Shown: piece by piece, positions 1-64,000 of the stretch
Position numbering within the stretch: the stretch's first letter is position 1
Layout of the letters: each line of letters begins with the position of its first letter
Assembly: GCA_964505635.1 (NCBI GenBank)
Contig: CAZDIP010000004.1
Location: 7,198 to 71,197, forward strand
Direction of reading: 5' to 3'
DNA from: an uncultured Candidatus Saccharibacteria bacterium
Lineage (GTDB): Bacteria; Patescibacteriota; Doudnabacteria; UBA920
DNA: 64,000 bases
Notes under the pieces: model-generated
The model's database searches: none
Seen by the model: the letters and a program-made list of their open reading frames with translations, nothing else
Told to the model about the DNA's origin: nothing
Position numbers and translations under genes: made by a program

Positions 1-1699
1 GCACGTGATTATGGTAGAAATGGGAGCTAAATTAGTCAGCGAAGCGGAAATTGTTGAAGCCGTTAAATTTGCCCAAAAGTATTTGGGGGTTTTGGTTAAG
101 TGTCAATTAGATTTTGCTAAACAAGTAGGCAAAGAAAAAGCTCAGCCAATTATTAAAGAAATTAATAGCAATGTTTTGGCAAAGGTTAAAGAATATTTAA
201 CTGAAGAAAAAATTGATAAAGCTTTGTATGTGAAGAATAAGGAAGATCGCGACAATAATACGGCAAGCCTGGTTAAAGAAATTGTGGAAAAAGTCGCGGC
301 CGAACTTGGCGAGGTAAAAGATGTTGACATAAAAGGCGATGCTGAAACCGCGGTTGATAAAATTATAAAAAAATATACCCAAAAGCAAATTTTGGAAAAA
401 GAACGAAGGGTGGACGGCCGAAAGCTTGATGAAACCAGGCCAATAAGCTGTGAAGTGGGGGTTTTACCGCGCACTCACGGCAGCGCTTTGTTTACCAGAG
501 GAGAAACGCAAGCTTTAACCACAGTCACTTTGGGCAGTCCGGGTGACGAGCAGATGTTGGACGGTATGGAAGATCCGCTTGATGGCAGAGCCAAGCGATA
601 TATCCATCATTATAACTTTCCAGGTTATTCGGTTGGCGAAGTGTCTCCGATTCGCGGGCCTGGACGCAGAGAAATTGGCCATGGGGCTTTGGCCGAACGC
701 GCGGTGGAAGTTGTCGTGCCGCAAAAAGAAGAATTTCCTTACACTTTAAGGCTTGTAAGTGAAATTATGTCTTCAAATGGTTCTACTTCTATGGCTTCTA
801 CCTGCGGCAGCACTTTAGCGTTAATGGACGCCGGCGTGCCGATAAAACATATTATCGGCGGTTGCGCCATGGGGCTTGTTATGGACGAAAGTAATACCGA
901 CAAATTTAAAGTTTTAACCGACATTGCAGGCATAGAAGATTTTAACGGCCATATGGATTTTAAAGTCACTGGCTCTGAAGAGGGCGTAACCGCGCTTCAG
1001 TTAGACATTAAAGTTAAGGGCTTAACCGCGGAAATTTTAGAAACTGCTTTAAACCAGGCTAAGCCTGCTCGCATACATATTATTAGCAAAATGAAAGAAG
1101 CCATTCCCGCTCCGAGAAGCGAAATGTCAAAGTATGCTCCGCGCATTACTTCTTTCAAAATCAAACCTGACAAGATCCGCGAAGTTATTGGCAGTGGCGG
1201 CAAAACCATTAATGAAATTATTGCCAACTGCCCAGGAGTTAAAATTGACATCGAAGATGATGGTTTGGTCATGGTGACTTCAACCGACGCTGAAAGTTCC
1301 GCCAAGGCTGTAAAATGGATACAAGACATTGTACGTGAAGTAGAGCCGGGAGAAATTTTTGAAGGCAAAGTAACAAGGCTTATGGATTTTGGCGCCTTTG
1401 TAGAAGTCTTGCCCGGCAAAGAAGGTTTGGTACATATTTCCCAGCTTGCCAACTATCGTGTAGGTAGAGTGGAAGATGTTGTTAAAATTGGAGACACGCT
1501 AAAGGTACAGGTTTCTGAGATTGATGATCAGGGTCGTATTAATTTGACCCACAAACCTTTTGCCCCGGCTCCAACTCCGGAACAGTTAGCATCGGGAGGC
1601 GGCAATGGCGGTTTTGACAGGCCTCATCGAAACAGCGGTTTTAATGGCCGAGGCGGCCACGGCCATGGCAGGCCGCCAAGAAGAAACTTTGATAGGTAA
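1..1699 (+). CDS. pnp: Polynucleotide phosphorylase (PNPase), 5'-truncated by the window edge; second RNase PH domain, KH and S1 domains, then a Gly/Arg-rich C-terminal tail
   Basis: The 564 aa track ORF continues in frame from the window start. It has RNase PH-like motifs (GSPGDEQMLDG...YNFPGYSVGE...GPGRREIGHGALAERA), KH (IGSGGKTINEI) and S1 (GKVTRLMDFGAFVEV). The tail reads GGGNGGFDRPHRNSGFNGRGGHGHGRPPRR. Confidence 0.93.
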   Translation, partial: HVIMVEMGAKLVSEAEIVEAVKFAQKYLGVLVKCQLDFAKQVGKEKAQPIIKEINSNVLAKVKEYLTEEKIDKALYVKNKEDRDNNTASLVKEIVEKVAAELGEVKDVDIKGDAETAVDKIIKKYTQKQILEKERRVDGRKLDETRPISCEVGVLPRTHGSALFTRGETQALTTVTLGSPGDEQMLDGMEDPLDGRAKRYIHHYNFPGYSVGEVSPIRGPGRREIGHGALAERAVEVVVPQKEEFPYTLRLVSEIMSSNGSTSMASTCGSTLALMDAGVPIKHIIGGCAMGLVMDESNTDKFKVLTDIAGIEDFNGHMDFKVTGSEEGVTALQLDIKVKGLTAEILETALNQAKPARIHIISKMKEAIPAPRSEMSKYAPRITSFKIKPDKIREVIGSGGKTINEIIANCPGVKIDIEDDGLVMVTSTDAESSAKAVKWIQDIVREVEPGEIFEGKVTRLMDFGAFVEVLPGKEGLVHISQLANYRVGRVEDVVKIGDTLKVQVSEIDDQGRINLTHKPFAPAPTPEQLASGGGNGGFDRPHRNSGFNGRGGHGHGRPPRRNFDR

Positions 1700-1708
1700 A
1701 AATAATAT

Positions 1709-2029
1709 ATGCCTGTTTTAGAAAAATCTCATTCTATGCCAAGCGAGAAAAGTTCAGGGAATTTAAAAGCTAAAAGTTATGGTGTATCGCAAGATTCTGG
1801 GGTTCCAATTGAACACCGTAGATGGGCTGACAGATTGGCTAAAGAGCTAGGTTTAGCAAAGCCGGAAGTTCGCGGGGTAATGGTAGAAGAAATGGCAAGG
1901 TTAAAAAAAAGTGAACCGCAAGCTTTTGAGTCATTTGCCAAAAGTATGATAGATTTTTGTTCAAAACGGAAAAATAACACAGCGGATATGGTAGAGGAAG
2001 CTTTAAAATTTTTGAATTTGAAAAAGTAA
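1709..2029 (+). CDS. Hypothetical protein (106 aa), immediately upstream of a sigma factor gene
   Basis: ORF track; no recognisable motif; followed by a hairpin terminator. Confidence 0.45.
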   Translation: MPVLEKSHSMPSEKSSGNLKAKSYGVSQDSGVPIEHRRWADRLAKELGLAKPEVRGVMVEEMARLKKSEPQAFESFAKSMIDFCSKRKNNTADMVEEALKFLNLKK

Positions 2030-2040
2030 ATTTTATAAAA

Positions 2041-2066
2041 CAGCCTCGCAATCGCGAGGCTGTTTT
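2041..2066 (+). terminator. Rho-independent terminator hairpin (cagcctcgc-aatc-gcgaggctg + TTTT)
   Basis: Perfect 9-bp stem followed by a T-run, directly after the stop of the 1709..2029 ORF. A near-identical copy lies at 2972..2996. Confidence 0.75.
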
Positions 2067-2074
2067 GCTATAAT
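2066..2074 (+). promoter_or_regulatory. Extended -10 promoter element TGcTATAAT upstream of the sigma factor gene
   Basis: TGnTATAAT match 26 nt upstream of the ATG at 2100; no clear -35. Confidence 0.4.
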
Positions 2075-2099
2075 CTAAGTAATTAAACTAATAAAATTT

Positions 2100-2948
2100 A
2101 TGTCGGATAAAGAAAAGGCTTTTGCCGCGGCAGCGGGATTTTTTTCTGGTGGCGAGGCAGCTTCAATTATTGACAGTAGAGTTTCGGATTTTGATTATGA
2201 AAAAGTCAAAACAATGACGCGAGAAGAACTTTTGGCCGAGTATAGAGGGAGAATTCAACCGATAGTAAGCGGAATATATAGAACCTTGCCAAAAAATGCG
2301 CTTGAAAAAGAAGAATTATTCAACGTAGCTTTTATAGCTCTAATTGAAGCGCAAGAGCAATTTGATCCAGCAAAAAAAACTCAGTTCGTAAATTTTTTCC
2401 CCAAAAGAGTTCGTGGAGCTATTTTAGATTATTTAAGAAGTCTTGATATGCTGAAGCGAAGAGATAGGCAGGTTTTAAGATTTAAGAATGAGCTTGAAAA
2501 AATACCCGCGCCAGACAGGCAAAAGTCAATTGAAGATTTTGCTGCTAAGCTAAAGATTTCTCCAAAAAAACTTTTGCAATTGATGGATGAAGCAAATGAA
2601 CCGTTAGTATTGAGTCAGGAAAAACAAGACGGCCGAACTATGGAATTTTCAGAAGAAACTGGGAAAACTTATAACTCTCATAGGAATTTACAAAATGAGC
2701 AAGCGCGTATAATTTTAATGGAAGTTTTAGATGAGGTAATAAGTAATAATTTTATGCCCAAAAATCGTAAAAGATATAAACAAGCGTTTTTAAAACATTA
2801 CTACAGCGGCTTGACCTTTAAAGAAATCGGACAAAAATTAGGACTACAAGAGTCAAGAGTAAGTCAGGTATTAAAAGAAATTAAGACTAAGATGAAAATA
2901 ATTTTGCAGGAAAAGAAAATACATTCAACCAATACTTTATTTGGTTAA
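2100..2948 (+). CDS. RNA polymerase sigma factor, sigma-70 family (short FliA/WhiG/SigB-like architecture with N-terminal extension)
   Basis: Region-2-like FIALIEAQEQFDP...FVNFFPKRVRGAILDYLR and a C-terminal region-4 HTH (LTFKEIGQKLGLQESRVSQVLKEI); 282 aa. Confidence 0.65.
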   Translation: MSDKEKAFAAAAGFFSGGEAASIIDSRVSDFDYEKVKTMTREELLAEYRGRIQPIVSGIYRTLPKNALEKEELFNVAFIALIEAQEQFDPAKKTQFVNFFPKRVRGAILDYLRSLDMLKRRDRQVLRFKNELEKIPAPDRQKSIEDFAAKLKISPKKLLQLMDEANEPLVLSQEKQDGRTMEFSEETGKTYNSHRNLQNEQARIILMEVLDEVISNNFMPKNRKRYKQAFLKHYYSGLTFKEIGQKLGLQESRVSQVLKEIKTKMKIILQEKKIHSTNTLFG

Positions 2949-2971
2949 TAGGTGTTTAAAATGAAATTCAC

Positions 2972-2996
2972 GGCCTCGCAATCGCGGGGCTGTTTT
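2972..2996 (+). terminator. Rho-independent terminator hairpin (ggcctcgc-aatc-gcggggctg + TTTT)
   Basis: Near-identical copy of the 2041..2066 hairpin, directly after the sigma-gene stop. It overlaps the 5' end of the track ORF 2952.., which argues that tgt starts at 3036. Confidence 0.7.
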
Positions 2997-3035
2997 AGCT
3001 TTGTACTTTATACCAAATACTTTATACTATTTAAT

Positions 3036-4202
3036 ATGCCTTATTTTGAAATTATAAAATCAGGTTCCGCATCCAAAGCCCGCTGTGGGGTTATTCATAC
3101 CGAGCACGGAGACGTTATGACCCCTACCTTTTTACCTATTGGCACAAAGGGCGCGGTTAAAACCGTGACTGCCGAAGAACTTAAATTTTGGGGTGCCGAT
3201 ATTATACTTGCCAACACCTACCACCTTTGGCAACGTCCTGGTGATGCTTTAATTTATAAAGCCGGGGGCTTACATAAATTCATGAATTGGAAAGGCCCGA
3301 TTTTTACCGATTCAGGCGGCTTTCAGGTTTTTAGCCTTGCAAAAATGCGAAAAGTTATGGAAGCCGGGGTGCTTTTCCAATTTGACTTAGACGGCAAGCA
3401 GGAAATTTTGTCCCCGGAAAAAAGCGTGGATATCCAGGCAAATTTAGGCAGCGATATTTGTTTAATTTTGGACGATTTTCCAGGTTACCCTTTTGAATAT
3501 GAAAGAAGTAAAGAATCCATTGCGCTTACAAAAAGGTGGGCAGAGCGCGCTATAAAAGAGCACCAAAAAATAGTTTTAGATGGCGACCCCATAAACCCCG
3601 GGCAAAAACTTTGGGGCATAGTTCAGGGCGCTTCGTTTAAAGACTTGCGCGAGCAGTCGGCCAAAGACATGGTGAATTTAGGCTTTGAAGGTTTTGCCAT
3701 CGGCGGCGTGGCGGTAGGCGAGCCGCATAAGGAAATGATGCTTGCTGTAGAAGCAGCTATGCCGCATTTGCCCGAGACTGCGCCCAAGCATTTACTGGGC
3801 GTTGGTACGCCTTTTGACATTGTCCAGGCAGTGGCTCGGGGCTGCGATACTTTTGACTGCGTAATACCGACAAGGGAAGCGAGGCATGGAAGACTATATA
3901 TAAGTAGCAGGTATCAAGTAGAAAGTAGCAAGCAACAGACAGATGGTTATTCAACTTTAGACATTAGGCTTGAAAGATACAAAGAAGACTTTACGCCAGT
4001 CGATAATACTTGCGACTGTTATTTGTGCCTTAACCACACCAAGTCTTACTTGCGTCATTTATTCCAAACCGGCGAGCCTTTGGCGGAGAGACTTGCCACT
4101 ATGCACAACTTAAAGTTTTATTTAAATTTAATGAAGAAAATCCGTAACGCCATAACTTACGATTATTTTGACGAGATGGCGGAGAATTATAGGGAAGTAT
4201 AA
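3036..4202 (+). CDS. tgt: Queuine tRNA-ribosyltransferase
   Basis: PTFLPIGTKGAVK...ILANTYHLW...FTDSGGFQ motifs and the C-terminal zinc site CDCYLC...H. Start moved to the ATG at 3036 (MPYFEIIKSG) because the upstream part of the track ORF overlaps the terminator hairpin. Confidence 0.9.
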   Translation: MPYFEIIKSGSASKARCGVIHTEHGDVMTPTFLPIGTKGAVKTVTAEELKFWGADIILANTYHLWQRPGDALIYKAGGLHKFMNWKGPIFTDSGGFQVFSLAKMRKVMEAGVLFQFDLDGKQEILSPEKSVDIQANLGSDICLILDDFPGYPFEYERSKESIALTKRWAERAIKEHQKIVLDGDPINPGQKLWGIVQGASFKDLREQSAKDMVNLGFEGFAIGGVAVGEPHKEMMLAVEAAMPHLPETAPKHLLGVGTPFDIVQAVARGCDTFDCVIPTREARHGRLYISSRYQVESSKQQTDGYSTLDIRLERYKEDFTPVDNTCDCYLCLNHTKSYLRHLFQTGEPLAERLATMHNLKFYLNLMKKIRNAITYDYFDEMAENYREV

Positions 4203-4278
4203 AAGTAGTAGGTAGTGAGTAATTAGCAAAAAAGTTAGTCCGAAAAGCGGGGTGACTTTTTTTATGAGCCCTAAAAAA

Positions 4279-4304
4279 CCATTCCGAGCGCAGCGAGGAA
4301 TCCC
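4279..4304. repeat. Family-1 palindromic repeat copy A (ccATTCCGAGCGcaGCGAGGAATccc), intergenic
   Basis: Other copies at 7631-7657 (inside pepP), 36946-36974 (rpsL leader) and 41555-41578 (tuf leader). Confidence 0.8.
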
Positions 4305-4377
4305 TTTATGCAAAGATTTTTGAATATTTTAAGGGATACTTCGCTTCGTTCTGTATGGTTGAGCCAGGTTTTTTGGC

Positions 4378-4406
4378 TTGACTTTTTTGTTGATGTGTGG
4401 TAAATT
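4378..4406 (+). promoter_or_regulatory. Sigma-70-type promoter TTGACT-17-TAAATT
   Basis: -35 at 4378-4383, 17-nt spacer, -10 at 4401-4406, about 80 nt upstream of the small ORF at 4488. Confidence 0.45.
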
Positions 4407-4487
4407 GTATAGTCGGTTTTGTGGCATATCTGCAGTTGCCACGGGATCGATTTGCGTTACGGGGCAAAGGAGGCCCCAATAGATATT

Positions 4488-4670
4488 ATGGACATCAACA
4501 AAATGTTGCAGGATCTGCGCGCGGAGCGCGAGCAGATTGAAGAAGCAATCCTCAGCCTCGAGCGGCTCGCTCGGGGACGTGGAAAGCGCCGGGGCCGGCC
4601 GCCAGTTTGGCTAACGGAAATGCGTAAGGGCGGCGGTAAAGATAACGAAGGCAAAGGAGGGAAAAACTAG
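4488..4670 (+). CDS. Small basic protein (60 aa) with a coiled-coil N-terminus and an AT-hook-like motif (GKRRGRPP); GC-rich island
   Basis: ATG at 4488 preceded by AAGGAGG. Reads MDINKMLQDLRAEREQIEEAILSLERLARGRGKRRGRPPVWLTEMRKGGGKDNEGKGGKN. Own promoter and terminator; local GC well above surroundings. Confidence 0.4.
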   Translation: MDINKMLQDLRAEREQIEEAILSLERLARGRGKRRGRPPVWLTEMRKGGGKDNEGKGGKN

Positions 4671-4692
4671 AAGGGAGTGTTAGCGCAAGGCG

Positions 4693-4726
4693 TGGGTCAC
4701 AAAGGTGTGGCCCGCCCTTTTATTTT
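4693..4726 (+). terminator. Hairpin plus T-run after the small ORF
   Basis: gggtcacaaaggtgtggccc stem (one mismatch) followed by gcccttttatttt. Confidence 0.45.
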
Positions 4727-4803
4727 GGCAAAAAGGGCTTATTTTGATATAATTGTGCTACAGAAAATATTAAACTCTACGGAAAACTACAGAAAGTAAA
4801 AAT

Positions 4804-5136
4804 ATGAGCCAAACAAATAATTTTCAGCCAATATTTGATTATATTTACCAAAATAATGCGACTATCGCTAAAGTGGTAGAGGCGCGGTTAGAAGAGAATA
4901 ATGTCGCCTTGGTTAAAGTAATCGAAGAAAGATTTAAACAGAATAACGAAGAATTGTGGGAAAAAATGCAGGAGCATTTTGCTGGCAAGGAAGGTATTCG
5001 CGCTATTAATGACAGATTGGATGGAATTGTAAAACTGGTAAAAAAACTTGATGAAGAAAGGCTTTTTAGCGTGGAGTGGCTAAGAAGGATTGAGGGCGAA
5101 GTTGAAAGAATTAAGAAGCATTTGCAAATTGTATGA
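4804..5136 (+). CDS. Hypothetical coiled-coil protein (110 aa)
   Basis: ORF track; charged helical sequence; stop overlaps the glyQS start (ATGA). Confidence 0.45.
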   Translation: MSQTNNFQPIFDYIYQNNATIAKVVEARLEENNVALVKVIEERFKQNNEELWEKMQEHFAGKEGIRAINDRLDGIVKLVKKLDEERLFSVEWLRRIEGEVERIKKHLQIV

Positions 5137-6437
5137 CAGAAAAGAACGATTTGATGGAAAAAATTGTAAGTCTTTGCAAACGCAGGGGGTTTGTGTTTCC
5201 GGGCTCGGAAATTTATGGTGGACTTGCTAATAGTTGGGACTACGGGCCTTTGGGCGTGGAGTTAAAAAACAATTTGCGGGATTCATGGTGGAAACGCTTT
5301 GTTCAAGCCAGAGAAGATATGGTTGGATTAGACGCCGCTATTTTAATGAACCCAAAAGTATGGGAAGCAAGCGGGCACGTAAAAAGTTTTTCCGATCCTT
5401 TGGTTGAATGTAAAAAATGTCATATGCGTTTTAGGGCGGATCAGATAGATTTAAATGCCCCTTGTTCAAACTGCAAATCAAAAGATGGTTATTCTGAACC
5501 AAAACAATTTAATTTACTTTTTCAAACATCTATTGGCACGGTGGAAGGCGATAAATCTACTGTTTATTTAAGAGGTGAAATCGCCCAGGCTATGTTTGTA
5601 AATTTTAAAAATATTTTAGACACCATGCGTAAGCGTTTACCGTTTGGTATTGCCAGTATTGGTAAAGCTTTTAGAAACGAAATCACCCCGGGAAATTTTA
5701 TTTTCCGTACATTGGAGTTTGACTTAATGGAGTTTGAATATTTTGTTCGTGAAAATGAATGGGAAAAGCATTTTGAATATTGGCTTAAAGAACAGCAAGA
5801 CTGGCTTATGGACCTAGGTTTTTCCAAAGAAAATTTAAAGCTTAGAGAGCATGACAAAGAAGAACTTGCCCATTATTCGAAGCGTACCGTAGATATAGAA
5901 TATAATACGCCTTTTGGTTGGAAGGAAATGTTTGGTTTGGCTTATAGGACAGATTTTGATTTAAAGAATCACGCTGAGAAATCCGGTCAGGCTTTAGAAT
6001 ACAAAGATCCGGAAACGAATGAAAAATTGGTACCGCACGTGATTGAACCAACCTTTGGTTTAACTAGGTTATTCTTGATGGTGTTATTAGAAAGTTATCG
6101 TGAAGAGGAAGATCGCGTTTACTTAAAATTGCCCCCAAAACTCGCACCCTACAAAGTTGCGGTGTTTCCTTTGCTAAAAAATAAACCAGAACTTGTAGCT
6201 AAGGCAAAAGAAATTTACCACGACTTACAAAAACATTTTAACGTTGCCTGGGACGACAGGGGTAATGTTGGAAAAAGGTATTACAGCCAGGACGAAATTG
6301 GCACGCCGTTTTGCATAACCGTTGACTTTGACAGTTTAGAAGACGGTAGCGTCACCGTGCGCGACCGCGACAGCAAAGAGCAGCCGAGGGTAAAAATTGA
6401 GGAATTGAAAAATTATATTGCCCAAAAAGTATTATAA
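5133..6437 (+). CDS. glyQS: Glycyl-tRNA synthetase, class II alpha2 type
   Basis: N-terminus RGFVFPGSEIYGGLANSWDYGPLG, class-II motifs, zinc-binding insertion CKKCHMRF...CSNC, C-terminal anticodon-binding domain. Confidence 0.9.
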   Translation: MTEKNDLMEKIVSLCKRRGFVFPGSEIYGGLANSWDYGPLGVELKNNLRDSWWKRFVQAREDMVGLDAAILMNPKVWEASGHVKSFSDPLVECKKCHMRFRADQIDLNAPCSNCKSKDGYSEPKQFNLLFQTSIGTVEGDKSTVYLRGEIAQAMFVNFKNILDTMRKRLPFGIASIGKAFRNEITPGNFIFRTLEFDLMEFEYFVRENEWEKHFEYWLKEQQDWLMDLGFSKENLKLREHDKEELAHYSKRTVDIEYNTPFGWKEMFGLAYRTDFDLKNHAEKSGQALEYKDPETNEKLVPHVIEPTFGLTRLFLMVLLESYREEEDRVYLKLPPKLAPYKVAVFPLLKNKPELVAKAKEIYHDLQKHFNVAWDDRGNVGKRYYSQDEIGTPFCITVDFDSLEDGSVTVRDRDSKEQPRVKIEELKNYIAQKVL

Positions 6438-6546
6438 AAAAATTGATTTATGAATTTAACTATGCCCAAAGACCGAAAGTGTTTGTGGATAGTGGGAGTT
6501 GGAGTAGTAATAATTTTATCATTGGGCGAAATTTTGACAAACAAGT

Positions 6547-6852
6547 ATGAAAGTATTTGATGAATTAACAGGCGGAGTATATAGAAAAGGCGAATCGAGA
6601 GAAAGTTTGCTAAAAAGAGCCAAGGAAAAATTTCCGGATCAATTTTCTAAAATAGACTCGTTAAAAGAATTTTATTTTGACCCTATTTTAAAAGAGAGAT
6701 TTTTAGATTTAGAGACCAGCCTTATGCAGTGTGTGGAAAACGGATACCAACACAGGGAACTCTCAGAAATGCTTAATGAGTGGGAAAAAGAGTATGAATT
6801 TTTAAAAACACATGCAAAGCGACTTGATTCAAATTCTCAAAAAGCGGCTTAA
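6547..6852 (+). CDS. Hypothetical protein (101 aa)
   Basis: ORF track only; overlaps the start of the next gene by 41 nt. Confidence 0.35.
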   Translation: MKVFDELTGGVYRKGESRESLLKRAKEKFPDQFSKIDSLKEFYFDPILKERFLDLETSLMQCVENGYQHRELSEMLNEWEKEYEFLKTHAKRLDSNSQKAA

Positions 6853-8011
6853 ACATCCAATCTTAATTAAGAAAAAAGAAAACCTGCTGTATTTAACCGG
6901 CAGGAGCTTTGATTACAGGGCGGAGGAATATCTGTTAATTTTACCCCTCACCCCCACCCTCTCCCACAAGGGGAGAGGGGGAGATAGTGTGATTGGGTTT
7001 GGCAGCGGGCTTGAGCAGATAGATTGGGTCAAAAAGTCAGATAGGCTAAAGAACATCGGCCAATATTTAAAAGGTTATAAACAGTTGGATATTGAGTACG
7101 GGTTTACTTATGGGGAAGGAGAATATTTGAAATATAAGATTTCCTCCTTCGCTAAAGCTATGGCGGACAAGTCAGATTTAGGATATAAGATTTTGGTGAA
7201 ACCGGAAAGAAGTTTGGTTGATGTTATGAGGCAGATAAAAAGCATGGAGGAACTGTCTAAAATAAAAAAATCAATGCAGATTGTAGAGAAAGTATTTGCG
7301 CTTGTAAGAAAAGAAGTTAAAAAATCGGGGATGACGGAGAGAAAATTGGCTGATTTTATTACCAAGACTGGTTATAAATTTGGCGCACACGATGTTTCTT
7401 TTCCAGCAATTATAGCAAGCAGGGCAAATGCTGCTATACCTCACCATGTCCCATCAAACAAGTTTTTAAAAGCGGGGGAAAGCATAATTATAGATTTTGG
7501 TTTTAAGTACAAAAATTACTGCAGCGACTTTACGCGTACGGTGTTTTTAAAAAAAGTGCCCAAAAAATTGGAAATTGCCTATAATCAAGTAGAAAAGGCG
7601 TATAATGGAAGTATGGAGTATATCTCAAATCCATCCCGAGCGCGGCCGAGGGATCCCTCAAAACAAGAAAAAGGGATTCTTCCCCCGCATCAAGTGCGGG
7701 GTCTGAATGGTAATACAATTACCGGTAATGATGTTTATCAAAAAGTTGTTGATATTTTGGCTGAAAAAAAATTAGACAAATATTTTATTCATTCTTTAGG
7801 CCATGGTACGGGTTTGGAAATTCACGAATTGCCCAATCTTTCGCCCGACTCAAAAGATGAACTTAAAAATGGAATGGTTTTTAGCATTGAACCGGGAGTG
7901 TATATCCCTAAATTAGGTGGTATAAGAATTGAAGATTTGGTATATTTACAAAATGGCAAAGTTAATAAATTTATTAATGTTTCAGCGAAACTAAAGGATA
8001 ATATTTTATGA
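6812..8011 (+). CDS. pepP: Xaa-Pro aminopeptidase / M24B family metallopeptidase; contains two repeat-derived in-frame segments
   Basis: Creatinase-like N-domain, then the M24 catalytic core (HDVSFPAIIASRANAAIPHH...DFGFKYKNYCSDFTRT...HSLGHGTGLEIHE...EPGVY...RIEDLV). Repeat copies lie in frame at 6944-6984 and 7631-7710. Confidence 0.85.
   Translation: MQSDLIQILKKRLKHPILIKKKENLLYLTGRSFDYRAEEYLLILPLTPTLSHKGRGGDSVIGFGSGLEQIDWVKKSDRLKNIGQYLKGYKQLDIEYGFTYGEGEYLKYKISSFAKAMADKSDLGYKILVKPERSLVDVMRQIKSMEELSKIKKSMQIVEKVFALVRKEVKKSGMTERKLADFITKTGYKFGAHDVSFPAIIASRANAAIPHHVPSNKFLKAGESIIIDFGFKYKNYCSDFTRTVFLKKVPKKLEIAYNQVEKAYNGSMEYISNPSRARPRDPSKQEKGILPPHQVRGLNGNTITGNDVYQKVVDILAEKKLDKYFIHSLGHGTGLEIHELPNLSPDSKDELKNGMVFSIEPGVYIPKLGGIRIEDLVYLQNGKVNKFINVSAKLKDNIL
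6944..6984. repeat. Family-2 palindromic element (ccctcacccccaccctctccc-acaa-ggggagagggggaga), in frame inside pepP
   Basis: Shares the ctcccacaaggggaga hairpin core with the rpsG copy and the ccctcacccc / gggggaga ends with the nfo copy. Confidence 0.75.
7631..7710. repeat. Family-1 repeat copy B plus adjacent ccccgca-tcaagt-gcgggg hairpin, in frame inside pepP
   Basis: ccatcccgagcgcggccgagggatccc is ~85% identical to the intergenic copies. Confidence 0.75.
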
Positions 8012-8268
8012 GGGAAATACATAAAGTTAATGAACTAGAGTTTAAATTTTTTAATTTAGGCGAGCAGGCCAAAAGCAATTATCAAATGCTGGGTTCGGTT
8101 GATTACGCAGCAGACCCAAGTGTGATAAAAGATCTGTTAAGATTAATGGCTAAAATCGATGATTCCGAAAAATTAGCGGCAAACGGAGCAAAAATACATC
8201 CAGCTAATGATTATGAATCCTTAAAGGCCGAATTAGATGAATTAACTTCAAGGATTGGAAAAGTATAA
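8008..8268 (+). CDS. Hypothetical protein (86 aa)
   Basis: ORF track; ATGA overlap with pepP. Confidence 0.4.
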   Translation: MREIHKVNELEFKFFNLGEQAKSNYQMLGSVDYAADPSVIKDLLRLMAKIDDSEKLAANGAKIHPANDYESLKAELDELTSRIGKV

Positions 8269-8270
8269 AT

Positions 8271-9536
8271 ATGAAATTTGCTAAAAAAACTTTATCAAAC
8301 GGGTTAACTATTATTGAGGTCCCATCTTCAGATGCGGAAAGCGTGGTAGTGGATTTTTTTGTTAAAACCGGCTCGCGCAGCGAAACAGAAAAAGAAAGCG
8401 GCATCAGCCATTTTTTGGAACATTTTTTATTTAAGGGTACAAAAAAATATCCGTCGGCTTTGGCAATATCTAGCTTGATAGACAGCATAGGCGGGGAAAT
8501 GAACGCTAACACCGGCAAAGAACATACCCAGTATTATATTAAAGCCTCCAATCAGCATTTGGAATTAATTTTCGAAGTGCTTACGGATATGATCCAGAAT
8601 CCTTTGTTTGACCAAGAGGAGTTAGAAAGGGAAAAAGGCGTAATTGTGGAAGAAATAAATATGTATAAGGACACGCCAATGTACGAAATAGAAAACGTGC
8701 TGGAGCAAAAAATGTGGCCGGGCGAGCCTTTGGGTAGGGACATTGCAGGCACTAAGGAAACTGTAACTAAGTTTACGCGAGAAATGTTTTTGGATTACAT
8801 AAACAGGCATTACCAGGCGCCGAATATGATTTTGGGCATTAGCGGCAAATATAGCCAGAAAAAATTTGACGAACTGGTAAAAAAGTATTGGAGTGGTTTT
8901 CCGAAAAAGAAATTTCACGGCTGGGGTAAAACTTTAGACAAACAAAAATCGTTTCGCGTAAATCTGCAATTTAAACAAACCGAACAGGCTCATTTGGCTT
9001 TAGGGTTTAAGGGTCTAAGCTATGCTAGCAAGAGTTTGGCTGCGCAGTCAGTTTTGTCCGCTATTTTAGGCGGCGGAATGTCCTCGCGCTTGTTTATGGA
9101 GGTTAGGGAAAGAAGGGGTCTTGGTTATTATGTGCGCGCAAGCGGGTCTTCATACCAGGACGCCGGGGTGTTTAATATTGGCGCTGGCGTACAGGTGGGA
9201 AAAATTGAGGAAGCACTTAAGGTTATAATGCAGGAATTGGAAAAAATAAAAAATAACCTTGTTAATTTAACTGAACTAAATAAAGCCAAAGAGTATTTAA
9301 AAGGAAAAACTATTTTGGCTTTGGAAGACAATCAAATACGCTTAGACTGGTTTTTAGAAAGAGTTGCATTTTATCCGCAAATAATAACGCCCAAGGAAGC
9401 ATTTGAAAAAATAGACAAAGTTACGGCAAAAGACGTGCAAGAGCTCGCAAAAAATTTGTTTAGGAAAGATTGCGCAACATTAGCGGTCATTGGCCCCTAT
9501 AAAACCGATAAAAAATTCAAAAATATATTAATCTGA
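8271..9536 (+). CDS. M16 family zinc peptidase (insulinase/pitrilysin-like)
   Basis: Inverted zincin motif HFLEHFLFKGT near the N-terminus, 421 aa, two-domain M16 layout. Confidence 0.85.
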   Translation: MKFAKKTLSNGLTIIEVPSSDAESVVVDFFVKTGSRSETEKESGISHFLEHFLFKGTKKYPSALAISSLIDSIGGEMNANTGKEHTQYYIKASNQHLELIFEVLTDMIQNPLFDQEELEREKGVIVEEINMYKDTPMYEIENVLEQKMWPGEPLGRDIAGTKETVTKFTREMFLDYINRHYQAPNMILGISGKYSQKKFDELVKKYWSGFPKKKFHGWGKTLDKQKSFRVNLQFKQTEQAHLALGFKGLSYASKSLAAQSVLSAILGGGMSSRLFMEVRERRGLGYYVRASGSSYQDAGVFNIGAGVQVGKIEEALKVIMQELEKIKNNLVNLTELNKAKEYLKGKTILALEDNQIRLDWFLERVAFYPQIITPKEAFEKIDKVTAKDVQELAKNLFRKDCATLAVIGPYKTDKKFKNILI

Positions 9537-9548
9537 TACTAAAACACC

Positions 9549-10493
9549 GTGCTATCTATTGGCTGTCATGTTAGCGCCGCTGGAGGAGTCTGGAACGCGC
9601 CTAAAAATGCGGCTAATTTGGAATGCGAAACTTTTCAAATTTTTACCAGGCCGCCTATGGGCGGACCAGCGCCTAAAATAGATGAAGAAGCAGCGGACAA
9701 GTTTAAGACCGAGATGGAAAAGTATAAGTTTACAGACTTCGTTATTCATTGCCCTTATATTGTTAATTTTGGTTCTGCTAAAAAACCTACATATCACGGC
9801 TCTATTGGTATTGTTTCCGAAGAACTTAAACGGGCAAATAGTTTGGGAGCAAAATTGGTAATGACCCACTTAGGAAGCTTTAAGGACTTAGGGCAAGAAA
9901 AAGGCATGAAGCAGACGCAAAAAGGTTTTGTGGAAGTTTTGGAAAAATATGAAAAGGCATCAAAGAACCCAAAAACCGAATTTTTGCTGGAAATAGCAGC
10001 CGGTAGTGGGGAAGTTATTGGCGACACTTTTGAAGAATTGGCGGAGCTTATGGAACCCTTAAAGAAATTTAAAACTTTCGGGGGAATTTGTTTTGACACC
10101 CAGCATGCTTTTTCAAGCGGTTACGACATTAGAGATAAAAAATCTGTTATAGAGACATTTAAAAAGTTTGAAAAAGTAATAGGCCTTAAGTGGCTTAAAA
10201 TGTCGCACATTAACGACTCCAAAGTGCCTTTGGGCGGCAAGAAAGACAGGCATGAGCATATTGGCGATGGGGAAATAGGGAAAAAGGGGTTTGAGGCGCT
10301 GATTGGATATTTTGAAACCCTCACCCCAAAAACCCTCTCTACCCCTCGGCTTCGTTCGGGGCATCAACGCCAGGCGGGGGAGAAAAATAATGTTGCTTTC
10401 GGCGGCTTTCCCTTGATTCTTGAGACAGAGCATGATAAAGTCAAAAAAGATATAGAAATATTAAAAAATATAAGAAATAAAATTTATGTTTAA
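9549..10493 (+). CDS. nfo: Endonuclease IV (AP endonuclease, TIM-barrel) with a ~28-aa repeat-derived in-frame insertion near the C-terminus
   Basis: GTG start; MLSIGCHVSAAGG...HCPYIVN...MTHLGS...DTQHAFSSGYD...DRHEHIGDGEIG...PLILET. Insertion TLTPKTLSTPRLRSGHQRQAGEKNNVA relative to E. coli Nfo. Confidence 0.85.
   Translation: MLSIGCHVSAAGGVWNAPKNAANLECETFQIFTRPPMGGPAPKIDEEAADKFKTEMEKYKFTDFVIHCPYIVNFGSAKKPTYHGSIGIVSEELKRANSLGAKLVMTHLGSFKDLGQEKGMKQTQKGFVEVLEKYEKASKNPKTEFLLEIAAGSGEVIGDTFEELAELMEPLKKFKTFGGICFDTQHAFSSGYDIRDKKSVIETFKKFEKVIGLKWLKMSHINDSKVPLGGKKDRHEHIGDGEIGKKGFEALIGYFETLTPKTLSTPRLRSGHQRQAGEKNNVAFGGFPLILETEHDKVKKDIEILKNIRNKIYV
10317..10386. repeat. Family-2-related element inside nfo, in frame
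   Basis: accctcaccccaaaaaccctctct...cgccaggcgggggaga. The internal ccaggcgggg also resembles the intergenic hairpin at 36795-36815. Confidence 0.65.
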
Positions 10494-10641
10494 TGAAGGC
10501 AGGGAAGGAAATATTAAAAGCCCGGACAATATGGGGATAGGCCTAGAAGCAAGTTTGGCAAAAGTCCCCAAACAGGCGGTTGGGGCGGTAATAAACGTTT
10601 ACAAGTCAATTGAGCAAATGATAGAGAGGGGTATTTAAAAT

Positions 10642-10827
10642 ATGAGCGGTACTATAAGTTTAGAAAAGATTATAGAAGTTATTGAAGCTTCCGAACTTGA
10701 CCCAACTATTAAGGAGATTTTAGTGAGGGATTTAAAAAGTGAAGGCCTTACTGAGTTTTTGGAAGAACAAATTAAAGCTTATTGCGATAAAGCCATTGCT
10801 ATTTTAGAAAAACGTAAAGGCGAATAA
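10642..10827 (+). CDS. Hypothetical small protein (61 aa)
   Basis: ORF track. Confidence 0.35.
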   Translation: MSGTISLEKIIEVIEASELDPTIKEILVRDLKSEGLTEFLEEQIKAYCDKAIAILEKRKGE

Positions 10828-10842
10828 AAGTAAGGCAAATTT

Positions 10843-11880
10843 ATGACTTTTGCAGAATTGGAAAAAAGCACCCAGGTTATAATCAAAGTAGTTTTTGTTG
10901 TTCTTGCTTTAGCCTTTTTGTGGGTAATCAGAGACATTATTGTAATAATGCTTTTGTCTTTGATTTTAGCTTCCGCCATGGATCCCATGGTGGATTATTT
11001 TAACCAAAAGAAAATTCCCAGGGCAGTTAGCGTTATAACCGTTTACGTCTTGGTGCTTGGTTTGGCAGGTTTAATTATTGCTTTAATTATTCCCCCGGTG
11101 GGAGAGCAATTTAAGTATTTTCAAGCCAACTTGCCGGAATATCTAGGAAATTTTCAACAAAAATTTGCGGGAACCGAACTCGGGAACTTATTTTCGACAG
11201 ATACTTTTAAAAATCTAATTTCCGGTTCAGGTTCCAGTACGGTTATTAGCAGTACTTACGGGGTCTTTAGCGGGCTTTTTACTTTTCTTACTGTTTTGGT
11301 AATTTCTTTTTATTTGGTAGCGGAAGAACAGGGGATGAAAAAGTTTGTTGCGACGCTTTTACCAGAGCATCACCATGAGTTTACAATGGGGCTTTTGGAG
11401 AAAATCCAAAAAAAAATGGGTTTGTGGATTTTGGGGCAGTTAATCTTAAGTTTTTCAATTTTTGTATTAACCTTAATCGGGTTGGTTGTGGTGGGTCTTA
11501 TATTTGGGTCACAGGGCGGTAACCCGATTTTATCTAACGCCTTATTGCTCGCACTTTTGGCCGGACTATTTGAGGTCATGCCTTATATCGGTCCTTTTTT
11601 ATCGGCCATACCCGCGGTGTTAATAGCTTTTACTTTTAGCCCGCCGTTAGGGTTAGTAGTCGGTATTTTATATTTGTTAATTCAAAAAACCGAAGGCTAT
11701 GTGCTGGTTCCGAAGGTTATGGAAAAAACCGTTGGAACTTCTCCTTTGGCAGTGCTTTTAGCCATGCTTATTGGTTTTAAGCTTTCAGGAGTAATAGGTC
11801 TTTTAATAGCGGTTCCTTTAGTCAGCGCTGTAACCGTAGTTGTTAACGAATTTTTGGCTAGTAAATCCGCGCGGCCTTAA
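10843..11880 (+). CDS. AI-2E family transporter (PerM/YdiK-like permease)
   Basis: Eight predicted TM helices, 345 aa; sequence features typical of this family (DPMVDYF...IPRAVSVITVY...MPYIGPFLSAIP). Confidence 0.75.
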   Translation: MTFAELEKSTQVIIKVVFVVLALAFLWVIRDIIVIMLLSLILASAMDPMVDYFNQKKIPRAVSVITVYVLVLGLAGLIIALIIPPVGEQFKYFQANLPEYLGNFQQKFAGTELGNLFSTDTFKNLISGSGSSTVISSTYGVFSGLFTFLTVLVISFYLVAEEQGMKKFVATLLPEHHHEFTMGLLEKIQKKMGLWILGQLILSFSIFVLTLIGLVVVGLIFGSQGGNPILSNALLLALLAGLFEVMPYIGPFLSAIPAVLIAFTFSPPLGLVVGILYLLIQKTEGYVLVPKVMEKTVGTSPLAVLLAMLIGFKLSGVIGLLIAVPLVSAVTVVVNEFLASKSARP

Positions 11881-11885
11881 TAAAT

Positions 11886-11914
11886 TTGTTAAAAAATCAA
11901 GAAAAAGCTATAAT
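11886..11914 (+). promoter_or_regulatory. Candidate promoter TTGTTA-17-TATAAT upstream of metG
   Basis: Good spacing; overlaps/precedes the hairpin at 11918..11945. Confidence 0.3.
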
Positions 11915-11917
11915 AAT

Positions 11918-11945
11918 AAGGCCTTTTTAAGGCCTTTTATTTAAT
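11918..11945 (+). terminator. Hairpin aaggcc-tttttaa-ggcctt plus T-run after the transporter gene
   Basis: 6-bp GC-containing stem and TTTTATTT immediately before the metG ATG. Confidence 0.45.
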
Positions 11946-13430
11946 ATGGATAAATTTTATTTAACCACAACTTTACCTTATGTTAACTCCAGTCCTCATT
12001 TGGGATTTGCTTTGGAATTAGTGCAGGCTGATACTATAATTCGCTACCAAAAACAACTCGGTAAAGAAGTGTTTTTTAATACCGGAACCGACGAACACGG
12101 GATTAAAATTTTTCAAAAGGCTCAGGAGCAGAATAAGCAAGTTCAGCAGTACGTGGACGAATATGCTGATAAATTTAAAAATTTAATGCCTCTGTTAGGT
12201 ATTTTGCCGGAAATTCACTTTATTCGTACAACCGATAAGAATCATATTAAAGCCTGTCAGGAGTTTTGGAAGTTGGTGGATAAAAACGGGTATATTTATA
12301 AAGCAGAATATAAGGTTAAATATTGCGTGGGCTGTGAGTTGGAAAAAACCGAAAGTGAATTAGACAAAGAAGGTCAGTGTTTGGTTCACCCACATTTAAA
12401 TATAGAAATACGCGAAGAGGAAAACTATTTTTTTAAGTGGAAAGAATTTGAAAAGCCGTTATTGGAATTATATGCGAAATATCCCGACTTTGTGGTGCCG
12501 GATTTTCGTTTTAATGAAATAAAAGAATTTGTAAAAAGAGGCCTAAAGGATTTTTCTATTTCCCGAAGAAAAGAAAAAATGCCCTGGGGCGTCCCCGTGC
12601 CGGGCGACGAAGAACATGTTATGTACGTCTGGTTTGATGCTTTGATAAATTATGTTTCAACTCTTGGTTGGCCGGAAAACAAAAAAGATTTTCAAGAGTT
12701 TTGGGGAAATGTCGTGGATCCCAGGGCAGTTCAAATTGCAGGCAAAGATAATTTACGGCAACAGTCGGCTATGTGGCAGGCCATGCTTATGGCTGCGGGG
12801 CTGCCCACCTCAAAACAAATTGTTATTCACGGATTTATAAATAGCGGCGGGCAAAAAATGTCCAAATCTCTTGGCAACGTGGCCGACCCTTATGAAATAA
12901 TTTCCGCGCTTTTAGAAAAAGGCCTTAGTAAAGAGCAGGCAACTGAAGCCTTGAGATTTTATTTACTCCATGACATTCCTACTTTTGAAGACGGAGATTA
13001 TACCTGGGAAAAATTTACGGAAAGTTATAATGCGTTTTTGGCCAATGGGATTGGCAATTTAACAAGCAGAATTTTAAAAATGGCGGTTAACTTAGGAATA
13101 AAAATAGATTTATCTAAGCAAAATATTAATACAAACAATACAGAATATTCTTTTAGATGGTTTATGGATAACTATAGACTAAATGATGCCATTAATGATA
13201 TTTGGCAAAGAATAAGGAACATGGACCAATCTATTCAAACCAAAGAACCATTTAAATTGGCTAAGGTGGATATTGTTAGAGCTGAGGCCGAAGTTACTAT
13301 TTTATTGGAGGCGCTTTATAGTATTGCCTATGATTGTCAAATGTTTATTCCTGTAAGCTCTGAAAAAATTTTAGAGGCATTAAATGAGCCAACTTTAGAA
13401 AATATTCCAAAGTTGTTTCCAAGAATATAA
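11946..13430 (+). CDS. metG: Methionyl-tRNA synthetase
   Basis: Class-I HIGH-region variant (NSSPHLGFA), CxxC knuckle (CVGCE), KMSKS, anticodon-binding helical domain; 494 aa. Confidence 0.9.
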   Translation: MDKFYLTTTLPYVNSSPHLGFALELVQADTIIRYQKQLGKEVFFNTGTDEHGIKIFQKAQEQNKQVQQYVDEYADKFKNLMPLLGILPEIHFIRTTDKNHIKACQEFWKLVDKNGYIYKAEYKVKYCVGCELEKTESELDKEGQCLVHPHLNIEIREEENYFFKWKEFEKPLLELYAKYPDFVVPDFRFNEIKEFVKRGLKDFSISRRKEKMPWGVPVPGDEEHVMYVWFDALINYVSTLGWPENKKDFQEFWGNVVDPRAVQIAGKDNLRQQSAMWQAMLMAAGLPTSKQIVIHGFINSGGQKMSKSLGNVADPYEIISALLEKGLSKEQATEALRFYLLHDIPTFEDGDYTWEKFTESYNAFLANGIGNLTSRILKMAVNLGIKIDLSKQNINTNNTEYSFRWFMDNYRLNDAINDIWQRIRNMDQSIQTKEPFKLAKVDIVRAEAEVTILLEALYSIAYDCQMFIPVSSEKILEALNEPTLENIPKLFPRI

Positions 13431-14089
13431 TGACTGTAGAAGGATTGCACGTTAACGGGCCAGAAAATAGAAATTTTTTAGCAGATGCAGAAGCAAGGCT
13501 TTTAACTTTGGGTTTAAGCTTAAAAGATTTGGCTAGATATGATCATGTTTTAGACATAGGCGCAGCAGACTGTGCTATTGAGAGAGCTTCTTTATCTTTG
13601 GGTCGGAGGAATGTAACTTCAGTAGATAGAAAATTTAGTTTGACAGAGACAGAGCTAGCGGGTTTAAATGTTATGAAAATTGATGCAGCGGATCTTAGTT
13701 TGTCTGAAAACTCAGTAGATATAATTTTAGTGACCTCGAGTGCTTATAAGTATACCAGGACTGAAAAAGAGACTTTAGAAATTTTGTTTGGATTAAATAG
13801 AGTTTTAAGAATTGGAGGTAAACAACTAGTTCATCCCGCGCGATTTGGGCATATTGTGGAGGATTTAAAAAGAATTTACCCGGAATTTGATCGGGCAGTA
13901 GAAACTGAGAGGCACAAGAGGTCAGCGGAACAAGCTAAAATAATAATTCATAATAATACCATTGCTGATCAACAAACTTTAAGTTATTTAAGAGAAAATA
14001 ATATTTTTGCTAGAAAGCTTAAAAGCCATGAACCTCATCCTTTGCCCAGTTTTGAGCATTATTTAGAAATCCCAAAGTTTAAATGTTAA
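13430..14089 (+). CDS. Class I SAM-dependent methyltransferase-like protein (219 aa)
   Basis: Motif I VLDIGAADC, acidic beta2 end, post-motif VDIILV...LNRVLRIGGKQ. Paralogous in layout to the 20819..21478 product. Confidence 0.5.
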   Translation: MTVEGLHVNGPENRNFLADAEARLLTLGLSLKDLARYDHVLDIGAADCAIERASLSLGRRNVTSVDRKFSLTETELAGLNVMKIDAADLSLSENSVDIILVTSSAYKYTRTEKETLEILFGLNRVLRIGGKQLVHPARFGHIVEDLKRIYPEFDRAVETERHKRSAEQAKIIIHNNTIADQQTLSYLRENNIFARKLKSHEPHPLPSFEHYLEIPKFKC

Positions 14090-14928
14090 TTGACACCCAT
14101 GCCCATGTGAATTTTAAGAGTTTTAAAGACGATGCCAGAGAAACTTTGCAGCGGGCTTTAGACGCGGGTGTGAATGTTATAAATGTAGGTTCGCAAATAG
14201 ATACCTCAAGGCAGGCTGTGGAATTAGCAAATAGTTTTGAAAAAGGAGTATACGCTGTGGTGGGTCTGCATCCGGAACATACCCATTCGCAATATGTGGA
14301 CGAGGAAGAAACGCACTTTTTGTCCAGGGAAGAAAATTTTAATTACGATGAGTATAAAAAATTGGCGCAAAATGAAAAAGTTGTTGGTATAGGGGAGTGT
14401 GGGTTGGATTATTATAGATTGCCCGATGACAAAGGCTTTCATGCCGAAGTTAAAGAAAAACAGAAAGCAGCCTTTAGGTTGCAACTGAAATTAGCTAAAG
14501 AATTAAACAAGGCCTTGGTAATTCATAGTAGACCAGAAAAGGGCAATGAAGAATTGTTTGATGATTTAATAAATATTTTAGATACCGAAGGAACACCAAA
14601 TTTAAGGTTTGAGGTGCACAGTTTTACAGGTAGCCCTAGAGCTTTAAAAATGTTTTTAGACCGAGGCGCGTATGTTTCTTTTAATGGTATAATTACATTT
14701 GATAAGACTGGGAATATGGAAGAATTGGTGAAAATGGCGCCTATGGACAGGATAATTTTAGAGACCGATTGCCCGTATTTAACACCTGTGCCTAATAGGG
14801 GAAAAAGAAATGAGCCAGCATACGTCCGTTTTGTGGCGGAGCATGTGGCTCGGGTGAAGGGGCTTAAGGCTTCTGAAGTCGCAGAGGCGACCACCGGGAA
14901 TGCGAAAGGATTGTTTCGGCTGAGTTGA
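14083..14928 (+). CDS. tatD: TatD family metal-dependent hydrolase/DNase
   Basis: MLIDTHAHVNF N-terminus, GECGLDYYR, HSR..E, ETDCPYL motifs. Confidence 0.88.
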   Translation: MLIDTHAHVNFKSFKDDARETLQRALDAGVNVINVGSQIDTSRQAVELANSFEKGVYAVVGLHPEHTHSQYVDEEETHFLSREENFNYDEYKKLAQNEKVVGIGECGLDYYRLPDDKGFHAEVKEKQKAAFRLQLKLAKELNKALVIHSRPEKGNEELFDDLINILDTEGTPNLRFEVHSFTGSPRALKMFLDRGAYVSFNGIITFDKTGNMEELVKMAPMDRIILETDCPYLTPVPNRGKRNEPAYVRFVAEHVARVKGLKASEVAEATTGNAKGLFRLS

Positions 14929-15141
14929 TTAGGTTCCGCAGGCTCCTTCTTCATGAAGGGTCGACAAACCAGTTTTGTTGGGAAGTTCTGGTTGGTTCAA
15001 TACAACTCCTGGGTTTAGGACGAAAGACAGTTGCCCGTCCTTAATCGTCAATATTCCAAGAATTGTACTACTGCTCAGGGCAGTAACTTGCAAGAGTCCT
15101 TCCTGTTCGACTAGAGCTCTCAAACCTGCTTTGTTTAGCAT
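14929..15141 (-). CDS. Orphan small protein (70 aa) in a GC-elevated segment, strong RBS
   Basis: Minus-strand ATG at 15141-15139 with AGGAGG 11 nt upstream; local GC about 50% versus about 40% elsewhere; no recognisable family. Confidence 0.35.
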   Translation of the reverse strand: MLNKAGLRALVEQEGLLQVTALSSSTILGILTIKDGQLSFVLNPGVVLNQPELPNKTGLSTLHEEGACGT

Positions 15142-15169
15142 TTATATCGAGCCTCCTTGCGAAGAACTC

Positions 15170-15189
15170 TATCATCATCATCATCATCA
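15170..15189. repeat. (CAT/ATC)6 trinucleotide microsatellite in a divergent intergenic region
   Basis: catcatcatcatcatcat run; produces the spurious His5 ORF on the plus strand. Confidence 0.9.
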
Positions 15190-15258
15190 AAAGTCAATCG
15201 TATGTGTTATCCTAAATCGACCTTAGACGGGATCCAGCATAAAGTTATTCATATTATG

Positions 15259-15297
15259 GATTCCGGATATCTCGCTTCAGGAGATTCCGGAATGACA
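15259..15297. promoter_or_regulatory. Near-perfect palindrome ggattccggatatctc...gagattccggaat between divergent genes (possible operator)
   Basis: Inverted repeat arms tccggatatctc / gagattccgga immediately upstream of the NUDIX gene start. Confidence 0.35.
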
Positions 15298-15313
15298 AAG
15301 TAGTTAATTATGT

Positions 15314-15880
15314 ATGCAAAAATATTTTCCTAAAAATGAGAATGAAGAAAAATCTTTTGTTGAAGTTTTTGGTCTGAATCCAGGACAACCTTTGGATCCA
15401 TATTTTGAGGCGGATAATGCTGATGCAATGCCAAGACTGGATTTGCCAACGGTTTGTATAAACGCGGTCAGCAGTATAATAAAGCATCATAGTGAAAATA
15501 AATATTTAGTGGTTAAACATCACAGAAGCAGTGTTGACGGTTATTTTTCGGTTTCCGGCGCGGTTGATTTGGGCGAAAGTCTGCAGCAGACAGCGGCCAG
15601 GGAAATTGCCGAGGAAACCGGCTACAAACACCTAAAGTTTGTAAGCAGTTTGGGAGAACCGATATATTTTAAATATTTTAAACTTAGTAAAAATGAAAAC
15701 CGTTTGCTTAAATTAACGCCGTTTTATTTTCAAACTTTAGATGACGAAGTTGAACCTATGACTGAATATGAAAAAGCCAAACAGGAACCAGTTTGGCTTA
15801 AAGAACCAGACATAGAGCAATTTTTAAGAACCAGGCCTTTTCATAGAATTTTTTGGGAAAGAATGAAAGAATTGCAATAA
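15314..15880 (+). CDS. NUDIX hydrolase
   Basis: Nudix box GAVDLGESLQQTAAREIAEETGY (GX5EX7REUXEEXGU). Confidence 0.8.
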   Translation: MQKYFPKNENEEKSFVEVFGLNPGQPLDPYFEADNADAMPRLDLPTVCINAVSSIIKHHSENKYLVVKHHRSSVDGYFSVSGAVDLGESLQQTAAREIAEETGYKHLKFVSSLGEPIYFKYFKLSKNENRLLKLTPFYFQTLDDEVEPMTEYEKAKQEPVWLKEPDIEQFLRTRPFHRIFWERMKELQ

Positions 15881-15985
15881 TTTTTTTAAGCTAAATTTTG
15901 TTTATGAAAAAATATGAAGCCTCAAAAGTAGAAAAAAAATGGCCCTCCTTCGCTAAAGCTTCGGAGGGTAAACAAAAGTTTTAAT

Positions 15986-18900
15986 ATGAAGAAATATAAT
16001 CCACAAGAAATAGAAAAACGTTGGCAGGAGTTTTGGGAAACGAAAAAGGTTTTTCATGCAAAAGATAATTCTAAAAAGCCCAAGAAATTTATTTTGGTGG
16101 AATTTCCGTATCCCAGTGGCGCAGGACTGCACATGGGTCATTTACGGCCTTATGTAGCGGCAGATGTTTACGCCAGGTATAACCGCATGAAGGGGTTTGA
16201 AACGCTTTTTCCAATTGGCTGGGATGCTTTTGGTTTGCCCGCGGAAAATTACGCGATAAAAATGGGAGTACATCCTTCTATAACTACCAAAAAAAACGTT
16301 GCGAATGCAAAAAAGCAAATGCAGAGCTGGGGACTCAGTTTTGACTGGAGTAGGGAAGCAAACACCACTGACCCGGACTATTACAAATGGACACAGTGGT
16401 TGTTTTTACAGTTTTATAAAAAAGGTTTGGCTTTTGAATCTACCGGACTTATAAACTGGTGCCCTAAGGACAAAACCGGCCTGGCAAACGAAGAAGTTAT
16501 AGACGGCAAATGCGAACGGTGCGGAACAGCGGTAGAAAAAAAAGAATTGCGCCAATGGTATTTAAAAATTACAGAATATGCTGAAAAGTTATTAGATGGT
16601 CTTAAGTCGTTAGATAAATGGCCGGAAGCAGTAAAACTTCAGCAGGAGAATTGGATTGGAAAAAAGACCGGAACAAATATTACTTACGGGTTTGATGAAA
16701 AGCCAAATTTTTTATTGCTTCATGGCAGAGGTAGCTCTCCTGAGAAAGCATTTTTGCCGTGGATGAAATATACCTTGGAAAGACGAGGTTATTTTGTTCA
16801 GGTTCCGGCAATGCCCGGCGGAGATGAACCGAACGATTTAGAGCAAGCTGAACACGTCTTAAAAAATTGCAAAGTAGATGAAAATACAATTGTTTTAGGG
16901 CATTCGTTTGGTGGGATTGTGGCATTAAGGCTTTTGGAGAAAGGAGTAAAAGTAAAAAAAGTATTGTTGGCAGGCACTCCTTTTTTGGGCAGATTTTCAG
17001 ACGGTAAGGTCAGACAAAGCGTGGCAGATGCTATTAAACGAGGTTTTAATTTTGGCAAAATAAGAAAACACGCCCAAAGTTTTATCTCTATTTCCGATGA
17101 GAGTGATCATATTGTGCCTAATTCAGATGGAAAAAAGCTTGCCGAGAATTTAAACGGACTGTTTGTAAGTTTTAAAGCCGGCAGTCCGCATTTTAATGAC
17201 CAACAGGAAAGTGGGTTGTTAAAAATTTTAGACCCTCAAATTACCTGCTTTACCACACGCCCGGACACAAACTTTGGAGCAACGTTTGTAGTTTTGGGAC
17301 CGGAGCACCTGCTGTTAAAGGACCGCAACTTGCTAAATATAGATGAAAAACACTGGAAGGAGATTGTTAAATATCAGCAAAAAGTAAAAAATACTCCCGA
17401 AGAAGAACGCTTAAAAGAGGGTCGTAAAAAAACCGGTGTGTTTACGGGTTTGTATTTAATAAATACCCTGAATAATTATAAAATGCCTCTGTATGTTTCC
17501 GATTACGTTTTAGGCAACGTTGGTACTGGAGCTGTGGTTGGAGTGCCCGGGCACGACAAAAGGGATTTTGAGTTTGCTCAGGTTTTTAAAATTCCCATTG
17601 TAAGGGTTGTGCAAAAAGACGCCAACGACGTTGCGCCAATAGAAAAAATAGAGCAGGTTCAGGAAGAAGAAGGTACAATGGTAAATTCTGAATTTTTAAA
17701 CGGGCTAAATATTCACGAAGCGACCGAAAAAATAATGGATTACATGGAGGCTCAAGGTTATGGCAAAAGAGTTACCAATTACAAACTTCGCGATTGGGTG
17801 TTTAGCAGGCAGCGCTATTGGGGCGAGCCTATTCCTCTTATTCACTGCGAAGACTGCGGAGTGGTGCCAGTGCCGGACAAAGACTTGCCGGTGAAATTAC
17901 CAAATGTAAAAAAATACGAGCCGACCGGCACAGGCGAGTCTCCTTTGGCCGACATTAAAAATTGGGTTAAAACCAAATGCCCTAAGTGCGGCAAATTAGC
18001 CTGGAGAGAAACTAACACTATGCCTCAGTGGGCAGGTTCAAGCTGGTATTGGCTTCGGTATGCTGACTCAAAAAATAAAAAACAATTTTCATCTCTTGCT
18101 AAGCAAAAATATTGGACGCCCGTAGACGTTTATTTTGGCGGGATGGAACATACAACCTTGCATTTGCTATATAGCCGTTTTTGGAATTTATTTTTATTTG
18201 ACCAAGGTTTAGTGTCATCCCGCGAGCCATATGCTTTACGCAAGCCTCACGGAATAGTTTTGGGTCCGGATGGGGAAAAAATGTCCAAAAGTCGGGGAAA
18301 TGTAGTTGATCCGCAAAGCATAGTTAAACAATATGGGGCCGATGTTTTAAGAATGTATGAAATGTTTTTAGGTCCGCACGAAGCCATGGTGGCTTGGAAT
18401 GACAAGGGGATTGTGGGCGTCGCTAGATTTTTAGACAGAGTTTGGAATTGGGTGAATGAAATCGCGGAAGCGCCCCATAACAAAGTCACAAGTGACAAGT
18501 CACAAGTGACAAGAGATACCGAAAAGGTTGAGAGAGAGCTTAATAAACTTATAAAAAAAATTACAGTTGATATAGAAGGCTTTAGTTTTAATACCTGTAT
18601 AAGCGCATTTATGGAATTTCATAATGCGATTAAGGATGACTTTATTACACTGGAAAGCGTAAAAAAATTTTTATTGGTTTTGTATCCCTTTGCTCCACAC
18701 ATTGCCGAAGAACTTAATTTAATTTTACCCGCAGTAACCTTAAATCGTGACCGCGAAAGAAGGTTACAGTCTTTACAGTTGGAAACTTGGCCTATGTTTG
18801 ACGACTCAAAGCTTATAGAAAGTCAGGTTACGGTAGTTGTGCAAATAAACGGCAAAGTCAGGGGCAAGATTGTTGTTCCAAAAAATGCTCTGGAGCAAGA

Positions 18901-19009
18901 TGTTCAGGCTGAAGCTGTTAAACTGGAAGTAGTAAAACAGGCTTTGGTGAACGAGAGCATAAAACGCACAATTTATATTAAAGACAGACTCATCAATTTG
19001 GTAATTTAA
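15986..19009 (+). CDS. leuS: Leucyl-tRNA synthetase with an inserted alpha/beta-hydrolase-like domain (residues ~239-417) upstream of the CP1 TTRPDT motif
   Basis: HMGH (PYPSGAGLHMGH), zinc-binding knuckle, ENWIG, TTRPDT, GTGAVVGVPGHD, KMSKS (GEKMSKSRGN), C-terminal tRNA-binding domain; 1007 aa. Insert has HG oxyanion-like LLLHGRG, nucleophile elbow GHSFGG, and downstream D...H. Confidence 0.9.
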   Translation: MKKYNPQEIEKRWQEFWETKKVFHAKDNSKKPKKFILVEFPYPSGAGLHMGHLRPYVAADVYARYNRMKGFETLFPIGWDAFGLPAENYAIKMGVHPSITTKKNVANAKKQMQSWGLSFDWSREANTTDPDYYKWTQWLFLQFYKKGLAFESTGLINWCPKDKTGLANEEVIDGKCERCGTAVEKKELRQWYLKITEYAEKLLDGLKSLDKWPEAVKLQQENWIGKKTGTNITYGFDEKPNFLLLHGRGSSPEKAFLPWMKYTLERRGYFVQVPAMPGGDEPNDLEQAEHVLKNCKVDENTIVLGHSFGGIVALRLLEKGVKVKKVLLAGTPFLGRFSDGKVRQSVADAIKRGFNFGKIRKHAQSFISISDESDHIVPNSDGKKLAENLNGLFVSFKAGSPHFNDQQESGLLKILDPQITCFTTRPDTNFGATFVVLGPEHLLLKDRNLLNIDEKHWKEIVKYQQKVKNTPEEERLKEGRKKTGVFTGLYLINTLNNYKMPLYVSDYVLGNVGTGAVVGVPGHDKRDFEFAQVFKIPIVRVVQKDANDVAPIEKIEQVQEEEGTMVNSEFLNGLNIHEATEKIMDYMEAQGYGKRVTNYKLRDWVFSRQRYWGEPIPLIHCEDCGVVPVPDKDLPVKLPNVKKYEPTGTGESPLADIKNWVKTKCPKCGKLAWRETNTMPQWAGSSWYWLRYADSKNKKQFSSLAKQKYWTPVDVYFGGMEHTTLHLLYSRFWNLFLFDQGLVSSREPYALRKPHGIVLGPDGEKMSKSRGNVVDPQSIVKQYGADVLRMYEMFLGPHEAMVAWNDKGIVGVARFLDRVWNWVNEIAEAPHNKVTSDKSQVTRDTEKVERELNKLIKKITVDIEGFSFNTCISAFMEFHNAIKDDFITLESVKKFLLVLYPFAPHIAEELNLILPAVTLNRDRERRLQSLQLETWPMFDDSKLIESQVTVVVQINGKVRGKIVVPKNALEQDVQAEAVKLEVVKQALVNESIKRTIYIKDRLINLVI

Positions 19010-19669
19010 ATGTTAGTTTTAAGTTATAATAAACATAGCCATCAGCAAATAATAGCATTATGCGTGAAAGCTTTGAAAGCGGGAAAAGCCGTGGTATACC
19101 CAACCGACACCTCTTATGGTTTAGCTGTTGATGCAACAAATGAGAAAGCTATAAAAAAGCTTTATTCTATTAAAGAAAGGGGTTTTAAAAAACCCGTCCA
19201 TGTTATTATCCCCTCAAAAAATTTTGGTAAGAAATTGGTCAAATGGGGTAAAATGGCGGAAAAACTCTCAGAAAAATTTTGGCCAGGCGCTTTAACTTTA
19301 GTTTTACCCATCTTGTCTAAAAATAAAACACTGAAAAGAATATGCGGTGGTACTAAGTATTTAGGACTCAGGTATCCAAATAATAAAGTCGCTTTAGAAT
19401 TAAGTAGTTTACTAAAAAAACCGATTACGGCTACAAGCGCTAATCCCTCCCAGCATTTGTCGGGTGGATTTGATAGCTATTCAGCCGCGGACGTGATTAA
19501 ACAGTTTGTAGAACAAAAATTTAAACCGGATATAATTATTGATGCCGGGAAATTAAAGAAAAGGAAACCTTCTACATTGGTTAAAATTACGGAAAATAAC
19601 ATTGAAATTTTAAGGCAAGGGCCGGTTTCAAAAGCAGCAATAAAAAAAGTTTTAAAAATTAAAAAATAA
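19010..19669 (+). CDS. tsaC: L-threonylcarbamoyladenylate synthase (YrdC/Sua5 family)
   Basis: YrdC fold motifs KAVVYPTDTSYGLAVDA...KPVHVII...WPGALTLVL...SAN. Confidence 0.8.
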   Translation: MLVLSYNKHSHQQIIALCVKALKAGKAVVYPTDTSYGLAVDATNEKAIKKLYSIKERGFKKPVHVIIPSKNFGKKLVKWGKMAEKLSEKFWPGALTLVLPILSKNKTLKRICGGTKYLGLRYPNNKVALELSSLLKKPITATSANPSQHLSGGFDSYSAADVIKQFVEQKFKPDIIIDAGKLKKRKPSTLVKITENNIEILRQGPVSKAAIKKVLKIKK

Positions 19670-19673
19670 AATA

Positions 19674-20822
19674 GTGCTTCTTAATTTTCATTTACCTAGT
19701 TATTTTTCCAGAAATGTCCGCAGGGAAATAAGCGAGCTTTATGCCCACTCAGCTATTGTTAATATGGCAAGCTCAATGATGCTTTTGTTTGAGCCCATTT
19801 TTTTGTATGCGGTTTTGGGTTTTTCCGTCAATCAGGTTTTGTTGTTTACCGCTATAGTTTACGCTGTTTATATTGTCTGTATTCCGTGGGGTGGCAAGAT
19901 GGCAAGCATGTACGGGTACAAACACGCAATTGCCATGTCTGTACCTTTTCAAATTATTTATTGGGCAATGCTTATAGCTTCCCAGCAGAATGCTTCTTTG
20001 GCATTTGCGGCCGGGATTTTTTATGGCCTTTCTAAAAGTCTTTATTGGCCGGGTTTCCATTCGCTTATGGCTCGTTACGCTGACCAAGGCCAGGTGGGAA
20101 GGGAATTTAGCGTAGTTTACGCTCTTATTAGTATTACTCATATAGTAGGTCCTTTTTTTGCCGGGTGGATTTCGCAACATTACGGATTTACCGCATCTTT
20201 TTTAACCGTTTCCATTTTACAAGGCGCAAGCTTATTGCCTTTGTTTAAAGCCAAGGAAATTTTTATACCGAAAGTATACAAATACAGCCAGACTTTGGAG
20301 TTGTATAGAACTTATCCCAGGAAATTTTTTGGCTATTTGGGTTTTGGGGAAGAGATGTTGGTTTTAAACATCTGGCCCGTGTTTATTTATATTGTTGTAA
20401 GGAACTATCAAGAAGCCGGGCTTTTGGCTACGGGCGCGAGTCTTTTAGCCGCTTTGCTTGCTTTAATTGTTGGTAAGGTGACTGACCAGTATTCCAAGAG
20501 AATTTTAATTAAGCTCGGAGCGTTTTTTACTTCTTTAGTATGGGCATTCCGGTATCTGGCCACCAGCGCTTCCAGCGTATTTGCCGTAGACGCTTTTTCC
20601 AGAACCAGCAAAGAAATGGCTTTTATACCCATTTCTACGGTAACGTATATACGGGCGGAAAATACCCACGTAGTGCCTTATGTGGTATTTTTTGAGCAGT
20701 CCCTAGCTATAGGAAAGCTTATTGCCTGCATTTTGGGGATCGCGGTTTTTGCGTTAACAGGTAGTTTTGTGGCACTATTTATATTAGGCGCGCTATTTAG
20801 TTTATTGTATATGCTTATATGA
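19674..20822 (+). CDS. Polytopic membrane protein, MFS-like transporter (382 aa)
   Basis: About 10-12 hydrophobic helices throughout; no catalytic motifs. Confidence 0.5.
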   Translation: MLLNFHLPSYFSRNVRREISELYAHSAIVNMASSMMLLFEPIFLYAVLGFSVNQVLLFTAIVYAVYIVCIPWGGKMASMYGYKHAIAMSVPFQIIYWAMLIASQQNASLAFAAGIFYGLSKSLYWPGFHSLMARYADQGQVGREFSVVYALISITHIVGPFFAGWISQHYGFTASFLTVSILQGASLLPLFKAKEIFIPKVYKYSQTLELYRTYPRKFFGYLGFGEEMLVLNIWPVFIYIVVRNYQEAGLLATGASLLAALLALIVGKVTDQYSKRILIKLGAFFTSLVWAFRYLATSASSVFAVDAFSRTSKEMAFIPISTVTYIRAENTHVVPYVVFFEQSLAIGKLIACILGIAVFALTGSFVALFILGALFSLLYMLI

Positions 20823-21478
20823 GAAAAAATTCGGAAACAAATATTTATAGGAAAGACTTGGCTCACGCAATCCATAATTCAAGAGTTGATGACGCGGAAA
20901 AAGCGTATAGGTTGTCCAGAACAAAAACAGGTTATGAATTTGGGTTGGAACTAGACGATTCCTTATACGATTACATTTCCAATTTATCTTCAAAAAAAAT
21001 ATTAGATATTGGAATTGGTTCGGGAAAAGCCTTGAGTGATTTTTGCAAGGATGCCAAATTAAGGGATAAGGGGTTTGTTTTTGAGGGAACTTACTTGACC
21101 AGAAAAGTATTAAGGGATGAAATTAGGTCGGGTGTTAAATTGTATCAAACACCTGTAGAAAGATTAAAAGGAGTGCCGGAAAGTTCATATGGTGCAGTCT
21201 TAGCTTATTTATCGGTAGCATATTCTCGGTTTCCTGATTCTGCAGTGGAAAGTATTGATCGAGTGTTGGTTTCAGGAGGTATTTTTGTCGGTAAGTTTAG
21301 TTATGTTAATCATAAATCTGTTCGATCAAAAGGATCACAAACTGAATTTTTCGCGCCACATTTTAAAAAGAGGGGTTACGTAGTTTTAGAAAAGTACGGT
21401 TATCTGCTTAAGGCAGTAAAGCCACCATTTAATGCAGAAGAAGTAAGAAAAATCTTACCTTTATATTCAATAGGATAA
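20819..21478 (+). CDS. Class I SAM-dependent methyltransferase-like protein (219 aa)
   Basis: Motif I ILDIGIGSGKA; IDRVLVSGGIFVGKF; same length and layout as the 13430..14089 product. Confidence 0.5.
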   Translation: MRKNSETNIYRKDLAHAIHNSRVDDAEKAYRLSRTKTGYEFGLELDDSLYDYISNLSSKKILDIGIGSGKALSDFCKDAKLRDKGFVFEGTYLTRKVLRDEIRSGVKLYQTPVERLKGVPESSYGAVLAYLSVAYSRFPDSAVESIDRVLVSGGIFVGKFSYVNHKSVRSKGSQTEFFAPHFKKRGYVVLEKYGYLLKAVKPPFNAEEVRKILPLYSIG

Positions 21479-21536
21479 GTTTTAATCTTTTTAATATTTA
21501 TTTATACCCGGTCAGCCGGGATTATAAGGAAAAACG

Positions 21537-22877
21537 ATGAGTTACCTTAATATTGAAAATCAAGACCCAAAACTGTATCAAATTATTAAGAACGAAGAGC
21601 AGAGGCAGAAGGAAGGCCTCGAGCTTATTCCTTCTGAAAATTATACATCCGCGGCAGTTATGGAGAGCATGGGAAGCATACTGACCAACAAGTATTCGGA
21701 AGGTTACGCGAAAAAACGCTATTATGGGGGAAATGAATTTATTGACCAGGCAGAATTAATTGCCATAGAAAGGGCAAAAAAACTTTTTGGCGCAGCTTCC
21801 GCGAACGTTCAGCCTTATAGCGGAAGTCCGGCTAATTTAGCCGTTTATATGGCAACTTGCCAGCCGGGCGACACGGTTTTAGGTTTGTCTCTTCCAGAAG
21901 GCGGGCATTTGACCCATGGCTGGAAAGTTTCCGCGACCGGAATTTTTTATAAAACTTTTGGCTACCATGTTAAGGCAGACGGCCGGGTTGATTTTGATGA
22001 AGTATGGGCTTTGGCCAAAGAACATAAGCCAAAGCTTATTTGGTGCGGCTGCACAGCTTACGTTTATGAAGTTGAATATGAAAAATTCGCCGAAATAGCC
22101 GACAGTGTCGGCGCATATTTGGCAGCTGACATAGCCCACGTTTCCGGGCTCATAGCTGCCGGAGCGCATAAAAGCCCGTTTGATTACGCTCATATAGTTT
22201 CTACTACAACCCATAAAACTTTGCGCGGGCCTCGGGGCGGCATAATTATGACAACAAAAAAGGGTTTAGAAAAAGACACTGAACTGGCCGACAAAATAGA
22301 TAAAGCGGTTTTTCCTGGGCTTCAAGGCGGACCGCACGACCACCAGACTGCGGCAATTGCCATAGCTTTAAAAGAAGCATCTTTGCCCGAATTTAAAGCC
22401 TACGGCCATCAAATCGTAAAAAACGCAAAAGCTTTAGCCGAGTCCTTAAAAAAGAATGACATGAGGTTGGTTGGGGACGGTACGGAAAATCATTTGTTGT
22501 TATTGGACTTAGTTCCCGTGTTTGGTCCGAGCGGGGGAGTTTTTGGAAGTGAGGTTTTAGAAGCGGCAGGTATGACAGTAAATAAAAATACCATTCCAAA
22601 AGACCCGGGCTCGCCTTTTTATCCCAGCGGTGTGCGTTTAGGGACACCGGCTGTTACAACCAGAGGAATGAAGGAGTTAGAAATGGAAAAAATCGGAGAA
22701 TGGATTGCCAAAGCAATTAATTCTGTTAAGCAATATAAATTACCCGAAGCCAAAGAGCAAAAAACCGCTTACATTTCTAAATTTAAGGAAGAGTTAAAAC
22801 AGAATCAGGAAATACAAAATATTCGCGAAGAAGTGAAAAATCTTTGCAAAAAATTTCCTGTTCCCGGGATTGAATAA
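21537..22877 (+). CDS. glyA: Serine hydroxymethyltransferase
   Basis: ELIPSENYTSAAV...YSEGY...YYGG, PLP-lysine region TTTHKTLRGPRGG; 446 aa. Confidence 0.95.
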   Translation: MSYLNIENQDPKLYQIIKNEEQRQKEGLELIPSENYTSAAVMESMGSILTNKYSEGYAKKRYYGGNEFIDQAELIAIERAKKLFGAASANVQPYSGSPANLAVYMATCQPGDTVLGLSLPEGGHLTHGWKVSATGIFYKTFGYHVKADGRVDFDEVWALAKEHKPKLIWCGCTAYVYEVEYEKFAEIADSVGAYLAADIAHVSGLIAAGAHKSPFDYAHIVSTTTHKTLRGPRGGIIMTTKKGLEKDTELADKIDKAVFPGLQGGPHDHQTAAIAIALKEASLPEFKAYGHQIVKNAKALAESLKKNDMRLVGDGTENHLLLLDLVPVFGPSGGVFGSEVLEAAGMTVNKNTIPKDPGSPFYPSGVRLGTPAVTTRGMKELEMEKIGEWIAKAINSVKQYKLPEAKEQKTAYISKFKEELKQNQEIQNIREEVKNLCKKFPVPGIE

Positions 22878-23393
22878 ATGCATAAAATTTTAAAATTGGA
22901 TTATGAATTGTTCAAAGTTTTAAACGGTTTTTCCGGACGTTCAGTTTCTTTAGACAAGGTAATTTTATTTTTTTCCCACCAGGCGGCTTACATTATGGTT
23001 TTTTTGGCTGCTTGTTACGGAATTTATTTTTGGCGGGATGCGGGGGTAAAATATGCTTTGGCGGGCAGTGTTGGGACCTATATTGTTTCCAGGCTGGTTT
23101 TGGAAGTTTGCCGGTTTGCTTTTTACAGGCAGCGTCCTTTTTTAGCCCACCATGTTGTTGAATTGTTTGACAAGCGGCCGGAAAATTCTTTTCCTTCCGG
23201 CCATACTTCCGGCATGGCCTCTATTGGTTTTTGGATTTATGCTATAAGTCCGGAAATCGGATTGTCGTTAATCTTTTTTTCTTTACTGGTCGGTTTTGCG
23301 AGGGTCATGGCCGGCGTGCATTATCCGGGAGACATTTTGGGCGGCTTTCTTTTTGGCATCTTTGCGGGAGTTTTAGCTAAGCAGCTTTTTTAG
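22878..23393 (+). CDS. PAP2 superfamily phosphatase (membrane)
   Basis: PAP2 signature motifs PSGH (SFPSGHTSG) and SRxxxxxHxxxD-like ARVMAGVHYPGD. Confidence 0.75.
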   Translation: MHKILKLDYELFKVLNGFSGRSVSLDKVILFFSHQAAYIMVFLAACYGIYFWRDAGVKYALAGSVGTYIVSRLVLEVCRFAFYRQRPFLAHHVVELFDKRPENSFPSGHTSGMASIGFWIYAISPEIGLSLIFFSLLVGFARVMAGVHYPGDILGGFLFGIFAGVLAKQLF

Positions 23394-23396
23394 CAT

Positions 23397-24203
23397 ATGG
23401 AAATATTACAGGCTATAATTTTGGGTTTTGTCCAGGGAGTTGGTGAATTTTTACCAATTTCTTCTTCTGGCCATTTAATTATTACCCACTGGCTCTTTAA
23501 AAAAGATTTGGGTTTAGGTTTTGATGTGGCCTTGCATTGGGGTACGCTTTTAGCAGTGCTGATTTATTTTAAAAATGAGGTCTGGCTTATGGTTAAGGGT
23601 GTTTGGCATAGCCTATTTAAATCCACGCGCGATATTGAAAATAATATTTACCAAAAACTGCCGTGGCTTATTTTAGTAGCCACTGTGCCCGCTGCTGTTA
23701 TAGGAAAATTTTTTGAAAGCAGGGCCCAGACCAGCTTCAGGGATCCTTTGCTGGTGGCCTTGAACTTGGCGGTTTTCGGTCTGGTGATTTATTTTGCCGA
23801 CAGGTTCGGAAAAAAGCAGAAAAATTTAGACAGGATTTTATTTTGGGATGCTTTGTTAATAGGCTTTGCCCAGGCTTTAGCTATTTTACCGGGTGTATCC
23901 CGCAGTGGCGCTACTATGGCCGCTGCTTTGCTTTTAAGCTTTAAGCGTCCCGACGCGGCAAGGTTTTCTTTTTTGATGTCCGCGCCTATAATCTTGGGAG
24001 CCGGCATTTTAGAATCCCCAAGTTTTTTTGCCAGTGGAAATTTTAGCCAAATTATTTTCGGCTTTTTCAGCGCCGGTTTATTCGGTTTTTTAGCCATCAA
24101 GTATTTATTAAAGTTTTTGTCAGCCCATGATTTTAAAATATTTGTTTGGTATAGGTTTTTGGTCGCGGCATTGATTTTGCTTTTATATTTTGCTAAAATC
24201 TAA
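23397..24203 (+). CDS. uppP: Undecaprenyl-diphosphatase
   Basis: BacA/UppP N-terminus ILGFVQGVGEFLPISSSGHLII and PGVSRSGATM motif; 268 aa membrane protein. Confidence 0.9.
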   Translation: MEILQAIILGFVQGVGEFLPISSSGHLIITHWLFKKDLGLGFDVALHWGTLLAVLIYFKNEVWLMVKGVWHSLFKSTRDIENNIYQKLPWLILVATVPAAVIGKFFESRAQTSFRDPLLVALNLAVFGLVIYFADRFGKKQKNLDRILFWDALLIGFAQALAILPGVSRSGATMAAALLLSFKRPDAARFSFLMSAPIILGAGILESPSFFASGNFSQIIFGFFSAGLFGFLAIKYLLKFLSAHDFKIFVWYRFLVAALILLLYFAKI

Positions 24204-24282
24204 TTTAGTTTAAGCTGTATATTTATTTTCCGTAAATGGCGGGTGGGTGGCAAAATTGGCAAATTCACCCTGCACAAATGAA

Positions 24283-24367
24283 GCCGCTGTGGTGGAATTG
24301 GCAGACACGCACGACTCAAAATCGTGTGCCTAACGGCATGTCGGTTCGACTCCGACCAGCGGCACCA
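24283..24367 (+). tRNA. tRNA-Leu (anticodon CAA), long variable arm, CCA encoded
   Basis: Acceptor gccgctg/cagcggc, D-loop ggaattggcaga, anticodon stem cacga/tcgtg with loop cuCAAaa, variable arm, T-arm gtcgg-ttcgact-ccgac, A73, CCA; 85 nt. Confidence 0.9.
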
Positions 24368-24515
24368 TTTGTGCAGGGCGCGAAAGCCCCATGCTTTAGT
24401 CCCATTAAGGGATTTCAGCGGACAGGTAAAATCATTCGCTTGAGGCCTGAGGGTTGTGCTCCCTCCTCGGCCGCCATTTGCGAGGAATATTTGGGTAATA
24501 ATTTAAATAAAATTT

Positions 24516-25541
24516 ATGGATTCTATTGTCAGTCCGCAGTCAAATATAACCATTCAGTCTTTGGATGATTTGCAAAGTCCCATATCTCAGAAAAACCAGA
24601 CTCCTGTCCCGTCAAACGCTCAAACAGTTGCCATAAGCCAGGATGTAAATTATGAGGCGCCTTCTTTGGTCGGCGAGCAAGTTCCTCAGCCCGCGCCGGT
24701 TCTAGAAAATCCGGACAGGGTTTCTTACGCCGACGCGCAAATTCAGGAAATAGAAGTTTCTAAAATTCAGCCCAATCCTTTCCAGCCCAGAAAGGTTTTT
24801 GAGCCTAACGCCTTAAAAGAATTAGCCGACTCCATAAAAGAGCATGGGGTAATTCAGCCTTTGGTAGTTATTAAAACCGAGCTTGGCTATGAAATTGTGG
24901 TCGGGGAAAGGCGTTTTCGGGCTTCTCAGTTAGCCGGAATGGAAAAAGTGCCGGCAATTGTTAAAGACAGCATGGTTGACCAGACCAAGCTAGAGGTGGC
25001 ATTAATAGAAAACATACAGCGCAAAGAGCTAAACCCCATAGAAGAGGCCATGGCTTACGACCGGCTTATGAAGACTTTTCATATGACTCAGGAAGAAGTG
25101 GCTAAAAAAGTCGGTAAAAGCCGTCCGGCAGTGGCTAACACGGTCAGGTTGTTGAATTTGCCTGCGGAAATCCAGCGCGCGGTCATAGAGGGAAAAATTA
25201 TGGAAGGCCATGCCAGGGCGGTTTTAGGGCTCGGGGATACAGAAAAAATGATAGCTTTATACAAGCAGGTGGTGGAAAATGGTTGGAACGTGCGGCAGGT
25301 GGAGCAAAAGGTGAGGGAGTTTACCTTAAAAAAACAAATGGATGCGGCCATGCCGGATCCAAAACTAATGGCTTTGGAAACCGAATTAAGGGTTAAGCTG
25401 GGTACGCAGGTAAAAATTCAAAAGCAGGGGCAAAGCGGCAAAATAACAATAGAATTTTTTAGTGAAGAAGAGTTAAATGACATTGTGAATAAAATGGCCA
25501 GTCAGCAAAATTCTGGCGGCGAAGGTTACTTAACAGTTTGA
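24516..25541 (+). CDS. parB: ParB/Spo0J family chromosome partitioning protein
   Basis: ParB box GERRFRA, HTH region, N-terminal low-complexity extension; 341 aa. Confidence 0.88.
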   Translation: MDSIVSPQSNITIQSLDDLQSPISQKNQTPVPSNAQTVAISQDVNYEAPSLVGEQVPQPAPVLENPDRVSYADAQIQEIEVSKIQPNPFQPRKVFEPNALKELADSIKEHGVIQPLVVIKTELGYEIVVGERRFRASQLAGMEKVPAIVKDSMVDQTKLEVALIENIQRKELNPIEEAMAYDRLMKTFHMTQEEVAKKVGKSRPAVANTVRLLNLPAEIQRAVIEGKIMEGHARAVLGLGDTEKMIALYKQVVENGWNVRQVEQKVREFTLKKQMDAAMPDPKLMALETELRVKLGTQVKIQKQGQSGKITIEFFSEEELNDIVNKMASQQNSGGEGYLTV

Positions 25542-25693
25542 CATATTTCATTTTTTATTTTATAATTTTTTTAATGCGAAGAAAAACTAACAACCAAATT
25601 AATTTCCTACTTAAGGTTTTGGTTAAGCCCGTGCTTTTTACACGCGCAAAGCGGCAGTTTGGTAATTAGTAAGAATGCAAAAGAATTCAAACC

Positions 25694-25720
25694 AAACCCG
25701 CCGTAAGAAGCGGGTTTTTT
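25694..25720 (+). terminator. Rho-independent terminator after parB (aacccgc-cgtaagaa-gcgggtt + TTTTTT)
   Basis: 7-bp stem plus T-run. Confidence 0.7.
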
Positions 25721-25956
25721 AAGGGGTTAGTGCTTGCGGAAATGTAAAAAAGTTTATTTTATATTTTCGCAAGCGCAAGCTTGCAAGGTATGGGTGGTCG
25801 GTTGAGCCCGCGCAGGTTCCCGATAAGAAAATTTCGTTTTCCGAACTCTCCTTTCAGTCGGTCGGTTGTATCATGACCGGGAAACAAGATTTTGAAAACC
25901 ACCCAAAAAGTTTTAGGTCTGCCATGCGGCAGACCATCCACGCAGAGGAGAAAAAG

Positions 25957-26187
25957 ATGGCTGCAGTAGTAGTAGTCGCCCTCAGGCGTCCGCCTGAGGA
26001 AGATAGTTCCCCAGAATTATGCTGGGGGTGCGAGAGTCGTCTTGTTCCGGTAAATACAAAGACTTTTGGCCTCTGTCCGAAATGCCTTTTTGAAGGCTCA
26101 CCTAAGCTTCAAAAGAGTATTTATACAGACCCGGAGTTAGGAGGCCACAGCCTCAGTTGTTTTGGTGGCGACAAAGTTGATAATTAG
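25957..26187 (+). CDS. Possible small zinc-ribbon protein (76 aa; CWGC...CPKC)
   Basis: ATG with GGAGAAAAAG 5' of it; lies in a GC-elevated, otherwise non-coding unit. Could instead be part of a structured RNA. Confidence 0.25.
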   Translation: MAAVVVVALRRPPEEDSSPELCWGCESRLVPVNTKTFGLCPKCLFEGSPKLQKSIYTDPELGGHSLSCFGGDKVDN

Positions 26188-26380
26188 GAGGAGATGGCTA
26201 GCAAGTTTACCAGGCCGCTAGGCTGGAAACTAAAAGGTGAGCGGCAAACCGCAAAAAGCCTTGCTGGCTAAACAATATAAACGGCCATTTTTGGCCGGGC
26301 GGAAAGAAAGTCAGATACCCGACAAACAACTTAGCTTAGTTTGGTTGTTGCAATCATAAAACTTTCACCGCTGTTTGGTA

Positions 26381-26449
26381 GCCCGAGAGTTTTGTTTCGC
26401 GCTTTCGTAAAAAAGAGCGCTTAAACAGAATTCTCGGGCCTGTTTTTTG
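26381..26449 (+). terminator. Large hairpin (cccgagag...ctctcggg with inner gcgct/agcgc stem) followed by TTTTTT
   Basis: Seen directly; closes the 25.73-26.45 kb unit. Confidence 0.5.
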
Positions 26450-26499
26450 CCAAAAGTTTTACTAAATTTAAAGCCGTGAATTTAGTAAACTAAGAATTA

Positions 26500-26528
26500 T
26501 TGAAAAATAAAACCTTTTTTGTTAAAAT
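26500..26528 (+). promoter_or_regulatory. Sigma-70-type promoter TTGAAA-17-TAAAAT upstream of tRNA-Pro
   Basis: -35 26500-26505, -10 26523-26528. Confidence 0.5.
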
Positions 26529-26699
26529 AGTCTAGTTAGCGGGATGTGGCCCTGCTAGTAATTTGCTTACAACAAATACTACGGGGTAAATATAGTGGCA
26601 GCCCGTCTAGTGCCATTTTAATAAACATGCCTTATTGATCGGGCTTGTGGTACGCCGGTAGTACGCGCCCACTTGCTCTGTTAAATTTTTGCCCCTTTG

Positions 26700-26773
26700 C
26701 GGGATGTAGTATAGTGGTAGTACGCGTCCATGGGGTGGATGTAGTCTGGGTTCGATTCCCAGCATCCCGACCA
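26700..26773 (+). tRNA. tRNA-Pro (anticodon GGG), C1:G72 pair, A73, CCA encoded
   Basis: Acceptor cgggatg/catcccg, D-stem gtat/gtac, anticodon stem cgtcc/ggatg with loop auGGGgu, T-arm ctggg-ttcgatt-cccag; 74 nt. Confidence 0.88.
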
Positions 26774-26785
26774 GGAGCAAATAAT

Positions 26786-26930
26786 ATTTAACAGGGTGAA
26801 GGGCGAATATAGATTGGGTTTTATTCCCGGCACCCCGACCAATAACGTATGTGAGAATGGAGCGGGGTAAAATTCCCAATCTAGTCCCGTGGTAATTGCC
26901 AGGCAATTTACTACCGGGGCATCCTAACCA
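26786..26930 (+). pseudogene. Degenerate tRNA 3'-half fragments downstream of tRNA-Pro (T-arm/acceptor/CCA-like copies at ~26833-26850 and ~26908-26928)
   Basis: gggttttattcccggcaccccgacca and ccggggcatcctaaccag resemble the tRNA-Pro 3' end gggttcgattcccagcatcccgacca. Similar 5'-half-like fragments lie upstream at 26540-26690. Confidence 0.5.
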
Positions 26931-26949
26931 GAAAATTATCAAAAACAAA

Positions 26950-27396
26950 ATGCCTGACATAAAAAAAATCGACCAGTCCTTAATTCATTTCTTTCATAAA
27001 TACAGTGGAGCGTTTGCCCGTATTTCCCTGTTTGTCGTTTATTTTTGGTTTGGGATTTTAAAAATTTTAGACACCAGTCCTGCCAATCCTTTGGTGGCTT
27101 CTTTGCTTGAGCAGACCTTGCCTTTTTTAACTTTCCGTTCTTTCATTGTATTTTTTAGTTTGTATGAAATGCTTATCGGCATTTTGTTTTTGTTTCCAAA
27201 ATCGGACAGATTAACTTTTATTTTGTTTGCCGCTCATATGCTGACAACTTTTTTGCCCCTGGTTTTTTTGCCCGCCAATACCTGGCAAAGTTTTATGGTA
27301 CCAACTTTAGAAGGCCAGTATATTATAAAAAATTTGGTGTTAATTGGTTTGGCTATGGCTATTGCGGGTAATTTGCGTCCCTTGTCAAAAAAATAA
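26950..27396 (+). CDS. Small polytopic membrane protein (~149 aa from the ATG at 26950; DUF417/YkgB-like guess)
   Basis: Four hydrophobic helices. Start moved to the internal ATG because the upstream part of the track ORF overlaps tRNA debris. Confidence 0.5.
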   Translation: MPDIKKIDQSLIHFFHKYSGAFARISLFVVYFWFGILKILDTSPANPLVASLLEQTLPFLTFRSFIVFFSLYEMLIGILFLFPKSDRLTFILFAAHMLTTFLPLVFLPANTWQSFMVPTLEGQYIIKNLVLIGLAMAIAGNLRPLSKK

Positions 27397-27968
27397 TGAT
27401 TCCAATAATTCTAGCATCCACTTCACCCAGGCGAAGTCAAATTTTAAAACTTTACGGCTTAAGTTTTAAGGCCGTTGACAGTGGTTATAGAGAGGTTTTG
27501 CATAAGCATCTAAAACCTAAAGATTTGGTGAAATTTTTGGCTTTGGGTAAGGCGCGGGCTTCGGCCAAAAAATACCGCAAGGCCATAATTATATCGGCTG
27601 ATACCGTAGTATCTTATAACGGGGTTGTTTTTGGTAAGCCAAAAAATAGGCAGGAAGCTTTTAAATTTTTAAAGTCTTTGAGCGGCAAGAAACACTACGT
27701 TTACACCGGCGTAGCGGTCTTAAATAGCCAAACCGGAGAAATTTTTCAAGCGGTGAGCAAGGAGGCGGTGTGGGCGCGCACTCTGACTGATCTGGCAATA
27801 AATTCGTATTTAAACTTAAATCAGTATAAAGGCAGGGCGGGCGCTTATAGTCCGCAAGGCCCAGGGTTGAATATTGTTAAGAAAATCAAAGGGGACATGA
27901 CAGGCATAATTGGTTTACCTGTGGGTTTGGTTATAAAGGGTATGAATAAGTTAAGAATAAAGTTTTAA
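27396..27968 (+). CDS. maf: Maf-like nucleoside triphosphate pyrophosphatase
   Basis: ILASTSPRR...SADTVV...GKP motifs; 190 aa; ATGA overlap with the upstream gene. Confidence 0.88.
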   Translation: MIPIILASTSPRRSQILKLYGLSFKAVDSGYREVLHKHLKPKDLVKFLALGKARASAKKYRKAIIISADTVVSYNGVVFGKPKNRQEAFKFLKSLSGKKHYVYTGVAVLNSQTGEIFQAVSKEAVWARTLTDLAINSYLNLNQYKGRAGAYSPQGPGLNIVKKIKGDMTGIIGLPVGLVIKGMNKLRIKF

Positions 27969-28069
27969 ATTCATCCGAATTTAACGGTGCTAAAAAGAGA
28001 CATGGTTAAGATTTGAGCCCGTGGAATTTTAGCGTAGACAAGATTTTGGTTTTTTGCTAAAATTTCCCT

Positions 28070-29341
28070 ATGTTTTTTACAAATTTGAAAGTGGCTTTCT
28101 TTCTCGCAGTCAGGCAAATTAAACGTGCCAGTTTGGGTACTACAAGCCTGATTGTTTTTATTATGACTTTGACTTTTCTGAACTTGGTGGTGGTTAACGG
28201 CATTTTAGTGGGTCTTTTAACCGGTTCTTATGAACAGTTTAGAAACCGTTATTCAGGTGAGATATTAATTACTGCCCAAGACAGGATTTCAAGCATTGAA
28301 AAAAGCCAGCAGATAATCGCATTGGCCAGGGCTTTGCCCGATGTGCAGGCTGTTTCGGCTCGTATTGTAACTTCCGGAAAAATTAGGGCGGATTTAGACC
28401 AAAATCCCAGTGGCAAAGAGTCGCCAAATGAAAATGGCAGCAGTATTGTCGGCATTAACCCGACTGACGAGGAGATGGTAACCGGTTTTTCCGATTTGAT
28501 TTTAATCGGCGAACCTTTAAGGCCGGGGGATGAGGGTTATATATTACTCGGCGCAAGTTTAATAAAGGAATATTCTAATTTTGCGGACGCTAATTTTCCC
28601 GGTTTTACAATTTTGCGGGGAGTTAAGGTGGGTGACAAAGTCAGGGTATCAATTAACAGCCAAAATCAACAACCAATTTCCAAAGAAGTAATAGTCAAAG
28701 GCATAGTTAAAAGTAAAGTCGATCAGGTTTCGCAGCGCACTTTTATGCTTGATTCAGAAGTAAGAAAATTAACTCAAAACACTGATTTAAATGTTCAGGA
28801 AATAGCCGTAAGGGCTAACGAAGCCGGTGTTGAAGAATCGGTTAGTGCTTTAAGGAATTCCGTTGACTTAGGCAAGGTCAGGGTGCAGACCTATATTGAA
28901 GCGATTCCTTCTTTTTTGCGCGATATAGAAAAAACTTTTGGTGTGTTGGGGAATGTGATTGGCGGTATTGCTTTGGTAGTGGCTTCTATTACTATCTTTA
29001 TAGTTATTTTTATAAACGCGGTCACCAGAAAAAAATATATTGGTATATTGAAAGGTATAGGCATTTCCGCAACCGCAATCGAAATGGCTTATGTCATACA
29101 GGCTTTATTTTACGGATTTTCGGGCAGCATTTTGGGCTTTGGCGTGGTTTTTTTATTTTTAAAGCCTTTTCTGGATAAAAATCCACTGGATTTTCCTTTT
29201 AGCGATGGGATTTTGGCAGCCAGTTTTAGCGGTTCTGTGGCCAGAGCCGGAGTGCTTTTGTTAATTACATTAATTGCCGGATACTTGCCAGCTAGAAGCA
29301 TTGTGAAAAAAAATACTTTGGATTCAATTTTAGGCCGATAA
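28070..29341 (+). CDS. ABC transporter permease, FtsX/MacB-like (N-terminal TM, large periplasmic domain, C-terminal 3-TM FtsX domain)
   Basis: Topology and length (423 aa); partnered with the downstream ATPase. Confidence 0.75.
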   Translation: MFFTNLKVAFFLAVRQIKRASLGTTSLIVFIMTLTFLNLVVVNGILVGLLTGSYEQFRNRYSGEILITAQDRISSIEKSQQIIALARALPDVQAVSARIVTSGKIRADLDQNPSGKESPNENGSSIVGINPTDEEMVTGFSDLILIGEPLRPGDEGYILLGASLIKEYSNFADANFPGFTILRGVKVGDKVRVSINSQNQQPISKEVIVKGIVKSKVDQVSQRTFMLDSEVRKLTQNTDLNVQEIAVRANEAGVEESVSALRNSVDLGKVRVQTYIEAIPSFLRDIEKTFGVLGNVIGGIALVVASITIFIVIFINAVTRKKYIGILKGIGISATAIEMAYVIQALFYGFSGSILGFGVVFLFLKPFLDKNPLDFPFSDGILAASFSGSVARAGVLLLITLIAGYLPARSIVKKNTLDSILGR

Positions 29342-29366
29342 TTAGAGGTAAACTTAAAGAATTTAT

Positions 29367-30047
29367 ATGATAATCGCAAAAGATTTGGTTAAGACTTTTT
29401 ATAACGGAGATGTGCAAACCCAAGTTTTAAAGGGTATAAATTTGGAAATTAGTTCCGGTGAATTTGTGGCAATAATTGGACCTTCGGGTGCCGGTAAATC
29501 CACCTTGCTGTATCAGCTGTCTTTGCTTGATCATCCAACTTCCGGGGAAGTATTTATAGACGGACAGGAAGTGACTGCGCTGTTAAGCAGCCAACGTACG
29601 GAGTTTCGTTTGCAAAATTTGGGTTACGTATTTCAAGACTATGCCTTAATGCCGGAACTAACCGCTTTAGAGAATATTGCCTTGCCAATGTTAATGCAGG
29701 GCATGAATCATGCCGATGCCGGTTCTCAGGCTTTGGAAAATTTATCTAAAATTGGACTGGCTGGCAAAGAGCATAATTTGCCAAGCCAGCTTTCCGGCGG
29801 GCAGCAGCAAAGAGTAAGCATTGGCAGGGCGATTGCCCATAACCCAAAAATTTTATTTGCCGATGAACCAACAGCTAACCTTGACACTTTAACCTCCAGG
29901 GAAATTTTAAAAGTTTTTTTGGATTTGCATAAAACCGGCCAAACAATAGTTATGGTTACCCACGAAGCGGAGTTCGCCAACATGGCAGAAAGAATAATTG
30001 AGTTGAAAGATGGTATAATTGTCTCAGATACAAGTCTTAAGGTTTGA
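29367..30047 (+). CDS. ABC transporter ATP-binding protein (MacB/LolD-type)
   Basis: Walker A GPSGAGKST, signature LSGGQQQRV, Walker B ILFADEPT, H-loop; 226 aa. Confidence 0.92.
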   Translation: MIIAKDLVKTFYNGDVQTQVLKGINLEISSGEFVAIIGPSGAGKSTLLYQLSLLDHPTSGEVFIDGQEVTALLSSQRTEFRLQNLGYVFQDYALMPELTALENIALPMLMQGMNHADAGSQALENLSKIGLAGKEHNLPSQLSGGQQQRVSIGRAIAHNPKILFADEPTANLDTLTSREILKVFLDLHKTGQTIVMVTHEAEFANMAERIIELKDGIIVSDTSLKV

Positions 30048-30409
30048 TTATGAAGAAAAAAACTGCCGCAATCATTGGGTTGGTTCTTTTTTTACTCGGT
30101 TTAATGGGATTTTTGCCAAATCCTTTTGTTGGTCCGGATAAATTTTTTCATGCCAATTTAACCCATGGCTTTGTTCATATGTTATTTGGGGTTTTATTTT
30201 TGTTTTTTGGTTCCAGATCTCAAAACGGACAGGACTTGCTCTTTAAATCTGCTTTTTATTTTTATCTTGCAGTTTCACTTTTTGGCTTTGTTGTGGGTCC
30301 CGGCAAATTGTTTAATTTGTTGGATATTAATTCGGCCGACAACTGGCTGCATTTGCTAATCGCTTTTTTTATCGGCTGGACTTTATGGGCTAAAAAAGAA
30401 GAAAAATAA
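30044..30409 (+). CDS. Small membrane protein (121 aa)
   Basis: Four hydrophobic helices; ATGA overlap with the upstream gene. Confidence 0.5.
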   Translation: MIMKKKTAAIIGLVLFLLGLMGFLPNPFVGPDKFFHANLTHGFVHMLFGVLFLFFGSRSQNGQDLLFKSAFYFYLAVSLFGFVVGPGKLFNLLDINSADNWLHLLIAFFIGWTLWAKKEEK

Positions 30410-30418
30410 TTTTGAGCT

Positions 30419-31495
30419 ATGCATTTAAATAAAATTAAGCCTGAAAAAAATATAAAAAAAATCGCGTTTTTGACTCTTTGTACCATGCTGGTTTTGATTG
30501 CCGGGGTCTATTTAAAAAATGGAAAAAGACAGCGTGATAATTTGCAAAATAATTATTTCAAACAGGAGGCGGAAGAAAAGGTTAAGTTTTATGCTTTGAG
30601 CGGGGAAGAAGCAGAAAAGCAGGTTGCCAGTTTGCGGCCAGTGGCGATTATGGTGGAAAACCATCCAGATAGCCGGCCGCAATCCGGACTCTCTTACGCA
30701 GATATAGTTTACGAAGCATTGGCTGAAGGCGGTATTACCAGATTTTTGGCCTTTTTTCAGACTTTGCCAAAGGACAGTAAAATTTTAATCGGCCCTGTTC
30801 GCAGTGCCAGGGAGTATTTTGCCCAAATAGCAGAAGAGTACGGGGCGATTTTTGCCCACGTTGGCGGCAGCAACGAGGTAATCGCGCAAATTAAAAAAGG
30901 CCAATACCCAAATTTGGCTGATATTAATGAATATTACAATGGCGAATATTTTATCCGCAGGTCTGAAAGTTTCGCCCCGCACCATATTTTTACAAACAGA
31001 TATTTGCTTAGTTTAGCCTCAGAAACTAAAGGTTTTAAGCAAGAATTGATATCCGATAATTTTTGGAAATTTATAGATCAGGGAGAAAAAGCCAGTACAA
31101 CGGTTTCTGAAATTAATTTGGACTTTTCCAGACCGGGTTATGAAGTTAAGTGGCAATATGAGCAGTCCGAAAATGTTTATAAGCGCGTGCAGTATAAAAG
31201 CGCTCACGTTGATGCTTTAAATAGCCAACAACTTAAGGCAAAGAGCGTGGTAGTCCAGGTGGTGTCGGTTACGCCTGTGCCTAACGATAAGCTGTTGTCT
31301 GTAGATATAGACCTTGCTTATGGTGGGCGGGCAGTAATTTTTTCCGGCGGACGGGTTATAGAAGGCATTTGGAAAAAAAACAATGGACGAACCAAGTATT
31401 TTGACCAACAGGGCAACGAAATAAGTTTAAGCAGGGGTAAAATTTGGGTTGAGCTTTTGCCAAAAGACAAACAAGGCGGGTTTGTTTGGAAATAA
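30419..31495 (+). CDS. Membrane-anchored protein, DUF3048 (YerB-like) family guess
   Basis: N-terminal TM, then the MVENHPDSRPQSGLSYADIVYEALAEGGITRFLAFF segment, which I recall as characteristic of DUF3048. Confidence 0.5.
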   Translation: MHLNKIKPEKNIKKIAFLTLCTMLVLIAGVYLKNGKRQRDNLQNNYFKQEAEEKVKFYALSGEEAEKQVASLRPVAIMVENHPDSRPQSGLSYADIVYEALAEGGITRFLAFFQTLPKDSKILIGPVRSAREYFAQIAEEYGAIFAHVGGSNEVIAQIKKGQYPNLADINEYYNGEYFIRRSESFAPHHIFTNRYLLSLASETKGFKQELISDNFWKFIDQGEKASTTVSEINLDFSRPGYEVKWQYEQSENVYKRVQYKSAHVDALNSQQLKAKSVVVQVVSVTPVPNDKLLSVDIDLAYGGRAVIFSGGRVIEGIWKKNNGRTKYFDQQGNEISLSRGKIWVELLPKDKQGGFVWK

Positions 31496-31496
31496 A

Positions 31497-31556
31497 AAGC
31501 GCTTCAGCCGCGCTATTAAAAAATAAAAACCCCCTTATTATAGAGGGTTTTAAAAT
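31497..31556. terminator. Bidirectional terminator region between convergent genes (two hairpins with flanking A/T runs)
   Basis: agcgc-ttcagcc-gcgct and aaaccc...gggttt hairpins; serves the 30419..31495 gene (+) and rpmB (-). Confidence 0.55.
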
Positions 31557-31567
31557 CGGATTTGAAA

Positions 31568-31741
31568 CTACTTAGTTTTAGCCTTGGTTTTAATGCAACG
31601 GGTGCAAGCTTTCACGCGTTTATGGTTATGCATGACATATTGCAAATTGGGCAGTAAACGGACAATGGAAGCTCGCATGGAGTGGGAGCGTTTTATGGTA
31701 CGGCTGTAGGTTTTGCCGCAAATAGCACACATTCGGGGCAT
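31568..31741 (-). CDS. rpmB: 50S ribosomal protein L28 (57 aa, zinc-ribbon form); not in the supplied ORF track (<60 aa)
   Basis: Reverse-complement translation MPRMCAICGKTYSRTIKRSHSMRASIVRLLPNLQYVMHNHKRVKACTRCIKTKAKTK matches the L28 consensus (M.R.C..CGK....N.SHS.....R...PNLQ), with CxxC...CxxC. Confidence 0.85.
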   Translation of the reverse strand: MPRMCAICGKTYSRTIKRSHSMRASIVRLLPNLQYVMHNHKRVKACTRCIKTKAKTK

Positions 31742-31854
31742 AAAATATAATATAAAGTTTTAAGTATAATGTATATAGGAATAAATAACTTTCACAGTTT
31801 ATCATAGTTTGTTAAAATAAGCAAGGAACCGGTAAAATAATTATATAAAGATAT

Positions 31855-33393
31855 ATGGGAGACTACTTGGGAAATTCAGGTCACGAGCCCTTTAGTTCTG
31901 AAATAGAAAAAACATTGGAAGAAAAGGTGAAAGCTTATATTAGCACCTTGTATGTTGAGCTGCCGCAAAATACTAAGGAAACAGCTTCAGGAAAACATCT
32001 TTTAGAGATAAGTGAAGCGCAGATAGGAAACATTAAACCGCCGCTTGAGTCTGAAGGCGAGATTGATATTTTGCCCGGGAAAGTTATTGCTTTAACCGGT
32101 TCAAACGGAGCCGGTAAAAGTACATTTTTTAAAAGCTTGTTAGAAAATAACAGTTTGCCGGAAGGCTTAAAACATAAGCCTGGACTTAAAATTGGCTATT
32201 TGCCCCAGGAAGGAGATTTTAGCCTGGCAGAAGATTTGAGCTTAGAAGAATTTTTAAACGAAATGTCAGCTCAAATTAGAGAAGCTAATGACTGGGATTT
32301 TGATGACGGCTTCTTTAATACAGGCTCAAGCGTACTGTTTAAGGATGCTTTGGAAACCAAACTTCGGGACTTAAGCGGTGGTGAAAAAACCAAGCTTCAA
32401 ATGTTTATACTGCTTTTGAGAAAAGCCGAACTTGTGTTTTTAGACGAACCCACCAACCATATAGACCAGGAAGGCCAGGCCTTATTAACCCAAATGATTC
32501 AAAAACTTACAAGTGGTGAAACCACCGGATACGAAACTACTTTTGTTATAAGCAGCCATAACCAGCAATTTTTGCAAGAAAATTGTAAAGACGGGGCATT
32601 AAATATTACAGTTTCGGATGGAGGGAGAAAAATTAAACAAGACAAAGCATATAAACCGGAAAATTTAAAAAATCCAAAATATAATATACCCTGGTTAAGC
32701 GACAGCTCTTTTACCGGCACAGTCTATAAAGGGGGCAATGAGAAAATTAATAGCAGCGAAGTATATTTTGGTTCCATTGAGCATAATTCAAAAATTATTA
32801 TGGCTGGCGAAAATGGTTCCGGAAAAACCACTTTTTTAAAACTTTTGGCTAATTTAGATAGCAAAAAAATTGACAGCGCTTGTAAGCCTGCTTATTTGCC
32901 CCAGGAATGGCCAAAAGAAGTATTGGAAGGGGATTTGGCGAACTTTTTACAGTATTTGGGAGTTGATGAATATAATTTTACCCAAGGTTTAGAAGAGAGC
33001 GGTTTTTTTGAAAAACGGGCTAAAGGAACGAAGTGGCTTTTGGAAAAATTTTCCAGTTTTAGCCTGGGCGAACAAAGGTTTTTATGGTTTTTAGCCGTAT
33101 GCAAGGGAAAAAACAGTAGCTTTTTATTGCTGGATGAGCCAACTAACCATCTGGATGCCCAGCTAAAAGCAGAACTTATAAAGGCAATTTTAGATTTTCC
33201 CGGCGCGGTTTTAGCAGTAACTCATGACAAAGAGTTAATGGATGCTATTTTACAAAAAATTCCTTTGAACAAACGCGAGTTTTGGCTTATGCAAAAAGGT
33301 AAGGGTGTTAGTGATTCCGCGTTTGGAATAGATGAGTATTTTGGGGCTATGGCGAGGAAAGCGCAACAAAGCATTAACCAATTAAATAAATAA
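31855..33393 (+). CDS. ABC-F-type protein: two tandem ABC ATPase domains, no TMD (second signature motif degenerate)
   Basis: NBD1 GSNGAGKST / LSGGEKTKLQ / VFLDEPTNHID; NBD2 GENGSGKTT / FSLGEQRF / LLLDEPTNHLD; 512 aa. Confidence 0.7.
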   Translation: MGDYLGNSGHEPFSSEIEKTLEEKVKAYISTLYVELPQNTKETASGKHLLEISEAQIGNIKPPLESEGEIDILPGKVIALTGSNGAGKSTFFKSLLENNSLPEGLKHKPGLKIGYLPQEGDFSLAEDLSLEEFLNEMSAQIREANDWDFDDGFFNTGSSVLFKDALETKLRDLSGGEKTKLQMFILLLRKAELVFLDEPTNHIDQEGQALLTQMIQKLTSGETTGYETTFVISSHNQQFLQENCKDGALNITVSDGGRKIKQDKAYKPENLKNPKYNIPWLSDSSFTGTVYKGGNEKINSSEVYFGSIEHNSKIIMAGENGSGKTTFLKLLANLDSKKIDSACKPAYLPQEWPKEVLEGDLANFLQYLGVDEYNFTQGLEESGFFEKRAKGTKWLLEKFSSFSLGEQRFLWFLAVCKGKNSSFLLLDEPTNHLDAQLKAELIKAILDFPGAVLAVTHDKELMDAILQKIPLNKREFWLMQKGKGVSDSAFGIDEYFGAMARKAQQSINQLNK

Positions 33394-33394
33394 A

Positions 33395-34003
33395 ATGGAA
33401 ATTATTATTACATTGGCAATTTTAATTTTTTCAGCCATTGTTCACGAAGTGAGTCACGGGCTTATGGCGGAAAAATTGGGCGACAGCACAGCCAGGGACG
33501 AAGGCAGGATTACCTTAAACCCTATTCCGCACATAGACCCCTTTGGCTCGGTTTTATTACCCTTTTTGCTTTTGGCTGTAGGCAGTCCTATAATTTTTGG
33601 CGCTGCCAGGCCGGTGCCTGTTAATTTTGAGAATTTAAAGCCAAAAAAATTGGGCATGGCTTTGGTTTCTTTAGCCGGACCTTTTAGTAACTTTTTTTTG
33701 GCGGTTTTGTGCGCTTTGCCCATTAAGTTTGGCTTGGCCAACCCGGTTTCCGGGCCGATACTGCTTAAGGCCGTATTAATTAACCTGGTTTTGGGGGTGT
33801 TTAATTTAATTCCCATCCCGCCTTTGGACGGCAGTAAAATTTTAGCTTCTTTTTTGCCCGAGTCCATAATGGAGAAAATTTTAGAGCTTGAACGCTGGGG
33901 CTTTATCCTGGTTATAATTTTTTTGTACCTGGGAATTTTGGATGCCATACTAATCCCTATTTTGGTTTTGTTTTCAAAGATTTTTAATTTACCTATCATA
34001 TAG
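33395..34003 (+). CDS. Site-2 protease family (M50) zinc metalloprotease, short form
   Basis: HEVSHG (HExxH) in the first TM and LNLIPIPPLDG motif; 202 aa polytopic. Confidence 0.8.
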   Translation: MEIIITLAILIFSAIVHEVSHGLMAEKLGDSTARDEGRITLNPIPHIDPFGSVLLPFLLLAVGSPIIFGAARPVPVNFENLKPKKLGMALVSLAGPFSNFFLAVLCALPIKFGLANPVSGPILLKAVLINLVLGVFNLIPIPPLDGSKILASFLPESIMEKILELERWGFILVIIFLYLGILDAILIPILVLFSKIFNLPII

Positions 34004-34078
34004 TTTTTTAAAAATTTGGAGTTTCGGCATAAATTTGCTATTATTTAGGCATATATTTTAGCACCTTTCAGAAACAAA

Positions 34079-34744
34079 ATGCTGGTTAAAGACATAATGT
34101 CCCAGGAGGTAATAAACGTAAAAACCGACACTTTGCTGGAGCGGGTAGCCCAAATACTTCATGAAAAGCATTTAAAAGGCGTGCCGGTTTTAAATCAGTA
34201 CGGAATTATAGAGGGTTTAATTACCGAAAGCGAACTTTTTTCCAGCGACCAAAAAATTTATTTACCTATGTACGGCCAGCTGATTAAGCGCACGGAATTT
34301 GTGGCCAACTCTAAAGCCGAGGGCTTGCCGTACGAAGCTGACCGGATTACCAAAATTACGGCAAAAGAAATAATGAACACGAAAGTTTATTTTGCCAGAG
34401 CTGATATGGAAGTTTCCGAACTGGCAACTAAAATTGCCAATTTAAAACAAGACCCGATTCCCGTAACCGACAATGGCAACAGACTGCTTGGCATAGTTTC
34501 CAGAGGCGACATAATTAGGGCTTTAACCGGTACAAAAAAAGCAAGTCCAATTGCCGGCAAGCAGGCGAAGTTTGTTGAAAAAGAAGTAGAATTTGTCGCA
34601 GAAGATATTAGTTCCAGATTCGCATTTATTAGTAAGAGCCGGGCCAGATTTTGGCTGTTAGCCATAACTATAATTTTTGCTTTAGGTTTTTTGGCCGGTA
34701 TATTATACGTAATAAACCCTCTGATTTTGACCAAAAAATTTTAA
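34079..34744 (+). CDS. CBS-pair domain protein with C-terminal transmembrane anchor
   Basis: Two CBS motifs (VKDIMSQEVINV...GVPVL; EIMNTKVYFA...PIPVTDNGNRLLGIVSRGDII); C-terminal hydrophobic helix. Confidence 0.7.
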   Translation: MLVKDIMSQEVINVKTDTLLERVAQILHEKHLKGVPVLNQYGIIEGLITESELFSSDQKIYLPMYGQLIKRTEFVANSKAEGLPYEADRITKITAKEIMNTKVYFARADMEVSELATKIANLKQDPIPVTDNGNRLLGIVSRGDIIRALTGTKKASPIAGKQAKFVEKEVEFVAEDISSRFAFISKSRARFWLLAITIIFALGFLAGILYVINPLILTKKF

Positions 34745-34791
34745 AACCAAATTTTAAAATTAAAAATTAATGCGCAAAAAAATATCCGTCT

Positions 34792-36687
34792 TTGGCCGAA
34801 AAAAAAATTAAACATATGGGATTACACGACAAGTTTATGCAAAAAGATGGGCCTTATGCCAAATGGCACAGGCACCCGATGCACAAAATTGGCCAGTGGG
34901 CTTTACTGCTTTTAGTGGTTGGTAGCGTGGGGTATTTATTGGTAAACAGGACCAATGACCCTTATGCTGAAAATTATGGCCTGAATTCAAAGGCCTCCAA
35001 CCAAGGGCAGGATGGCCCGCCTAATTTATTTAAAGGAGAGACATTTTTTAAGGAAAGCGGTAAATACGGCCTAGAAGCTGAAGAAGACGATGTAAATACG
35101 GATTTAATTGAAAGAGGTACGGATAAAATGAAAATTAAGCTACCCGGGGAACGAAATATTGTGGTCAGCAAAAAGAAGTTTGAAAAACGCGGTATGGGTG
35201 ACGCTGTATGGCATGGTGAGGTAGAGGGAAGGAGCGATTCCAGCGTTTCTATTACTTTAAAAAATGGTTTTGTGGCGGGAGCAATAAATATTGGCGGGGA
35301 ATTATATGAAATAAGGCCGGGACAGGGCACAAAGCATACTGTTGAAAAAATGGATTCAACTGCTTTTCCGCCTGAGTCCGATGTTCATTTAGCCACAGCT
35401 GATGATACTTTGAGCCAGGACGCGCTTACAGGTTCTGGCGCTGTGTTAAATGAAGGGGTTGTGCAAATTGACTTGCTTTCTGTTTATACACCGCAGGCCA
35501 GGACTGCGGCAGGCGGGGTCGCACAGATTGACTCACTAATCCAGGCTGCGGTAGACAGGGCTAATCTTTCTTTTACCAACAGCCAGGTTAACGCGCATTA
35601 TAATTTAGTTGCTACGGCCGAAGTTGCTTATAATGATTCTGGAACAACCTCAACTGATTTATATTGGCTTCGTTCTGATGCCAATGTGGCTAGCCTTAGA
35701 AACCAATACGGCGCTGATATGGTTTCCATGATGGTGTCAAATGGCGGCAGCGCTTGTGGAACTGGGTTTTTGTATACGGCTTCCGCATCTTCCGCTTTCC
35801 AGGTTACTGACATGGATTGTGCGGTTGGTAATTTAACCTTTGCACACGAACACGGGCATAATCTTGGTATGGGGCATGATCCTTCAACTACAAACCAAGG
35901 TATTTATTCATACTCCTGGGGACATGGAGTTAACGGTGTTTTTCGAACGGTAATGGCATACGCTTCTGCTTGCTCTTCAGGCTGTACCCGTTTGCCCTAT
36001 TTTTCTAATCCAAATGTAATGTATTCGGGGTATGCTACAGGTATTGCTGACCAAAGGGATCATGCCAGAACCGCAAACCAGACTGTTGCAACGGTTGCCG
36101 GTTTTAGAAGCGCTCCGGGCAGTACAAATATACCAGCTTCGCCAAGTTCTCTTTCTGCTTCTGCAGTCTCAACATCCCAAATTAAATTAACCTGGACTGA
36201 TAATGCTGTTGACGAGCTGGGTTTTAAAGTCCAGCGCTCGTTAGACGGCGCTAATTTTACCCAAATCGCAGATATTGGCACGAACGTAACAAGTTATACT
36301 AATTCGGGACTTGCCGCCAATACAACTTATTACTACAGAATTCTTGCTTATAATAGCGCCGGAGACTCAGGTTCAAGTAATATAGCTAATGCCACGACTT
36401 TTATTGCAGACATTCAAGCTCCTTCAGTCAGCATAACCAGCCCAGTTGACGGCGCTAAAATTAGCGGCAGCAGAGTGGAAATAGCTGCCACAGCCAGCGA
36501 CAACGTGGGAGTTACCAGCGTGCAATTTTATATAGACGGTAAAGCCAGCGGGTCCGACACCTCGGCTTCTTATACTTACCGCTGGAATGTAAATAGAAAA
36601 GTTGCTAACGGCAGTCATACCATAATGGCCAGAGCCTATGATGCGGCGGGTAATAGTTCAACCTCCAGCATTACGGTTACAAAGTAA
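34792..36687 (+). CDS. Secreted/membrane-anchored metzincin metalloprotease (HEHGHNLGMGHD; reprolysin/M12B-like) with C-terminal fibronectin-III and Ig-like (Big) domains
   Basis: HExxHxxGxxHD zinc motif, N-terminal TM/signal, FN3-like SASAVSTSQIKLTWTD...YYYRILAYN, Big-like C-terminus; 631 aa. Confidence 0.75.
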   Translation: MAEKKIKHMGLHDKFMQKDGPYAKWHRHPMHKIGQWALLLLVVGSVGYLLVNRTNDPYAENYGLNSKASNQGQDGPPNLFKGETFFKESGKYGLEAEEDDVNTDLIERGTDKMKIKLPGERNIVVSKKKFEKRGMGDAVWHGEVEGRSDSSVSITLKNGFVAGAINIGGELYEIRPGQGTKHTVEKMDSTAFPPESDVHLATADDTLSQDALTGSGAVLNEGVVQIDLLSVYTPQARTAAGGVAQIDSLIQAAVDRANLSFTNSQVNAHYNLVATAEVAYNDSGTTSTDLYWLRSDANVASLRNQYGADMVSMMVSNGGSACGTGFLYTASASSAFQVTDMDCAVGNLTFAHEHGHNLGMGHDPSTTNQGIYSYSWGHGVNGVFRTVMAYASACSSGCTRLPYFSNPNVMYSGYATGIADQRDHARTANQTVATVAGFRSAPGSTNIPASPSSLSASAVSTSQIKLTWTDNAVDELGFKVQRSLDGANFTQIADIGTNVTSYTNSGLAANTTYYYRILAYNSAGDSGSSNIANATTFIADIQAPSVSITSPVDGAKISGSRVEIAATASDNVGVTSVQFYIDGKASGSDTSASYTYRWNVNRKVANGSHTIMARAYDAAGNSSTSSITVTK

Positions 36688-36703
36688 GTTAAGATAAACT
36701 TAA

Positions 36704-36738
36704 GAGACTCTTCTGCCAGGGGCAGAAGAGTCTCTTTT
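36704..36738 (+). terminator. Rho-independent terminator (agagactcttctgcc-aggg-gcagaagagtctct + TTTT)
   Basis: Perfect 15-bp stem. Confidence 0.85.
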
Positions 36739-36945
36739 GCTAGTTTGACATTTTAGCTCTAGTTGGGTAAAATAAGAATAATTGAATAAGAAACCCCCCG
36801 CCCAGGCGGGGAATTACTCAATTTGTCGATGTGTTTGAGAAGTTAATCCTAAAGGTTTCAGGATAGTATCGAACGCACGAAGTAGCAAAAATCCAAAGTT
36901 TTGCGCGTGGATTTTTTTGTTGCTTGGAATAATAATTTAAGTAGT

Positions 36946-36974
36946 CACCATTCCGAACGTAAGTGAGGAATTCC
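36946..36974. repeat. Family-1 repeat copy C (degenerate) in the rpsL upstream region
   Basis: caccattccgaacgtaagtgaggaattcc. Confidence 0.6.
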
Positions 36975-37043
36975 TTATATTATGAAGGGATCCTTCTCCG
37001 CCAGCCGGCGGATCTGGATGGCGGCAGAAGGAATTAAGAAATA

Positions 37044-37457
37044 ATGCCTACTATAAATCAGCTCGTACGAAAAGGCCGCAGGCCTTTAAAGGCCAAGAGC
37101 AAATCTCCGGCGCTTCAGCGCAGGATAAACTTGATTAAAAATCGGGTAATTCCTTTAAAAACCGGTTCGCCTTTTATGCGCGGGGTTTGTTTAAAGGTTT
37201 ATACCACCACGCCAAAAAAGCCGAACTCAGCTTTGCGCAAAGTGGCTAAGGTCAAATTGACTAATGGGATGGAAGTTATTGCTTACATTCCAGGCATTGG
37301 CCATAATTTGCAGGAACACTCGGTGGTTATGATCCGCGGCGGCAGGGTAAAAGACTTGCCTGGCGTGCGCTATCATATTGTTAGAGGAAAACTGGACACA
37401 CTAGGCGTTGACGGTCGAAAACGCGGCAGAAGTAAATATGGAGCGAAAAATAAGTAA
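37044..37457 (+). CDS. rpsL: 30S ribosomal protein S12
   Basis: [12 protein letters not shown]...; 137 aa. Confidence 0.97.
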
Positions 37458-37560
37458 AAGGAATGACAAGAATGACATGATTGACCAAGAATGACAAGAA
37501 TGTAAACAATTGAAATCTTGCTCAATCATTTAAATCTTTTAAATCCTGTCAATTAATTCT

Positions 37561-38157
37561 ATGCCAAGAAAATCACGTTCATACGACAAACACACTCCCG
37601 ATCCGGATCCAAAATACGGTTCGGTTAAATATGCTAAATTTATTAACTATTTAATGGAGCGCGGCAAAAAAAATGTAGCCCGCAAGATTTTTTACGATGC
37701 CTTGGAAATAGTGGGGGAAAAGGCGAAAGATTTAGCTAAATCTGCGCCGGTTGCTTCAAAGACCCCCTCATCTGCCGCGTCTAAAGACGCGGCACCTTCT
37801 CCCACAAGGGGAGAAGGAAATAAGGAAAAATCTTTGGACGGAAGACAGGTTTTTGATATAGCCTTAAAAAACATAGCGCCGATTATGGAATTAAAGTCCC
37901 GCCGTATTGGCGGAGCTAACTATCAGGTGCCTATGGAAGTTATGGAACCGCGCAAAACCACTCTTGCCATGCGCTGGCTTTTGATTGCCTGCCGTGCGAA
38001 AAAAGGCGCCCGGATGGCCGAAAAGTTGGCCGCTGAAATTATGGAAGCCTTTAACAAACAAGGCGCGGCTATTAAAAAACGCGAAGATGTTCACAGGATG
38101 GCAGAAGCCAACAAAGCTTTTGCTCACTTTGCTAGGTTTGGGAATAAGAGGAGATAA
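37561..38157 (+). CDS. rpsG: 30S ribosomal protein S7 with a ~38-aa repeat-derived in-frame insertion
   Basis: S7 core (KSRRIGGANYQVPMEV...KREDVHRMAEANKAFAHF). 198 aa versus ~156 typical; inserted segment LAKSAPVASKTPSSAASKDAAPSPTRGEGNKEKSLDGR is encoded by palindromic DNA. Confidence 0.93.
   Translation: MPRKSRSYDKHTPDPDPKYGSVKYAKFINYLMERGKKNVARKIFYDALEIVGEKAKDLAKSAPVASKTPSSAASKDAAPSPTRGEGNKEKSLDGRQVFDIALKNIAPIMELKSRRIGGANYQVPMEVMEPRKTTLAMRWLLIACRAKKGARMAEKLAAEIMEAFNKQGAAIKKREDVHRMAEANKAFAHFARFGNKRR
37775..37817. repeat. Family-2 element inside rpsG, in frame (hairpins gccgcgtc-taaa-gacgcggc and cttctccc-acaa-gggagaag)
   Basis: Seen directly; accounts for the S7 insertion. Confidence 0.8.
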
Positions 38158-38627
38158 AGCTACAGAAGCTAAATTACTATGCTAGTGTTTGTATCTGTGA
38201 AATCTGTGTGCAGAAAAAATCTGCGAGTTAGAACTTTTACAAAAAGAAAAGCGCCGCAGTCACCGTTGAAGGTAAAAGGGCGCGGTTAGGCGGACAATAA
38301 AACGTCCGCTATGTGGTTTTCCTCCTTGACTTTGGAAGCTTTTGTCCACACTTAGGGCAAAATTTTGTCTCTTTTTCAGACAGGAATATTTTGCCGTTCC
38401 TTCCGGTGCTCCAATGGAGGATGTCTGCTCGGACTCCCATGGAGTCCTTAATGTCTTGGCAAACTCTGCACTTTTTCATAGCAGCGTAAAGATATCAAGA
38501 AAATGCCAATGCTGTAAAGGCTCTAAAATCATCAAAAAACAATAAGTCTAATAGGTCTTAAATAGGACCGATGAGACACAAAAATTTAAAAACTAACAAC
38601 TAATAACTATTCACTAACAACTATCTT

Positions 38628-40751
38628 ATGCCCCGAGAATATCCCATAGAACAAACCCGTAACATTGGCATTATTGCCCACATTGACGCGGGTAAAACCA
38701 CGGTTACCGAAGGTATTTTATACAATACCGGCATGATCCATAAAATCGGCGCGGTGCACGAAGGCGAGACCACGACCGACTGGATGGAGCAGGAACGCGA
38801 GCGCGGAATTACGATTACCGCGGCCGCGGTGACTTGCTATTGGACACCCAGGTTTATTAAACTGGCCGGCGACACCAAGCACAAAATCAACATTATAGAC
38901 ACCCCGGGACACGTGGATTTTACCGTGGAAGTAGAGCGCTCTTTGCGCGTTTTAGACGGCGCGGTTGTGGTATTTGACGGAAAAATGGGCGTAGAGCCTC
39001 AAAGCGAAACCGTATGGCGCCAGGCTGACAAGTACAATGTGCCCCGCATGTGTTTTATTAACAAAATCAACCAGACCGGAGGCGACTTTTACAAGTCCTT
39101 AGACTCCATTCATAAAAGGCTTTCTCCCAACGCTTTTCCTATTCAGCTGCCAATTGGTTTTGAAAAGGAAATTGTTGGCGTAGTGGATTTAATTAACATG
39201 AAGGCTTATACCTACAAGGACTACACTGACAAGGAGTTTGTGATAGGCGAAGTACCGGCTAGTATGATGGAAAAAGCCAAAGAGTACCGACATAAGCTTT
39301 TGGAAAAAGTCGTGGAAAGCGACGACGCTTTAATGGAAAAGTATTTAAATGGACAGGAATTAACCGAAGCGGAATTTTTAACCGCAATTCGTAAAGCCGT
39401 TCAGTCAGCCAAGTTTTTCCCCGTGTTAGGCGGAGACGGGCGCGGGATTATTGTGCAGACTATTTTGGACGCGGTAACTAACTTTTTACCAAGCCCAACT
39501 GACCGCGGGGAAGTAAAAGGCCATGACTTAAAAACCGGAGCCGAAATTATTAGAAAACCCAACGACTCAGAGCCGTTTACCGCCCTGGCGTTTAAAATTG
39601 CCACCGACCCTTTTGTCGGCCGCCTGTGTTTTTTTAGAGTTTATGCCGGGCATTTGGAGGCCGGCAGTTATGTGCTTAACGCCCGCACTGGGGATAAAGA
39701 ACGCGTGGGCCGCATTGTGCGCATGCGTGCTGACCAAAGAGACGAGGTTAAAGAAGTTTTTGCAGGCGACATTTGCGCGCTTGTAGGGCCAAAAAATACT
39801 TTTACCGGAGACACTTTGTGCGACGTAGACAAGCCTGTTCAGTTAGAAGCTATTAAGTTTGCCGAGCCGGTTATAAGTATGGCGATTGAACCTAAAACCA
39901 AAGCAGACCAGGAAAAAATGGGCATTGCTTTGCAAAAATTGGCGGAGGAAGATCCGACTTTCAGGCTTTCCACCAACGAAGAAACCCAACAGACTATTAT
40001 TGCCGGTATGGGAGAATTGCATTTGGAAATTATTGTTGACCGCATGAAGCGGGAATTTAAGGTGGAAGCAAACGTGGGTAAGCCGGAAGTCGCTTACAAA
40101 GAAACCTTTAAGAAAATTGCCGAAGCGGAAAGCAAATACATTCGCCAGACCGGCGGACGCGGCCAATACGGCCACTGCTGGATTCGGGTTGAGCCGCTTG
40201 AACGCGGCAAGGGCTATGAATTCGTGGACGAGGTTGTCGGCGGCGTTATTCCCAAAGAATATATTAAGCCGATAGACAAAGGCATTCAAGAATCGGCCGC
40301 TAACGGCGTGATTGCCGGTTACCCCTTGGTGGACTTTAGGGCTGCGGTGTTTGACGGAAGCTATCACGAAGTGGACTCTAGCGAAATGGCCTTTAAAATC
40401 GCGGGTAGCAAGGCGTTGCAGGACGCGGTGAAAAAAGCCGACCCGATAATTTTAGAGCCGATTATGAAAGTGGAGGTTATAACCCCCGAAGCCAACATGG
40501 GCGACGTAATTGGCGACCTTAACAGCAAACGCGCCCAAATTAACGAAATGATTGACCGCATGCACTTAAAAGTTATAGATGCTTTTGTTCCTTTAAGCGA
40601 AATGTTCGGCTATGCTACCGCACTGCGCAGCATGACCCAGGGCCAGGCTTCCTACACAATGGAATTTGACCATTATTCAGAAGTGCCGAAAAATGTTGCT
40701 GCCAGCATTATTGAAAGCCGCGCCGGGATAAATGTCAGAAAAGGAATGTAG
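38628..40751 (+). CDS. fusA: Elongation factor G
   Basis: [17 protein letters not shown], full five-domain length of 707 aa. Confidence 0.97.
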
Positions 40752-40891
40752 AGCTACAGAAGCTACAGATGGGATGCGCTACAGATGCCTACAGAAAACT
40801 ACAGAAATTAAATAACAAATTTCAAATTAAAAAAAGCGCCGGCGGTGGTGCCGGCGCAAGGCGATCCAGGGAAAGTTGATGGACACAATAA

Positions 40892-41086
40892 TTAGATGTA
40901 TCGGATTGGAATTCCTCGACGCCGGTCCCACCAGTCGCCTATTCCAACAACAATAAGAGTTGCTACCAGAGCACCGGGAATTGTCAGAATGGTTATTGGC
41001 CAAAAAACGTCTTCCAACCCCAGCATCCAGTAAAGGTAGCAGACCAGTCCGTACACCAAAAGAACTACCAGGATGGTTATTATCAT
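40892..41086 (-). CDS. Possible small membrane protein (64 aa) on the minus strand between fusA and tuf
   Basis: Two hydrophobic helices; AGGAA-like RBS upstream on the minus strand. Confidence 0.35.
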   Translation of the reverse strand: MIITILVVLLVYGLVCYLYWMLGLEDVFWPITILTIPGALVATLIVVGIGDWWDRRRGIPIRYI

Positions 41087-41152
41087 GGATGTTCCTGTTT
41101 CTTTTTCAGATTTAATCTATCAGTTTATCCAGAGAATGTAAATATAGAATTT

Positions 41153-41491
41153 ATGTCTACATTAAATGATTTAATCAAACTAGCAAAGGCGGACGGGGGA
41201 AAGTTTTTTGTGCTGGATGAAGCTGGCGAGGTAAAGTTGGTTATAATGCCTTTGGAAGAATATAAAAGTTTGACTGTGGGCAAGGCTGTAAAATCTGCTT
41301 TAGACCCGGAAACGGTTAATAAGCAAATTATCAAAGCCCAACTTGAAGACGTTTCTGAACTTACACCCGCATCTGCGCCAAAAAGCCCGCAAGTGCAGAG
41401 CCTGGATTTGGAAAAACGCGATTTAAGGGAAGAAGTTATAGATTTAAGTTTTGATTTTGACGGACCAAAAACTGATTTTGACGACCTGTAA
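41153..41491 (+). CDS. Hypothetical acidic protein (112 aa)
   Basis: ORF track. Confidence 0.4.
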   Translation: MSTLNDLIKLAKADGGKFFVLDEAGEVKLVIMPLEEYKSLTVGKAVKSALDPETVNKQIIKAQLEDVSELTPASAPKSPQVQSLDLEKRDLREEVIDLSFDFDGPKTDFDDL

Positions 41492-41506
41492 AGTACAAAG
41501 TACAAG

Positions 41507-41535
41507 TTGACATAAAGTTATTTTTTGGGTAAAAT
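41507..41535 (+). promoter_or_regulatory. Sigma-70-type promoter TTGACA-17-TAAAAT with ~245-nt leader to tuf
   Basis: Consensus -35, 17-nt spacer, -10 TAAAAT. The leader contains a family-1 repeat copy and GC hairpins. Confidence 0.5.
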
Positions 41536-41554
41536 TTTTTTGCAACTTCCGGCG

Positions 41555-41578
41555 TCATTCCGAGCGTGGCGAGGAATC
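41555..41578. repeat. Family-1 repeat copy D in the tuf 5' leader
   Basis: tcattccgagcgtggcgaggaatc. Confidence 0.8.
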
Positions 41579-41779
41579 TACTAAATATGATCTGATTTTT
41601 GACTTCGTTTGGGATGATGCCGAAAGACTGAGTTAATAAAACTAATAAATTAATCGTAGCCCTGGATTCCGAAAGGATAGAAAGAGAAAAACCCTTGGCT
41701 TTGCGCCGATCGATAGGCGCGGGGTTAAGGGTTTCTCGGGCGAAATTCCGCCTCTGGCGGGATAAGAAAGGTAAAATAA

Positions 41780-42961
41780 ATGGCAGACAAGTTTGACAGA
41801 AGCAAAACCCACGTAAACGTGGGTACCATTGGCCACGTTGACCATGGTAAAACCACATTAACCGCGGCAATTACCACCGTGCTTTCCAAAACCGGCGGTG
41901 CGAAAGCCAGGGCTTACGACAGCATTGACAATGCCCCGGAAGAAAAGGCTCGCGGTATTACCATTAATACCGCCCACGTGGAATATGAAAGCGCCAAGCG
42001 CCACTATGCCCACGTAGACTGTCCGGGTCACGCTGACTACATCAAAAACATGATTACCGGCGCCGCTCAAATGGACGGGGCGATTTTGGTAGTTTCAGCC
42101 GCTGACGGACCTATGCCGCAGACTCGCGAACACATTTTGCTCGCCCGCCAGGTAGGCGTGCCGTACATTGTGGTTTATATGAACAAGTGCGACATGGTGC
42201 AGGACAAGGAACTTTTGGACTTGGTGGAAGAAGAAATCCGCGACTTGCTCAACAAGTACGAATTTCCCGGCAAAGACACCCCAATTATCCGCGGCAGCGC
42301 CTTAAAAGCTTTGGAAGGCGACGCGGAATATGAAAAAACCATTCATCAATTGGTTGAAACTTTGGATAGTTATATCCCGGATCCGGTTAGAGAAACCGAC
42401 AAGCCTTTCCTAATGCCGATTGAAGATATATTCTCAATCGAAGGCCGAGGAACTGTGGTTACCGGAAGAATTGAACGCGGACAAGTTAAAGTCAACGAAG
42501 AAATTGAAATTGTCGGTATTCGCCCAACAACTAAAACCGTAGTAACTGGTATTGAAATGTTTAATAAGCAGTTAGACAGCGGTTTGGCAGGGGACAATGC
42601 CGGTGTTTTGCTTCGCGGCACTAAAAAAGACGAAGTGGAACGCGGCCAGGTTTTGTGCAAGCCGGGATCCATTAACCCGCATACTGAATTTGAAGCTGAG
42701 GTTTATATTTTAACCAAAGAAGAAGGCGGTCGACACACCCCGTTCTTTAAAGGTTATAAGCCGCAATTTTATGTCCGCACTACCGATGTGACCGGTGAAG
42801 TGATTTTGCCGGAAGGCCAGGAAATGGTTATGCCGGGCGACACCGTTAAATTGGTTATTAAATTAATTACTCCGGTGGCTTTGGAAGAAAAGGGCAAGTT
42901 TGCCATTCGCGAAGGCGGTCATACTGTAGGAGCCGGTGTTGTTACCAAGATCATCAAATAA
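41780..42961 (+). CDS. tuf: Elongation factor Tu
   Basis: GHVDHGKTT...DCPGHADY...NKCD; 393 aa. Confidence 0.98.
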
Positions 42962-42987
42962 TCAAAATTTGACAGTCTGTGAAAAAG

Positions 42988-43017
42988 AAAAACCCTCTTT
43001 TAGAGGGTTTTTCTTTT
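42988..43017 (+). terminator. Rho-independent terminator after tuf (aaaccctc-tttta-gagggttt + T-run)
   Basis: Seen directly. Confidence 0.8.
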
Positions 43018-43104
43018 AACTAAGCGGAAAAGAAAAAAAAGAGATAAAAATAATAATGTATAATTATAACACATATTTATATAATTGTCAATATAAGTTA
43101 AATG

Positions 43105-43133
43105 TTGACAATATTGCCATTATGCTTTAAACT
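43105..43133 (+). promoter_or_regulatory. Candidate S10-operon promoter TTGACA-17-TAAACT
   Basis: -35 43105-43110; -10 43128-43133; about 65 nt upstream of rpsJ. Confidence 0.4.
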
Positions 43134-43197
43134 ATTGCAAGTTGCTTAATTATATTTAAGCGCAATTTTATTTAATCTTTTAAGTAGTACTTTTCAA

Positions 43198-43524
43198 ATG
43201 GAAAAGGAAGCGGTAAAACAGCCTAAAATTAGAATAAAAATCAGGGCTTATGACCATAAGCTTATTGATCAAAGCTGTAAACAGATAGTGGAAACTGCCA
43301 AACGGACCGGCGCAAGAATCAACGGTCCTATTCCTTTGCCTACCGATAATAAAAAATACACCGTACTTCGTTCCACTTTTGTCCATAAAGACAGCCGCGA
43401 ACAGTTTGAAATGCGAACCCATAAGAGATTAATAGACATTTTAGACGCTACCCCGAAAACCATTGATTCTTTAACTAATCTGAATTTACCCGCCGGCGTT
43501 GATGTGGAAATAAAAATGAGTTAA
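43198..43524 (+). CDS. rpsJ: 30S ribosomal protein S10
   Basis: [16 protein letters not shown]...INGPIPLPT. Confidence 0.95.
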
Positions 43525-43705
43525 TCCGCTAATTGTAAATTTTACTAAGAATACAAATCTAAAAGTTTTGTAGCATAAATACAACTAGCAGTTAGCGAAT
43601 AAGATGAGTTGGTTCTTTTATCCCAAATCCGCGAGACAGCGAATCAGGATATTTAGATAACGATTCATTCACATAAGTAAAAGAAAGCACAGCTTTCATT
43701 TATTC

Positions 43706-43736
43706 ATGCGGGTGAGTCGCCCGCATTTATTTTTTG
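43706..43736 (+). terminator. Terminator/attenuator-like hairpin (atgcgggtgagtcgcccgcat + TTATTTTTT) inside the rpsJ-rplC spacer
   Basis: 8-bp GC-rich stem plus U-run, 17 nt before the rplC start. Confidence 0.5.
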
Positions 43737-43752
43737 CAAAATAACAAATACA

Positions 43753-44415
43753 ATGAACTTTGCCTTTGGAACCAAATTAAATATGAGCCAGTATTTTGAC
43801 GAAAAATCCGGGGAAGTTATCCCGGTAACTGTCGTTAAGGCTGCTCCTATGGTTGTTACCCAGGTTAAGTCCACGGAAGGCAAAGACAAATATAATGCCG
43901 TCCAGGTTGGAATTGGCAAAAAGAAAAAGCTTTCTAAATCTTTACAGGGCCATATGAAAGATTTGGGAAGTTTTTCCGTTTTGGCTGAATTTCGGGTTAA
44001 TGACACTAAAGATTTGGAACGCGGTAAAAAATTAGACGTTTCGGCGTTTCAGGTAGGCGAGCTGGTTAATGTAATTGGAATTTCCAAAGGCCGTGGATTT
44101 GCAGGCGCTATTAAACGCCATGGTTTTGCGGGTTTTCCGGCTAGTCATGGCCATAACAAGCCCCGTAGCGTAGGCAGCATAGGTCAGCGTTTTCCACAAC
44201 ATACCAGAAAAGGCCTTAGGATGTCAGGCCATATGGGAGTTACCCAGGTGACGGTTAAAAATTTGCAGGTAGTGGAAGTTGACGCTAAGAGGCATTTGAT
44301 TTCTTTGAGAGGCGCGGTTCCCGGACACCGAAACGGGATGGTTAAGATTGTTTCTACCGGTAAAGTCAAGCCATTGGTAAGAATTGAAGAATTTAAGGAA
44401 GTAAAGAAGAAGTAA
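43753..44415 (+). CDS. rplC: 50S ribosomal protein L3
   Basis: L3 N-terminal layout (GTKLNMSQYFDEKSGEVIPVTVV) and conserved central and C-terminal regions; 220 aa. Confidence 0.93.
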   Translation: MNFAFGTKLNMSQYFDEKSGEVIPVTVVKAAPMVVTQVKSTEGKDKYNAVQVGIGKKKKLSKSLQGHMKDLGSFSVLAEFRVNDTKDLERGKKLDVSAFQVGELVNVIGISKGRGFAGAIKRHGFAGFPASHGHNKPRSVGSIGQRFPQHTRKGLRMSGHMGVTQVTVKNLQVVEVDAKRHLISLRGAVPGHRNGMVKIVSTGKVKPLVRIEEFKEVKKK

Positions 44416-44457
44416 TTTAGTAAGTAGTCGGCAGTAAGCAGCAAGCAGCCAGAAGAT

Positions 44458-45129
44458 TTGACTGCCAACTATCAAACTCCTATGAAAGTATCTTTATACA
44501 ATCAACTGGCAGAGAAAATCGGCGACGTGGATTTGAATCCGAAGATTTTTGAAGTAAAGTCCAAGAAGCATCTTTTGGCAGAAGCAGCTAGAATAGCTTT
44601 GTCCAATGCCCGTCAGGGAACCAGTAATACTAAGACTCGCGGCGAAGTAAGGGGCGGCGGTAAAAAACCCTGGAAACAGAAAGGCACGGGCAGGGCGCGC
44701 GCCGGCAGCATCAGAAGTCCAATTTGGCGTAAAGGAGGTATTACCTTTGGCCCGAGAGCAAACCAAAATTGGGAATTAAAGCTTAATAAGAAGGCAAAAA
44801 AGCAAGCCTTGTTTATGACCCTGTCAGATAAAGCCAAGGAAAACGCCCTATTTGTAGTGGACCGGTTAGTTTTGGAGAAAAATAAAACCAAAGAATTTAT
44901 GGAAGTTCTCAAAGCTTTTCATAAGTCCATAAAATCTTTTGGGAAAAGGCATTTACTGCTTTTGCCCAAGAATGAATCAGGGATAGTAAGAGCCAGCAGA
45001 AATATTCCGTCGGTTATGCCGGTATTAGCTTCCAATTTAAATTTGATTGATGTATTAAAAGCAGACAGTGTTTTAGTAACCAAAGATTCTTTGGAAACTT
45101 TAGAAAAAACTTTTTTAAGTGAGAAATAG
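44458..45129 (+). CDS. rplD: 50S ribosomal protein L4
   Basis: GGGKKPWKQKGTGRARAGSIRSPIWRKGG motif; 223 aa. Confidence 0.93.
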   Translation: MTANYQTPMKVSLYNQLAEKIGDVDLNPKIFEVKSKKHLLAEAARIALSNARQGTSNTKTRGEVRGGGKKPWKQKGTGRARAGSIRSPIWRKGGITFGPRANQNWELKLNKKAKKQALFMTLSDKAKENALFVVDRLVLEKNKTKEFMEVLKAFHKSIKSFGKRHLLLLPKNESGIVRASRNIPSVMPVLASNLNLIDVLKADSVLVTKDSLETLEKTFLSEK

Positions 45130-45144
45130 CATCACTAACCATTT

Positions 45145-45486
45145 ATGGCCATTTTGGAGAAAAAAACTGAAAATATGAAAGTTGCCTTATTATCTACCCC
45201 GGCTATGCAGGGAATTTTGGTGCAGCCCAGGGTTTCCGAAAAAGCTTCTCATTTGGCAGGCAAGGGTAAGTATGTGTTTATTGTGGCCCCTAAAGCTAAT
45301 AAAGTTGAAGTAAAGAAAGCTATAGAAAAAGCCTATAAAGTCAAAGTTATCCAGGTTAATATTATTAACAATAAAGGCAAGGTCAGGAATTTTGGCCGTA
45401 CCACCGGAAGGATTTCCGGTTTTAAAAAAGCCGTTGTTACTTTGAAGCAAGGCGATAAAATTGAAGACATGACCGAGACAGTGTAA
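45145..45486 (+). CDS. rplW: 50S ribosomal protein L23
   Basis: L23 core (VSEKA...YVFIV...ANKVEVKKAIEKAYKVKV); 113 aa. Confidence 0.9.
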   Translation: MAILEKKTENMKVALLSTPAMQGILVQPRVSEKASHLAGKGKYVFIVAPKANKVEVKKAIEKAYKVKVIQVNIINNKGKVRNFGRTTGRISGFKKAVVTLKQGDKIEDMTETV

Positions 45487-45506
45487 TTATTTAATTAATC
45501 TACAAT

Positions 45507-46343
45507 ATGGCAGTAAAAGTTTACAAACCAACTTCAGCCGGACGGCGCATTCACAGTGTGACCGATTATTCGGTATTGCAAAAAAGCCACAAAACTCCCA
45601 AAAGTTTGGTTTTTAGTAAAGCTAGGCCTGCCGGTCGCAATAACAGCGGTAAGATTACCGTTCGCCACCAGGGCGGGGGGGCTTTAAGAAAAGTCAGAAT
45701 TGTAGATTTTTCCCGCCAAGATAAAAAGAATATTCCGGCTAAAGTTTTGACTGTTGAATACGATCCGACCCGCAGCGCTTTTATTTCATTAGTTGCATAT
45801 AAAGATGGAACTAAGCGTTATGTTATTACGCCAGAAGGCTTGAAGGTTGGAAATATAATTTTGTACTCAGACACGGCTGAAATTTTGCCGGGCAATCGTT
45901 TAATGCTAAAAAATATTCCAGTCGGTACTTTGGTGCATGATATTGAGTTGATTCCCGGACATGGCGGCAAAATTGCCAGAAGCGCCGGCGGGTACTGCAT
46001 TTTGCAGACTTTGGAAGCCGGCTACGCGCTTTTAAAAATGCCTAGCGGGGAAATTAGAAAAGTTCCTGAAGCTTGTTTAGCGAGTATAGGCCAGGTTACA
46101 AATGTTGATTGGATGAATGTGCGTATTGGTAAAGCCGGTAGAATGCGTCTTATGGGCTGGCGGCCGTCGGTTAGAGGTAAGGTCATGAATCCGGTGGATC
46201 ACCCCCATGGTGGCGGTGAAGGTGTTAACCCAATTGGACTTAAGTATCCTAAAACCCCCTGGGGCAAACATGCTTTAGGTGTAAAGACCCGCAGGCAAAA
46301 GAAGTATTCCAACAGGATGATAGTCAAACGCAGAAGTAAATAA
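45507..46343 (+). CDS. rplB: 50S ribosomal protein L2
   Basis: MAVKVYKPTSAGRR...GGGEG...; 278 aa. Confidence 0.97.
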   Translation: MAVKVYKPTSAGRRIHSVTDYSVLQKSHKTPKSLVFSKARPAGRNNSGKITVRHQGGGALRKVRIVDFSRQDKKNIPAKVLTVEYDPTRSAFISLVAYKDGTKRYVITPEGLKVGNIILYSDTAEILPGNRLMLKNIPVGTLVHDIELIPGHGGKIARSAGGYCILQTLEAGYALLKMPSGEIRKVPEACLASIGQVTNVDWMNVRIGKAGRMRLMGWRPSVRGKVMNPVDHPHGGGEGVNPIGLKYPKTPWGKHALGVKTRRQKKYSNRMIVKRRSK

Positions 46344-46373
46344 TTTTTAAACAGATTAATAATTTAGCATAAG

Positions 46374-46706
46374 ATGTCACGAAGTTTAAAAAAAGGTCCG
46401 TTTATAGACGCCAAGCTTTTAAAAAAAGTCTTAAAAGGCAAAGCCGGAAAAGACAGGATTAAAACCTGGTCTCGGGACAGCACAATTTCTCCGGAAATGG
46501 TTGGTTTTACCTTTGAAGTGCATAACGGCAGGGCTTTCATTCCGGTTTTTGTCACAGAAAACATGGTTGGGCATAAACTTGGAGAATTTGCTTTAACCAG
46601 AAAGTTTATGAGGCATGGAGGTAAGATGGCTAAAGAGCAGGAAGCTGCGGCAGCCGCTTCGGAAAAAGCTAAATTAAACGCCGCTAAGGAAGAGCCTAAG
46701 AAGTAA
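46374..46706 (+). CDS. rpsS: 30S ribosomal protein S19 with Ala/Lys-rich C-terminal extension
   Basis: [12 protein letters not shown]...TWSRDSTI...[13 protein letters not shown]. Confidence 0.95.
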
Positions 46707-46732
46707 TATTTTGAATTAAGTTTTCCGTATTT

Positions 46733-47302
46733 ATGTCCGATCAAACATTAAAAAACCAGACTCCTAAAATTGTTACGGCTTACGCCAGGCATCTTAGAAT
46801 TGCTCCAAGAAAAATGAGATTGGTTACTAACCTTGTCAAAAATATGCACGTAGCGGATGCTTTAAACCAATTGGCGCATACCAATAAAAAGGGAGCTGCC
46901 ATGTTGGTTAAACTGATTAAGTCGGCCGTAGCCAATGCCCAGCATAATTTTGCCATGGATTCGGACAAACTTTATATTAGAAAGGTTACCGCTGACATGG
47001 GCAAGGCCATGAAACGCTATTTTCCCAGAGCCCGCGGCAGCGCATTTGTTATTAAAAGAAAAATGAGTCATGTAAGCGTAGAGTTGGAAGAGCGCAAGAC
47101 CGGCAAGGCCAAAACATCAAAATTTGAAATTTTTAAAAAATCCCAGCAGAAAGAAAAAGACGGCGCTGACCATAAAGACGCAGTAAGCAAGCCGGTTGTG
47201 GATGAAATAAAAAAATCCCAGATTTTTAAAACCGACGAACAGAAAAAAATGAGCAAAGTCGCCAATAAACGCAGAATGTTTAATCGCAAAGCCGGTGAGT
47301 AA
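46733..47302 (+). CDS. rplV: 50S ribosomal protein L22 with long lysine-rich C-terminal tail (189 aa)
   Basis: L22 core (ARHLRIAPRKMRLV...AHTNKKGA...AVANAQHN). Confidence 0.9.
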   Translation: MSDQTLKNQTPKIVTAYARHLRIAPRKMRLVTNLVKNMHVADALNQLAHTNKKGAAMLVKLIKSAVANAQHNFAMDSDKLYIRKVTADMGKAMKRYFPRARGSAFVIKRKMSHVSVELEERKTGKAKTSKFEIFKKSQQKEKDGADHKDAVSKPVVDEIKKSQIFKTDEQKKMSKVANKRRMFNRKAGE

Positions 47303-47345
47303 ATTAGTACAAGATTTTGTAAATATTCAACTCAATTAAATTTTT

Positions 47346-48020
47346 ATGGGACACAAGATTAGCCCGACATCTTTAAGACTTAATATAACCGATACCTGGA
47401 AATCCAGGTGGTTTTCCAAAAGCGCTTTTCAAAAACAACTGAAAGAAGATGTGGTTATCCGCGAATATCTTGCTAAGCACTTAAAAAATGCCGGATTGGT
47501 AAGAATTGATATAGAACGGTTAAACGACGGCACAATTACAGTTATAATAAAAACCACCAAGCCGGGCTTGATTATTGGCAAAGGCGGGGCTGGGATTGAG
47601 GAGCTAAAGAAGAAAATCAAGGCTAAGCTGGGAATTAAGCAGGAACTAAAGGTTAACATTGAAGAAGTTAGGGACATAAATTTACAAGCCCAGGTTATTG
47701 CCAACAGTATTGCTGAACAGATAGAAAAACGCGTTGCGTTCAGGAGATTAATGAAACAGTCTTTGGAGCAAATTATGAATGCGGGCGCCAAGGGCGCCAA
47801 AGTGGCAATAGGCGGACGTTTAAACGGAGCTGATATTGCCAGAACCGAGCATTTAGCCAGCGGGAAAATCCCGCTTCATACTTTGCGGGCTGATATAGAC
47901 TTTGCCCGCAGTACCGCTTACACTACATATGGAACTGTTGGAATTAAGGTCTGGATTTATAAAGGAGATGTGTTTGAGGAAAGGCAAGTGCAAAACTCCA
48001 AAAGCAAGATGCAAAATTAA
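47346..48020 (+). CDS. rpsC: 30S ribosomal protein S3
   Basis: MGHKISPTSLRL..., KH domain, GGRLNGADIARTEH. Confidence 0.96.
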   Translation: MGHKISPTSLRLNITDTWKSRWFSKSAFQKQLKEDVVIREYLAKHLKNAGLVRIDIERLNDGTITVIIKTTKPGLIIGKGGAGIEELKKKIKAKLGIKQELKVNIEEVRDINLQAQVIANSIAEQIEKRVAFRRLMKQSLEQIMNAGAKGAKVAIGGRLNGADIARTEHLASGKIPLHTLRADIDFARSTAYTTYGTVGIKVWIYKGDVFEERQVQNSKSKMQN

Positions 48021-48082
48021 AGTACCCCTTTGGGCGGAAGTTATTATTACGTAAATTTTAAACTTTCAATTTTTATTAAGAT

Positions 48083-48499
48083 ATGTTCATTCCTAAAAAA
48101 TTAAAACACCGCAAACATCACCGCGGTCATACTTACGGCCAGGCTACCGCTGGCAACAGCATCGATTTTGGAACCTTTGCTTTAAAGGCAACAGAGAGTT
48201 CTTGGGTCACGGCCAGGCAGATTGAAGCAGCCAGACGAGCCATGACAAGGTATGTCCAGCGCGGGGGAAAAATCTGGATTCGGGTATTTGCCGACAAACC
48301 GGTAACCCTGCACGGCAACGAAAGCCCGATGGGTGGCGGTAAAGGCGCAGTAGATCATTTTGTTTCGGTTGTAAAAAAAGGCAAAATTTTGTTTGAAATG
48401 GACGGAGTGACCAAAGAGCAGGCACAGGAGGCTATGAGGTTGGCATCTTATAAATTACCCGTTAAGACCAAATTTTTAGTTAAAGAAAAACAAGGTTAA
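48083..48499 (+). CDS. rplP: 50S ribosomal protein L16
   Basis: [15 protein letters not shown]...; 138 aa. Confidence 0.96.
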
Positions 48500-48504
48500 C
48501 ACTT

Positions 48505-48702
48505 ATGAAGTTTAAAGAATTATCAACCAAATCAGATACCGAATTACAGCAATTGCTTAAGGATTTAAAAGCCGAAGTTCATGAATTTTCGGTAAAACTC
48601 AGATTAAGGCAGATAAAAAATCCCAAAGCCTTGTCAGGCAAGAAAAAAGACATTGCCAGGGTGCTTACTTATTTAACACAGAAATTATCAGCCAAGCAAT
48701 AA
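48505..48702 (+). CDS. rpmC: 50S ribosomal protein L29
   Basis: 65 aa helical; position between L16 and S17; ELQQLLKDLKAE. Confidence 0.88.
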   Translation: MKFKELSTKSDTELQQLLKDLKAEVHEFSVKLRLRQIKNPKALSGKKKDIARVLTYLTQKLSAKQ

Positions 48703-48707
48703 TACAT

Positions 48708-48971
48708 ATGATATTAGAAACATCCTCCGCCCTAGGCGGAAAAAAGCAACAATTTATAGGCACGGTGGTTTCCGACAAAATGGCTAAAACCGTTGTGGTA
48801 AAAATAGATGTAAAAAAAAGACATCCTAAGTATCATAAGGCTTATACTGTTTCCAGGAAATTCAAGGCTCATACAGAAAGTTCTGACTATAAAGTTGGCG
48901 ACAGGGTTGTAATTGAGTCCATTAGGCCCATAAGCAAGGAAAAGAAATTTAAAGTAATAGGTAAAGCATAA
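48708..48971 (+). CDS. rpsQ: 30S ribosomal protein S17
   Basis: GTVVSDKMAKTVVVKI...RHPKY.K....SRKFKAH. Confidence 0.93.
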   Translation: MILETSSALGGKKQQFIGTVVSDKMAKTVVVKIDVKKRHPKYHKAYTVSRKFKAHTESSDYKVGDRVVIESIRPISKEKKFKVIGKA

Positions 48972-49023
48972 AAGTAGTATGTTGTAAGTTACTTACAACT
49001 CTACAACTCTACAACTTACATTT

Positions 49024-49416
49024 ATGTTACAAGTAAGATCATGGATTAAAATAGCAGATAACACCGGCGCGAAAATCGTTAATGTTTTTAGCGTGAACGG
49101 TAAAAACAGCAATCGTTTTGCCAGAATCGGTGACATTGTGGCAGGCAGCGTTAAGCAGGTTGCGCCAAATTCAACTTTGAAAAAAGGAGACAAGGTTTAT
49201 GCCGTGATTGTTCGTTTACGCAAAGAAATTCGCCGCAAAGACGGGAGTTATATTAGGTTTGATGAGAATGCTGGCGTGTTGGTAAATAAAGAAACCGGCG
49301 AACCAAGAGGTACCCGCATTTTCGGCCCTATCCCAAGAGAAATTCGCGAAAAAGCCCTGGGTGAATACGAAGATGGTTTTAAAAAAATAGTTTCACTGGC
49401 TCCCGAGGTTATATAA
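49024..49416 (+). CDS. rplN: 50S ribosomal protein L14
   Basis: [17 protein letters not shown].... Confidence 0.95.
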
Positions 49417-49499
49417 CTGAGTGAAAAGTAAAATACGCAAAGTAACACTGCTTTGCACTTTACACTCTCAACTTTACACTCTCAACTTTACACTTACTT

Positions 49500-49817
49500 A
49501 TGAACAAATTACGAATAAAAAAAGGCGATACAGTAAAAATTATTTCCGGCAAAGACAAAGGCAAGACCGGGAAGGTACTTTCCGTGTATCCTAAATTAAA
49601 CAAGGTTGTGGTTGAGAACGCAGCATTACATACCCGTTTTGAAAAAAGCAAGCAGGCCGGTCAGCCGGGAAAGAAAATAACTTTTTCCGCGCCTATTAAT
49701 GTCTCTAAGGTTATGCTGGTGGACAATAATTCTGGAAACACGTCGCGCGTCGGATATAAGTTCCTAGAAGACGGCAGCAAGCAAAGAGTGGCAAAAGCAA
49801 GCGGGAAGGCAGTATAA
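49500..49817 (+). CDS. rplX: 50S ribosomal protein L24
   Basis: KOW motif IKKGDTVKIISGKDKGKTGKVL. Confidence 0.93.
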   Translation: MNKLRIKKGDTVKIISGKDKGKTGKVLSVYPKLNKVVVENAALHTRFEKSKQAGQPGKKITFSAPINVSKVMLVDNNSGNTSRVGYKFLEDGSKQRVAKASGKAV

Positions 49818-49868
49818 TATTTAAGTTTAAATTATTTTAAATATAAAGGTATAAGTTATAAATTTACC

Positions 49869-50408
49869 ATGGAAAGATTGCAAGAACAATATAATAAACA
49901 GATTGTGCAGGCTTTGCAAAAAAAGTTTGCTTTTAAGAATGTAATGCAGGTTCCCAAAGTTACAAAAATTGTCGTAAGCACCGGAGTGGGTAAATTTAAG
50001 GATGATAAAAAGAAGATAGATGCCATTTTTGAAGACATGAAAAAAATTACCGGACAGGCTCCGGTTAAAACCAAGGCTCGCAAGTCAATCTCAGGTTTTA
50101 AAGTAAGAGAGAACCAGGTGGTAGGTCTTATGTGTACTTTGCGGGGTTTTAGAATGTATAGTTTTTTAGACAAATTAATAAATATTGCTTTGCCGAGAGT
50201 CCGGGATTTTCAAGGGGTTAATAAAGAAGGTTTTGATGGCAGGGGCAATTACCATCTGGGCTTGAAAGAACATTTAGTGTTTCCGGAAATTTCCAGCGAA
50301 TCTTTAGAAAACGTTTTTGGCTTGGAGGTGTCCATAGTTACTAACGCAAAAAAAGACCAGTATGCCAAAGAACTTTTAACTTTAATGAATTTTCCTTTTA
50401 AAAAATAA
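49869..50408 (+). CDS. rplE: 50S ribosomal protein L5
   Basis: Position and L5 motifs (RLQEQYNKQI...NVMQVPKVTKIVV...GNYHLGLKEHLVFPEI). Confidence 0.95.
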   Translation: MERLQEQYNKQIVQALQKKFAFKNVMQVPKVTKIVVSTGVGKFKDDKKKIDAIFEDMKKITGQAPVKTKARKSISGFKVRENQVVGLMCTLRGFRMYSFLDKLINIALPRVRDFQGVNKEGFDGRGNYHLGLKEHLVFPEISSESLENVFGLEVSIVTNAKKDQYAKELLTLMNFPFKK

Positions 50409-50439
50409 TTTAACTATCAAATAGTATTTAAGTAAAGAT

Positions 50440-50634
50440 ATGGCCACACAAGCACACATTGCGAAAGCTAAGCGCAGCAGAAAAAAACCCAAATTCCCGA
50501 CACGGGTGATTAGGCGTTGCTGGAAATGCGGAAGAAAAGCCGGTTATATGAGAGACTTTGATATGTGCAGGATTTGTTTTAGAGAGCTGGCCAGCAAAGG
50601 AGAAATTCCCGGGATTGTTAAGGCCTCCTGGTAG
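50440..50634 (+). CDS. rpsN: 30S ribosomal protein S14, zinc-binding type Z (64 aa)
   Basis: [23 protein letters not shown] (Cx2C...Cx2C). Confidence 0.93.
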
Positions 50635-50694
50635 CGAATTTATAAGATTAATTTATAAAAATAACAGACATTAGTTATTAATTATCAGTCAATT

Positions 50695-51087
50695 ATGTTT
50701 ACCGATCCAATCGCAGACATGCTAACAAGAATACGAAATGCAGCGCAGGCTCATAAAACGGAGCTGGTTTTACCGTATTCAAAATTTAAAGCAAGCTTGG
50801 CTGCCGTGTTGGCCAAAGAGGGCTTCATTTCAGGATTTAGTGAGGTTGAAGAGCAGCACAAAGCTTTGCAGATTAACTTGAAATACGACCAAAGTGGAGC
50901 ATCGGTTATCGCTGGAATTAAAAGAGTCAGCAAGCCCGGACAGAGAATTTATTTGCCAGCAGCAAAAATTCCCAGAACCAACAGCGGTTTCGGTATCACA
51001 GTAGTTTCTACTCCTTTGGGCTTAATGACTGACAGGCAGGCAAGGAAGGTTAAGGTCGGGGGCGAAATTATTTGCCAGGTATGGTAA
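50695..51087 (+). CDS. rpsH: 30S ribosomal protein S8
   Basis: MFTDPIADMLTRIRNA.... Confidence 0.96.
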   Translation: MFTDPIADMLTRIRNAAQAHKTELVLPYSKFKASLAAVLAKEGFISGFSEVEEQHKALQINLKYDQSGASVIAGIKRVSKPGQRIYLPAAKIPRTNSGFGITVVSTPLGLMTDRQARKVKVGGEIICQVW

Positions 51088-51159
51088 AATACGGGATTGG
51101 CATGAGTGACAAGAATATTTTTAAAACATGTCAATCATAAAATTATTTAAATTTTATTT

Positions 51160-51714
51160 ATGTCTAGAGTTGGAAAAAAACCCATAGTTCTACCCTCAGG
51201 GGTAAAAGTTGACCTTAAAGGCTTGAATTTGTCCGTTGTTGGCCCCAAAGGTACTTTAAGCATCGAAATTCATCCGAAGGTTTCTGTAACCCTGTCTGAA
51301 AAAGAGGTTTTAGTAGATGTTGACAATAAGAGCGATAAGCGTCAAAAAGCTTTGTGGGGTCTTTTCCGTTCCTTAATCCAAAACATGGTGGATGGGGTGG
51401 CCAAGGGTTTTGAAAAAAAATTGGAAGTTATCGGGGTGGGTTTTAAAGTCGCAATGCAGGGTCAAAAATTGATTATGTCGCTTGGTTTTTCGCATCCTGT
51501 GGAAGTTGAAATCCCTAAGGAATTGCAAGTCGCGGTTGATAAAAATACCATTACAGTGACCGGGGTTGACAAGCAAAAAGTCGGCCAGTTCGCAGCTGAG
51601 ATTAGAGAACTTAAAAAGCCGGAACCTTATAAAGGCAAGGGCATAAAGTACGCAGATGAAGTGATATTAAGGAAAGCCGGTAAAGTGGTGAAGGTGGTCG
51701 GAGGAGGAAAATAG
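51160..51714 (+). CDS. rplF: 50S ribosomal protein L6
   Basis: MSRVGKKPIVLPSGVKV...; two-domain length of 184 aa. Confidence 0.95.
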   Translation: MSRVGKKPIVLPSGVKVDLKGLNLSVVGPKGTLSIEIHPKVSVTLSEKEVLVDVDNKSDKRQKALWGLFRSLIQNMVDGVAKGFEKKLEVIGVGFKVAMQGQKLIMSLGFSHPVEVEIPKELQVAVDKNTITVTGVDKQKVGQFAAEIRELKKPEPYKGKGIKYADEVILRKAGKVVKVVGGGK

Positions 51715-51784
51715 TAGCCGCACGAACTACAAAAATTACAAACCACACTAATCGTATTTGTAAAATTTGTAAGATCAGTAATTA

Positions 51785-52147
51785 GTGAACAATATGGACA
51801 AGAATAAACACAAGAGAATAAAGCGGAATTTACGCCATAGCCGTGTGAGAAGCAAAGTCGCTGGCAGTTTAGAGAGGCCTAGATTGGTTGTTTTTCGCGC
51901 CAATGCCAACATTTATGCCCAATTGATTAACGATTCTTTAGGCAAGACTTTGGTTTCTGCTTCCAGCATGGAAGTTAAATCTAAAGCGAACAAAACTAAC
52001 GTTGCCGCTGAAGTGGGAAAAATTCTGGCCAAGAAAGCTTTGGATAATAAAATTTCAGAAGTGGTTTTTGACAGAGCCGGCTATAGATATCACGGCAGAG
52101 TCAAGGCCTTGGCCGAAGGCGCCAGAGAGGCTGGACTTAAATTTTAA
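51785..52147 (+). CDS. rplR: 50S ribosomal protein L18
   Basis: [21 protein letters not shown]...[24 protein letters not shown]. Confidence 0.95.
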
Positions 52148-52198
52148 TTAACGAATTTTATAGGACTTACGGATCCTATAGGATATATACTATTTAAT

Positions 52199-52702
52199 AT
52201 GGCATTTGAAAAAAGACGAAAAAATAATAATGAAGAACAGCGGGAGCGCAGTGAATTTGACCAGAAAGTGGTGGAAGTAAAACGTGTAACCCGTGTTGTG
52301 GCCGGAGGAAAGCGCATGCGCTTTAGGGCTCTGGTGGTTATTGGCGACCATAAGGGACGGGTAGGCATGGGTTTGAGAAAAGGCGCTGACGTCTCTGAAA
52401 GTGTAAACAAAGCCGTAAATCAGGCTAAAAAGAATATGATTAAGCTGCCTTTGGTGAACGAAACCATTCCCCATGAAATGAATGTAAAGTACAAATCTTC
52501 TTCTTTAATGTTAAAGCCCGCCAGACCCGGTACCGGAGTTATTGCCGGCGGGGCTGTCCGGAGCGTAATGGATTTGGCCGGCGTTAAGAATGTGGTTTGT
52601 AAAATGCTTGGCAGTAACAACAAGGTTAATAACGTGAAAGCGGTTTTTGAAGCCTTTGGAAGGATGAAAAGCAAAGAAGAATTGGCACAAATACGTAAAT
52701 AA
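52199..52702 (+). CDS. rpsE: 30S ribosomal protein S5
   Basis: KVVEVKRVTRVVAGGKRMRFRALVVIGD...GTGVIAGGAVR. Confidence 0.96.
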   Translation: MAFEKRRKNNNEEQRERSEFDQKVVEVKRVTRVVAGGKRMRFRALVVIGDHKGRVGMGLRKGADVSESVNKAVNQAKKNMIKLPLVNETIPHEMNVKYKSSSLMLKPARPGTGVIAGGAVRSVMDLAGVKNVVCKMLGSNNKVNNVKAVFEAFGRMKSKEELAQIRK

Positions 52703-52798
52703 TATCGCACAAATTACTAATCATACAGAATAATATTAACAAGTTTTGAATTTATATAGCTAGAATTAGTAAAATTTGTAATTAGTACACAAATAATT

Positions 52799-53233
52799 AT
52801 GTTAAAACTCCATCAGTTAAAAAAACATCCCAAATCCACCCACCGCAAAAAAGTTGTCGGCAGGGGTCTTGGCAGCGGGCATGGCACTTATTCCACCAGA
52901 GGTAATAAAGGCCAGACCAAACGAACCGGCCACAGCAAGATGCCGGTTAACTTTGAAGGAGGCAGGCAACCGATTGTCAGGCAGCTGCCCAAATTGCGGG
53001 GTTTTAAGTCTCTGAATACAAAAGCTTTTTCGCTTTCACTTTCTAGGTTGAATGTTTTTAACGATGGTGATACAGTTACTCTTAAGGAGCTAAAGGACAA
53101 GTCTTTAGTTGATGTGAATATTTTTAAAGTTAAAATTTTAGACGGCGAAATAAAAAAGAAATTGACAATCAAATTACCGGTGTCAGCCAAGGCAAAAAGC
53201 TCTGTGGAAAAAGCGGGTGGATTGGTTAAGTAG
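52799..53233 (+). CDS. rplO: 50S ribosomal protein L15 (follows S5 directly; no L30 gene)
   Basis: MLKLHQLKKHPKSTHRKKVVGRGLGSGHGTYSTRG.... Confidence 0.95.
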   Translation: MLKLHQLKKHPKSTHRKKVVGRGLGSGHGTYSTRGNKGQTKRTGHSKMPVNFEGGRQPIVRQLPKLRGFKSLNTKAFSLSLSRLNVFNDGDTVTLKELKDKSLVDVNIFKVKILDGEIKKKLTIKLPVSAKAKSSVEKAGGLVK

Positions 53234-53289
53234 TTTTCAAGTTCATAAAGTCATCAAGAAAAATACGGACTTTATAAGCTTTTAGAACT

Positions 53290-54591
53290 TTGAAACTTGA
53301 TAAACTTTATATGAATAAATTATCTCTTATTTGGAAAACCAAAGATTTGCGCAATAAAATTTTAATTGTGCTTGGTCTTTTGTTGTTAACCAGGGTACTG
53401 GCTCATGTGCCTATACCCGGCATAGATACGACAGGACTTAAAAGTTTTTTACAGCAAAGCCAGTTTTTTAATCTTTTAAATATTTTTTCCGGCGGAGGCT
53501 TGACTAATTTTTCCATTGCCATGTTGGGCGTAGGGCCTTATATCACGGCTTCCATTATTATGCAGCTTCTGACCATAATTGTTCCTTCCTTAGCTGAAAT
53601 GTCCAAGGAAGGGGGGGAAGCGGGGAGAACTTTAATTAATCAGTATACGAGATATTTAACCATTCCTTTAACTTTGCTGCAGGGTTTTGGCACCATTCGG
53701 CTTTTACAGTCCCAAGGCGGTAGCGCGATTTTAGGCCAGTTTACCCCATTTACCTGGTTTTTAGTTTTACTTTCAGTAACGGCCGGAACCATGCTAATTA
53801 TGTGGCTAGGGGAAATTATGTCTGAATTTGATGTTGGCAACGGCATCTCCCTTATAATTTTTGCCGGAATTGTGGCTCAATTGCCAGCTTCTGTTGGTTT
53901 TTTAAAGGATTGGTATGATCCAACCAAACTGCCGGTGGTCCTGGGTTTCTTGGCTGTTATTTTAATAGTTATAGCCGGCGTGGTAATGGTTACGGAAGCG
54001 CAAAGAAATATTCCCGTGGCCTATGCCAAAAGGGTCAGGGGCAATAAACTATTCGGCGGAGTCAATACTCATCTGCCTTTAAGGCTTAATCAGGCAGGAG
54101 TTATTCCCATTATTTTTGCGGTTTCTATAATGCTTTTTCCCGCCTTGATTGCCCAATTTTTTGTCAACGCGAAATCCCAACTATTGGCCACCTATGCCAA
54201 TAAAATTATTGCTTTGTTTAATTCACAGGGCTGGTTTTACGGCGTGACTTATTTTTTGCTCATAATGATTTTTACTTATTTTTATACCGCCGTGGTGTTT
54301 AACCCTACCGAAATTGCCGAGAATGTGCAAAAGAACGGCGGGTTTGTGCCGGGCCTGAGGCCAGGCGGCCAGACAGCGGATTTTTTGGCAAGCGTGCTTA
54401 ATCGCATAACTTTGGCCGGCGCTTTCTTTTTGGCAGTTATCGCGGTACTGCCTTTAATTGTGCAAAATTTTACCGGTACTCAGGCTTTAACCATCGGCGG
54501 CACCGGATTGTTAATCGCTGTTTCCGTGGTTATTGAGGTTATTAAGAAAGTGGAAGCCCAATTAACCATGCATGATTACGAAGGGTTTTAA
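53290..54591 (+). CDS. secY: Preprotein translocase subunit SecY
   Basis: 10-TM layout, conserved segments (IFSGGGLTNFSI, GVGPYITASIIMQLL); 433 aa. Confidence 0.96.
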   Translation: MKLDKLYMNKLSLIWKTKDLRNKILIVLGLLLLTRVLAHVPIPGIDTTGLKSFLQQSQFFNLLNIFSGGGLTNFSIAMLGVGPYITASIIMQLLTIIVPSLAEMSKEGGEAGRTLINQYTRYLTIPLTLLQGFGTIRLLQSQGGSAILGQFTPFTWFLVLLSVTAGTMLIMWLGEIMSEFDVGNGISLIIFAGIVAQLPASVGFLKDWYDPTKLPVVLGFLAVILIVIAGVVMVTEAQRNIPVAYAKRVRGNKLFGGVNTHLPLRLNQAGVIPIIFAVSIMLFPALIAQFFVNAKSQLLATYANKIIALFNSQGWFYGVTYFLLIMIFTYFYTAVVFNPTEIAENVQKNGGFVPGLRPGGQTADFLASVLNRITLAGAFFLAVIAVLPLIVQNFTGTQALTIGGTGLLIAVSVVIEVIKKVEAQLTMHDYEGF

Positions 54592-54623
54592 AATTGGATA
54601 GTTGTTCAAAGAATTGCTAAAAT

Positions 54624-54657
54624 AAACCTATCCTAAAAGGATAGGTTTTAAATTTTT
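54624..54657 (+). terminator. Rho-independent terminator after secY (aaacctatcc-taaaa-ggataggttt + T-run)
   Basis: Perfect 10-bp stem. Confidence 0.75.
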
Positions 54658-54662
54658 AGAAT

Positions 54663-55199
54663 ATGCTATTATCGGATACAACAATAAAAAAATACTTATC
54701 AGAGGGGCTAATTAAAATTTTACCTGCAGTTAAAACAGGGGATATAAAATCAATCGGGATTAGGATGCATTTAGGTAAAGATTTTCTAAAACCCGTTTTG
54801 AATAAACAAGTTAGCCTGGATTCAAAGGCGGAAGATTTATATGAAAGAATTACAGTTTTAGACGAAGATTATATTTTAAAGCCAAATGAATTTATATTGG
54901 GTACTACAGTTGAGCGTTTTATGGTACCAAGGAATTTGGTCGGTTATTTAGATGGGCGGAGCACACTAGCCAGATTAGGTTTGGGAATCCACATGACATC
55001 GCAGTTTGCCGACGGGAATTATGATAACGCTTCAGCCATAACCCTTGAAATAAAAAATAACGGAACATTTAATTTAGTTTTAAAACCAGGCATGCCTATT
55101 GGTATGTTAAGTTTTTTTGAATTGAGCGAGCCGGTAAGTAAGGAGGCTGAATTTTTATACAAAAATCAAACTTCTGTAAGGCCGCCTGAGTTTAATTAG
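54663..55199 (+). CDS. dcd: dCTP deaminase (dUTPase-fold)
   Basis: MLLSDTTIKKYL...VGYLDGRSTLARLGLGIH...; 178 aa. Confidence 0.8.
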   Translation: MLLSDTTIKKYLSEGLIKILPAVKTGDIKSIGIRMHLGKDFLKPVLNKQVSLDSKAEDLYERITVLDEDYILKPNEFILGTTVERFMVPRNLVGYLDGRSTLARLGLGIHMTSQFADGNYDNASAITLEIKNNGTFNLVLKPGMPIGMLSFFELSEPVSKEAEFLYKNQTSVRPPEFN

Positions 55200-55202
55200 C
55201 TT

Positions 55203-55748
55203 ATGTACGAAGTTGAAACTAAAATTTTGGATGTAAGTAAAGACGAGATTGAACAAAGTTTAAATATTTTGGGGGCGAAAAAAATCCAGACTACGCGTTT
55301 ATGGGTTGACTGGTTTCGGTCTAAAGGTATTTTGGAAGGAGAAGATCCCTGGTATTTGAGGGTGCGCAAATATTCGGACGGCAAAGTTGAGGTAACCTGG
55401 AAAGGCAAGTCGGAAATTTTAGGAGCCGCACGAAAGCATAAAGAGATTAATTTTTTAATTTCAGATCCGCAGGCTGCAAAAAATTTGTTTTTGGAACTTA
55501 ACCTGGAAGCTTACGCGCATCAGGAAAAAGATAGGTTGTCCTGGGAATTTATGGAGTGGAGGTTTGATTTGGACCAGTATCCCAATATGCCGGCTTATTT
55601 GGAAATAGAAGGCAAAGACGAAGCGCATATTTTAGAAGCTATTAAGCTTTTAAAATTGGATAAGCACCGAACCAGCTCTTTGGGAGAAACAAGCGTAATT
55701 AGAAATATTTACGGCCTTGATTGGAATAATATGAAATTTAATGAATAA
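55203..55748 (+). CDS. CYTH-domain triphosphate tunnel metalloenzyme (CyaB/thiamine-triphosphatase-like)
   Basis: N-terminal ExExK signature (MYEVETKI); 181 aa; acidic and basic residues spaced as in CYTH beta-barrel enzymes. Confidence 0.6.
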   Translation: MYEVETKILDVSKDEIEQSLNILGAKKIQTTRLWVDWFRSKGILEGEDPWYLRVRKYSDGKVEVTWKGKSEILGAARKHKEINFLISDPQAAKNLFLELNLEAYAHQEKDRLSWEFMEWRFDLDQYPNMPAYLEIEGKDEAHILEAIKLLKLDKHRTSSLGETSVIRNIYGLDWNNMKFNE

Positions 55749-56106
55749 GGAAAATTTTGAAAATTTAATTAGTCAGGCTGTGTTGGCTTTGCCGGAAAAG
55801 ATTCGCAGGAAACTAAATAACGTGGAAATTATTATGGAGGAAGGCGAGTCGCCCAACAATTCTTTGTTTGGGCTGTATCACGGCGTTTCCCAATTAAGAA
55901 GAGGTTCAGCTTATGGTATAAATCCTACATTGCCCGATAAAATAACAATCTACAAAGGTACTATAGAAAAATATGCTCAAACTGAAACAGAGGTGGCGTC
56001 TTTGGTTAGAAGAGTGGTTTGGCATGAAATTGGGCATCATTTCGGCTTTGACGAAGAGGGTGTTAGGAAATTGGAAAGTAAGTGGGTAAGTGAGGGAAGG
56101 GTGTAA
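55741..56106 (+). CDS. Small zincin-like metallopeptidase-fold protein (HEIGHHFG; DUF1025/Zincin_1-like)
   Basis: HExxH motif embedded in VVWHEIGHHFGFDEEG; 121 aa. Confidence 0.5.
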   Translation: MNKENFENLISQAVLALPEKIRRKLNNVEIIMEEGESPNNSLFGLYHGVSQLRRGSAYGINPTLPDKITIYKGTIEKYAQTETEVASLVRRVVWHEIGHHFGFDEEGVRKLESKWVSEGRV

Positions 56107-56110
56107 AATA

Positions 56111-56139
56111 TTGACAAAACAATAAAAATAGTGTATAAT
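56111..56139 (+). promoter_or_regulatory. Consensus sigma-70 promoter TTGACA-17-TATAAT upstream of the 56180/56596 genes
   Basis: Perfect -35 and -10 with 17-nt spacer; lies inside the 3' end of the preceding ORF. Confidence 0.6.
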
Positions 56140-56179
56140 ATATATCATAAATTTTAGACTTGTGTGATATAATCAACTT

Positions 56180-56542
56180 ATGGAACAAAAACCAATAAAC
56201 CAAGAATCGCTTTCTAATTTAATCAAGGCAGTGGAAAAAGGAAGTCTCACTCCTGAACAGGAAAAAACTCTTGCTGGCATTGTGGAAACGGCCAGGTCAA
56301 CCGAAAAACTGACTAAGCCACATGAGGAAGCTCAGTTGACAGGCTCTAAAGAAGTTAATCCGTCTATAAATCGGACTTCAGATTCAGGGCCTGAATTTTC
56401 AGGGAATTTAGTAGAGGGAAATGGCGATAGTAATGAGGCGGGTATTACCCAGTTACTTGAAGCTTTGCAGGAAGCCCAGCTGTACCATCAAGATAAGTCG
56501 TCTACTTCCGCTGCGGAATTGGCTGATTCACTCAACCGTTGA
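56180..56542 (+). CDS. Hypothetical protein (120 aa)
   Basis: ORF track; no motif. Confidence 0.45.
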   Translation: MEQKPINQESLSNLIKAVEKGSLTPEQEKTLAGIVETARSTEKLTKPHEEAQLTGSKEVNPSINRTSDSGPEFSGNLVEGNGDSNEAGITQLLEALQEAQLYHQDKSSTSAAELADSLNR

Positions 56543-56595
56543 TTTAAACTAAGTATAATTAAAATAAAAATTGAGTAAAACAAAAAATATAACGC

Positions 56596-59145
56596 ATGTC
56601 GTTTGAGTTAAGCGCAATCAATATTGCCCTTTTGCTGCTGCCGGTTTTAGTAGCAGTGTTTTTGGGTTTAGGATTTTATTTTTTTAAACGCCATGTTTAT
56701 CATAAAAAACATATTATTCCAAGGACTTTGGATTGGGTATTTTTGGAAGTGCAGATGCCTAAGGACAATATTGACGAAAAAGACAAGCCAAAAAATGAAG
56801 ATGAAAAAAAACGTTTAATTGCCGTTGCTGAACAGCTTTTTACCACGCTTTCGGAAAGCACTCATAAAAAGGGCTGGCTTTTGGGTAAAGATTACTATAG
56901 TTTTGAAATTGCCTGTACGGATAAAAAAATATCTTTTTATATAAATTGTCCTAAACATTTGCAGGAGCTGGTGGAAAAACAGGTTTTGGCCCAGTACCCG
57001 CACGCGTTTATAGAACAGGTAAAAGGCTATAATCCGTTTATAAAGGGAGGAACCTTGGAAGTAGAGGAGCTTGAGTTATCTAAACAATATATTTACCCTT
57101 TTAGAACCTATAAAACAACCGAGTCAGATCCTCTTAATGCCATAACCAATGCTATGAGCAAGCTTTCGGAGAACGAGGGCGCGGCCGTGCAGTTTATATT
57201 GAGCCCGGCAGGCACAGCCTGGCAAGGCAGACCGAGGCGCATGGCTTTGGAAATCCAGCAGGGTAAGAATCCCGAACTGGTGGAAAAAAGCCATTTTTCC
57301 AGAATGTTAATCGGTCTTTTGCGCGCGGTTGGCGGAGGGCTTTGGGGGGTGGGCAAGGGAAAAAATTATCAATCTTCCCACGCTCACAAAGACTTAATGG
57401 GCTATTATGCCCCCATACAGCTTACGCCCATGCAGCAGGAAATAGTAAAGAAGTTGGAAGAAAAAGCCAGTAGGCCGGGGTATAAAACCAATATCAGAAT
57501 TGTAACTTCTTCGGCTGTGCCTGGCGCGGCGCAAGTGCACATGAGGAATTTGCTTGCTAGTTTTTTGCAGTTTAATATGCCCCCCTTTAACGGCATTAAA
57601 ATAAAAAAACGTGATAAGAATGACATTTTAAAAGATTATATTTTTAGAGTTTTTCGGGCGAACAATAAGCGCGGTATTTTAAATACCGAGGAATTGGCCA
57701 GTTTGTGGCATCTGCCGACTTTGTATTTGGAAACGCCGAATATTAAGTGGCTGCAAAGCAAAAAAGCCCCGCCGCCCATTAATTTACCGGATTCAGGCAT
57801 TTTGCTTGGCAGGAATATTTACAGAGGCCTAGAGACGCCTATTTTTATGGCGCGCGAAGATAGACGCAGGCATACGTATATTTTAGGCCGCACCGGAGGT
57901 GGTAAATCAGTGCTTTTGGCCAATATGGCTCTGCAGGATATAAAAAACGGTGAAGGTGTTTGCGTAGTGGATCCGCACGGGGATTTAGTTCAGGATATTT
58001 TGGAGCGAGCGCCCAAGGAACGCGCCGAAGATATTATTGTGTTTGAGCCTTTTGACATGGACAGGCCTATTGGTCTGAACATGTTGGAAGTTGACAGTGA
58101 GGAACAGAAAGATTTTGCGGTGCAGGAAATGATCTCTATTTTTTACAAATTGGTTACCGATCCTGCCATGTTAGGGCCGATGTTTGAACATAATATGCGC
58201 AACGCCATGTTGACTTTAATGGCTGATGAGGAGCACCCGGGCACTATTACAGATATTCCCAGAATTTTTACAGATACAGAATTTCAGCGTTATAAAGTAG
58301 AAAAATTAAAAGATCCGGTGGTGAGGTTATTTTGGGAAAAAGAGATGGCCAAAACTTCCGATTTCCACAAGTCGGAAATGCTCGGTTATTTAATTTCCAA
58401 AGTTGGCCGGTTTGTGGAAAATGCCATGATGAGAAATATTGTCGGGCAATCCAAATCCGGGTTTAACTTCAGGAAAGTTATGGATGAAGGCAAGGTTTTA
58501 CTGGTTAATCTGTCTAAAGGCCGAACCGGGGAAATAAACGCTAAACTGCTTGGTTTAATTTTTGTCAGTAAAATTCAAATGGCAGCCATGTCAAGGGCGG
58601 ATGTTCCGGAGGATAAACGGAAGGATTTTTATTTGTATGTAGATGAGTTTCAAAATTTTATTACCGACGCTTTTTCTTCTATTTTGTCTGAAGCCAGAAA
58701 GTATCGCCTAAATTTAATAATCGCGCATCAGTATTTAGGCCAGTTAGAGCAGCAGGCAGGGGCGCAGGGAGCGGCTAGTAAAGATTTGCGGGACGCTGTG
58801 TTCGGCAACGCCGGGACGTTAATTACCTTTAGAACCGGGGCAGAAGACGCGGAATTTTTAGCCAAAGAGTTTTCGCCCACTTTTAACCAATTTGACCTAG
58901 TCAATATTGACCGTTTTAATACCTACTTAAAACTCATGGTCAACGGCACGGCTTCCAAGCCTTTTAATATGGCCACCAATCCTTTACCTAAAGACGTAAA
59001 TGTGGAAATGGCTGTGGCTGTTCGCAATCTTTCCAGGCTTAAATATGGCAGGTCAAGGACAGAAGTGGAGTCAGAACTTTTGGAAGCCAGCAAGGTGGCG
59101 GAAAGCATGTCCGAAGCTTTGCCTGAAATTGAACGTGGTTTGTAA
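56596..59145 (+). CDS. Membrane-anchored P-loop ATPase of the VirD4/TraD/HerA (DUF87/TraG-D_C-like) class with a ~400-aa N-terminal domain of unknown function
   Basis: N-terminal TM helix; Walker A ILGRTGGGKSVL (~res 430); Walker B YLYVDEFQNF (~res 690); 849 aa. Confidence 0.6.
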   Translation: MSFELSAINIALLLLPVLVAVFLGLGFYFFKRHVYHKKHIIPRTLDWVFLEVQMPKDNIDEKDKPKNEDEKKRLIAVAEQLFTTLSESTHKKGWLLGKDYYSFEIACTDKKISFYINCPKHLQELVEKQVLAQYPHAFIEQVKGYNPFIKGGTLEVEELELSKQYIYPFRTYKTTESDPLNAITNAMSKLSENEGAAVQFILSPAGTAWQGRPRRMALEIQQGKNPELVEKSHFSRMLIGLLRAVGGGLWGVGKGKNYQSSHAHKDLMGYYAPIQLTPMQQEIVKKLEEKASRPGYKTNIRIVTSSAVPGAAQVHMRNLLASFLQFNMPPFNGIKIKKRDKNDILKDYIFRVFRANNKRGILNTEELASLWHLPTLYLETPNIKWLQSKKAPPPINLPDSGILLGRNIYRGLETPIFMAREDRRRHTYILGRTGGGKSVLLANMALQDIKNGEGVCVVDPHGDLVQDILERAPKERAEDIIVFEPFDMDRPIGLNMLEVDSEEQKDFAVQEMISIFYKLVTDPAMLGPMFEHNMRNAMLTLMADEEHPGTITDIPRIFTDTEFQRYKVEKLKDPVVRLFWEKEMAKTSDFHKSEMLGYLISKVGRFVENAMMRNIVGQSKSGFNFRKVMDEGKVLLVNLSKGRTGEINAKLLGLIFVSKIQMAAMSRADVPEDKRKDFYLYVDEFQNFITDAFSSILSEARKYRLNLIIAHQYLGQLEQQAGAQGAASKDLRDAVFGNAGTLITFRTGAEDAEFLAKEFSPTFNQFDLVNIDRFNTYLKLMVNGTASKPFNMATNPLPKDVNVEMAVAVRNLSRLKYGRSRTEVESELLEASKVAESMSEALPEIERGL

Positions 59146-59204
59146 CTAAAATTTGAAATAAAAAAGCTTTTTTGTTAGTATTAAAGCATAATTAAAGATA
59201 TTTT

Positions 59205-59414
59205 ATGGCACACGGTGGGCATGGAGGAGAATCGCATAGTAAGTCTGGCGGTGGGGGCGGCTTTTTTCGTAGTATGGTTGAGGGTTTTGTGGATCCGGTT
59301 TCAGAGGCTATAGGCGGTAACGCCCAAAAAATAGTAAATAAGGAAATAAAAGGTTTAATTTCAACCGGCAAGGGTGGGGGTGGCAAGGGTGGGGGTGGTC
59401 ACGGACATCACTAG
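59205..59414 (+). CDS. Small glycine/histidine-rich protein (69 aa)
   Basis: MAHGGHGGESHSKSGGGGG...GKGGGGKGGGGHGHH; low complexity. Confidence 0.35.
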   Translation: MAHGGHGGESHSKSGGGGGFFRSMVEGFVDPVSEAIGGNAQKIVNKEIKGLISTGKGGGGKGGGGHGHH

Positions 59415-59425
59415 TTTAAAAATTC

Positions 59426-59454
59426 TTGCAAATTTTCTAGTTTAGTGGTATATT
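59426..59454 (+). promoter_or_regulatory. Candidate promoter TTGCAA-17-TATATT
   Basis: Upstream of the ORF at 59525. Confidence 0.4.
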
Positions 59455-59524
59455 TTATTTACACTTAAAGTAAGGTTTAAGAAATAAAAATAAAAAACAA
59501 ATATAAACTTTAGAAAATAAAAAT

Positions 59525-60154
59525 ATGGATAACGATAAACTTTCTCATTTGGCCATGGTTATGCAGATGCTGGATTCTGCTGAGAAAAATACTCAATCTG
59601 CCAAACAGCTTTTAAAAGATATTATAGGGGGTAAGGAAATTAAAACAGCTTATTCCGCGGTTTCCGCGCTTTCTGAAAAGGCGTCGACTTTTTCCGTTTC
59701 TGAAGGCGGAAAGGTGATTGAAGGCGTTTTTGACGGGCAAAATATGATAGGCCCGGACAAAAAGCAGTATCCGGTGCCGGCTAATTACGCTTCCAAGTCC
59801 AAATTGGTGGAAGGCGATGTGTTAAAATTAACTATTGCCGAAGACGGGTCTTTTATATATAAACAAATTGGCCCGGTTAACCGTAAAAAAATGCTCGGCA
59901 TTTTGGTAGTTGACGACAAGGGTGATTTTAGAGTCATGGCTGAAGGGAAACCTTACAAAGTTTTATTGGCCAGCTTAACTTATTTTAAATCTGAACCCGG
60001 AGACGAGGTTACTATTGTGGTGCCTGAAGATCAGGAAACTGACTGGGCGGCAGTGGAAAATGTTATAAAAAAGGGCACTTCCAGCGCTCATACCGATTTG
60101 GAAATGGGCGATTCAAAAAATAAAGTTTTGCTGGACGAAGACGAAGAATTATAA
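59525..60154 (+). CDS. Hypothetical protein (209 aa)
   Basis: ORF track. Confidence 0.45.
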   Translation: MDNDKLSHLAMVMQMLDSAEKNTQSAKQLLKDIIGGKEIKTAYSAVSALSEKASTFSVSEGGKVIEGVFDGQNMIGPDKKQYPVPANYASKSKLVEGDVLKLTIAEDGSFIYKQIGPVNRKKMLGILVVDDKGDFRVMAEGKPYKVLLASLTYFKSEPGDEVTIVVPEDQETDWAAVENVIKKGTSSAHTDLEMGDSKNKVLLDEDEEL

Positions 60155-60156
60155 AA

Positions 60157-60861
60157 ATGGAGCAAACACAAAATTTACCCGCATTGGGTTTGAATCAAAA
60201 AGTAACCGGTTACCTGGAGAAATATCCGGTCATTTTGCAATTATGCCGATTCGGCGCAATTGGCATTTTAAACACGGCTCTTGATTTTTTGATTTTAAAT
60301 TTTGTCTCAGAAACTCTTAACATTACTAAGGGTTTAAGCTTAGGAGGGGTTAATATAATTGGTTTTTCGGCAGCAGTGGTACAGAGTTATTTTTGGAATC
60401 GCTATTGGGCATTTGGAGATCAGGAAAAGAGTTTGTTGAAAAATTTTATCAGGTTGGTTATGGTGGGCCTTTTGGGCGCGTTTGGCATGGCAGCGGTTTT
60501 TCTTGGGGCTGCGGCCGGAGCCTTTAGTTTTTATTATTTGATAGTTTTAGTCGTTTACGTGGCAGCCCAAATTGCGCTTTGGAAAAGTTTTGGTTTAAGC
60601 GAGGCAAATTCAGATATTCCAAGCTTGCATACACCAACAGTTTCCGAAGAGCAGGGTAAAAAGAGCTTGCAATTTTGGAGTTTTTTAATTGTCAGCTTTG
60701 TCGGACTTTTGATTAACAGCGGTTTGGTTGGTTTGCTTTCTGAAAGATTAATGTTCGTTGATAGCGCCGCTTTAAATAAAAATGTTGCCAAAATTATAGC
60801 CACTTTAGCTTCTTTAATTTGGAACTTTGTGGGGTATAAGCTGGTTGTATTTAAGAAATAG
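60157..60861 (+). CDS. GtrA-family membrane protein (polysaccharide-synthesis/flippase-associated), extended form
   Basis: GtrA-like N-terminus (LCRFGAIGILNTALDFLILNF), 4+ TM helices; 234 aa. Confidence 0.6.
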   Translation: MEQTQNLPALGLNQKVTGYLEKYPVILQLCRFGAIGILNTALDFLILNFVSETLNITKGLSLGGVNIIGFSAAVVQSYFWNRYWAFGDQEKSLLKNFIRLVMVGLLGAFGMAAVFLGAAAGAFSFYYLIVLVVYVAAQIALWKSFGLSEANSDIPSLHTPTVSEEQGKKSLQFWSFLIVSFVGLLINSGLVGLLSERLMFVDSAALNKNVAKIIATLASLIWNFVGYKLVVFKK

Positions 60862-60877
60862 ATAAAATATCAGAATA

Positions 60878-60907
60878 AAAAAAACGTCTTGCAAGACGTT
60901 TTTTTTA
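60878..60907. terminator. Rho-independent terminator (aaaacgtcttgcaagacgtttt, A-run/T-run flanks; bidirectional)
   Basis: Perfect palindromic stem. Confidence 0.8.
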
Positions 60908-60970
60908 TTAACCCCGTGTGGTATAATTATTTGGCTTAAGAACAAGTTAATTTAAGCATCTTTTAACTTT

Positions 60971-62578
60971 ATGGCTGTTTTATATAGAAAATACAGATCC
61001 CAGACTTTTGCCGAGGTGGTTGGTCAGGGGCATATAATTACCACCCTAAAAAACCAGGTTGTTTTGGGGCAAGTGGCTCATGCCTATTTGTTTACAGGCA
61101 GTCGGGGAGTTGGGAAGACTTCTGTTGCAAGAATTTTAGCCAAAGCCGTTAATTGTGAAAAATCCGAAATCCGACCTGTCCCCCGAAGCCTTGGCGAAGG
61201 AGAAAATCCGAAATCCGAAATAATGGCAGGCGATGCATGCGGGCAATGCGGCGTATGCAAGGCGGTAGAAAACGGAAATTTTATTGATTTGTTGGAAATT
61301 GATGCTGCTTCCAACACCGGGGTGGACAATGTTAGAGACATAATAGAACATGTCAAGTTTTCCCCGTCTATTGGCAAATACAAAGTTTTTATTATAGATG
61401 AAGTGCATATGCTCTCTAAGGGCGCTTTTAATGCCTTATTAAAAACTTTGGAAGAACCGCCTAAGCACGCAATTTTTATTCTAGCAACCACCGAAATTGG
61501 CAAAGTGCCGGTTACCATAGTTTCTAGGACTCAGCGTTTTGACTTTAAGCGATTGTCTGAGCAGGAAATTTTTGTTCAGCTCAATAATGTCTTAAAGCAA
61601 GAAAATAAAATGTTAGACGAAAACGTGATAAATTTGTTGAGCCGGCATGCCGAAGGTAGTTTGCGGGACGGACTGTCTTTACTTTCAAAACTTTTGTCTT
61701 TAGGCGACAATATGAGTTTGGAAAGTGCTAGCGAGCTTTTGGGTATAACAGATGTTTCGTTGTGCGAGGAATTGGTTAAGCTGGTATCTTTAGGTAGTGC
61801 GGATCAGCTACCGGATTTTTTTGAAGCGCTTTCAGAGAAGGGTATTGATTTTTCGGCTTTTAACAAGGATTTATTGGAATATTTTAGGCAAGTGCTTATT
61901 TATAAAGTTACGGGTCAAAAGGAAAATTTTACCCTGGGCGAAGAATACTTAAACGGATTTTTGGAGAATGCCAACGCTTTTTTGTCACCTTTGGATGTAA
62001 TTTATTCTATTAGACTTTTTTTAAAGTCATTTAAAGATTTGAGTTTTAGTCCCAGTCCGCAAATTCCTTTGCTACTATGTTCTATGGAAGCGGCATTTAG
62101 GCAGAAGAGCCTGTTAAAAAGACCAATAGACTTAAACGACAAGAATAATAAAAAGAATGACCAGCAGTTGGACCCCGCGGCTTTAGAAGAAAAAAAAACA
62201 GTTGAGGTATTACCTGAAAAACAAGTAAATCCCTCGCATTCGGAAATTTTATTGGAACAGTCTGAGCTGGAAAAGAATTGGCCAAAAATCATCGCCCATG
62301 TAAAAAACATTAATTCACCTTTGGCAAATACTTTGCGGGGCTGTAAGCTCTTAGGAGTTTCCAGTGGTAGGTTTATTTTGGGCGCTAAGTTTTTGTTCCA
62401 TAAACAAAGTTTGGAAAATCAAAAGAATCAGGCGTTAATTTTGCAAAGTGTCGAGTCAGTTTTAAACAAGCGCGCAGGTTTTGTGGTTGAGGTTTTGAAA
62501 GATGAAACCGATGAAACCGCCGAGAATTTAAGCCTTTCCGATGCCTTGAAAATATTTGGCGGAGAATTGGTAGAATAA
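60971..62578 (+). CDS. dnaX: DNA polymerase III subunit gamma/tau, with a ~20-aa in-frame insertion flanked by a 17-nt direct repeat between the NCE and CGQC zinc-module residues
   Basis: Walker A GSRGVGKTS, zinc module C..CGQCGVC, sensor motifs, DEVHMLS, SRTQRF; 535 aa. Confidence 0.9.
   Translation: MAVLYRKYRSQTFAEVVGQGHIITTLKNQVVLGQVAHAYLFTGSRGVGKTSVARILAKAVNCEKSEIRPVPRSLGEGENPKSEIMAGDACGQCGVCKAVENGNFIDLLEIDAASNTGVDNVRDIIEHVKFSPSIGKYKVFIIDEVHMLSKGAFNALLKTLEEPPKHAIFILATTEIGKVPVTIVSRTQRFDFKRLSEQEIFVQLNNVLKQENKMLDENVINLLSRHAEGSLRDGLSLLSKLLSLGDNMSLESASELLGITDVSLCEELVKLVSLGSADQLPDFFEALSEKGIDFSAFNKDLLEYFRQVLIYKVTGQKENFTLGEEYLNGFLENANAFLSPLDVIYSIRLFLKSFKDLSFSPSPQIPLLLCSMEAAFRQKSLLKRPIDLNDKNNKKNDQQLDPAALEEKKTVEVLPEKQVNPSHSEILLEQSELEKNWPKIIAHVKNINSPLANTLRGCKLLGVSSGRFILGAKFLFHKQSLENQKNQALILQSVESVLNKRAGFVVEVLKDETDETAENLSLSDALKIFGGELVE
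61157..61220. repeat. 17-nt direct repeat (gaaaatccgaaatccga) x2 flanking 27 nt, in frame inside dnaX
   Basis: Seen directly; encodes KSEIRPVPRSLGEGENPKSEI. Confidence 0.8.
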
Positions 62579-62678
62579 AATAAATGATAAAATTGACAAG
62601 AATAACAAGAATGAAATACACTTAAACTGAAGTTTATCGGAAGTTTAGCCAGGTCGGCTCAATTTTTATTTTTAATCC

Positions 62679-64000
62679 GTGCTTGAAACGAAAGAACAAA
62701 AAAAAATTTTAGTTATTGCTTTAACGGCCCTGCTAATTTTGGTATTGATAAATGTTTTAAGCCCGGGCGGTTTTTCTTTTAAGATAAAACAAGAGCGAGA
62801 TGTCAATGAGCAGGCTTTGCAGGCCGAGCAGTATTTAAAGTATTTAAATTCTTTGCAAATAGATCGTAATGCTAGCGAACTGGTTTTTAAAGAAATATTA
62901 AGTGAGGAAGATATCCGCAACGAGGTGGAAAATCAATTAAAAATCAACCGGGAAATAGACACAAATAATTTTGAAGAAATTATTTTGAAGATTGACGCTA
63001 TGGGCAATAAAGAGGCGGCAGAAGCTTATGCAACGCAAGTCGGGGATTTGATATTGAATTTTAAAACCAGGTCAGCAGGTTTGGCTGGCGGACTGTTTTC
63101 CGGAGATTTGCAAAAAGTTGAACAGCTGGAAAAATACAGAAAAATTTTTGAGGTCAGGCTTAAAGAAATAACAGTTCCGAAACGGGCGCAAAAAGCCCAC
63201 CAAGAGCTTTTGCAAGCAGTGATTGCTTACGGCGAAACTTTAAATACCGCCATGCTTTATGCGCGAGGAGAAACAGCCGACATATGGCCGCAGGTCTATG
63301 AAAGTTATTATGTTATCAATAGCAAGCTGGCAGGTTTTACAGCTGAATTTACTAAATTTGTTGAAAGTTATAATATAGCATTTCTAGCTATACCGGCTTA
63401 CTCCGAAGGTTTGGGGAAAAAGAGCAAACAAAACACTTTTAGTTTAATACCGAAGGCTCAGGCAGTTTTGGGGATTGGCGATGTGGTAATTATTGCGGGA
63501 AATATTCCCCAAATTGTGCGTGAGGCCGTGGAAGAGGGTTTAACCGCGGCGTTTACCCAATTTATGGGCGAGTTTTTAAATAAAATGTTAGCCAAAATAG
63601 AAGAAAATTATAAAATTTCAAACTTTTTGTATTATACCGATGCCCTTATAGCCGGCCAGTACACAGATGATTATTTGAAAAAATATGTTAACGACGCTTT
63701 GGATAAAAAAATTATCAAGCGCTTTATACCCCAGCTTTCCTGCGGCGCAAGCAACGCCGAATTAACTCCCGTGTTTGAAGCGAAGGCGGCTCAGTTTTTG
63801 GGTTTTAATCCTCAGAGTTTGAGCGTTAATGACCCCGAATATTATTCAAAATTAAATAGGGTGGGAAATTTTTTGTCCAGCGAAAGCGGGTGGAGGTTAT
63901 ATTACGAAGACATGGCCAGACAGGTTCAGAGTGAAGCTGAAAAAGCGGCGGAAAGGGAATTAATCAGCCCCGGACTTAAAACCCCCAGGGATTCTATAGA
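62679..64000 (+). CDS. Hypothetical protein with N-terminal TM anchor, 3'-truncated by the window edge (>440 aa); not in the ORF track
   Basis: Open frame from GTG 62679 (VLETKEQKKILVIALTALLILVLINVL...) to the window end with no stop; typical codon usage. Confidence 0.5.
   Translation, partial: MLETKEQKKILVIALTALLILVLINVLSPGGFSFKIKQERDVNEQALQAEQYLKYLNSLQIDRNASELVFKEILSEEDIRNEVENQLKINREIDTNNFEEIILKIDAMGNKEAAEAYATQVGDLILNFKTRSAGLAGGLFSGDLQKVEQLEKYRKIFEVRLKEITVPKRAQKAHQELLQAVIAYGETLNTAMLYARGETADIWPQVYESYYVINSKLAGFTAEFTKFVESYNIAFLAIPAYSEGLGKKSKQNTFSLIPKAQAVLGIGDVVIIAGNIPQIVREAVEEGLTAAFTQFMGEFLNKMLAKIEENYKISNFLYYTDALIAGQYTDDYLKKYVNDALDKKIIKRFIPQLSCGASNAELTPVFEAKAAQFLGFNPQSLSVNDPEYYSKLNRVGNFLSSESGWRLYYEDMARQVQSEAEKAAERELISPGLKTPRDSI

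What the first reader, a model, noticed from the sequence alone, without database searches (positions are those of the whole stretch)
16700..17236. LeuRS carries an inserted alpha/beta-hydrolase (serine-hydrolase-like) domain just upstream of the CP1 editing motif
Between the ENWIG segment and the TTRPDT threonine-rich motif, leuS encodes about 180 extra residues. E. coli LeuRS has only about 17 aa there. The extra segment has the hallmarks of an alpha/beta hydrolase: HG-type oxyanion segment LLLHGRG, nucleophile elbow GHSFGG, then a conserved Asp and His (SDESDHIVP), resembling the YdeN/RBBP9-type small serine hydrolases. The stretch between TTRPDT and the GTGAVVGVPGHD motif (~110 aa) also looks shorter than a full CP1 editing domain. 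A cis-acting esterase fused into an aminoacyl-tRNA synthetase could replace or supplement hydrolytic editing of mischarged tRNA-Leu, or deacylate something else. I do not recognise this architecture from described LeuRS enzymes.
Basis: partly seen in the sequence, partly recalled or inferred. Interest (0 to 1): 0.82.

Follow-up and report, generated by a model that had tools for sequence, protein, structure and literature searches.

The report
Serine hydrolase nested inside leucyl-tRNA synthetase
The leucyl-tRNA synthetase of this ultra-small (Patescibacteria) bacterium carries a complete, apparently active RBBP9/YdeN-type serine hydrolase spliced into a hairpin of its proofreading domain; related genomes carry the same enzyme at three or four other positions in the protein or as a separate gene right next to leuS, so it looks like an undescribed accessory enzyme of this synthetase.

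Summary
leuS (15986-19009) encodes a 1007-aa bacterial LeuRS. Residues 238-417 (nt 16697-17236) form a complete alpha/beta hydrolase that replaces a 4-residue hairpin turn of the CP1 editing domain. The AlphaFold model (pLDDT 96) matches human RBBP9 and B. subtilis YdeN (TM 0.8). Ser and His are invariant in 117 of 117 LeuRS inserts.

CP1 is full length and its editing residues are invariant, so nothing is replaced. The insert is not an assembly artefact. The window's hydrolase subtype occurs in 54 Patescibacteria species genomes, always inside LeuRS, at three sites in that scan. A fourth site (B) carries a more divergent copy in other relatives.

Six of six informative free-standing homologues lie beside a leuS gene. 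One sits in a cluster with a YbaK-like deacylase and an archaeal-type leuS. A NUDIX domain behaves likewise: it is inserted in relatives and is a separate gene upstream of leuS here.

Best reading: a LeuRS-dedicated alpha-aminoacyl ester/amide hydrolase that works autonomously beside CP1 as extra quality control or clean-up. The link to LeuRS is strongly supported. The substrate is inferred. I found no published description.

The parts
15986..19009 (+). leuS, bacterial-type leucyl-tRNA synthetase, 1007 aa, with HMGH (16130-16141) and KMSKS (18278-18292)
   Evidence: (TIGR00396 970 bits, cutoff 548)
16661..16696 (+). First strand of the CP1 entry hairpin (KKTGTNITYGF-D), which leads into the insert through a 3-4 residue linker
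   Evidence: (strand E226-236, then hydrolase strand E241-245)
16697..17236 (+). Inserted RBBP9/YdeN-type alpha/beta serine hydrolase domain (residues 238-417), here called site A
16721..16726 (+). His246-Gly247, the HG oxyanion-hole motif (LLLHGRG)
   Evidence: H in 106/117 and G in 111/117 site-A inserts
16898..16915 (+). Nucleophile elbow GHSFGG; Ser307 codon at 16904-16906
   Evidence: Ser 117/117; aligns with RBBP9 Ser75
17105..17107 (+). Asp374, the triad acid
   Evidence: D 99 and E 13 of 117; D 74/74 in free-standing homologues; aligns with RBBP9 Asp138
17189..17191 (+). His402, the triad base (SPHF)
   Evidence: 117/117; aligns with RBBP9 His165
17237..17785 (+). Rest of the CP1 editing domain (residues 418-600), full length, with the threonine-rich motif TTRPDT (17252-17269) and GTGAVVGVPGHDKRD (17522-17566)
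   Evidence: PF13603, 1.4e-49; invariant columns
17606..17677 (+). Site B, a short CP1 surface loop here. In relatives it holds NUDIX, SAM-methyltransferase, HAD, an unknown 130-aa domain or a second hydrolase
17855..17863 (+). Site C (HCEDC-GV-VPVP, zinc knuckle), empty here. It holds the hydrolase in P0043, P0079 and P0087/L047
18461..18538 (+). Site D, a low-confidence linker in the anticodon-binding region, empty here. It holds the hydrolase in the closest LeuRS relatives, P0271/L020 and L012
   Evidence: (pLDDT below 50 at 832-835)
15314..15880 (+). NUDIX hydrolase gene directly upstream of leuS. It is the free-standing counterpart of the NUDIX domain inserted at LeuRS site B in relatives
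   Evidence: 30-35% identity over about 150 aa, E 1e-18 to 1e-24; PF00293

Best explanation
Residues 238-417 are a folded, catalytically competent RBBP9/YdeN-family serine hydrolase with the triad Ser307-Asp374-His402 and the oxyanion motif His246-Gly247. The domain is nested in the entry hairpin of the CP1 editing domain of a normal bacterial LeuRS whose own editing site is intact.

It belongs to a hydrolase lineage that is a dedicated partner of LeuRS in Patescibacteria. Related genomes carry the same enzyme at one of four LeuRS surface loops, or as a separate gene abutting leuS, or not at all. It therefore works as an autonomous module whose exact position does not matter. It is not a geometrically coupled replacement for CP1.

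Inferred mechanism: like RBBP9, it attacks the carbonyl of an alpha-aminoacyl group that has a free amine. It would hydrolyse aminoacyl esters or amides arising around LeuRS. Candidates are mischarged or stray aminoacyl-tRNA after release, or other aminoacyl adducts made from reactive Leu-AMP. This would be a second layer of quality control or clean-up, often paired with a NUDIX hydrolase.

Shown here: the fold, the conserved triad, the intact CP1 and the genomic coupling to leuS. Inferred: that the enzyme is active, and what its substrate is.
For: Fold and family:
- AlphaFold2 pLDDT 95.9.
- Foldseek top hits are RBBP9 7OEX/2QS9 and YdeN 1UXO at TM about 0.8.
- The profile hits YdeN at E 7e-32 and RBBP9 at E 7e-26.

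Selection on catalysis:
- Ser307 and His402 are invariant in 117/117 site-A inserts.
- Asp374 is D or E in 112/117.

Intact host:
- CP1 aligns over its full length to T. thermophilus LeuRS.
- Its editing residues are invariant in 80 sequences.
- The full-length model has pLDDT 89 with 3-4 residue linkers.

LeuRS specificity:
- All 54 close relatives of this hydrolase subtype in GTDB species genomes lie inside LeuRS: about 51 at site A, 2 at site D and 1 at site C.
- The LeuRS most like the window's (92-93% identity in the body) carries the hydrolase at site D instead of site A.

Neighbourhood:
- Free-standing homologues P0122, P0144, P0151, P0155 and P0163 lie 2-36 nt from a leuS that has no hydrolase insert (P0155's carries a NUDIX insert), in several different genomic contexts.
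- P0133 lies in a hydrolase-hydrolase-YbaK-like-Ham1 cluster ahead of an archaeal-type leuS.

Chemistry of the nearest characterised relative:
- RBBP9 removes N-terminal hydrophobic or aromatic residues, needs a free alpha-amine, and was judged likely to cleave amide, ester or thioester bonds (PMC8866121).
- It was identified as a valacyclovir-activating enzyme (Shenoy 2020, cited in PMC7730578).

Related hydrolases are also inserted in ValRS, AlaRS and PheRS-beta.

The NUDIX parallel:
- A LeuRS-type NUDIX is inside LeuRS in 15 of 54 loci.
- It is a separate gene upstream of leuS in this window.
Against: - No activity or substrate has been measured.
- Sequence identity to RBBP9 is only about 20%. 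RBBP9's alpha-amine anchor Glu108 and part of its hydrophobic cage fall in a poorly alignable lid region, so substrate inference by homology is weak.
- CP1 is already fully equipped, so the need for a second deacylase is unexplained.
- Many close LeuRS relatives (25 of 120) carry no hydrolase insert, so the function is dispensable. Their flanking genes were examined in only two cases.
- The wider family is also inserted in UvrB, SecA, Der GTPase and TsaD. It is fused to adenylate kinase, Ham1, an HD domain, glyoxalase and S51 peptidase.
- More distant free-standing members (P0181, P0219) are not next to leuS. The family as a whole is therefore not restricted to LeuRS.
- I could not obtain model coordinates, so I do not know how the active site is oriented relative to the tRNA path.
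Confidence: 0.55

Rival explanations
1. Leucine-supplying aminopeptidase. The domain clips N-terminal Leu or other hydrophobic residues from imported peptides, and is co-expressed or fused with LeuRS as the preceding step of the same pathway in an amino-acid auxotroph.
For: RBBP9 is an aminopeptidase. Fusion or adjacency of consecutive pathway steps is the classical Rosetta-stone pattern. Relatives occur in ValRS, AlaRS and PheRS-beta, all of which handle hydrophobic amino acids. Some free-standing relatives are fused to S51 peptidase. A role in peptide breakdown would not depend on position, which fits four insertion sites.
Against: This does not explain the operon with a YbaK-like aminoacyl-tRNA deacylase. 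It also does not explain the recurrent pairing with NUDIX. A freely diffusing amino acid gains little from a physical tether. The S51-fused members cluster away from the LeuRS inserts.
Confidence: 0.17
2. Passenger domain. An unrelated housekeeping esterase is merely tolerated in permissive LeuRS loops, and is kept there by genome streamlining with no functional link to LeuRS.
For: The same Pfam family is inserted in UvrB, SecA, Der and TsaD and is fused to several house-cleaning enzymes. LeuRS site B also accepts NUDIX, methyltransferase, HAD and unknown domains. 25 of the 120 closest LeuRS relatives carry no hydrolase insert.
Against: All 54 members of the window's subtype are in LeuRS. 6 of 6 informative free-standing close homologues are next to leuS in different contexts, including an archaeal-type leuS. 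The domain has been placed at four different LeuRS sites rather than in other genes.
Confidence: 0.1
3. In-cis immunity module. The hydrolase, and the NUDIX, methyltransferase and HAD domains at site B, destroy aminoacyl-adenylate-mimicking inhibitors that target LeuRS. This would be analogous to MccF/MccE immunity to microcin C-type compounds (the analogy is from my own knowledge, not from a tool result).
For: Turnover looks cassette-like. Identity of the host body and identity of the insert are almost uncorrelated (Spearman 0.15-0.17, and 0.07 within the window's subtype). For example, P0057 and P0031 have cores 89% identical but inserts 33% identical. Several enzyme types occupy the same loops. 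The family acts on alpha-aminoacyl groups. NCBIfam lists an IleRS with an N-acetyltransferase domain (NF040702), which shows that other synthetases also carry accessory catalytic domains.
Against: There is no evidence for such inhibitors in these habitats. No toxin or biosynthetic genes were seen nearby. Low correlations may partly reflect a star-like phylogeny or differential loss of tandem paralogues such as those in P0115 and P0256.
Confidence: 0.08
4. Selfish mobile insertion. This would be an intein-like parasitic element that homes into conserved sites of essential genes and gives the host no benefit.
For: Presence is patchy among LeuRS that are about 80% identical. The gene is a mosaic of body, CP1 and insert. 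The insertion points are flanked by very conserved motifs.
Against: The triad is invariant in every copy and no decayed copies were seen. There is no endonuclease and there are no intein splice-junction residues. The free-standing version is an ordinary gene in an operon with leuS. The model shows a stably folded domain on short linkers.
Confidence: 0.05
5. One reading: the esterase replaces a degenerate CP1 as the editing site, acting in cis on the tRNA 3' end.
For: The insert sits only a few residues before the threonine-rich motif.
Against: CP1 is full length with all editing residues invariant. The same hydrolase works from sites in the zinc knuckle and the anticodon-binding region, and as a separate protein. 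This is incompatible with a fixed cis geometry.
Confidence: 0.03
6. Artefact: chimeric assembly or mis-joined contig.
For: None beyond the unusual architecture.
Against: It is a single continuous ORF with even base composition. The same architecture is present in dozens of independent assemblies from NCBI, JGI, ENA and Logan.
Confidence: 0.01

Closest known systems
RBBP9 / YdeN serine hydrolases (Pfam PF06821 Ser_hydrolase, DUF1234; PDB 2QS9, 7OEX, 1UXO)
   Same: Same compact fold of about 180 aa (TM about 0.8). The order is the same: HG motif, G-H-S-x-G elbow, then Asp, then His. Ser307, Asp374 and His402 align with RBBP9 Ser75, Asp138 and His165.
   Different: About 20% identity. Here the enzyme is embedded in another protein rather than free-standing. 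The LeuRS-associated forms have their own motifs (PN, EQ, FDF..IK, EP). They carry small aliphatic residues where RBBP9 has Phe140, and RBBP9's Glu108 anchor is not alignable. The window sequence alone scores just under the PF06821 cutoff.
LeuRS CP1 editing domain (PF13603)
   Same: Both are hydrolytic domains inside the LeuRS polypeptide, and CP1 is itself an insertion into the Rossmann fold.
   Different: The folds are unrelated and CP1 has no Ser-His-Asp triad. CP1 is universal in bacterial LeuRS, whereas the hydrolase is lineage-restricted, dispensable and variable in position. Here CP1 is the host of the insertion, a role reported as never seen in a 2026 survey.
Free-standing trans-editing factors (YbaK/ProXp, AlaX, Dtd)
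   Same: Small autonomous hydrolases genetically associated with synthetases. One relative of the insert lies in the same cluster as a YbaK-like gene. If the best explanation holds, the mode of action is the same: deacylation in trans.
   Different: Different folds and catalytic chemistry. No alpha/beta-hydrolase trans-editing factor is known to me (own knowledge). Activity on aminoacyl-tRNA is untested here.
MccF-type immunity hydrolases against aminoacyl-nucleotide antibiotics
   Same: A serine hydrolase that cleaves an aminoacyl group from a nucleotide-like carrier, which is conceptually close to the detoxification rival.
   Different: MccF belongs to the S66 peptidase family, not PF06821. 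It is not fused to its target synthetase. This comparison rests on my own knowledge and was not tested.
Inteins and other homing insertions in essential genes
   Same: Patchy presence at conserved sites of an essential gene, and a history that disagrees with that of the host gene.
   Different: There are no splicing motifs and no endonuclease. The domain is predicted to stay folded in the mature protein. It has a conserved hydrolase triad and a free-standing operonic form.
Synthetases with appended catalytic domains, e.g. IleRS with an N-acetyltransferase domain (NCBIfam NF040702)
   Same: A class I synthetase carrying an extra small-molecule enzyme domain (one search lists the family).
   Different: A different enzyme class and host. 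That family is curated, whereas no model or description exists for LeuRS plus hydrolase.

Membership tests
Bacterial leucyl-tRNA synthetase (TIGR00396) | Full-length match above the curated cutoff | tested here: met
   970 bits against a cutoff of 548
Bacterial leucyl-tRNA synthetase (TIGR00396) | HIGH-type and KMSKS signature motifs | tested here: met
   HMGH at 49-52 and KMSKS at 765-769
LeuRS CP1 editing domain (PF13603) | Threonine-rich motif TTRPDT and the GTG..HDxRD motif with the conserved Asp | tested here: met
   T423, T424, R425, T428, H523, D524, R526 and D527 are invariant in 80 sequences. PF13603 E 1.4e-49, profile positions 21-185 of 185
LeuRS CP1 editing domain (PF13603) | Hydrolysis of mischarged tRNA-Leu | not testable with these tools
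   Needs a biochemical assay
Alpha/beta-hydrolase superfamily | Alpha/beta-hydrolase fold | tested here: met
   AlphaFold2 pLDDT 95.9. 495 PDB matches at E<=0.001; all 50 listed are alpha/beta-hydrolase-fold proteins
Alpha/beta-hydrolase superfamily | Nucleophile elbow G-x-S-x-G, then acid, then His, in that order | tested here: met
   GHSFGG with Ser307, then Asp374, then His402. Conservation 117/117, 112/117 (D or E) and 117/117
Alpha/beta-hydrolase superfamily | Triad geometry in three dimensions | not testable with these tools
PF06821 Ser_hydrolase (RBBP9/YdeN) | Score above the Pfam gathering threshold | tested here: not met
   The window insert scores 21.0 bits (16.7 within the whole protein) against a cutoff of 22. 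Many homologous inserts and all free-standing relatives examined do pass
PF06821 Ser_hydrolase (RBBP9/YdeN) | Closest fold and profile match is to solved members over the full length | tested here: met
   RBBP9 and YdeN at TM about 0.8 over 180-187 columns, with the next hits at TM about 0.6. Profile E 7e-32 and 7e-26
PF06821 Ser_hydrolase (RBBP9/YdeN) | Alpha-amine-dependent aminoacyl hydrolase activity, as in RBBP9 | not testable with these tools
   RBBP9's Glu108 anchor is not alignable. Needs an assay
Aminoacyl-tRNA trans-editing factors | Deacylation of mischarged tRNA | not testable with these tools
   Only genomic association is available: adjacency to leuS and a YbaK-like neighbour
Inteins | N-terminal Cys/Ser and C-terminal His-Asn followed by Cys/Ser/Thr at the junctions | tested here: not met
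   The junctions read ..TYGFD|EKPNF.. and ..KILDP|QITCF.. with no His-Asn

The most novel reading that the evidence does not exclude
The RBBP9/YdeN-type hydrolase is a previously unrecognised class of synthetase-associated proofreading or clean-up factor with an alpha/beta-hydrolase fold. It would exist interchangeably as a free operon partner of leuS and as a cassette that has been placed repeatedly into at least four LeuRS loops and exchanged between lineages. It would often work together with a LeuRS-specific NUDIX hydrolase. This would make LeuRS of ultra-small bacteria, and possibly organisms with an archaeal-type LeuRS, a three-enzyme quality-control machine.
Probability: 0.3. Interest if true: 0.9.

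Novelty: new variant of a known kind. Interest (0 to 1): 0.8.

Why it matters
Synthetase proofreading is thought to rest on a small set of editing folds: CP1, the AlaX/ThrRS type, YbaK, Dtd and the PheRS B3/B4 domain. An alpha/beta-hydrolase partner specific to LeuRS would add a new one. It would also give human RBBP9 and B. subtilis YdeN, whose physiological roles are still unclear, a testable ancestral context.

The case shows CP1 acting as a host for a further domain. This gives a three-level nesting (Rossmann fold, then CP1, then hydrolase), which contradicts a recent generalisation that CP1 is only ever an insert.

The same enzyme occurs as a separate gene, or at four different positions in the protein, among close relatives. 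That is an unusually clear natural experiment in domain insertion, fission and relocation within an essential gene of Patescibacteria. It could guide the engineering of permissive sites in LeuRS.

If the substrate proves to be aminoacyl esters or adenylate-derived adducts, it would reveal a fidelity or damage-control need peculiar to ultra-small symbionts that live on scavenged amino acids.

Tried and rejected
- Word-indexed homologue search with the insert alone returned nothing, although the identical full protein is in that database. I treat this as a tool limitation, not as absence. The exhaustive search found 1148 relatives.
I used a narrower alignment of the window's subtype (A4), so that census covers this subtype only.
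- The afdb50 fold library was unavailable.
- Pocket comparison with RBBP9 (Tyr99, Leu103, Glu108, Phe140, Leu141) was inconclusive because the lid region aligns poorly. Only the Phe140 position shows a consistent shift, to small aliphatic residues in LeuRS inserts.
- Net charge hints only weakly at proximity to nucleic acid: the window insert is +6, the subtype median +1 and free-standing homologues -4.
- The methyltransferase next to leuS in L001 is not related to the methyltransferases inserted at site B.
- Base composition shows no foreign signature across the insert.
- Five literature searches found no description; one further query failed on syntax. AARS Online does not mention it.
- I considered and rejected an intein (no junction motifs), a CP1 replacement (CP1 is intact) and a misassembly (the architecture recurs).
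- The full-length model could not be used to measure the distance from the hydrolase to the editing site, because coordinates are not exposed.
Full report
**What is there**

The window carries one uninterrupted ORF, 15986..19009 on the + strand, of 1007 aa. It is a bacterial-type leucyl-tRNA synthetase. It scores 970 bits on TIGR00396 against a cutoff of 548. It has the HMGH and KMSKS signatures and a CP1 editing domain (PF13603, E 1.4e-49, profile positions 21-185 of 185).

Aligned to T. thermophilus LeuRS (PDB 1H3N), residues 1-237 match Tt 1-237 and residues 418-760 match Tt 242-579. About 180 residues therefore replace the four-residue turn (Tt 238-241) of the beta-hairpin that leads into the threonine-rich editing motif. 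The inserted block is residues 238-417, nt 16697-17236. Base composition is even across the region.

- The insert alone passes the Pfam cutoff for Abhydrolase_6 (32.3 bits against 26.3). It falls just below the cutoff for PF06821 Ser_hydrolase (21.0 against 22).
- A profile of 33 homologous inserts hits B. subtilis YdeN (1UXO) at E 7e-32 and human RBBP9 at E 7e-26.
- An AlphaFold2 model of residues 233-420 has pLDDT 95.9 and pTM 0.92.
- Foldseek against the PDB puts RBBP9 (7OEX, 2QS9, 9FCR) and YdeN first, at TM about 0.8 over 180-187 columns and E 1e-12. Ordinary esterases follow at TM about 0.6.
- In the full-length model (pLDDT 89, pTM 0.77) the insert keeps pLDDT 93-97. It joins the two hairpin strands through linkers of only 3-4 residues.

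**Catalytic residues**

I extracted 228 complete copies of the domain and aligned them. In 117 inserts at the same LeuRS position:
- the nucleophile Ser307 (GHSFGG) is invariant (117/117);
- His402 (SPHF) is invariant (117/117);
- Asp374 is D in 99 and E in 13;
- the HG oxyanion motif is H in 106 and G in 111.

These residues align with RBBP9 Ser75, Asp138 and His165. No decayed copies were seen.

**CP1 is neither shortened nor degenerate**

The distance from TTRPDT to GTGAVVGVPGHD is 84 aa, against 80 in T. thermophilus. T423, T424, R425, T428, H523, D524, R526 and D527 are invariant in an alignment of 80 LeuRS with and without the insert. The 'replacement of editing' reading is therefore not supported.

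**Distribution in LeuRS**

The full protein retrieves an identical database entry and dozens of LeuRS of 960-1025 aa labelled Candidatus Doudnabacteria or Patescibacteria. Most of them carry hydrolase Pfam hits. Aligning the best 120 shows several discrete insertion points:
- Site A is the window's site. It holds the hydrolase in 87 proteins.
- Site B is a CP1 surface loop at window residues 541-564. It holds NUDIX, a TehB-like SAM-methyltransferase, a HAD phosphatase, an unknown domain of about 130 aa, or a second hydrolase.
- Site C lies between HCxxC[G/A] and VPVPDKDLPV in the zinc knuckle. It holds the hydrolase in P0043, P0079 and P0087.
- Site D lies in the linker of the anticodon-binding region, at window residues about 829-843. 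It appears in P0271 and locus L020. That LeuRS body is the closest to the window's (92-93% identical outside CP1, 86% in CP1). It has nothing at site A and carries a 54%-identical hydrolase at site D.
- Twenty-five of the 120 have no insert.

**A mosaic history**

Among 85 site-A proteins, identity of the LeuRS core and identity of the insert are almost uncorrelated. Spearman is 0.17 overall and 0.07 within the window's subtype. Some pairs are strongly discordant. P0057 and P0031 have cores 89% identical and inserts 33% identical. P0111 and P0033 have cores 61% identical and inserts 85% identical.

The inserts fall into two main subtypes of 37 and 38 members. CP1 itself is bimodal relative to the window (73-86% or 43-47% identity), independently of the insert.

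This fits recombination or cassette exchange between LeuRS genes. Part of the pattern could also come from differential loss of tandem copies, since P0115 and P0256 carry two hydrolases in tandem, or from a star-like tree.

**Not LeuRS-only as a family, but LeuRS-only as a subtype**

An exhaustive profile-free search with the insert found 1148 relatives. Many are free-standing proteins of 175-195 aa. Among the larger hits that are not LeuRS, the domain sits inside:
- ValRS (three proteins), AlaRS and PheRS-beta;
- TsaD, the Der GTPase, SecA and UvrB.

It is also fused to adenylate kinase, Ham1, an HD domain, glyoxalase and S51 peptidase.

However, a scan of 185,579 species-representative genomes with the window's subtype gave 54 true relatives (39-73% identity). 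They come from Doudnabacteria, Kaiserbacteria, Parcubacteria/Paceibacterota, Levyibacteriota, Kerfeldbacteria and similar genomes. Every one lies in a LeuRS ORF: about 51 at site A, 2 at site D and 1 at site C. L057 is a frameshifted leuS.

**The decisive comparative result**

I looked up the genomic context of free-standing close homologues of the insert.

| Protein | Locus | Arrangement |
|---|---|---|
| P0122 (48% identical) | L084 | Ends 2 nt before an insert-less leuS, in the window's own synteny (MetRS, 219-aa gene, TatD, leuS) |
| P0144 | L088 | Starts 2 nt after an 806-aa leuS and overlaps the Sua5/YrdC gene that follows leuS in the window |
| P0151 | L089, L090 | 6 nt upstream of an 809-aa leuS; the protein is on record on 11 contigs |
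| P0155 | L091, L092 | 24 nt upstream of a 957-aa leuS that carries a NUDIX insert, in a different neighbourhood (ribosomal proteins L13 and S9) |
| P0163 | L095 | 36 nt upstream of an 801-aa leuS |
| P0133 | L085 | First of two tandem hydrolases, followed without gaps by a YbaK-like tRNA_edit gene, a Ham1 gene and an archaeal-type leuS |

For the P0133 cluster, the YbaK-like gene has the PF04073 hit and scores E 1e-11 on TIGR00011, below that model's cutoff. The archaeal-type leuS scores 751 bits on TIGR00395 against a cutoff of 648.5.

Two other look-ups fell on contigs too short to be informative. Two more distant family members are not near leuS. One of them lies next to a NUDIX gene.

So 6 of 6 informative close homologues abut a leuS, and none of those leuS genes carries the hydrolase. 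This is the classical pattern of fusion and fission combined with a conserved neighbourhood, which marks functional partners.

**The NUDIX parallel**

The gene directly upstream of leuS in the window (15314-15880) is a NUDIX hydrolase. It is 30-35% identical over about 150 aa (E 1e-18 to 1e-24) to the NUDIX domains inserted at site B of relatives. Other NUDIX genes in the neighbourhood match only at E about 1e-4. This LeuRS-type NUDIX is inside LeuRS in 15 of the 54 species loci. It is a separate gene only in the window.

**How it most likely works**

Shown:
- a folded RBBP9/YdeN-type domain with an invariant triad;
- an intact host enzyme;
- strong genetic coupling to leuS.

Inferred:
- The enzyme does the same job whether it is a separate protein or sits in the editing domain, the zinc knuckle or the anticodon-binding region. 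It must therefore act as an autonomous module on a diffusible or released substrate. It cannot depend on receiving the tRNA 3' end through a fixed cis geometry.
- RBBP9 is the only characterised relative. It removes N-terminal hydrophobic or aromatic residues, strictly needs a free alpha-amine, and was judged able to cleave amide, ester or thioester bonds (PMC8866121). It was also identified as a valacyclovir-activating enzyme (Shenoy et al. 2020, cited in PMC7730578). Valacyclovir is the valyl ester of a nucleoside analogue (my own knowledge).
- The most economical reading combines this chemistry with the YbaK-like neighbour and with relatives found in ValRS, AlaRS and PheRS-beta. On that reading it is an alpha-aminoacyl ester/amide hydrolase. 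It would add a second, CP1-independent layer of quality control or clean-up around LeuRS.
- The NUDIX partner may remove nucleotide by-products.

I give this 0.55. Most of the remainder goes to a leucine-releasing aminopeptidase (0.17), a functionally unrelated passenger (0.10) and an immunity module against adenylate mimics (0.08).

**Comparison with what is known, and novelty**

The components are known: bacterial LeuRS, CP1 and PF06821 hydrolases. Automatic annotation has noticed the combination. One JGI product name reads 'leucyl-tRNA synthetase/predicted alpha/beta hydrolase family esterase'.

I found no description in five full-text searches or in AARS Online. A 2026 survey of domain insertions reports the LeuRS editing domain as insertion-only, with no instance of it acting as a host.

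I classify this as a new variant of a known kind, namely a synthetase with an accessory hydrolytic module. It has three unusual properties: an alpha/beta-hydrolase fold, interchangeable free and inserted forms, and multiple insertion sites.

**Limits**

- No activity data exist.
- Homology to RBBP9 is remote.
- The census covers only the window's subtype.
- The context sample of free-standing homologues is small (six informative cases).
- Correlation statistics are affected by relatedness among the sequences.

Noticed in passing
window 15314-15880 (+): A NUDIX hydrolase gene lies directly upstream of leuS. It is the specific free-standing counterpart (30-35% identity, E down to 1e-24) of a NUDIX domain inserted into the CP1 loop (site B) of LeuRS in 15 of 54 related species. 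NUDIX and the hydrolase also lie side by side without leuS in L098/L099.
   Followed up: partly
window 17606-17677 (site B loop); relatives P0020, P0022, P0065, P0069, P0066, P0104: The same CP1 surface loop in related LeuRS accepts at least five different inserts: NUDIX, a TehB-like SAM-methyltransferase, a HAD phosphatase, a second hydrolase, and a domain of about 130 aa with no Pfam match.
   Followed up: partly
P0145, P0158, P0160, P0169, P0200, P0202, P0168/P0203/P0172: Related PF06821 hydrolase domains are embedded in the Der/EngA GTPase, SecA, UvrB, TsaD, AlaRS, PheRS-beta and ValRS. They are also fused to adenylate kinase, Ham1, an HD domain, glyoxalase and S51 peptidase. The organisms were not identified. 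This points to frequent domain insertion into housekeeping proteins.
   Followed up: partly
P0087, P0079, P0119: A LeuRS sub-clade has TTWPHT instead of TTRPDT, and CTPTHDQRD instead of GVPGHDKRD, in the editing motifs. Its members carry their insert at site C or B rather than A. This may indicate altered editing chemistry.
   Followed up: no
L085 4001-8549: A gap-free co-directional cluster: two tandem Ser_hydrolases, a YbaK-like tRNA_edit gene, a Ham1 pyrophosphatase and an archaeal-type leuS (TIGR00395, 751 bits). The hydrolase-leuS link therefore extends to the archaeal LeuRS type.
   Followed up: partly
window 14929-15313, minus strand: A 385-bp gap between TatD and the NUDIX gene is relatively GC-rich (0.48). 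Its minus-strand transcript (14945-15235) folds better than shuffles (z -3.8; 1 of 200 shuffles fold as well). It has no Rfam match and only a 53-nt match in one related locus, L020. It may be a small structured RNA or a gene remnant.
   Followed up: partly
window 18260-18300 (around residues 760-765): This LeuRS lacks the leucine-specific domain of about 55 aa that T. thermophilus has between residues 580 and 636.
   Followed up: no
window 11946-21478; L001, L002, L084, L088: Conserved synteny: a MetRS-like gene, a 219-aa gene, TatD, a variable slot, leuS, Sua5/YrdC, then an MFS transporter. The variable slot and the flanks collect nucleotide house-cleaning genes (NUDIX, Maf, a YfbR-like HD protein, Ham1).
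   Followed up: partly
The word-indexed protein search returned no hit for the 196-aa insert, although the identical full-length protein (P0001) is in that database. This is a sensitivity gap of the tool for sub-sequence queries.
   Followed up: no

Follow-up and report, generated by a model that had tools for sequence, protein, structure and literature searches.

What lies between parB and the tRNA-Pro gene of this Candidatus Doudnabacteria genome, an RNA gene or a protein gene with regulatory RNA around it? CPR/Patescibacteria are uncultivated, reduced-genome episymbionts whose gene regulation is, to our knowledge, almost uncharted, as are their many orphan small proteins. An earlier note on the window (the whole stretch of 64,000 nucleotides that was analysed) described 25725-26455 as a promoter-to-terminator unit and proposed a structured non-coding RNA. 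The comparison with related loci pointed elsewhere. The interval is most likely the downstream part of a longer unit, 25538-26449, and would represent the folded mRNA of a species-specific 76-residue zinc-ribbon protein, not an RNA gene. The predicted cis-regulatory RNA is 25574-25720, directly upstream of 25725-26455 and outside it. The features of the locus are displayed in Table 1.

Table 1. Predicted features of the parB-tRNA-Pro locus (positions in the window)
Feature	Position	Strand	Details
parB-tRNA-Pro unit, Candidatus Doudnabacteria (CPR/Patescibacteria)	25538-26449	+	proposed single transcription unit
Sigma-70-type promoter, TTGACA-17-TATAAT	25538-25566	+	overlaps parB stop; 12/12 consensus positions
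Leaderless 31-codon leader ORF, MRRKTNNQINFLLKVLVKPVLFTRAKRQFGN	25574-25669	+	stop TAG 25667-25669
Region 2 (agcggcagtttggta), putative antiterminator 5' strand	25650-25664	+	ends 3 nt ahead of leader stop codon
Region 3 (aaccaaacccgc)	25690-25701	+	terminator 5' arm and flank; predicted to pair with region 2 or region 4
Putative attenuator terminator	25696-25720	+	stem acccgc/gcgggt, 8-nt loop, U-run to 25720; weak, -9.6 kcal/mol
H1, RNA stem-loop	25730-25776	+	20 bp, 3 G-U pairs, z = -10; 9 nt past terminator U-run
Structured 180-nt 5' leader of zinc-ribbon gene	25777-25956	+	z = -3.2; helix 25792-25798/25898-25904, hairpin 25916-25935
76-aa orphan zinc-ribbon ORF	25957-26187	+	C22-x2-C25, C40-x2-C43, then LFEGSP
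Structured 3' untranslated region	26188-26380	+	z = -2.8
Strong intrinsic terminator closing the unit	26381-26449	+	stem 26381-26439, U-run 26443-26448, -39 kcal/mol, z = -7.9

Predicted folding and RNA family searches

The unusual degree of RNA structure claimed for 25725-26455 was reproduced, and the whole stretch had a folding z-score of -10.7 on the + strand. The interior (25777-26380) gave -5.9 in one run and -5.1 in another, the lowest among 41 equal windows (the 40 other 604-nt windows: mean -0.81, sd 1.31, minimum -4.16), and the parB coding sequence used for comparison gave +0.4. The stretch had also been called unusually GC-rich; its 46.5% ranked at the 94th percentile of 731-nt windows, but equalled that of coding DNA such as parB. 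Two helices named before were present at slightly shifted positions. The perfect 8-bp hairpin ggtctgcc-atgc-ggcagacc was located as given in Table 1 rather than at 25921-25940, and gggtggt/accaccc was paired in the minimum-free-energy fold 5-9 nt from where it had been placed, in a domain which by itself was not significant (z = -1.3). Two further perfect hairpins were found within the 76-aa ORF (25980-25999 and 26009-26027). The large terminator proposed at the 3' end (26381-26449) was recovered as a long hairpin followed by a T-run, and its tail cctgttttttgccaaaag was similar to the terminator tails of two relatives, L008 and L014. The tRNA-Pro expected 3' of the stretch was identified as tRNA-Pro(ggg) at 26700-26773. 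Degenerate tRNA-Pro fragments were seen at 26540-26680 and 26823-26841.

Housekeeping RNAs (RNase P RNA, tmRNA, SRP RNA and 6S RNA) share with this stretch the promoter-to-terminator layout, the intergenic place and the high predicted structure, but they are universally conserved, whereas the sequence of 25725-26455 was not conserved in relatives. At the Rfam gathering threshold, the whole window contained two tRNAs and nothing else, and the window together with 17 related loci contained tRNAs only, plus one LOOT RNA elsewhere. When 25500-26720 was scanned on both strands at E<=10, only noise was returned and none of the four housekeeping RNAs was listed, so rnpB, ssrA, ffs and ssrS are absent from this region; ARAGORN detected no tmRNA. 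No nucleotide-level conservation of 25725-26455 was found in 35 related Candidatus Doudnabacteria loci by blastn, nhmmer and tblastn of the gap, and the blastn and nhmmer searches with 25725-26700 matched solely an identical contig (L023). The only thing conserved in relatives within the interval was the position of hairpin H1, not its sequence. The identity of a housekeeping RNA was therefore not supported, with neither an Rfam family nor a nucleotide homologue at the syntenic site.

A small zinc-ribbon ORF and its counterparts in relatives

The 76-aa CxxC...CxxC ORF with a ribosome-binding site that the earlier note had listed was confirmed, with the Shine-Dalgarno sequence GAGGAG at 25945-25950, 6 nt ahead of the ATG and unpaired in the predicted fold. 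Its two CxxC knuckles are separated by a short spacer of β-hairpin length (CxxC-x14-CxxC), which is the pattern of a zinc ribbon, and an NCBI record (P0001) lists the ORF as a gene. A 104-aa version with an N-terminal extension from 25873 was rejected because it was without a Shine-Dalgarno site. Likewise, a second ORF in 26188-26380 was rejected, the sole frame being of 25 codons (26194-26271) with a Shine-Dalgarno sequence 2 nt from its ATG.

Taken alone, the ORF is an orphan. A full HMMER search of 1.84 billion representative proteins returned no sequence homologue other than the ORF itself, a 5.8-billion k-mer/HMMER search returned the query only, and no family was found in Pfam at E<=1 or in PHROGs. 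The sole other contig carrying the ORF was 100% identical, and the parB search of genome and metagenome contigs gave nothing above ~82% amino-acid identity. The AlphaFold2 model was unreliable (pLDDT 58, pTM 0.34). The codon-usage log-odds of the ORF (0.080) did not set it apart from antisense open frames (mean 0.012, sd 0.147) and was lower than for the majority of genuine small genes in the window; the zinc-ribbon S14 gene scored -0.06, and this measure was regarded as uninformative for judging the ORF. Stand-alone zinc-ribbon proteins (DZR PF12773, Zn_Ribbon_TF PF08271, HVO_2753-like PF07754) have in common with it the two CxxC knuckles 14 residues apart and a length below 100 residues, but no family of the Pfam zinc-ribbon clan reached threshold and the fold was not confidently predicted.

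The evidence for a gene came from the 27 parB-to-tRNA-Pro gaps (37 kb), which contained 17 ORFs of at least 30 aa with CxxC-x(6-30)-CxxC on the + strand and none on the - strand, compared with 0.18 in shuffles. When a Shine-Dalgarno sequence and a start codon were also demanded, 12 zinc-ribbon ORFs were left versus 0.00 in shuffles. In at least 12 relatives, the class occurred at the same position and on the + strand despite unrelated nucleotide sequences. The motif C..C[LV]x[EN]G.P was common to the window ORF and those of L005, L008, L014 and L029, and the four cysteines were invariant in the alignment of these five sequences. Among 1818 six-frame segments, the window ORF was the top hit of a leave-one-out profile, although as a weak match to the relatives (E = 0.029). 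Searched against protein databases, the profile of the five positional analogues recovered its query members alone and no homologue beyond four species, and the zinc-ribbon ORFs of relatives showed sub-threshold matches to several zinc-ribbon families. Because relatives carry small zinc-ribbon ORFs at the same place and strand in such excess over expectation, the 76-aa ORF is very probably genuine, though orphan, and the assertion that the stretch held no convincing coding sequence was contradicted by this positionally recurrent class. Of the outcomes that the earlier note had listed as counting against an RNA gene, the lack of an Rfam match was found throughout, and conservation evidence for the zinc-ribbon ORF was found in large part.

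The content of the gap was highly variable among relatives. Its size ranged from 12 bp to 2.5 kb, and the orientation of tRNA-Pro varied. Between L008 and L014, the nucleotide identity was 42-47% in the zinc-ribbon ORFs, in which the cysteine ligands were nevertheless kept, compared with 74-84% in the flanking non-coding blocks and 76% in parB. For other species pairs, the cargo was unalignable even at 84-87% parB identity. These sequences suggested that the slot between parB and tRNA-Pro is held in related species by fast-turning-over small proteins, often zinc ribbons. That the turnover is far faster than that of regulatory RNA or housekeeping genes is put forward tentatively.

Promoter, leader ORF and putative attenuator

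A perfect promoter was found further upstream, and it was the sole strong + strand promoter site within 25300-27000; the scan called no further promoter-like site ahead of the zinc-ribbon ORF. Transcription is expected to start at ~25573-25574, at the ATG of a small ORF. In relatives, TTGAC[AGT]-17-TATxxT was located 6-18 nt upstream of the corresponding ATG, and several of them had 10-20-nt leaders without a Shine-Dalgarno sequence ahead of the small ORF. The leader ORF started with an invariant ATG in 20/20 species and covered 24-34 codons; the other two frames closed after 5.6 and 10.4 codons on average, and the alignment gaps were multiples of three. The motif PVLFT[KR]A was common to the leader ORFs of the window and L001. 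Asparagine accounted for 17% of leader residues 2-12 compared with a background of 4.5%, a 3.8-fold excess, represented in the window by N6, N7 and N10, and a run of one regulatory codon was not evident in the leader ORFs. A type I toxin was rejected for the 31-aa peptide, as an invariant Lys within its hydrophobic stretch means that the stretch is not a transmembrane helix.

The promoter, ORF and terminator formed a conserved unit, which nhmmer found in 23 of the 27 gaps and always after parB. The window copy of the leader was the most divergent: nhmmer aligned 25657-25728 to the model of the relatives with E = 7.9e-4 in the small gap database only, and the unit was not recovered at the window copy in the whole-window search. 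The hairpin previously assigned to parB as its terminator (25694-25720) is indeed terminator-like and followed by a U-run, but it ends the separate promoter and small-ORF unit, not parB. A strict terminator pattern was present in 16/21 species, and a less regular stem with a U-run was visible in the remaining five.

Complementarity between region 2, beside the leader stop codon, and region 3 was evaluated by alignment-free duplex permutation tests (20000 derangements), used in place of an RNAalifold consensus. RNAalifold gave an empty consensus on the 20-sequence MAFFT leader alignment and weak covariation (-0.98) on 8 close sequences. The mean energy of the region 2:3 duplex was -14.9 kcal/mol within species against -11.5 for cross-species pairs, and 0/20000 derangements were as good (15 species). 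In the window, the duplex was -14.5 to -15.5 kcal/mol and the helix also appeared in the predicted fold. The duplex overlaps at least 6 nt of the terminator 5' arm and is thus mutually exclusive with the terminator; in transcripts ending before the terminator 3' arm, the 5' arm was predicted to pair with region 2 in most species. Measured from the 3' end of region 2, the leader stop began between -11 and +9 nt (median -1) in 15/15 species, and at +3 in the window. A region 1:2 duplex was also better within species than across species (-17.5 vs -14.4; 0/20000 derangements), with a consensus stem carrying some compensatory pairs, but region 1 of the window prefers another partner. The window leader had unremarkable fold z-scores (-1.1 to -2.2), and the terminator hairpin was not the preferred structure in its full-length minimum-free-energy fold. 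Known Rfam leader families stayed below threshold: Trp_leader 24.6 vs 41 bits, Phe 18.9 vs 55, Leu 16.8 vs 50 and Thr 16.8 vs 55. To judge from its sequence, 25538-25720 has the anatomy of a ribosome-mediated attenuator.

Hairpin H1 and the folded leader behind it

The sequence at ~25733-25770, which had been taken for a promoter, turned out to be the 20-bp stem-loop H1; no sigma-70-like + strand site was called in 25567-26499. The hexamers TTGCGG ... TATTTT or TATATT within H1, at a spacing of 15 or 20 nt, make up a candidate weak promoter. In relatives, a long hairpin of unrelated sequence occupied the H1 position, with at least 14 bp in 15/23 species versus 8% of shuffles, and it was more stable on the + strand than on the - strand in 19/22 species (p = 0.0012). 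Since H1 follows the U-run after only 9 nt, read-through is implied. The folded leader between H1 and the ORF (25777-25956) had no homologue among the related loci in blastn and nhmmer searches. A parS site in H1 was rejected, as no TGTTTCACGTGAAACA-like sequence was present, and integron attC-like hairpins were rejected by the lack of RYYYAAC/GTTRRRY ends and of an integrase and by the greater stability of the hairpins on the coding strand.

Stem-loop mRNA stabilisers at or near the 5' end, as in the ompA leader and the B. subtilis aprE/ermC leaders, and RNase III-type processing hairpins are known. The present unit resembles such hairpins in the long near-perfect stems (~20 bp 5', ~24 bp 3') that bracket a small mRNA. 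Different from those stabilisers, H1 is not at a mapped 5' end, and its role as a stabiliser, processing site or protein-binding site is putative.

Discussion

The best model is one operon (25538-26449) in which an attenuator gates hypervariable small-protein cargo, and this model, computational at every step, is held with slightly better than even confidence. Transcription would start at the perfect sigma-70 promoter, at or beside the AUG of the 31-codon leader ORF, and the leader RNA can adopt two alternative folds, as sequence and covariation show. If region 2 pairs with region 3, the 5' arm of the terminator (25696-25715) would be sequestered and RNA polymerase would read on. If a ribosome at the stop codon masks region 2, or region 1 holds it, the terminator would form and a ~147-nt leader RNA would be released, by analogy with trp-type attenuators. 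The read-through RNA would contain H1, the 180-nt folded leader with its exposed Shine-Dalgarno sequence, the 76-aa zinc-ribbon ORF, the folded 3' untranslated region and the very strong terminator; protection or processing of the mRNA is the probable task of the two end hairpins. As a working guess, the zinc-ribbon protein is a small nucleic-acid- or protein-binding factor made when leader translation stalls.

The two halves of the locus might instead be unrelated adjacent genes, 25538-25720 making a 31-aa micro-protein or a ~147-nt small RNA and the zinc-ribbon gene being served by a weak promoter in or near H1, so that the 2:3 complementarity would reflect folding of the small transcript only. 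The small ORF is indeed kept as a peptide-length frame, H1 of the window holds the -35-like and -10-like hexamers described above, TTGAC-like hexamers are found in the H1 5' arm of several relatives, and two reports describe released attenuator RNAs and leader peptides that can act in trans elsewhere (PMC6614838, PMC7298713). We consider this arrangement unlikely. The spacing of the window hexamers is 15 or 20 nt and the scan called no promoter there, and H1 behaves as a + strand RNA hairpin which, starting 9 nt past the U-run, would be transcribed whole only by read-through. Moreover, the region 2:3 pairing excludes the terminator and covaries with it, and the leader stop codon is tied to region 2.

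A stand-alone, lineage-specific structured RNA at 25725-26455 with a fortuitous 76-codon frame would account for the folding excess of the whole stretch (z = -10.7) and of its interior (about -5 to -6, the lowest of 41 windows), for the perfect hairpins inside the ORF, for codon usage that gives coding no support and for the orphan state of the protein. It is nevertheless quite improbable, given no Rfam family even at E<=10, no homologous RNA in any relative, and a well-spaced Shine-Dalgarno sequence, ATG and complete zinc-ribbon signature that would occur jointly by chance with p < 0.01 per gap, besides the same ORF class at the same position and strand in at least 12 relatives of unrelated nucleotide sequence. 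The structure excess bears also on the possibility that the gap is a hot spot of recombination or integration, with 25725-26455 as non-functional debris, a decaying mobile-element fragment, since such an excess argues for selection. The range of gap sizes, the changes in tRNA-Pro orientation, the cargo that cannot be aligned at 84-87% parB identity and the degenerate tRNA-Pro fragments would fit debris, but the comparison with phage and plasmid records gave no match, genes of mobile elements, integrases included, were not observed, and the ORF is intact with its Shine-Dalgarno site. The retention of cysteine ligands between L008 and L014 at 42-47% nucleotide identity, and the maintenance of promoter, attenuator, H1 and strong terminator around the cargo, make decay very doubtful as well.

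The favoured model of an attenuator-gated operon has close parallels in the leader-peptide attenuators trpL, hisL, leuL, thrL and pheL (Rfam RF00513, RF00512, RF00506, RF01859), with which the unit shares a short 5' ORF followed by an intrinsic terminator. As in trpL-type attenuators, a segment beside the leader stop is predicted to compete for the terminator 5' arm, and a further segment internal to the ORF may hold the competitor. Leaderless leader peptides in attenuators have been predicted in Deinococcus deserti, with the AUG at or near the transcription start as here (PMC4007540). Despite the similar architecture, the unit is not a member of the Rfam Trp, Leu, Thr or Phe leader families. 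Compared with the trpL type, the Doudnabacteria leader is longer (24-35 codons) and shows an Asn excess in place of a single-codon run, behind its terminator it has the conserved long hairpin H1, and it occurs in a CPR bacterium. The genes proposed to be regulated encode hypervariable small proteins, either zinc ribbons or of unknown type, rather than tRNA synthetases or enzymes of amino-acid biosynthesis. A full-text literature search found no attenuator reported for CPR bacteria, and a conserved leader-peptide attenuator ahead of a zinc-ribbon gene is most likely previously undescribed. The wider proposal, that Doudnabacteria possess a clade-specific, leaderless, Asn-rich attenuator after parB, the first ribosome-mediated one described in CPR, gating a replaceable cassette of fast-evolving small proteins, is a speculative one. 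A trans-acting role like that of rnTrpL/peTrpL in Sinorhizobium is conceivable too for the terminated ~147-nt leader RNA or its peptide.

For annotation, the locus indicated that a non-coding RNA should not be called from very strong predicted structure, even when the accompanying ORF is an orphan and its codon usage atypical, and it was the comparison at the level of synteny that recovered both the 76-aa ORF and the adjoining regulatory RNA. If the model is true, it would provide a testable class of cis-regulatory RNA in CPR, with termination at 25720 versus read-through as the read-out and ~20 natural variants. It would also mean that coupled transcription-translation control operates in CPR/Patescibacteria, and would mark the hypervariable small-protein cassette as a candidate for host interaction or stress response. 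The pattern of cargo turnover suggests that the locus may couple translational stress, such as a shortage of host-derived charged tRNA, to arms-race or host-interaction factors.

Results

The parB relatives of the window (60-82% amino-acid identity) were found in MAGs labelled Candidatus Doudnabacteria or Patescibacteria, and the window, from a CPR bacterium of low GC (40.5%), carried all its long ORFs on the + strand. The order tRNA-Leu, parB and tRNA-Pro was kept among relatives, while the parB-to-tRNA-Pro gap measured between 12 bp and 2.5 kb and tRNA-Pro flipped its orientation.

Features around the parB-to-tRNA-Pro gap (window coordinates)
Feature	Position	Remark
BacA	23397-24203	
tRNA-Leu(caa)		between BacA and parB
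parB	24516-25541	
Gap, parB to tRNA-Pro		1158 bp
Promoter-like site	25538-25566	TTGACA-17-TATAAT; sole strong site called
Putative leaderless leader ORF	25574-25669	
Region 2	25650-25664	antiterminator 5' strand
Region 3	25690-25701	holds terminator 5' arm
Attenuator terminator, predicted	25696-25720	
Hairpin H1	25730-25776	20-bp stem
76-aa zinc-ribbon ORF	25957-26187	GAGGAG 6 nt before ATG
Closing terminator, predicted	26381-26449	
tRNA-Pro(ggg)	26700-26773	
DoxX-like gene, then Maf		after tRNA-Pro(ggg)

Rfam at gathering thresholds detected two tRNAs and no other family in the window. At E ≤ 10, no credible match was obtained in 25500-26720, where the best matches were amino-acid operon leaders on 25569-25723, far under threshold. 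No tmRNA was found in the window by ARAGORN, and no corresponding known RNA was detected at 17 related loci. A housekeeping ncRNA at 25725-26455, for which an earlier note had proposed an Rfam check, was refuted. By blastn, nhmmer and tblastn, no homologue of 25725-26455 was found at 35 related loci, and the sole other contig carrying this sequence was identical. A partial RAGATH-16 match at 26009-26035, overlying a perfect 6-bp hairpin within the zinc-ribbon ORF, was below threshold (22 vs 65.6 bits) and was judged to be chance. One relative (locus L016) carried a LOOT RNA (RF03000; 4961-5090, - strand; 61.3 bits, gathering score 46.4) roughly 2.2 kb downstream of parB, with no counterpart in the window.

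The hairpins, terminator and ORF reported earlier in 25725-26455 were all present, with several coordinates 5-9 nt off. The GC content of the segment (46.5%) was at the 94th percentile, but equalled that of nearby coding DNA. Its + strand folded at -281.6 kcal/mol compared with -215.9 in shuffles (z = -10.7; - strand, z = -7.2). Much of this signal was supplied by the end hairpins (25725-25780, z = -10; 26376-26455, z = -7.9). The interior 25777-26380 (z = -5.9, and -5.1 on a second run) still ranked lowest when 41 windows, each 604 nt long, were compared (mean of the background -0.81, sd 1.31); parB gave z = +0.4. Elsewhere, a repeated intergenic hairpin motif, ATTCCGAGCG-NNN-GCGAGGAAT, occurred exactly at 4281-4301 and 41557-41577, falling in strongly structured 150-nt windows (4351-4500, z = -7.0; 41551-41700, z = -5.6), with a variant upstream of rpsL (~36950-36974). 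The lowest z-score of the scan (-8.0) belonged to the 150-nt window of a very long perfect terminator hairpin, aagagactcttctgcc...ggcagaagagtctctttt (36690-36740), after the gene ending at 36687.

What had been taken for the parB terminator was part of a conserved attenuator-like unit directly downstream of parB. A profile some 170 nt long, derived from five relatives, detected one copy at this position in 23 of 27 gaps, that of the window among them (E = 7.9e-4 when the gap database was searched). In each copy a strong promoter preceded an invariant ATG by 6-18 nt, and an intrinsic terminator came after the leader ORF. The ORF was open for 24-34 codons in 20/20 species, the other frames closing after 5.6 and 10.4, and its indels stayed in frame. 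When the transcript was folded truncated ahead of the terminator 3' arm, the 5' arm paired with a segment adjoining the leader stop codon, as in the window (GCGGcaGTTTGGT/ACCAAACCCGC) and in the related loci L012 (GGCTAAGGT/ACCCTAGCC), L010 (GGCTCAGGGT/ACCCTAAGCC) and L030 (GGGGTAGT/ACTGCCCCA).

Both alternative pairings covaried across species. The mean duplex energy of regions 2:3 was -14.9 kcal/mol within species vs -11.5 for mixed species, and that of regions 1:2, with region 1 inside the ORF, was -17.5 vs -14.4; none of 20000 derangements was as good in either case. The RNAalifold consensus for regions 1:2 was weak, and none was obtained on a sequence-based 20-species leader alignment. 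In 15/15 species the leader stop codon started between -11 and +9 nt relative to the end of region 2, and the 2:3 helix took up 6 nt or more of the terminator arm, with a mean strength on par with the terminator (-14.9 vs -12.9). In the window, this helix (-15.5) outweighed the terminator (-9.6) and was retained in the minimum-free-energy fold at full length. The leader ORF lacked an obvious run of regulatory codons and showed just a 3.8-fold excess of Asn. Judged from sequence and predicted folding, the unit (25538-25720 in the window) is laid out like a trp-type ribosome-mediated attenuator whose leader peptide is leaderless; such a combination has already been predicted in Deinococcus (PMC4007540).

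The "promoter" of the earlier note was a conserved RNA hairpin, H1, whose stem contains three G-U pairs that would be A-C mismatches on the opposite strand. In nearly all relatives a hairpin of 14-24 bp, unrelated in sequence, lay no more than about 110 nt past the preceding terminator. Stems of at least 14 bp occurred at this position in 15/23 species vs 8% of shuffles, and in an unbiased local-fold comparison the + strand hairpin was stabler than the - strand one in 19/22 species (p = 0.0012).

The 76-aa ORF (CxxC-x14-CxxC), which a public record (P0001) already lists, was an orphan, without homologues among 5.8 billion proteins or 1.84 billion representatives and without a matching Pfam or PHROG family. 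Its codon usage was indistinguishable from that of antisense open frames, which was true also of S14, a genuine zinc-ribbon gene. The statement that the stretch holds no convincing CDS did not hold. Across 27 gaps of relatives (37 kb), the + strand carried 17 CxxC-x(6-30)-CxxC ORFs of at least 30 aa and the - strand 0, compared with 0.18 in dinucleotide shuffles; 12 of the 17 had a Shine-Dalgarno site and start codon (0.00 in shuffles). Five gap ORFs, including that of the window, shared C..C[LV]x[EN]G.P, and a profile of the other four ranked the window ORF first of 1818 six-frame segments, albeit weakly (E = 0.029). Recurrence at the same position in relatives was the decisive evidence, and the ORF is very probably real.

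The zinc-ribbon ORFs of two relatives (L008 and L014) showed 42-47% nucleotide and 21-40% amino-acid identity with the cysteines retained, while identity was 76% for parB and 74-84% for the flanking non-coding blocks. Gap zinc-ribbon ORFs evolve extremely fast, far ahead of the flanking non-coding blocks in this pair. In other species pairs with 84-87% parB nucleotide identity, the cargo between attenuator/H1 and tRNA-Pro was not alignable at all, which suggested replacement or saturation even at this distance.

Discussion

A single operon, towards which we lean, is the simplest computational model that accounts for every part. Transcription would be driven by the promoter at 25538-25566 and pass through the leader ORF with its attenuator and terminator to H1. 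A folded leader whose Shine-Dalgarno site is free would follow, then the zinc-ribbon ORF, a folded 3' UTR and the strong closing terminator. The elements are observed, as are their conservation and the way the alternative pairings covary; the transcription start, translation of both ORFs, the direction of regulation and the function of the zinc-ribbon protein are inferred. H1 and the 3' hairpin may serve stability or processing. An arrangement of two small genes independent of each other, with H1 harbouring an unrecognised promoter, is unlikely: no promoter-like site was called at 25733-25770, and H1 starts 9 nt past the terminator U-run in the window, so its RNA would arise only in read-through transcripts.

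The excess folding of the interior would suit a species-specific ncRNA in which the ORF is fortuitous, but given the recurrence of such ORFs we regard this as quite improbable. Equally improbable are inert remains of a mobile element at a tRNA hot spot. The neighbourhood does rearrange, as indicated by degenerate copies of the tRNA-Pro 5' half (cgggatgt, tatagtgg, ggtagtacgcg) at 26540-26680, upstream of the real gene, and a repeat of its 3' end, matching at 17/19 nt, at 26823-26841, 50 nt downstream. These are possibly scars of rearrangement or integration at tRNA-Pro; 26519-26672 also resembled the tRNA-Pro 5' flank of a relative, L005 (E = 0.0014).

In full-text literature searches no account of attenuators in CPR/Patescibacteria was retrieved, nor any of RNA regulation in Doudnabacteria. 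What is new here, on computational evidence, is the regulatory unit beside the reported stretch and the pattern of a hypervariable cargo behind a conserved leader.

Follow-up and report, generated by a model that had tools for sequence, protein, structure and literature searches.

A BoxC/PIT/TMECO-like structured repeat as the probable source of part of a variable linker in ribosomal protein uS7

The rpsG gene (37561..38157, plus strand) of the window, by which we mean the whole 64-kb stretch of DNA analysed, encodes a ribosomal protein uS7 of 198 aa, and the protein poses the question of where its extra residues came from. Solved S7 chains (149-161 aa) match the rpsG product with E-values down to 5e-45, covering residues ~14-56 and ~93-190 and leaving ~57-92 (about 36 residues) unmatched, which bears out the excess length noted in the original prediction. 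It had been proposed there that the extra ~38 residues are one contiguous segment that was inserted in frame as a selfish palindromic element, after the manner of the Rickettsia palindromic elements (RPEs). RPEs are described as small in-frame palindromic repeats in the protein-coding genes, including essential ones, of a reduced genome (Ogata et al. 2000, as cited in PMC3184786). They lie at sites that tolerate them and lengthen the protein by a peptide segment while its function is preserved.

Sequence, fold and genomic position all identify the product as uS7 (PF00177). The PF00177 domain is found on all rpsG homologues (E down to 1e-122), the ordered part of the AF2 model matches S7 chains of the PDB (Foldseek TM-score, target-normalised, of about 0.75), and the gene lies in the str operon between rpsL (37044..37457) and fusA (38628..40751). 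A search of PDB sequences with the linker alone as the query gave no meaningful match. The 191-aa uS7 of Coxiella burnetii is also available as a solved chain (9t0z_G).

The same S7 sequence is present in an independent assembly (locus L001), with a 99% variant in L173; the extra segment is, therefore, not an assembly artefact, and we rejected this explanation. An intein or an intron was rejected too, given that the rpsG ORF is unbroken and that relatives have linkers of every length. A metagenome scan with the full S7 protein was dominated by universal S7 peptide patterns and returned two close relatives only.

A hypervariable linker between helices 2 and 3 of uS7

The unmatched residues (aa about 57-92; 37729..37836, plus strand) connect helix 2 (aa 37-60) with helix 3 (aa 94-105). 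In the AF2 model, built with the alignment of the lineage, aa 61-93 are coil with a pLDDT of 33-41, and an A/P/S/K-rich stretch of variable length and sequence is found at the same place in all 120 best S7 homologues (174-225 aa). A genome scan with the N-terminal S7 alignment yielded 65 loci, which are assigned to Candidatus Doudnabacteria or to unclassified Patescibacteria; the nearest named relatives of the window lineage are Candidatus Doudnabacteria (Patescibacteria). Aligning the S7 proteins of these relatives, as had been suggested, delimits the extra segment between the FYxAL and FDxAL motifs, but does not reveal a single insert: the segment has anything between 18 and 80 aa, and in most of its versions there is no hairpin. 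The shortest form (18 aa) occurs in S7 proteins of 166-170 aa, near those of ordinary bacteria, intermediate forms have 23, 28 or 35-49 aa, and the longest is that of one 227-aa S7. The extra stretch as a whole is, thus, an old, fast-evolving and probably disordered loop of this lineage, and only the 18 codons P69-G86 within it derive from the element described below.

This makes it very improbable that one selfish element of RPE type, inserted recently, accounts for the whole ~38-residue segment. The segment is indeed contiguous, in frame and palindrome-containing, and its core has a second copy in pepP. However, relatives without any hairpin have linkers that are equally long or longer, the repeat structure is limited to 53 nt, the linker just upstream of it is unrelated to any repeat (and 50% identical to that of the related locus L002), and the copy is common to diverged species. 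Its size and architecture are, moreover, unlike those of RPEs, which are roughly 100-150 bp long.

Anatomy of the element and its copies

The element in rpsG occupies 53 nt (37765..37817, minus strand). Hairpin H2 (37795..37817) reads CCTTCTCCC acaag GGGAGAAGG, with arms at 37795-37803 and 37809-37817 and a loop of 5 nt, rather than the acaa given originally. Hairpin H1 (37773..37794), TGCCGCGTCT aa AGACGCGGCA, has a perfect stem with arms at 37773-37782 and 37785-37794, which can be drawn as 10 bp closed by a 2-nt loop or as 9 bp closed by a 4-nt loop. Both perfect hairpins are, then, present as predicted, and they directly abut at 37773-37817, with zero spacer. Such structures are scarce in the 64-kb window, which has only about 25 distinct perfect hairpins of at least 8 bp. 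A 71-nt stretch folds into exactly H1 and H2, with an energy of -33.8 kcal/mol for the sense-strand RNA (z = -5.8) and a z-score of -7.6 for the antisense-strand DNA, and none of 200 shuffles was as good in either case; these energies score the hairpin parts only. A scan of the window for GC-rich islands gave a long list of mostly ordinary coding DNA in which the repeats did not stand out, and Rfam at the gathering threshold found two tRNAs in the window and no match at the element.

Read on the minus strand, the element is CCTTCTCCC-cttgt-GGGAGAAGG-[TGCCGCGTCTTTAGACGCGGCA]-(A)GATGAGGG, where the brackets enclose the 22 nt of H1. The last part is a third block (37765..37772; CCCTCATC on the plus strand and GATGAGGG on the minus strand) that mirrors the purine arm of H2 with T for A, so that 8/9 triads are of the allowed kinds (G.G-C, A.A-T, T.A-T). 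A third block that mirrors the purine arm in these three triads defines the intrastrand triplex motif variously called BoxC, PIT and TMECO (Bachellier et al.; Hoyne et al. 2000; Holder et al. 2015, PMC4666352). On this plan H2 corresponds to the Watson-Crick duplex of the motif, and H1 is nested in its loop 2. Judging from the symmetry of the sequence, we regard the S7 copy as a candidate for triplex formation. On the plus strand the element is translated as PSSAASKDAAPSPTRGEG; when the canonical element is read directly, all three frames of the sense orientation are open, and one antisense frame has a TGA.

The window holds a second copy, of 35 nt, inside the pepP-like gene (6812..8011, plus strand; PF00557, peptidase M24). 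This copy (6945..6979, minus strand) reads CCCTCTCCC-cttgt-GGGAGAGGG-tgg-GGGTGAGGG, has 9/9 triads and fits exactly the published TMECO pattern, CCCTCNCCC N3-6 GGGNGAGGG N3 GGGNGAGGG (Holder et al. 2015, PMC4666352). In agreement with the recurrence originally reported, the 15-mer CTCCCACAAGGGGAG of the S7 copy is found exactly at 6961-6975, where 0.02 matches are expected, and the identity extends to an exact 17-mer, loop included, at 6960-6976. The core is read in pepP in a frame different from that in S7 (LPLTPTLSHKGRGGD).

A third example relates the two. The S7 orthologue P0080 (locus L172) has CCTTCTCCC-ttgac-GGGAGAAGG-cgg-GGATGAGGG, with 9/9 triads and without H1; its loop 2 is the plain CCG of the E. 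coli type B motif, and it departs from the canonical TMECO pattern by one substitution per block, at corresponding positions of all three blocks. H1 is, therefore, a nested addition or loss. H2 and the third block share one plan with the pepP copy and with L172, and H1 occupies loop 2; the two hairpins are, therefore, parts of a single composite element with three blocks, and not two elements.

The pepP copy is not confined to this organism, nor is it fixed at its site. Among pepP homologues, the element is found at the same site (site 1) in the window, P0139 and P0183, in P0126 with a further insertion in the loop, and in P0218 in another frame; it is absent from the closest homologues P0122, P0123 and P0130 and present in some more distant ones. 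The 61-nt stretch of pepP matches 5032/5426 complete E. coli genomes, at a median of 5 places each, and these matches, like those on plasmids of many genera, have 80-95% identity over ~75% of the query. The plasmids include those of Klebsiella, Azospirillum, Aeromonas, Deinococcus and Pseudanabaena.

We counted motifs of this type under a strict definition (8 perfect triads) in 1.04 Mb made up of the window and 67 related loci, and found 42, two of them in the window itself (S7 and pepP). Neither 20 locally shuffled versions of the 1.04 Mb nor the S7 loci of other phyla, 0.55 Mb in all, contained such a motif. The sequences of the blocks vary widely from copy to copy (for example, CCCCTCCTT/AAGGAGGGG/GGGGTGGTT and CCTCCCCCT/AGGGGGAGG/GGTGGGGGT), and each time the third block tracks the purine arm. 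Of the 68 asymmetric pyrimidine-purine hairpins, 40 are followed on one strand by a mirrored block, which is then on the correct side, and none has it on the wrong side; a non-mirrored copy is matched by 8/68. Loop 2 is 3-5 nt long (TTA, CCG, CTA) in about half of the motifs, and in the remainder it is 10-23 nt long and nearly always a GC hairpin, mostly starting with TG, as does H1. Between 14 and 19 of the 42 copies lie in long ORFs, and copies occur in spacers too, on either strand; genic and intergenic copies were told apart by simple ORF length, and a small number are probably misassigned. The strand with the purine motif is the template strand in 16/19 of the ORF-embedded copies. The other copies whose absence would have told against a dispersed repeat are, thus, found in the window and in related genomes, in coding and in non-coding DNA.

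One gene with such copies is that for PurH, in which the linker between the MGS and AICARFT domains has a copy in at least six species. These copies are translated as LTPALSQRERE, LTPNPSPKGRGEG, TLSQREREK or HPLPQGERE, that is, in different frames, indicating that what they have in common is a DNA element and not a peptide. In L118, the S7 linker shows the same two-hairpin composite layout as the window with entirely different sequences, and the PurH of L118 has a second copy with the same blocks as the S7 copy of L118 and another nested hairpin. Likewise, L091 has a second copy of its S7-type blocks 900 nt upstream.

Repeats of other kinds are also found in the S7 linkers of the lineage. The repeat-derived peptides include NPHPSPLPEGEG, for which a complete BoxC-type motif is read in another frame, TPLLKKEG with several variants, and STGSG-type segments; VGEGLKPSPT and GRDGSRPVPT are GTAG...CTAC palindromes at the DNA level, which are present in the S7 linkers of L109 and L101. 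The S7 linker of L116 has a different insert, of 39 nt, between 14-nt direct repeats with 12/14 matches. The S7 linker is a permissive site, at which small structured repeats of several kinds have gathered.

History of the S7 copy and the constraint on it

The 18-codon module is found in the same register in eight S7 genes (the window, P0001, P0002, P0004, P0006, P0024, P0029 and P0005), the products of which are 72-82% identical to that of the window (99% for P0001). The same module in the same register across proteins as diverged as this indicates that the insertion is old. In an ungapped alignment of the eight modules, 82% of the cells pair, compared with 42-52% in controls in which the modules were slid. 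Six stem pairs have changed on both sides among the eight sequences, a number reached by 0/500 shuffles, and in H1 changes on both sides are seen among orthologues at 5/9 pairs. In P0002, for example, GCC..GGC has become GTC..GAC, a compensated change that replaces Ala by Val and Ala by Thr. A T-A pair adjoining the loop of H1 has become C-G in P0004, again with compensation, and in P0029 the pair CCTTCTCCC/GGGAGAAGG has become CCCTCTCC/GGAGAGGG, also compensated (L084 has this variant). The stem of H2 is kept in L002 and L091 while the loops vary.

The element is also more conserved at the nucleotide level than the gene around it. Between the window and L002, the element (37765-37818) has 89% overall identity and 16/18 (89%) identical third codon positions, whereas the gene core has 78-79% overall identity and 50-57% at third positions. 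The compensatory substitutions that change amino acids, together with the conservation of third positions, indicate that it is the nucleic acid that is under constraint, or is repeatedly homogenized, and that the peptide drifts once this lapses. Both hairpins have decayed in P0005, and the element is decaying in the orthologues of L087 and L107. The original prediction held that relatives with the same extra residues and no repeat core would speak for a lineage-specific extension; such a case exists in part, in that P0114 keeps the peptide KGEGNKEK without the hairpin, and we read it as a decayed copy of the element.

Might the structure, then, serve as RNA? A functional structure in the rpsG mRNA, be it a site for protein binding or processing or a translational pause that tunes the synthesis of S7 or EF-G from the str operon, would agree with the very stable two-hairpin RNA fold (z = -5.8), with the covariation of the pairs in S7 orthologues, with the conservation of the element above that of the gene core, and with the presence of the two-hairpin layout in L118 with entirely different sequences. 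Yet the same architecture appears in pepP, PurH and other genes and in spacers, on either strand, most S7 genes of the lineage are without the element, those of L087 and L107 have let it decay, and it has no match in Rfam. The third block, besides, has G, A and T where a purine-motif triplex on template-strand DNA calls for them, and according to Holder et al. (2015, PMC4666352) RNA cannot adopt class II purine-motif triplexes. We, therefore, consider a function in the mRNA quite unlikely. The constraint would instead act on the element as DNA, since a purine-motif triplex on the template strand follows just this G/A/T mirror rule. The third blocks also show A-to-T substitutions that fit such a triplex, which suggests that the symmetry is maintained at the DNA level.

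Another explanation is that the hairpins arose in place, by slippage and template switching within a low-complexity linker coding for Ala/Pro/Ser/Gly/Glu, with near-palindromes being made perfect; in that case codon composition (CCN/TCN and then GGN/GAR) would have led the hairpins to converge on the other copies, with no dispersal. The linker is indeed low in complexity and variable in length in all relatives, and template switching would also produce 'compensatory' double changes without selection. Consistent with such an origin, reading the sequence around the S7 and pepP copies revealed no flanking direct repeat and no clear target-site duplication, and no transposase was found associated with the S7 copy. 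The comparison of loci likewise gave no pair of an empty and a filled S7 site at the DNA level. Convergence, however, accounts poorly for the exact 17-mer, loop included, that the S7 and pepP copies have in common, for a mirror rule that the third block follows across many block sequences and on the correct side only, for the same composite architecture in intergenic DNA and unrelated genes, for the zero motifs in composition-preserving shuffles or in other phyla, and for the match of the pepP copy to a repeat family known from Proteobacteria. An origin in place is, thus, unlikely, and we infer that the S7 element came by insertion, or by conversion from another copy.

Whether this occurred once is a separate matter. 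The neighbour-joining tree of the S7 core has too little resolution to show if the element-bearing genes form one clade, or to tell a single gain from several, so that the element may have been inserted, or converted from other copies, more than once. The genome-specific block variants that the S7 copy has in common with other copies in L091 and L118 point that way. The S7 copy may, accordingly, have been inherited strictly vertically or have been refreshed from other copies.

Taken together, we consider it probable that an old copy of a BoxC/PIT/TMECO-like structured repeat became part of the disordered linker of uS7, and that its DNA structure has been kept since. The linker between helices 2 and 3, being disordered and fast-evolving, would accept nearly any sequence that keeps the frame. 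A dispersed structured DNA repeat, in which a pyrimidine arm and a purine arm are joined by a third block mirroring the purine arm and the second loop contains a nested GC hairpin, would have contributed a copy to the linker in an organism ancestral to that of the window and to several related species. Being free of stops in the three sense frames, the element would simply have been translated, and it may be tolerated because it is stop-free and the loop unconstrained; the peptide is presumably neutral for the ribosome. Afterwards the nucleotide structure, and not the peptide, would have been kept, with stem pairs changing by compensating double substitutions; in other branches the S7 copy has decayed or been replaced. 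The maintenance could be due either to selection for a structure related to propagation or to mechanical correction by template switching.

A wider and more tentative reading is also quite possible: that in Doudnabacteria-like CPR bacteria a family of self-folding triplex motifs, often with a hairpin in loop 2, spreads through the genome and comes to lie, in frame, within loops where essential proteins (uS7, PurH, an M24 peptidase) tolerate it, its three-strand geometry being kept by selection or by a copying mechanism. If so, the coding copies would be a natural experiment in which the DNA structure and not the peptide is conserved, they would provide the first comparative evidence that the geometry of BoxC-type triplexes matters in vivo, and the elements would be a main driver of linker growth in proteins of this genome-reduced lineage.

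Where copies lie in conserved genes, as they do in this very distant and genome-reduced phylum, constraint on DNA structure can be separated from constraint on the peptide, because each base change has a readable effect on the protein; intergenic copies do not allow this. Orthologous coding copies can, in addition, be traced across species. The S7 case shows a route by which a universal ribosomal protein gains a long disordered loop, and suggests that part of the unusual variation in protein length in CPR bacteria consists of small in-frame repeats, as in Rickettsia. Such segments inflate or confuse alignments of the ribosomal marker proteins used for CPR phylogeny.

Comparison with known systems

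BoxC/PIT/TMECO motifs have been known since the 1990s, having been described from Proteobacteria and some cyanobacteria as repeats of intergenic DNA. To our knowledge, neither a function nor a copying mechanism has ever been established for them, and no mobilizing enzyme is known for the family. The elements described here resemble TMECO in their build of three blocks, with a purine arm between a pyrimidine arm and a mirrored G/T(A) third block and with short loops, in being dispersed in many copies (42 motifs, compared with none in the controls), and in having loops that are less conserved than the stems. The mirrored third block gives 8/9 triads in S7 and 9/9 in both pepP and L172, the pepP copy fits the published pattern exactly, and the TTA and CCG types of loop 2 known from E. 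coli are also present in this lineage. They differ from TMECO in that the host belongs to Patescibacteria and in that many copies lie inside genes and are translated. The S7 copy, furthermore, departs from the literal pattern by one substitution per block, at corresponding positions, and by the 22-nt hairpin in loop 2. TMECO was reported from proteobacterial genomes, where it is always intergenic in E. coli MG1655, and in the published search loops were limited to 1-6 nt (Holder et al. 2015, PMC4666352). In contrast, both copies of the window are in frame inside ORFs; an intergenic location is a described property of the E. coli copies and not part of the definition of the family.

In behaviour the elements are like RPEs, as originally proposed: a dispersed, structured palindromic repeat is read in frame at tolerant sites of conserved proteins, with presence and absence among relatives, as seen at site 1 of pepP, in the different frames of PurH and in the predicted-disordered linker of S7. 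By size and host, however, they are not RPEs, and the insertion in S7 is an old one. RPEs are a family of Rickettsia, with a length (roughly 100-150 bp) well apart from the 53 nt (S7) and 35 nt (pepP) of these patescibacterial copies, and a third block of the triplex type is not known to have been described for RPEs. Other small repeats have also been found fused in frame with genes (PMC3184786). REP/BIME and GTAG-type palindromes, which are mobilized by RAYT (Y1) transposases, have in common with the window element that they are short, GC-rich, dispersed hairpins, but the window element has no GTAG head and is built instead of homopyrimidine and homopurine arms with a third block. MITEs have terminal inverted repeats and a target-site duplication, whereas the window element has no termini distinct from the hairpin that it forms.

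Ribosomal proteins of Parcubacteria-type CPR bacteria are known to carry lineage-specific low-complexity additions, such as the Ala/Lys-rich tail of uS19, and uS7 is not listed among the enlarged proteins (Tsurumaki et al. 2022, PMC9297842). In that work, unlike here, the extra regions were not tied to DNA repeats. In the literature on CPR bacteria and Patescibacteria we found no specific description of in-frame palindromic repeats. By sequence, the S7 element thus appears to belong to a BoxC/PIT/TMECO-like variant and not to the RPEs, and what is new about it is the phylum, the location in coding DNA, the hairpin nested in loop 2 and the covariation in orthologous coding copies.

Repeats and repeat-like sequences in PurH, pepP and elsewhere

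The triplex motif, a BoxC/PIT/TMECO-like three-block DNA repeat, was found at one and the same inter-domain linker of PurH in at least six related species, with differing reading frames (L087:5114-5134, L091:4346-4390, L101:1822-1857, L116:3732-3764, L118:3059-3104 and L121:5174-5214; L-handles denote loci of Ca. Doudnabacteria-like Patescibacteria). Around 510 nt downstream, another hairpin is conserved in L101, L109 and L116, with the sequence TCTCCCCC aaa GGGGGAGA.

In pepP (6812..8011), an M24 peptidase-like gene, we noted a second hypervariable site at 7629-7715, ISNPSRARPRDPSKQEKGILPPHQVRGLNGN in the window, where the segment of relatives is missing or very different (0 to ~60 aa) and where several of them have recurring repeat-like peptides such as LPRPSDALGARND. 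In the window copy, positions 7683-7701 form a hairpin with 7 perfectly matched base pairs, CCCCGCA tcaag TGCGGGG.

Elsewhere in the window, a GC-rich island within an ORF (10332-10386; …TLTPKTLSTPRLRSGHQRQAGEK…) contains CCCCTCGGCTTCGTTCGGGG at 10342-10361, which, judging from its sequence, looks like another small palindromic repeat translated in frame. A tandem duplication, CAAGGGTGGGGGTGG CAAGGGTGGGGGTGG, lies at 59358-59415, in a G-rich island with an adjoining stop codon.

Spacers flanking rpsG

The rpsL-rpsG spacer of the window contains direct repeats at 37461-37502: GAATGACAAGAATG occurs at 37461 and again at 37489, while the two copies of AAGAATGACA are at 37468 and 37487. Some relatives with a short S7 have two triplex motifs on opposite strands in this spacer instead (L137:9914-9984 and L138:9905-9976). 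On the other side of the gene, gene callers place a small opposite-strand ORF of 43-80 aa, without a Pfam match, in the rpsG-fusA spacer of several relatives (L002:776-907, L087:10665-10907, L170:781-999, L173:1119-1328 and L086:2057-2275). Because triplex motifs are also present in the same spacer of L085, L104 and L118, repeat sequence may have given rise to these ORF calls as artefacts.

Extra segments in S7

The uS7 of Coxiella burnetii (191 aa; PDB 9t0z chain G, also 9t61 and 9tze) aligns with the window S7 in a single stretch, 8-190 to 7-189, and, given this alignment and its length, may include a similar additional segment at about this position; the 9t0z structure paper makes no remark on an extra segment in this protein.

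Other kinds of repeat were seen in the S7 linkers of relatives. In the S7 of a Doudnabacteria MAG from a palsa metagenome (L116:10001-10684), the linker has a 39-nt insert, PRSTSSGSSATLD, with a 14-nt direct repeat on both sides (AAGAAATTGGACGG / AAAAAATTAGACGG), each copy of which encodes KKLDG; from the sequence, this repeat looks like a target-site duplication. The linkers of L109 (GTAGGGACGGGTC ca GACCCGTCCCTAC) and L101 (GTAGGGGAGGGTTTgaAACCCTTCCCTAC) contain perfect or near-perfect in-frame GTAG...CTAC palindromes, which are REP-like heads of the type recognised by RAYT transposases.
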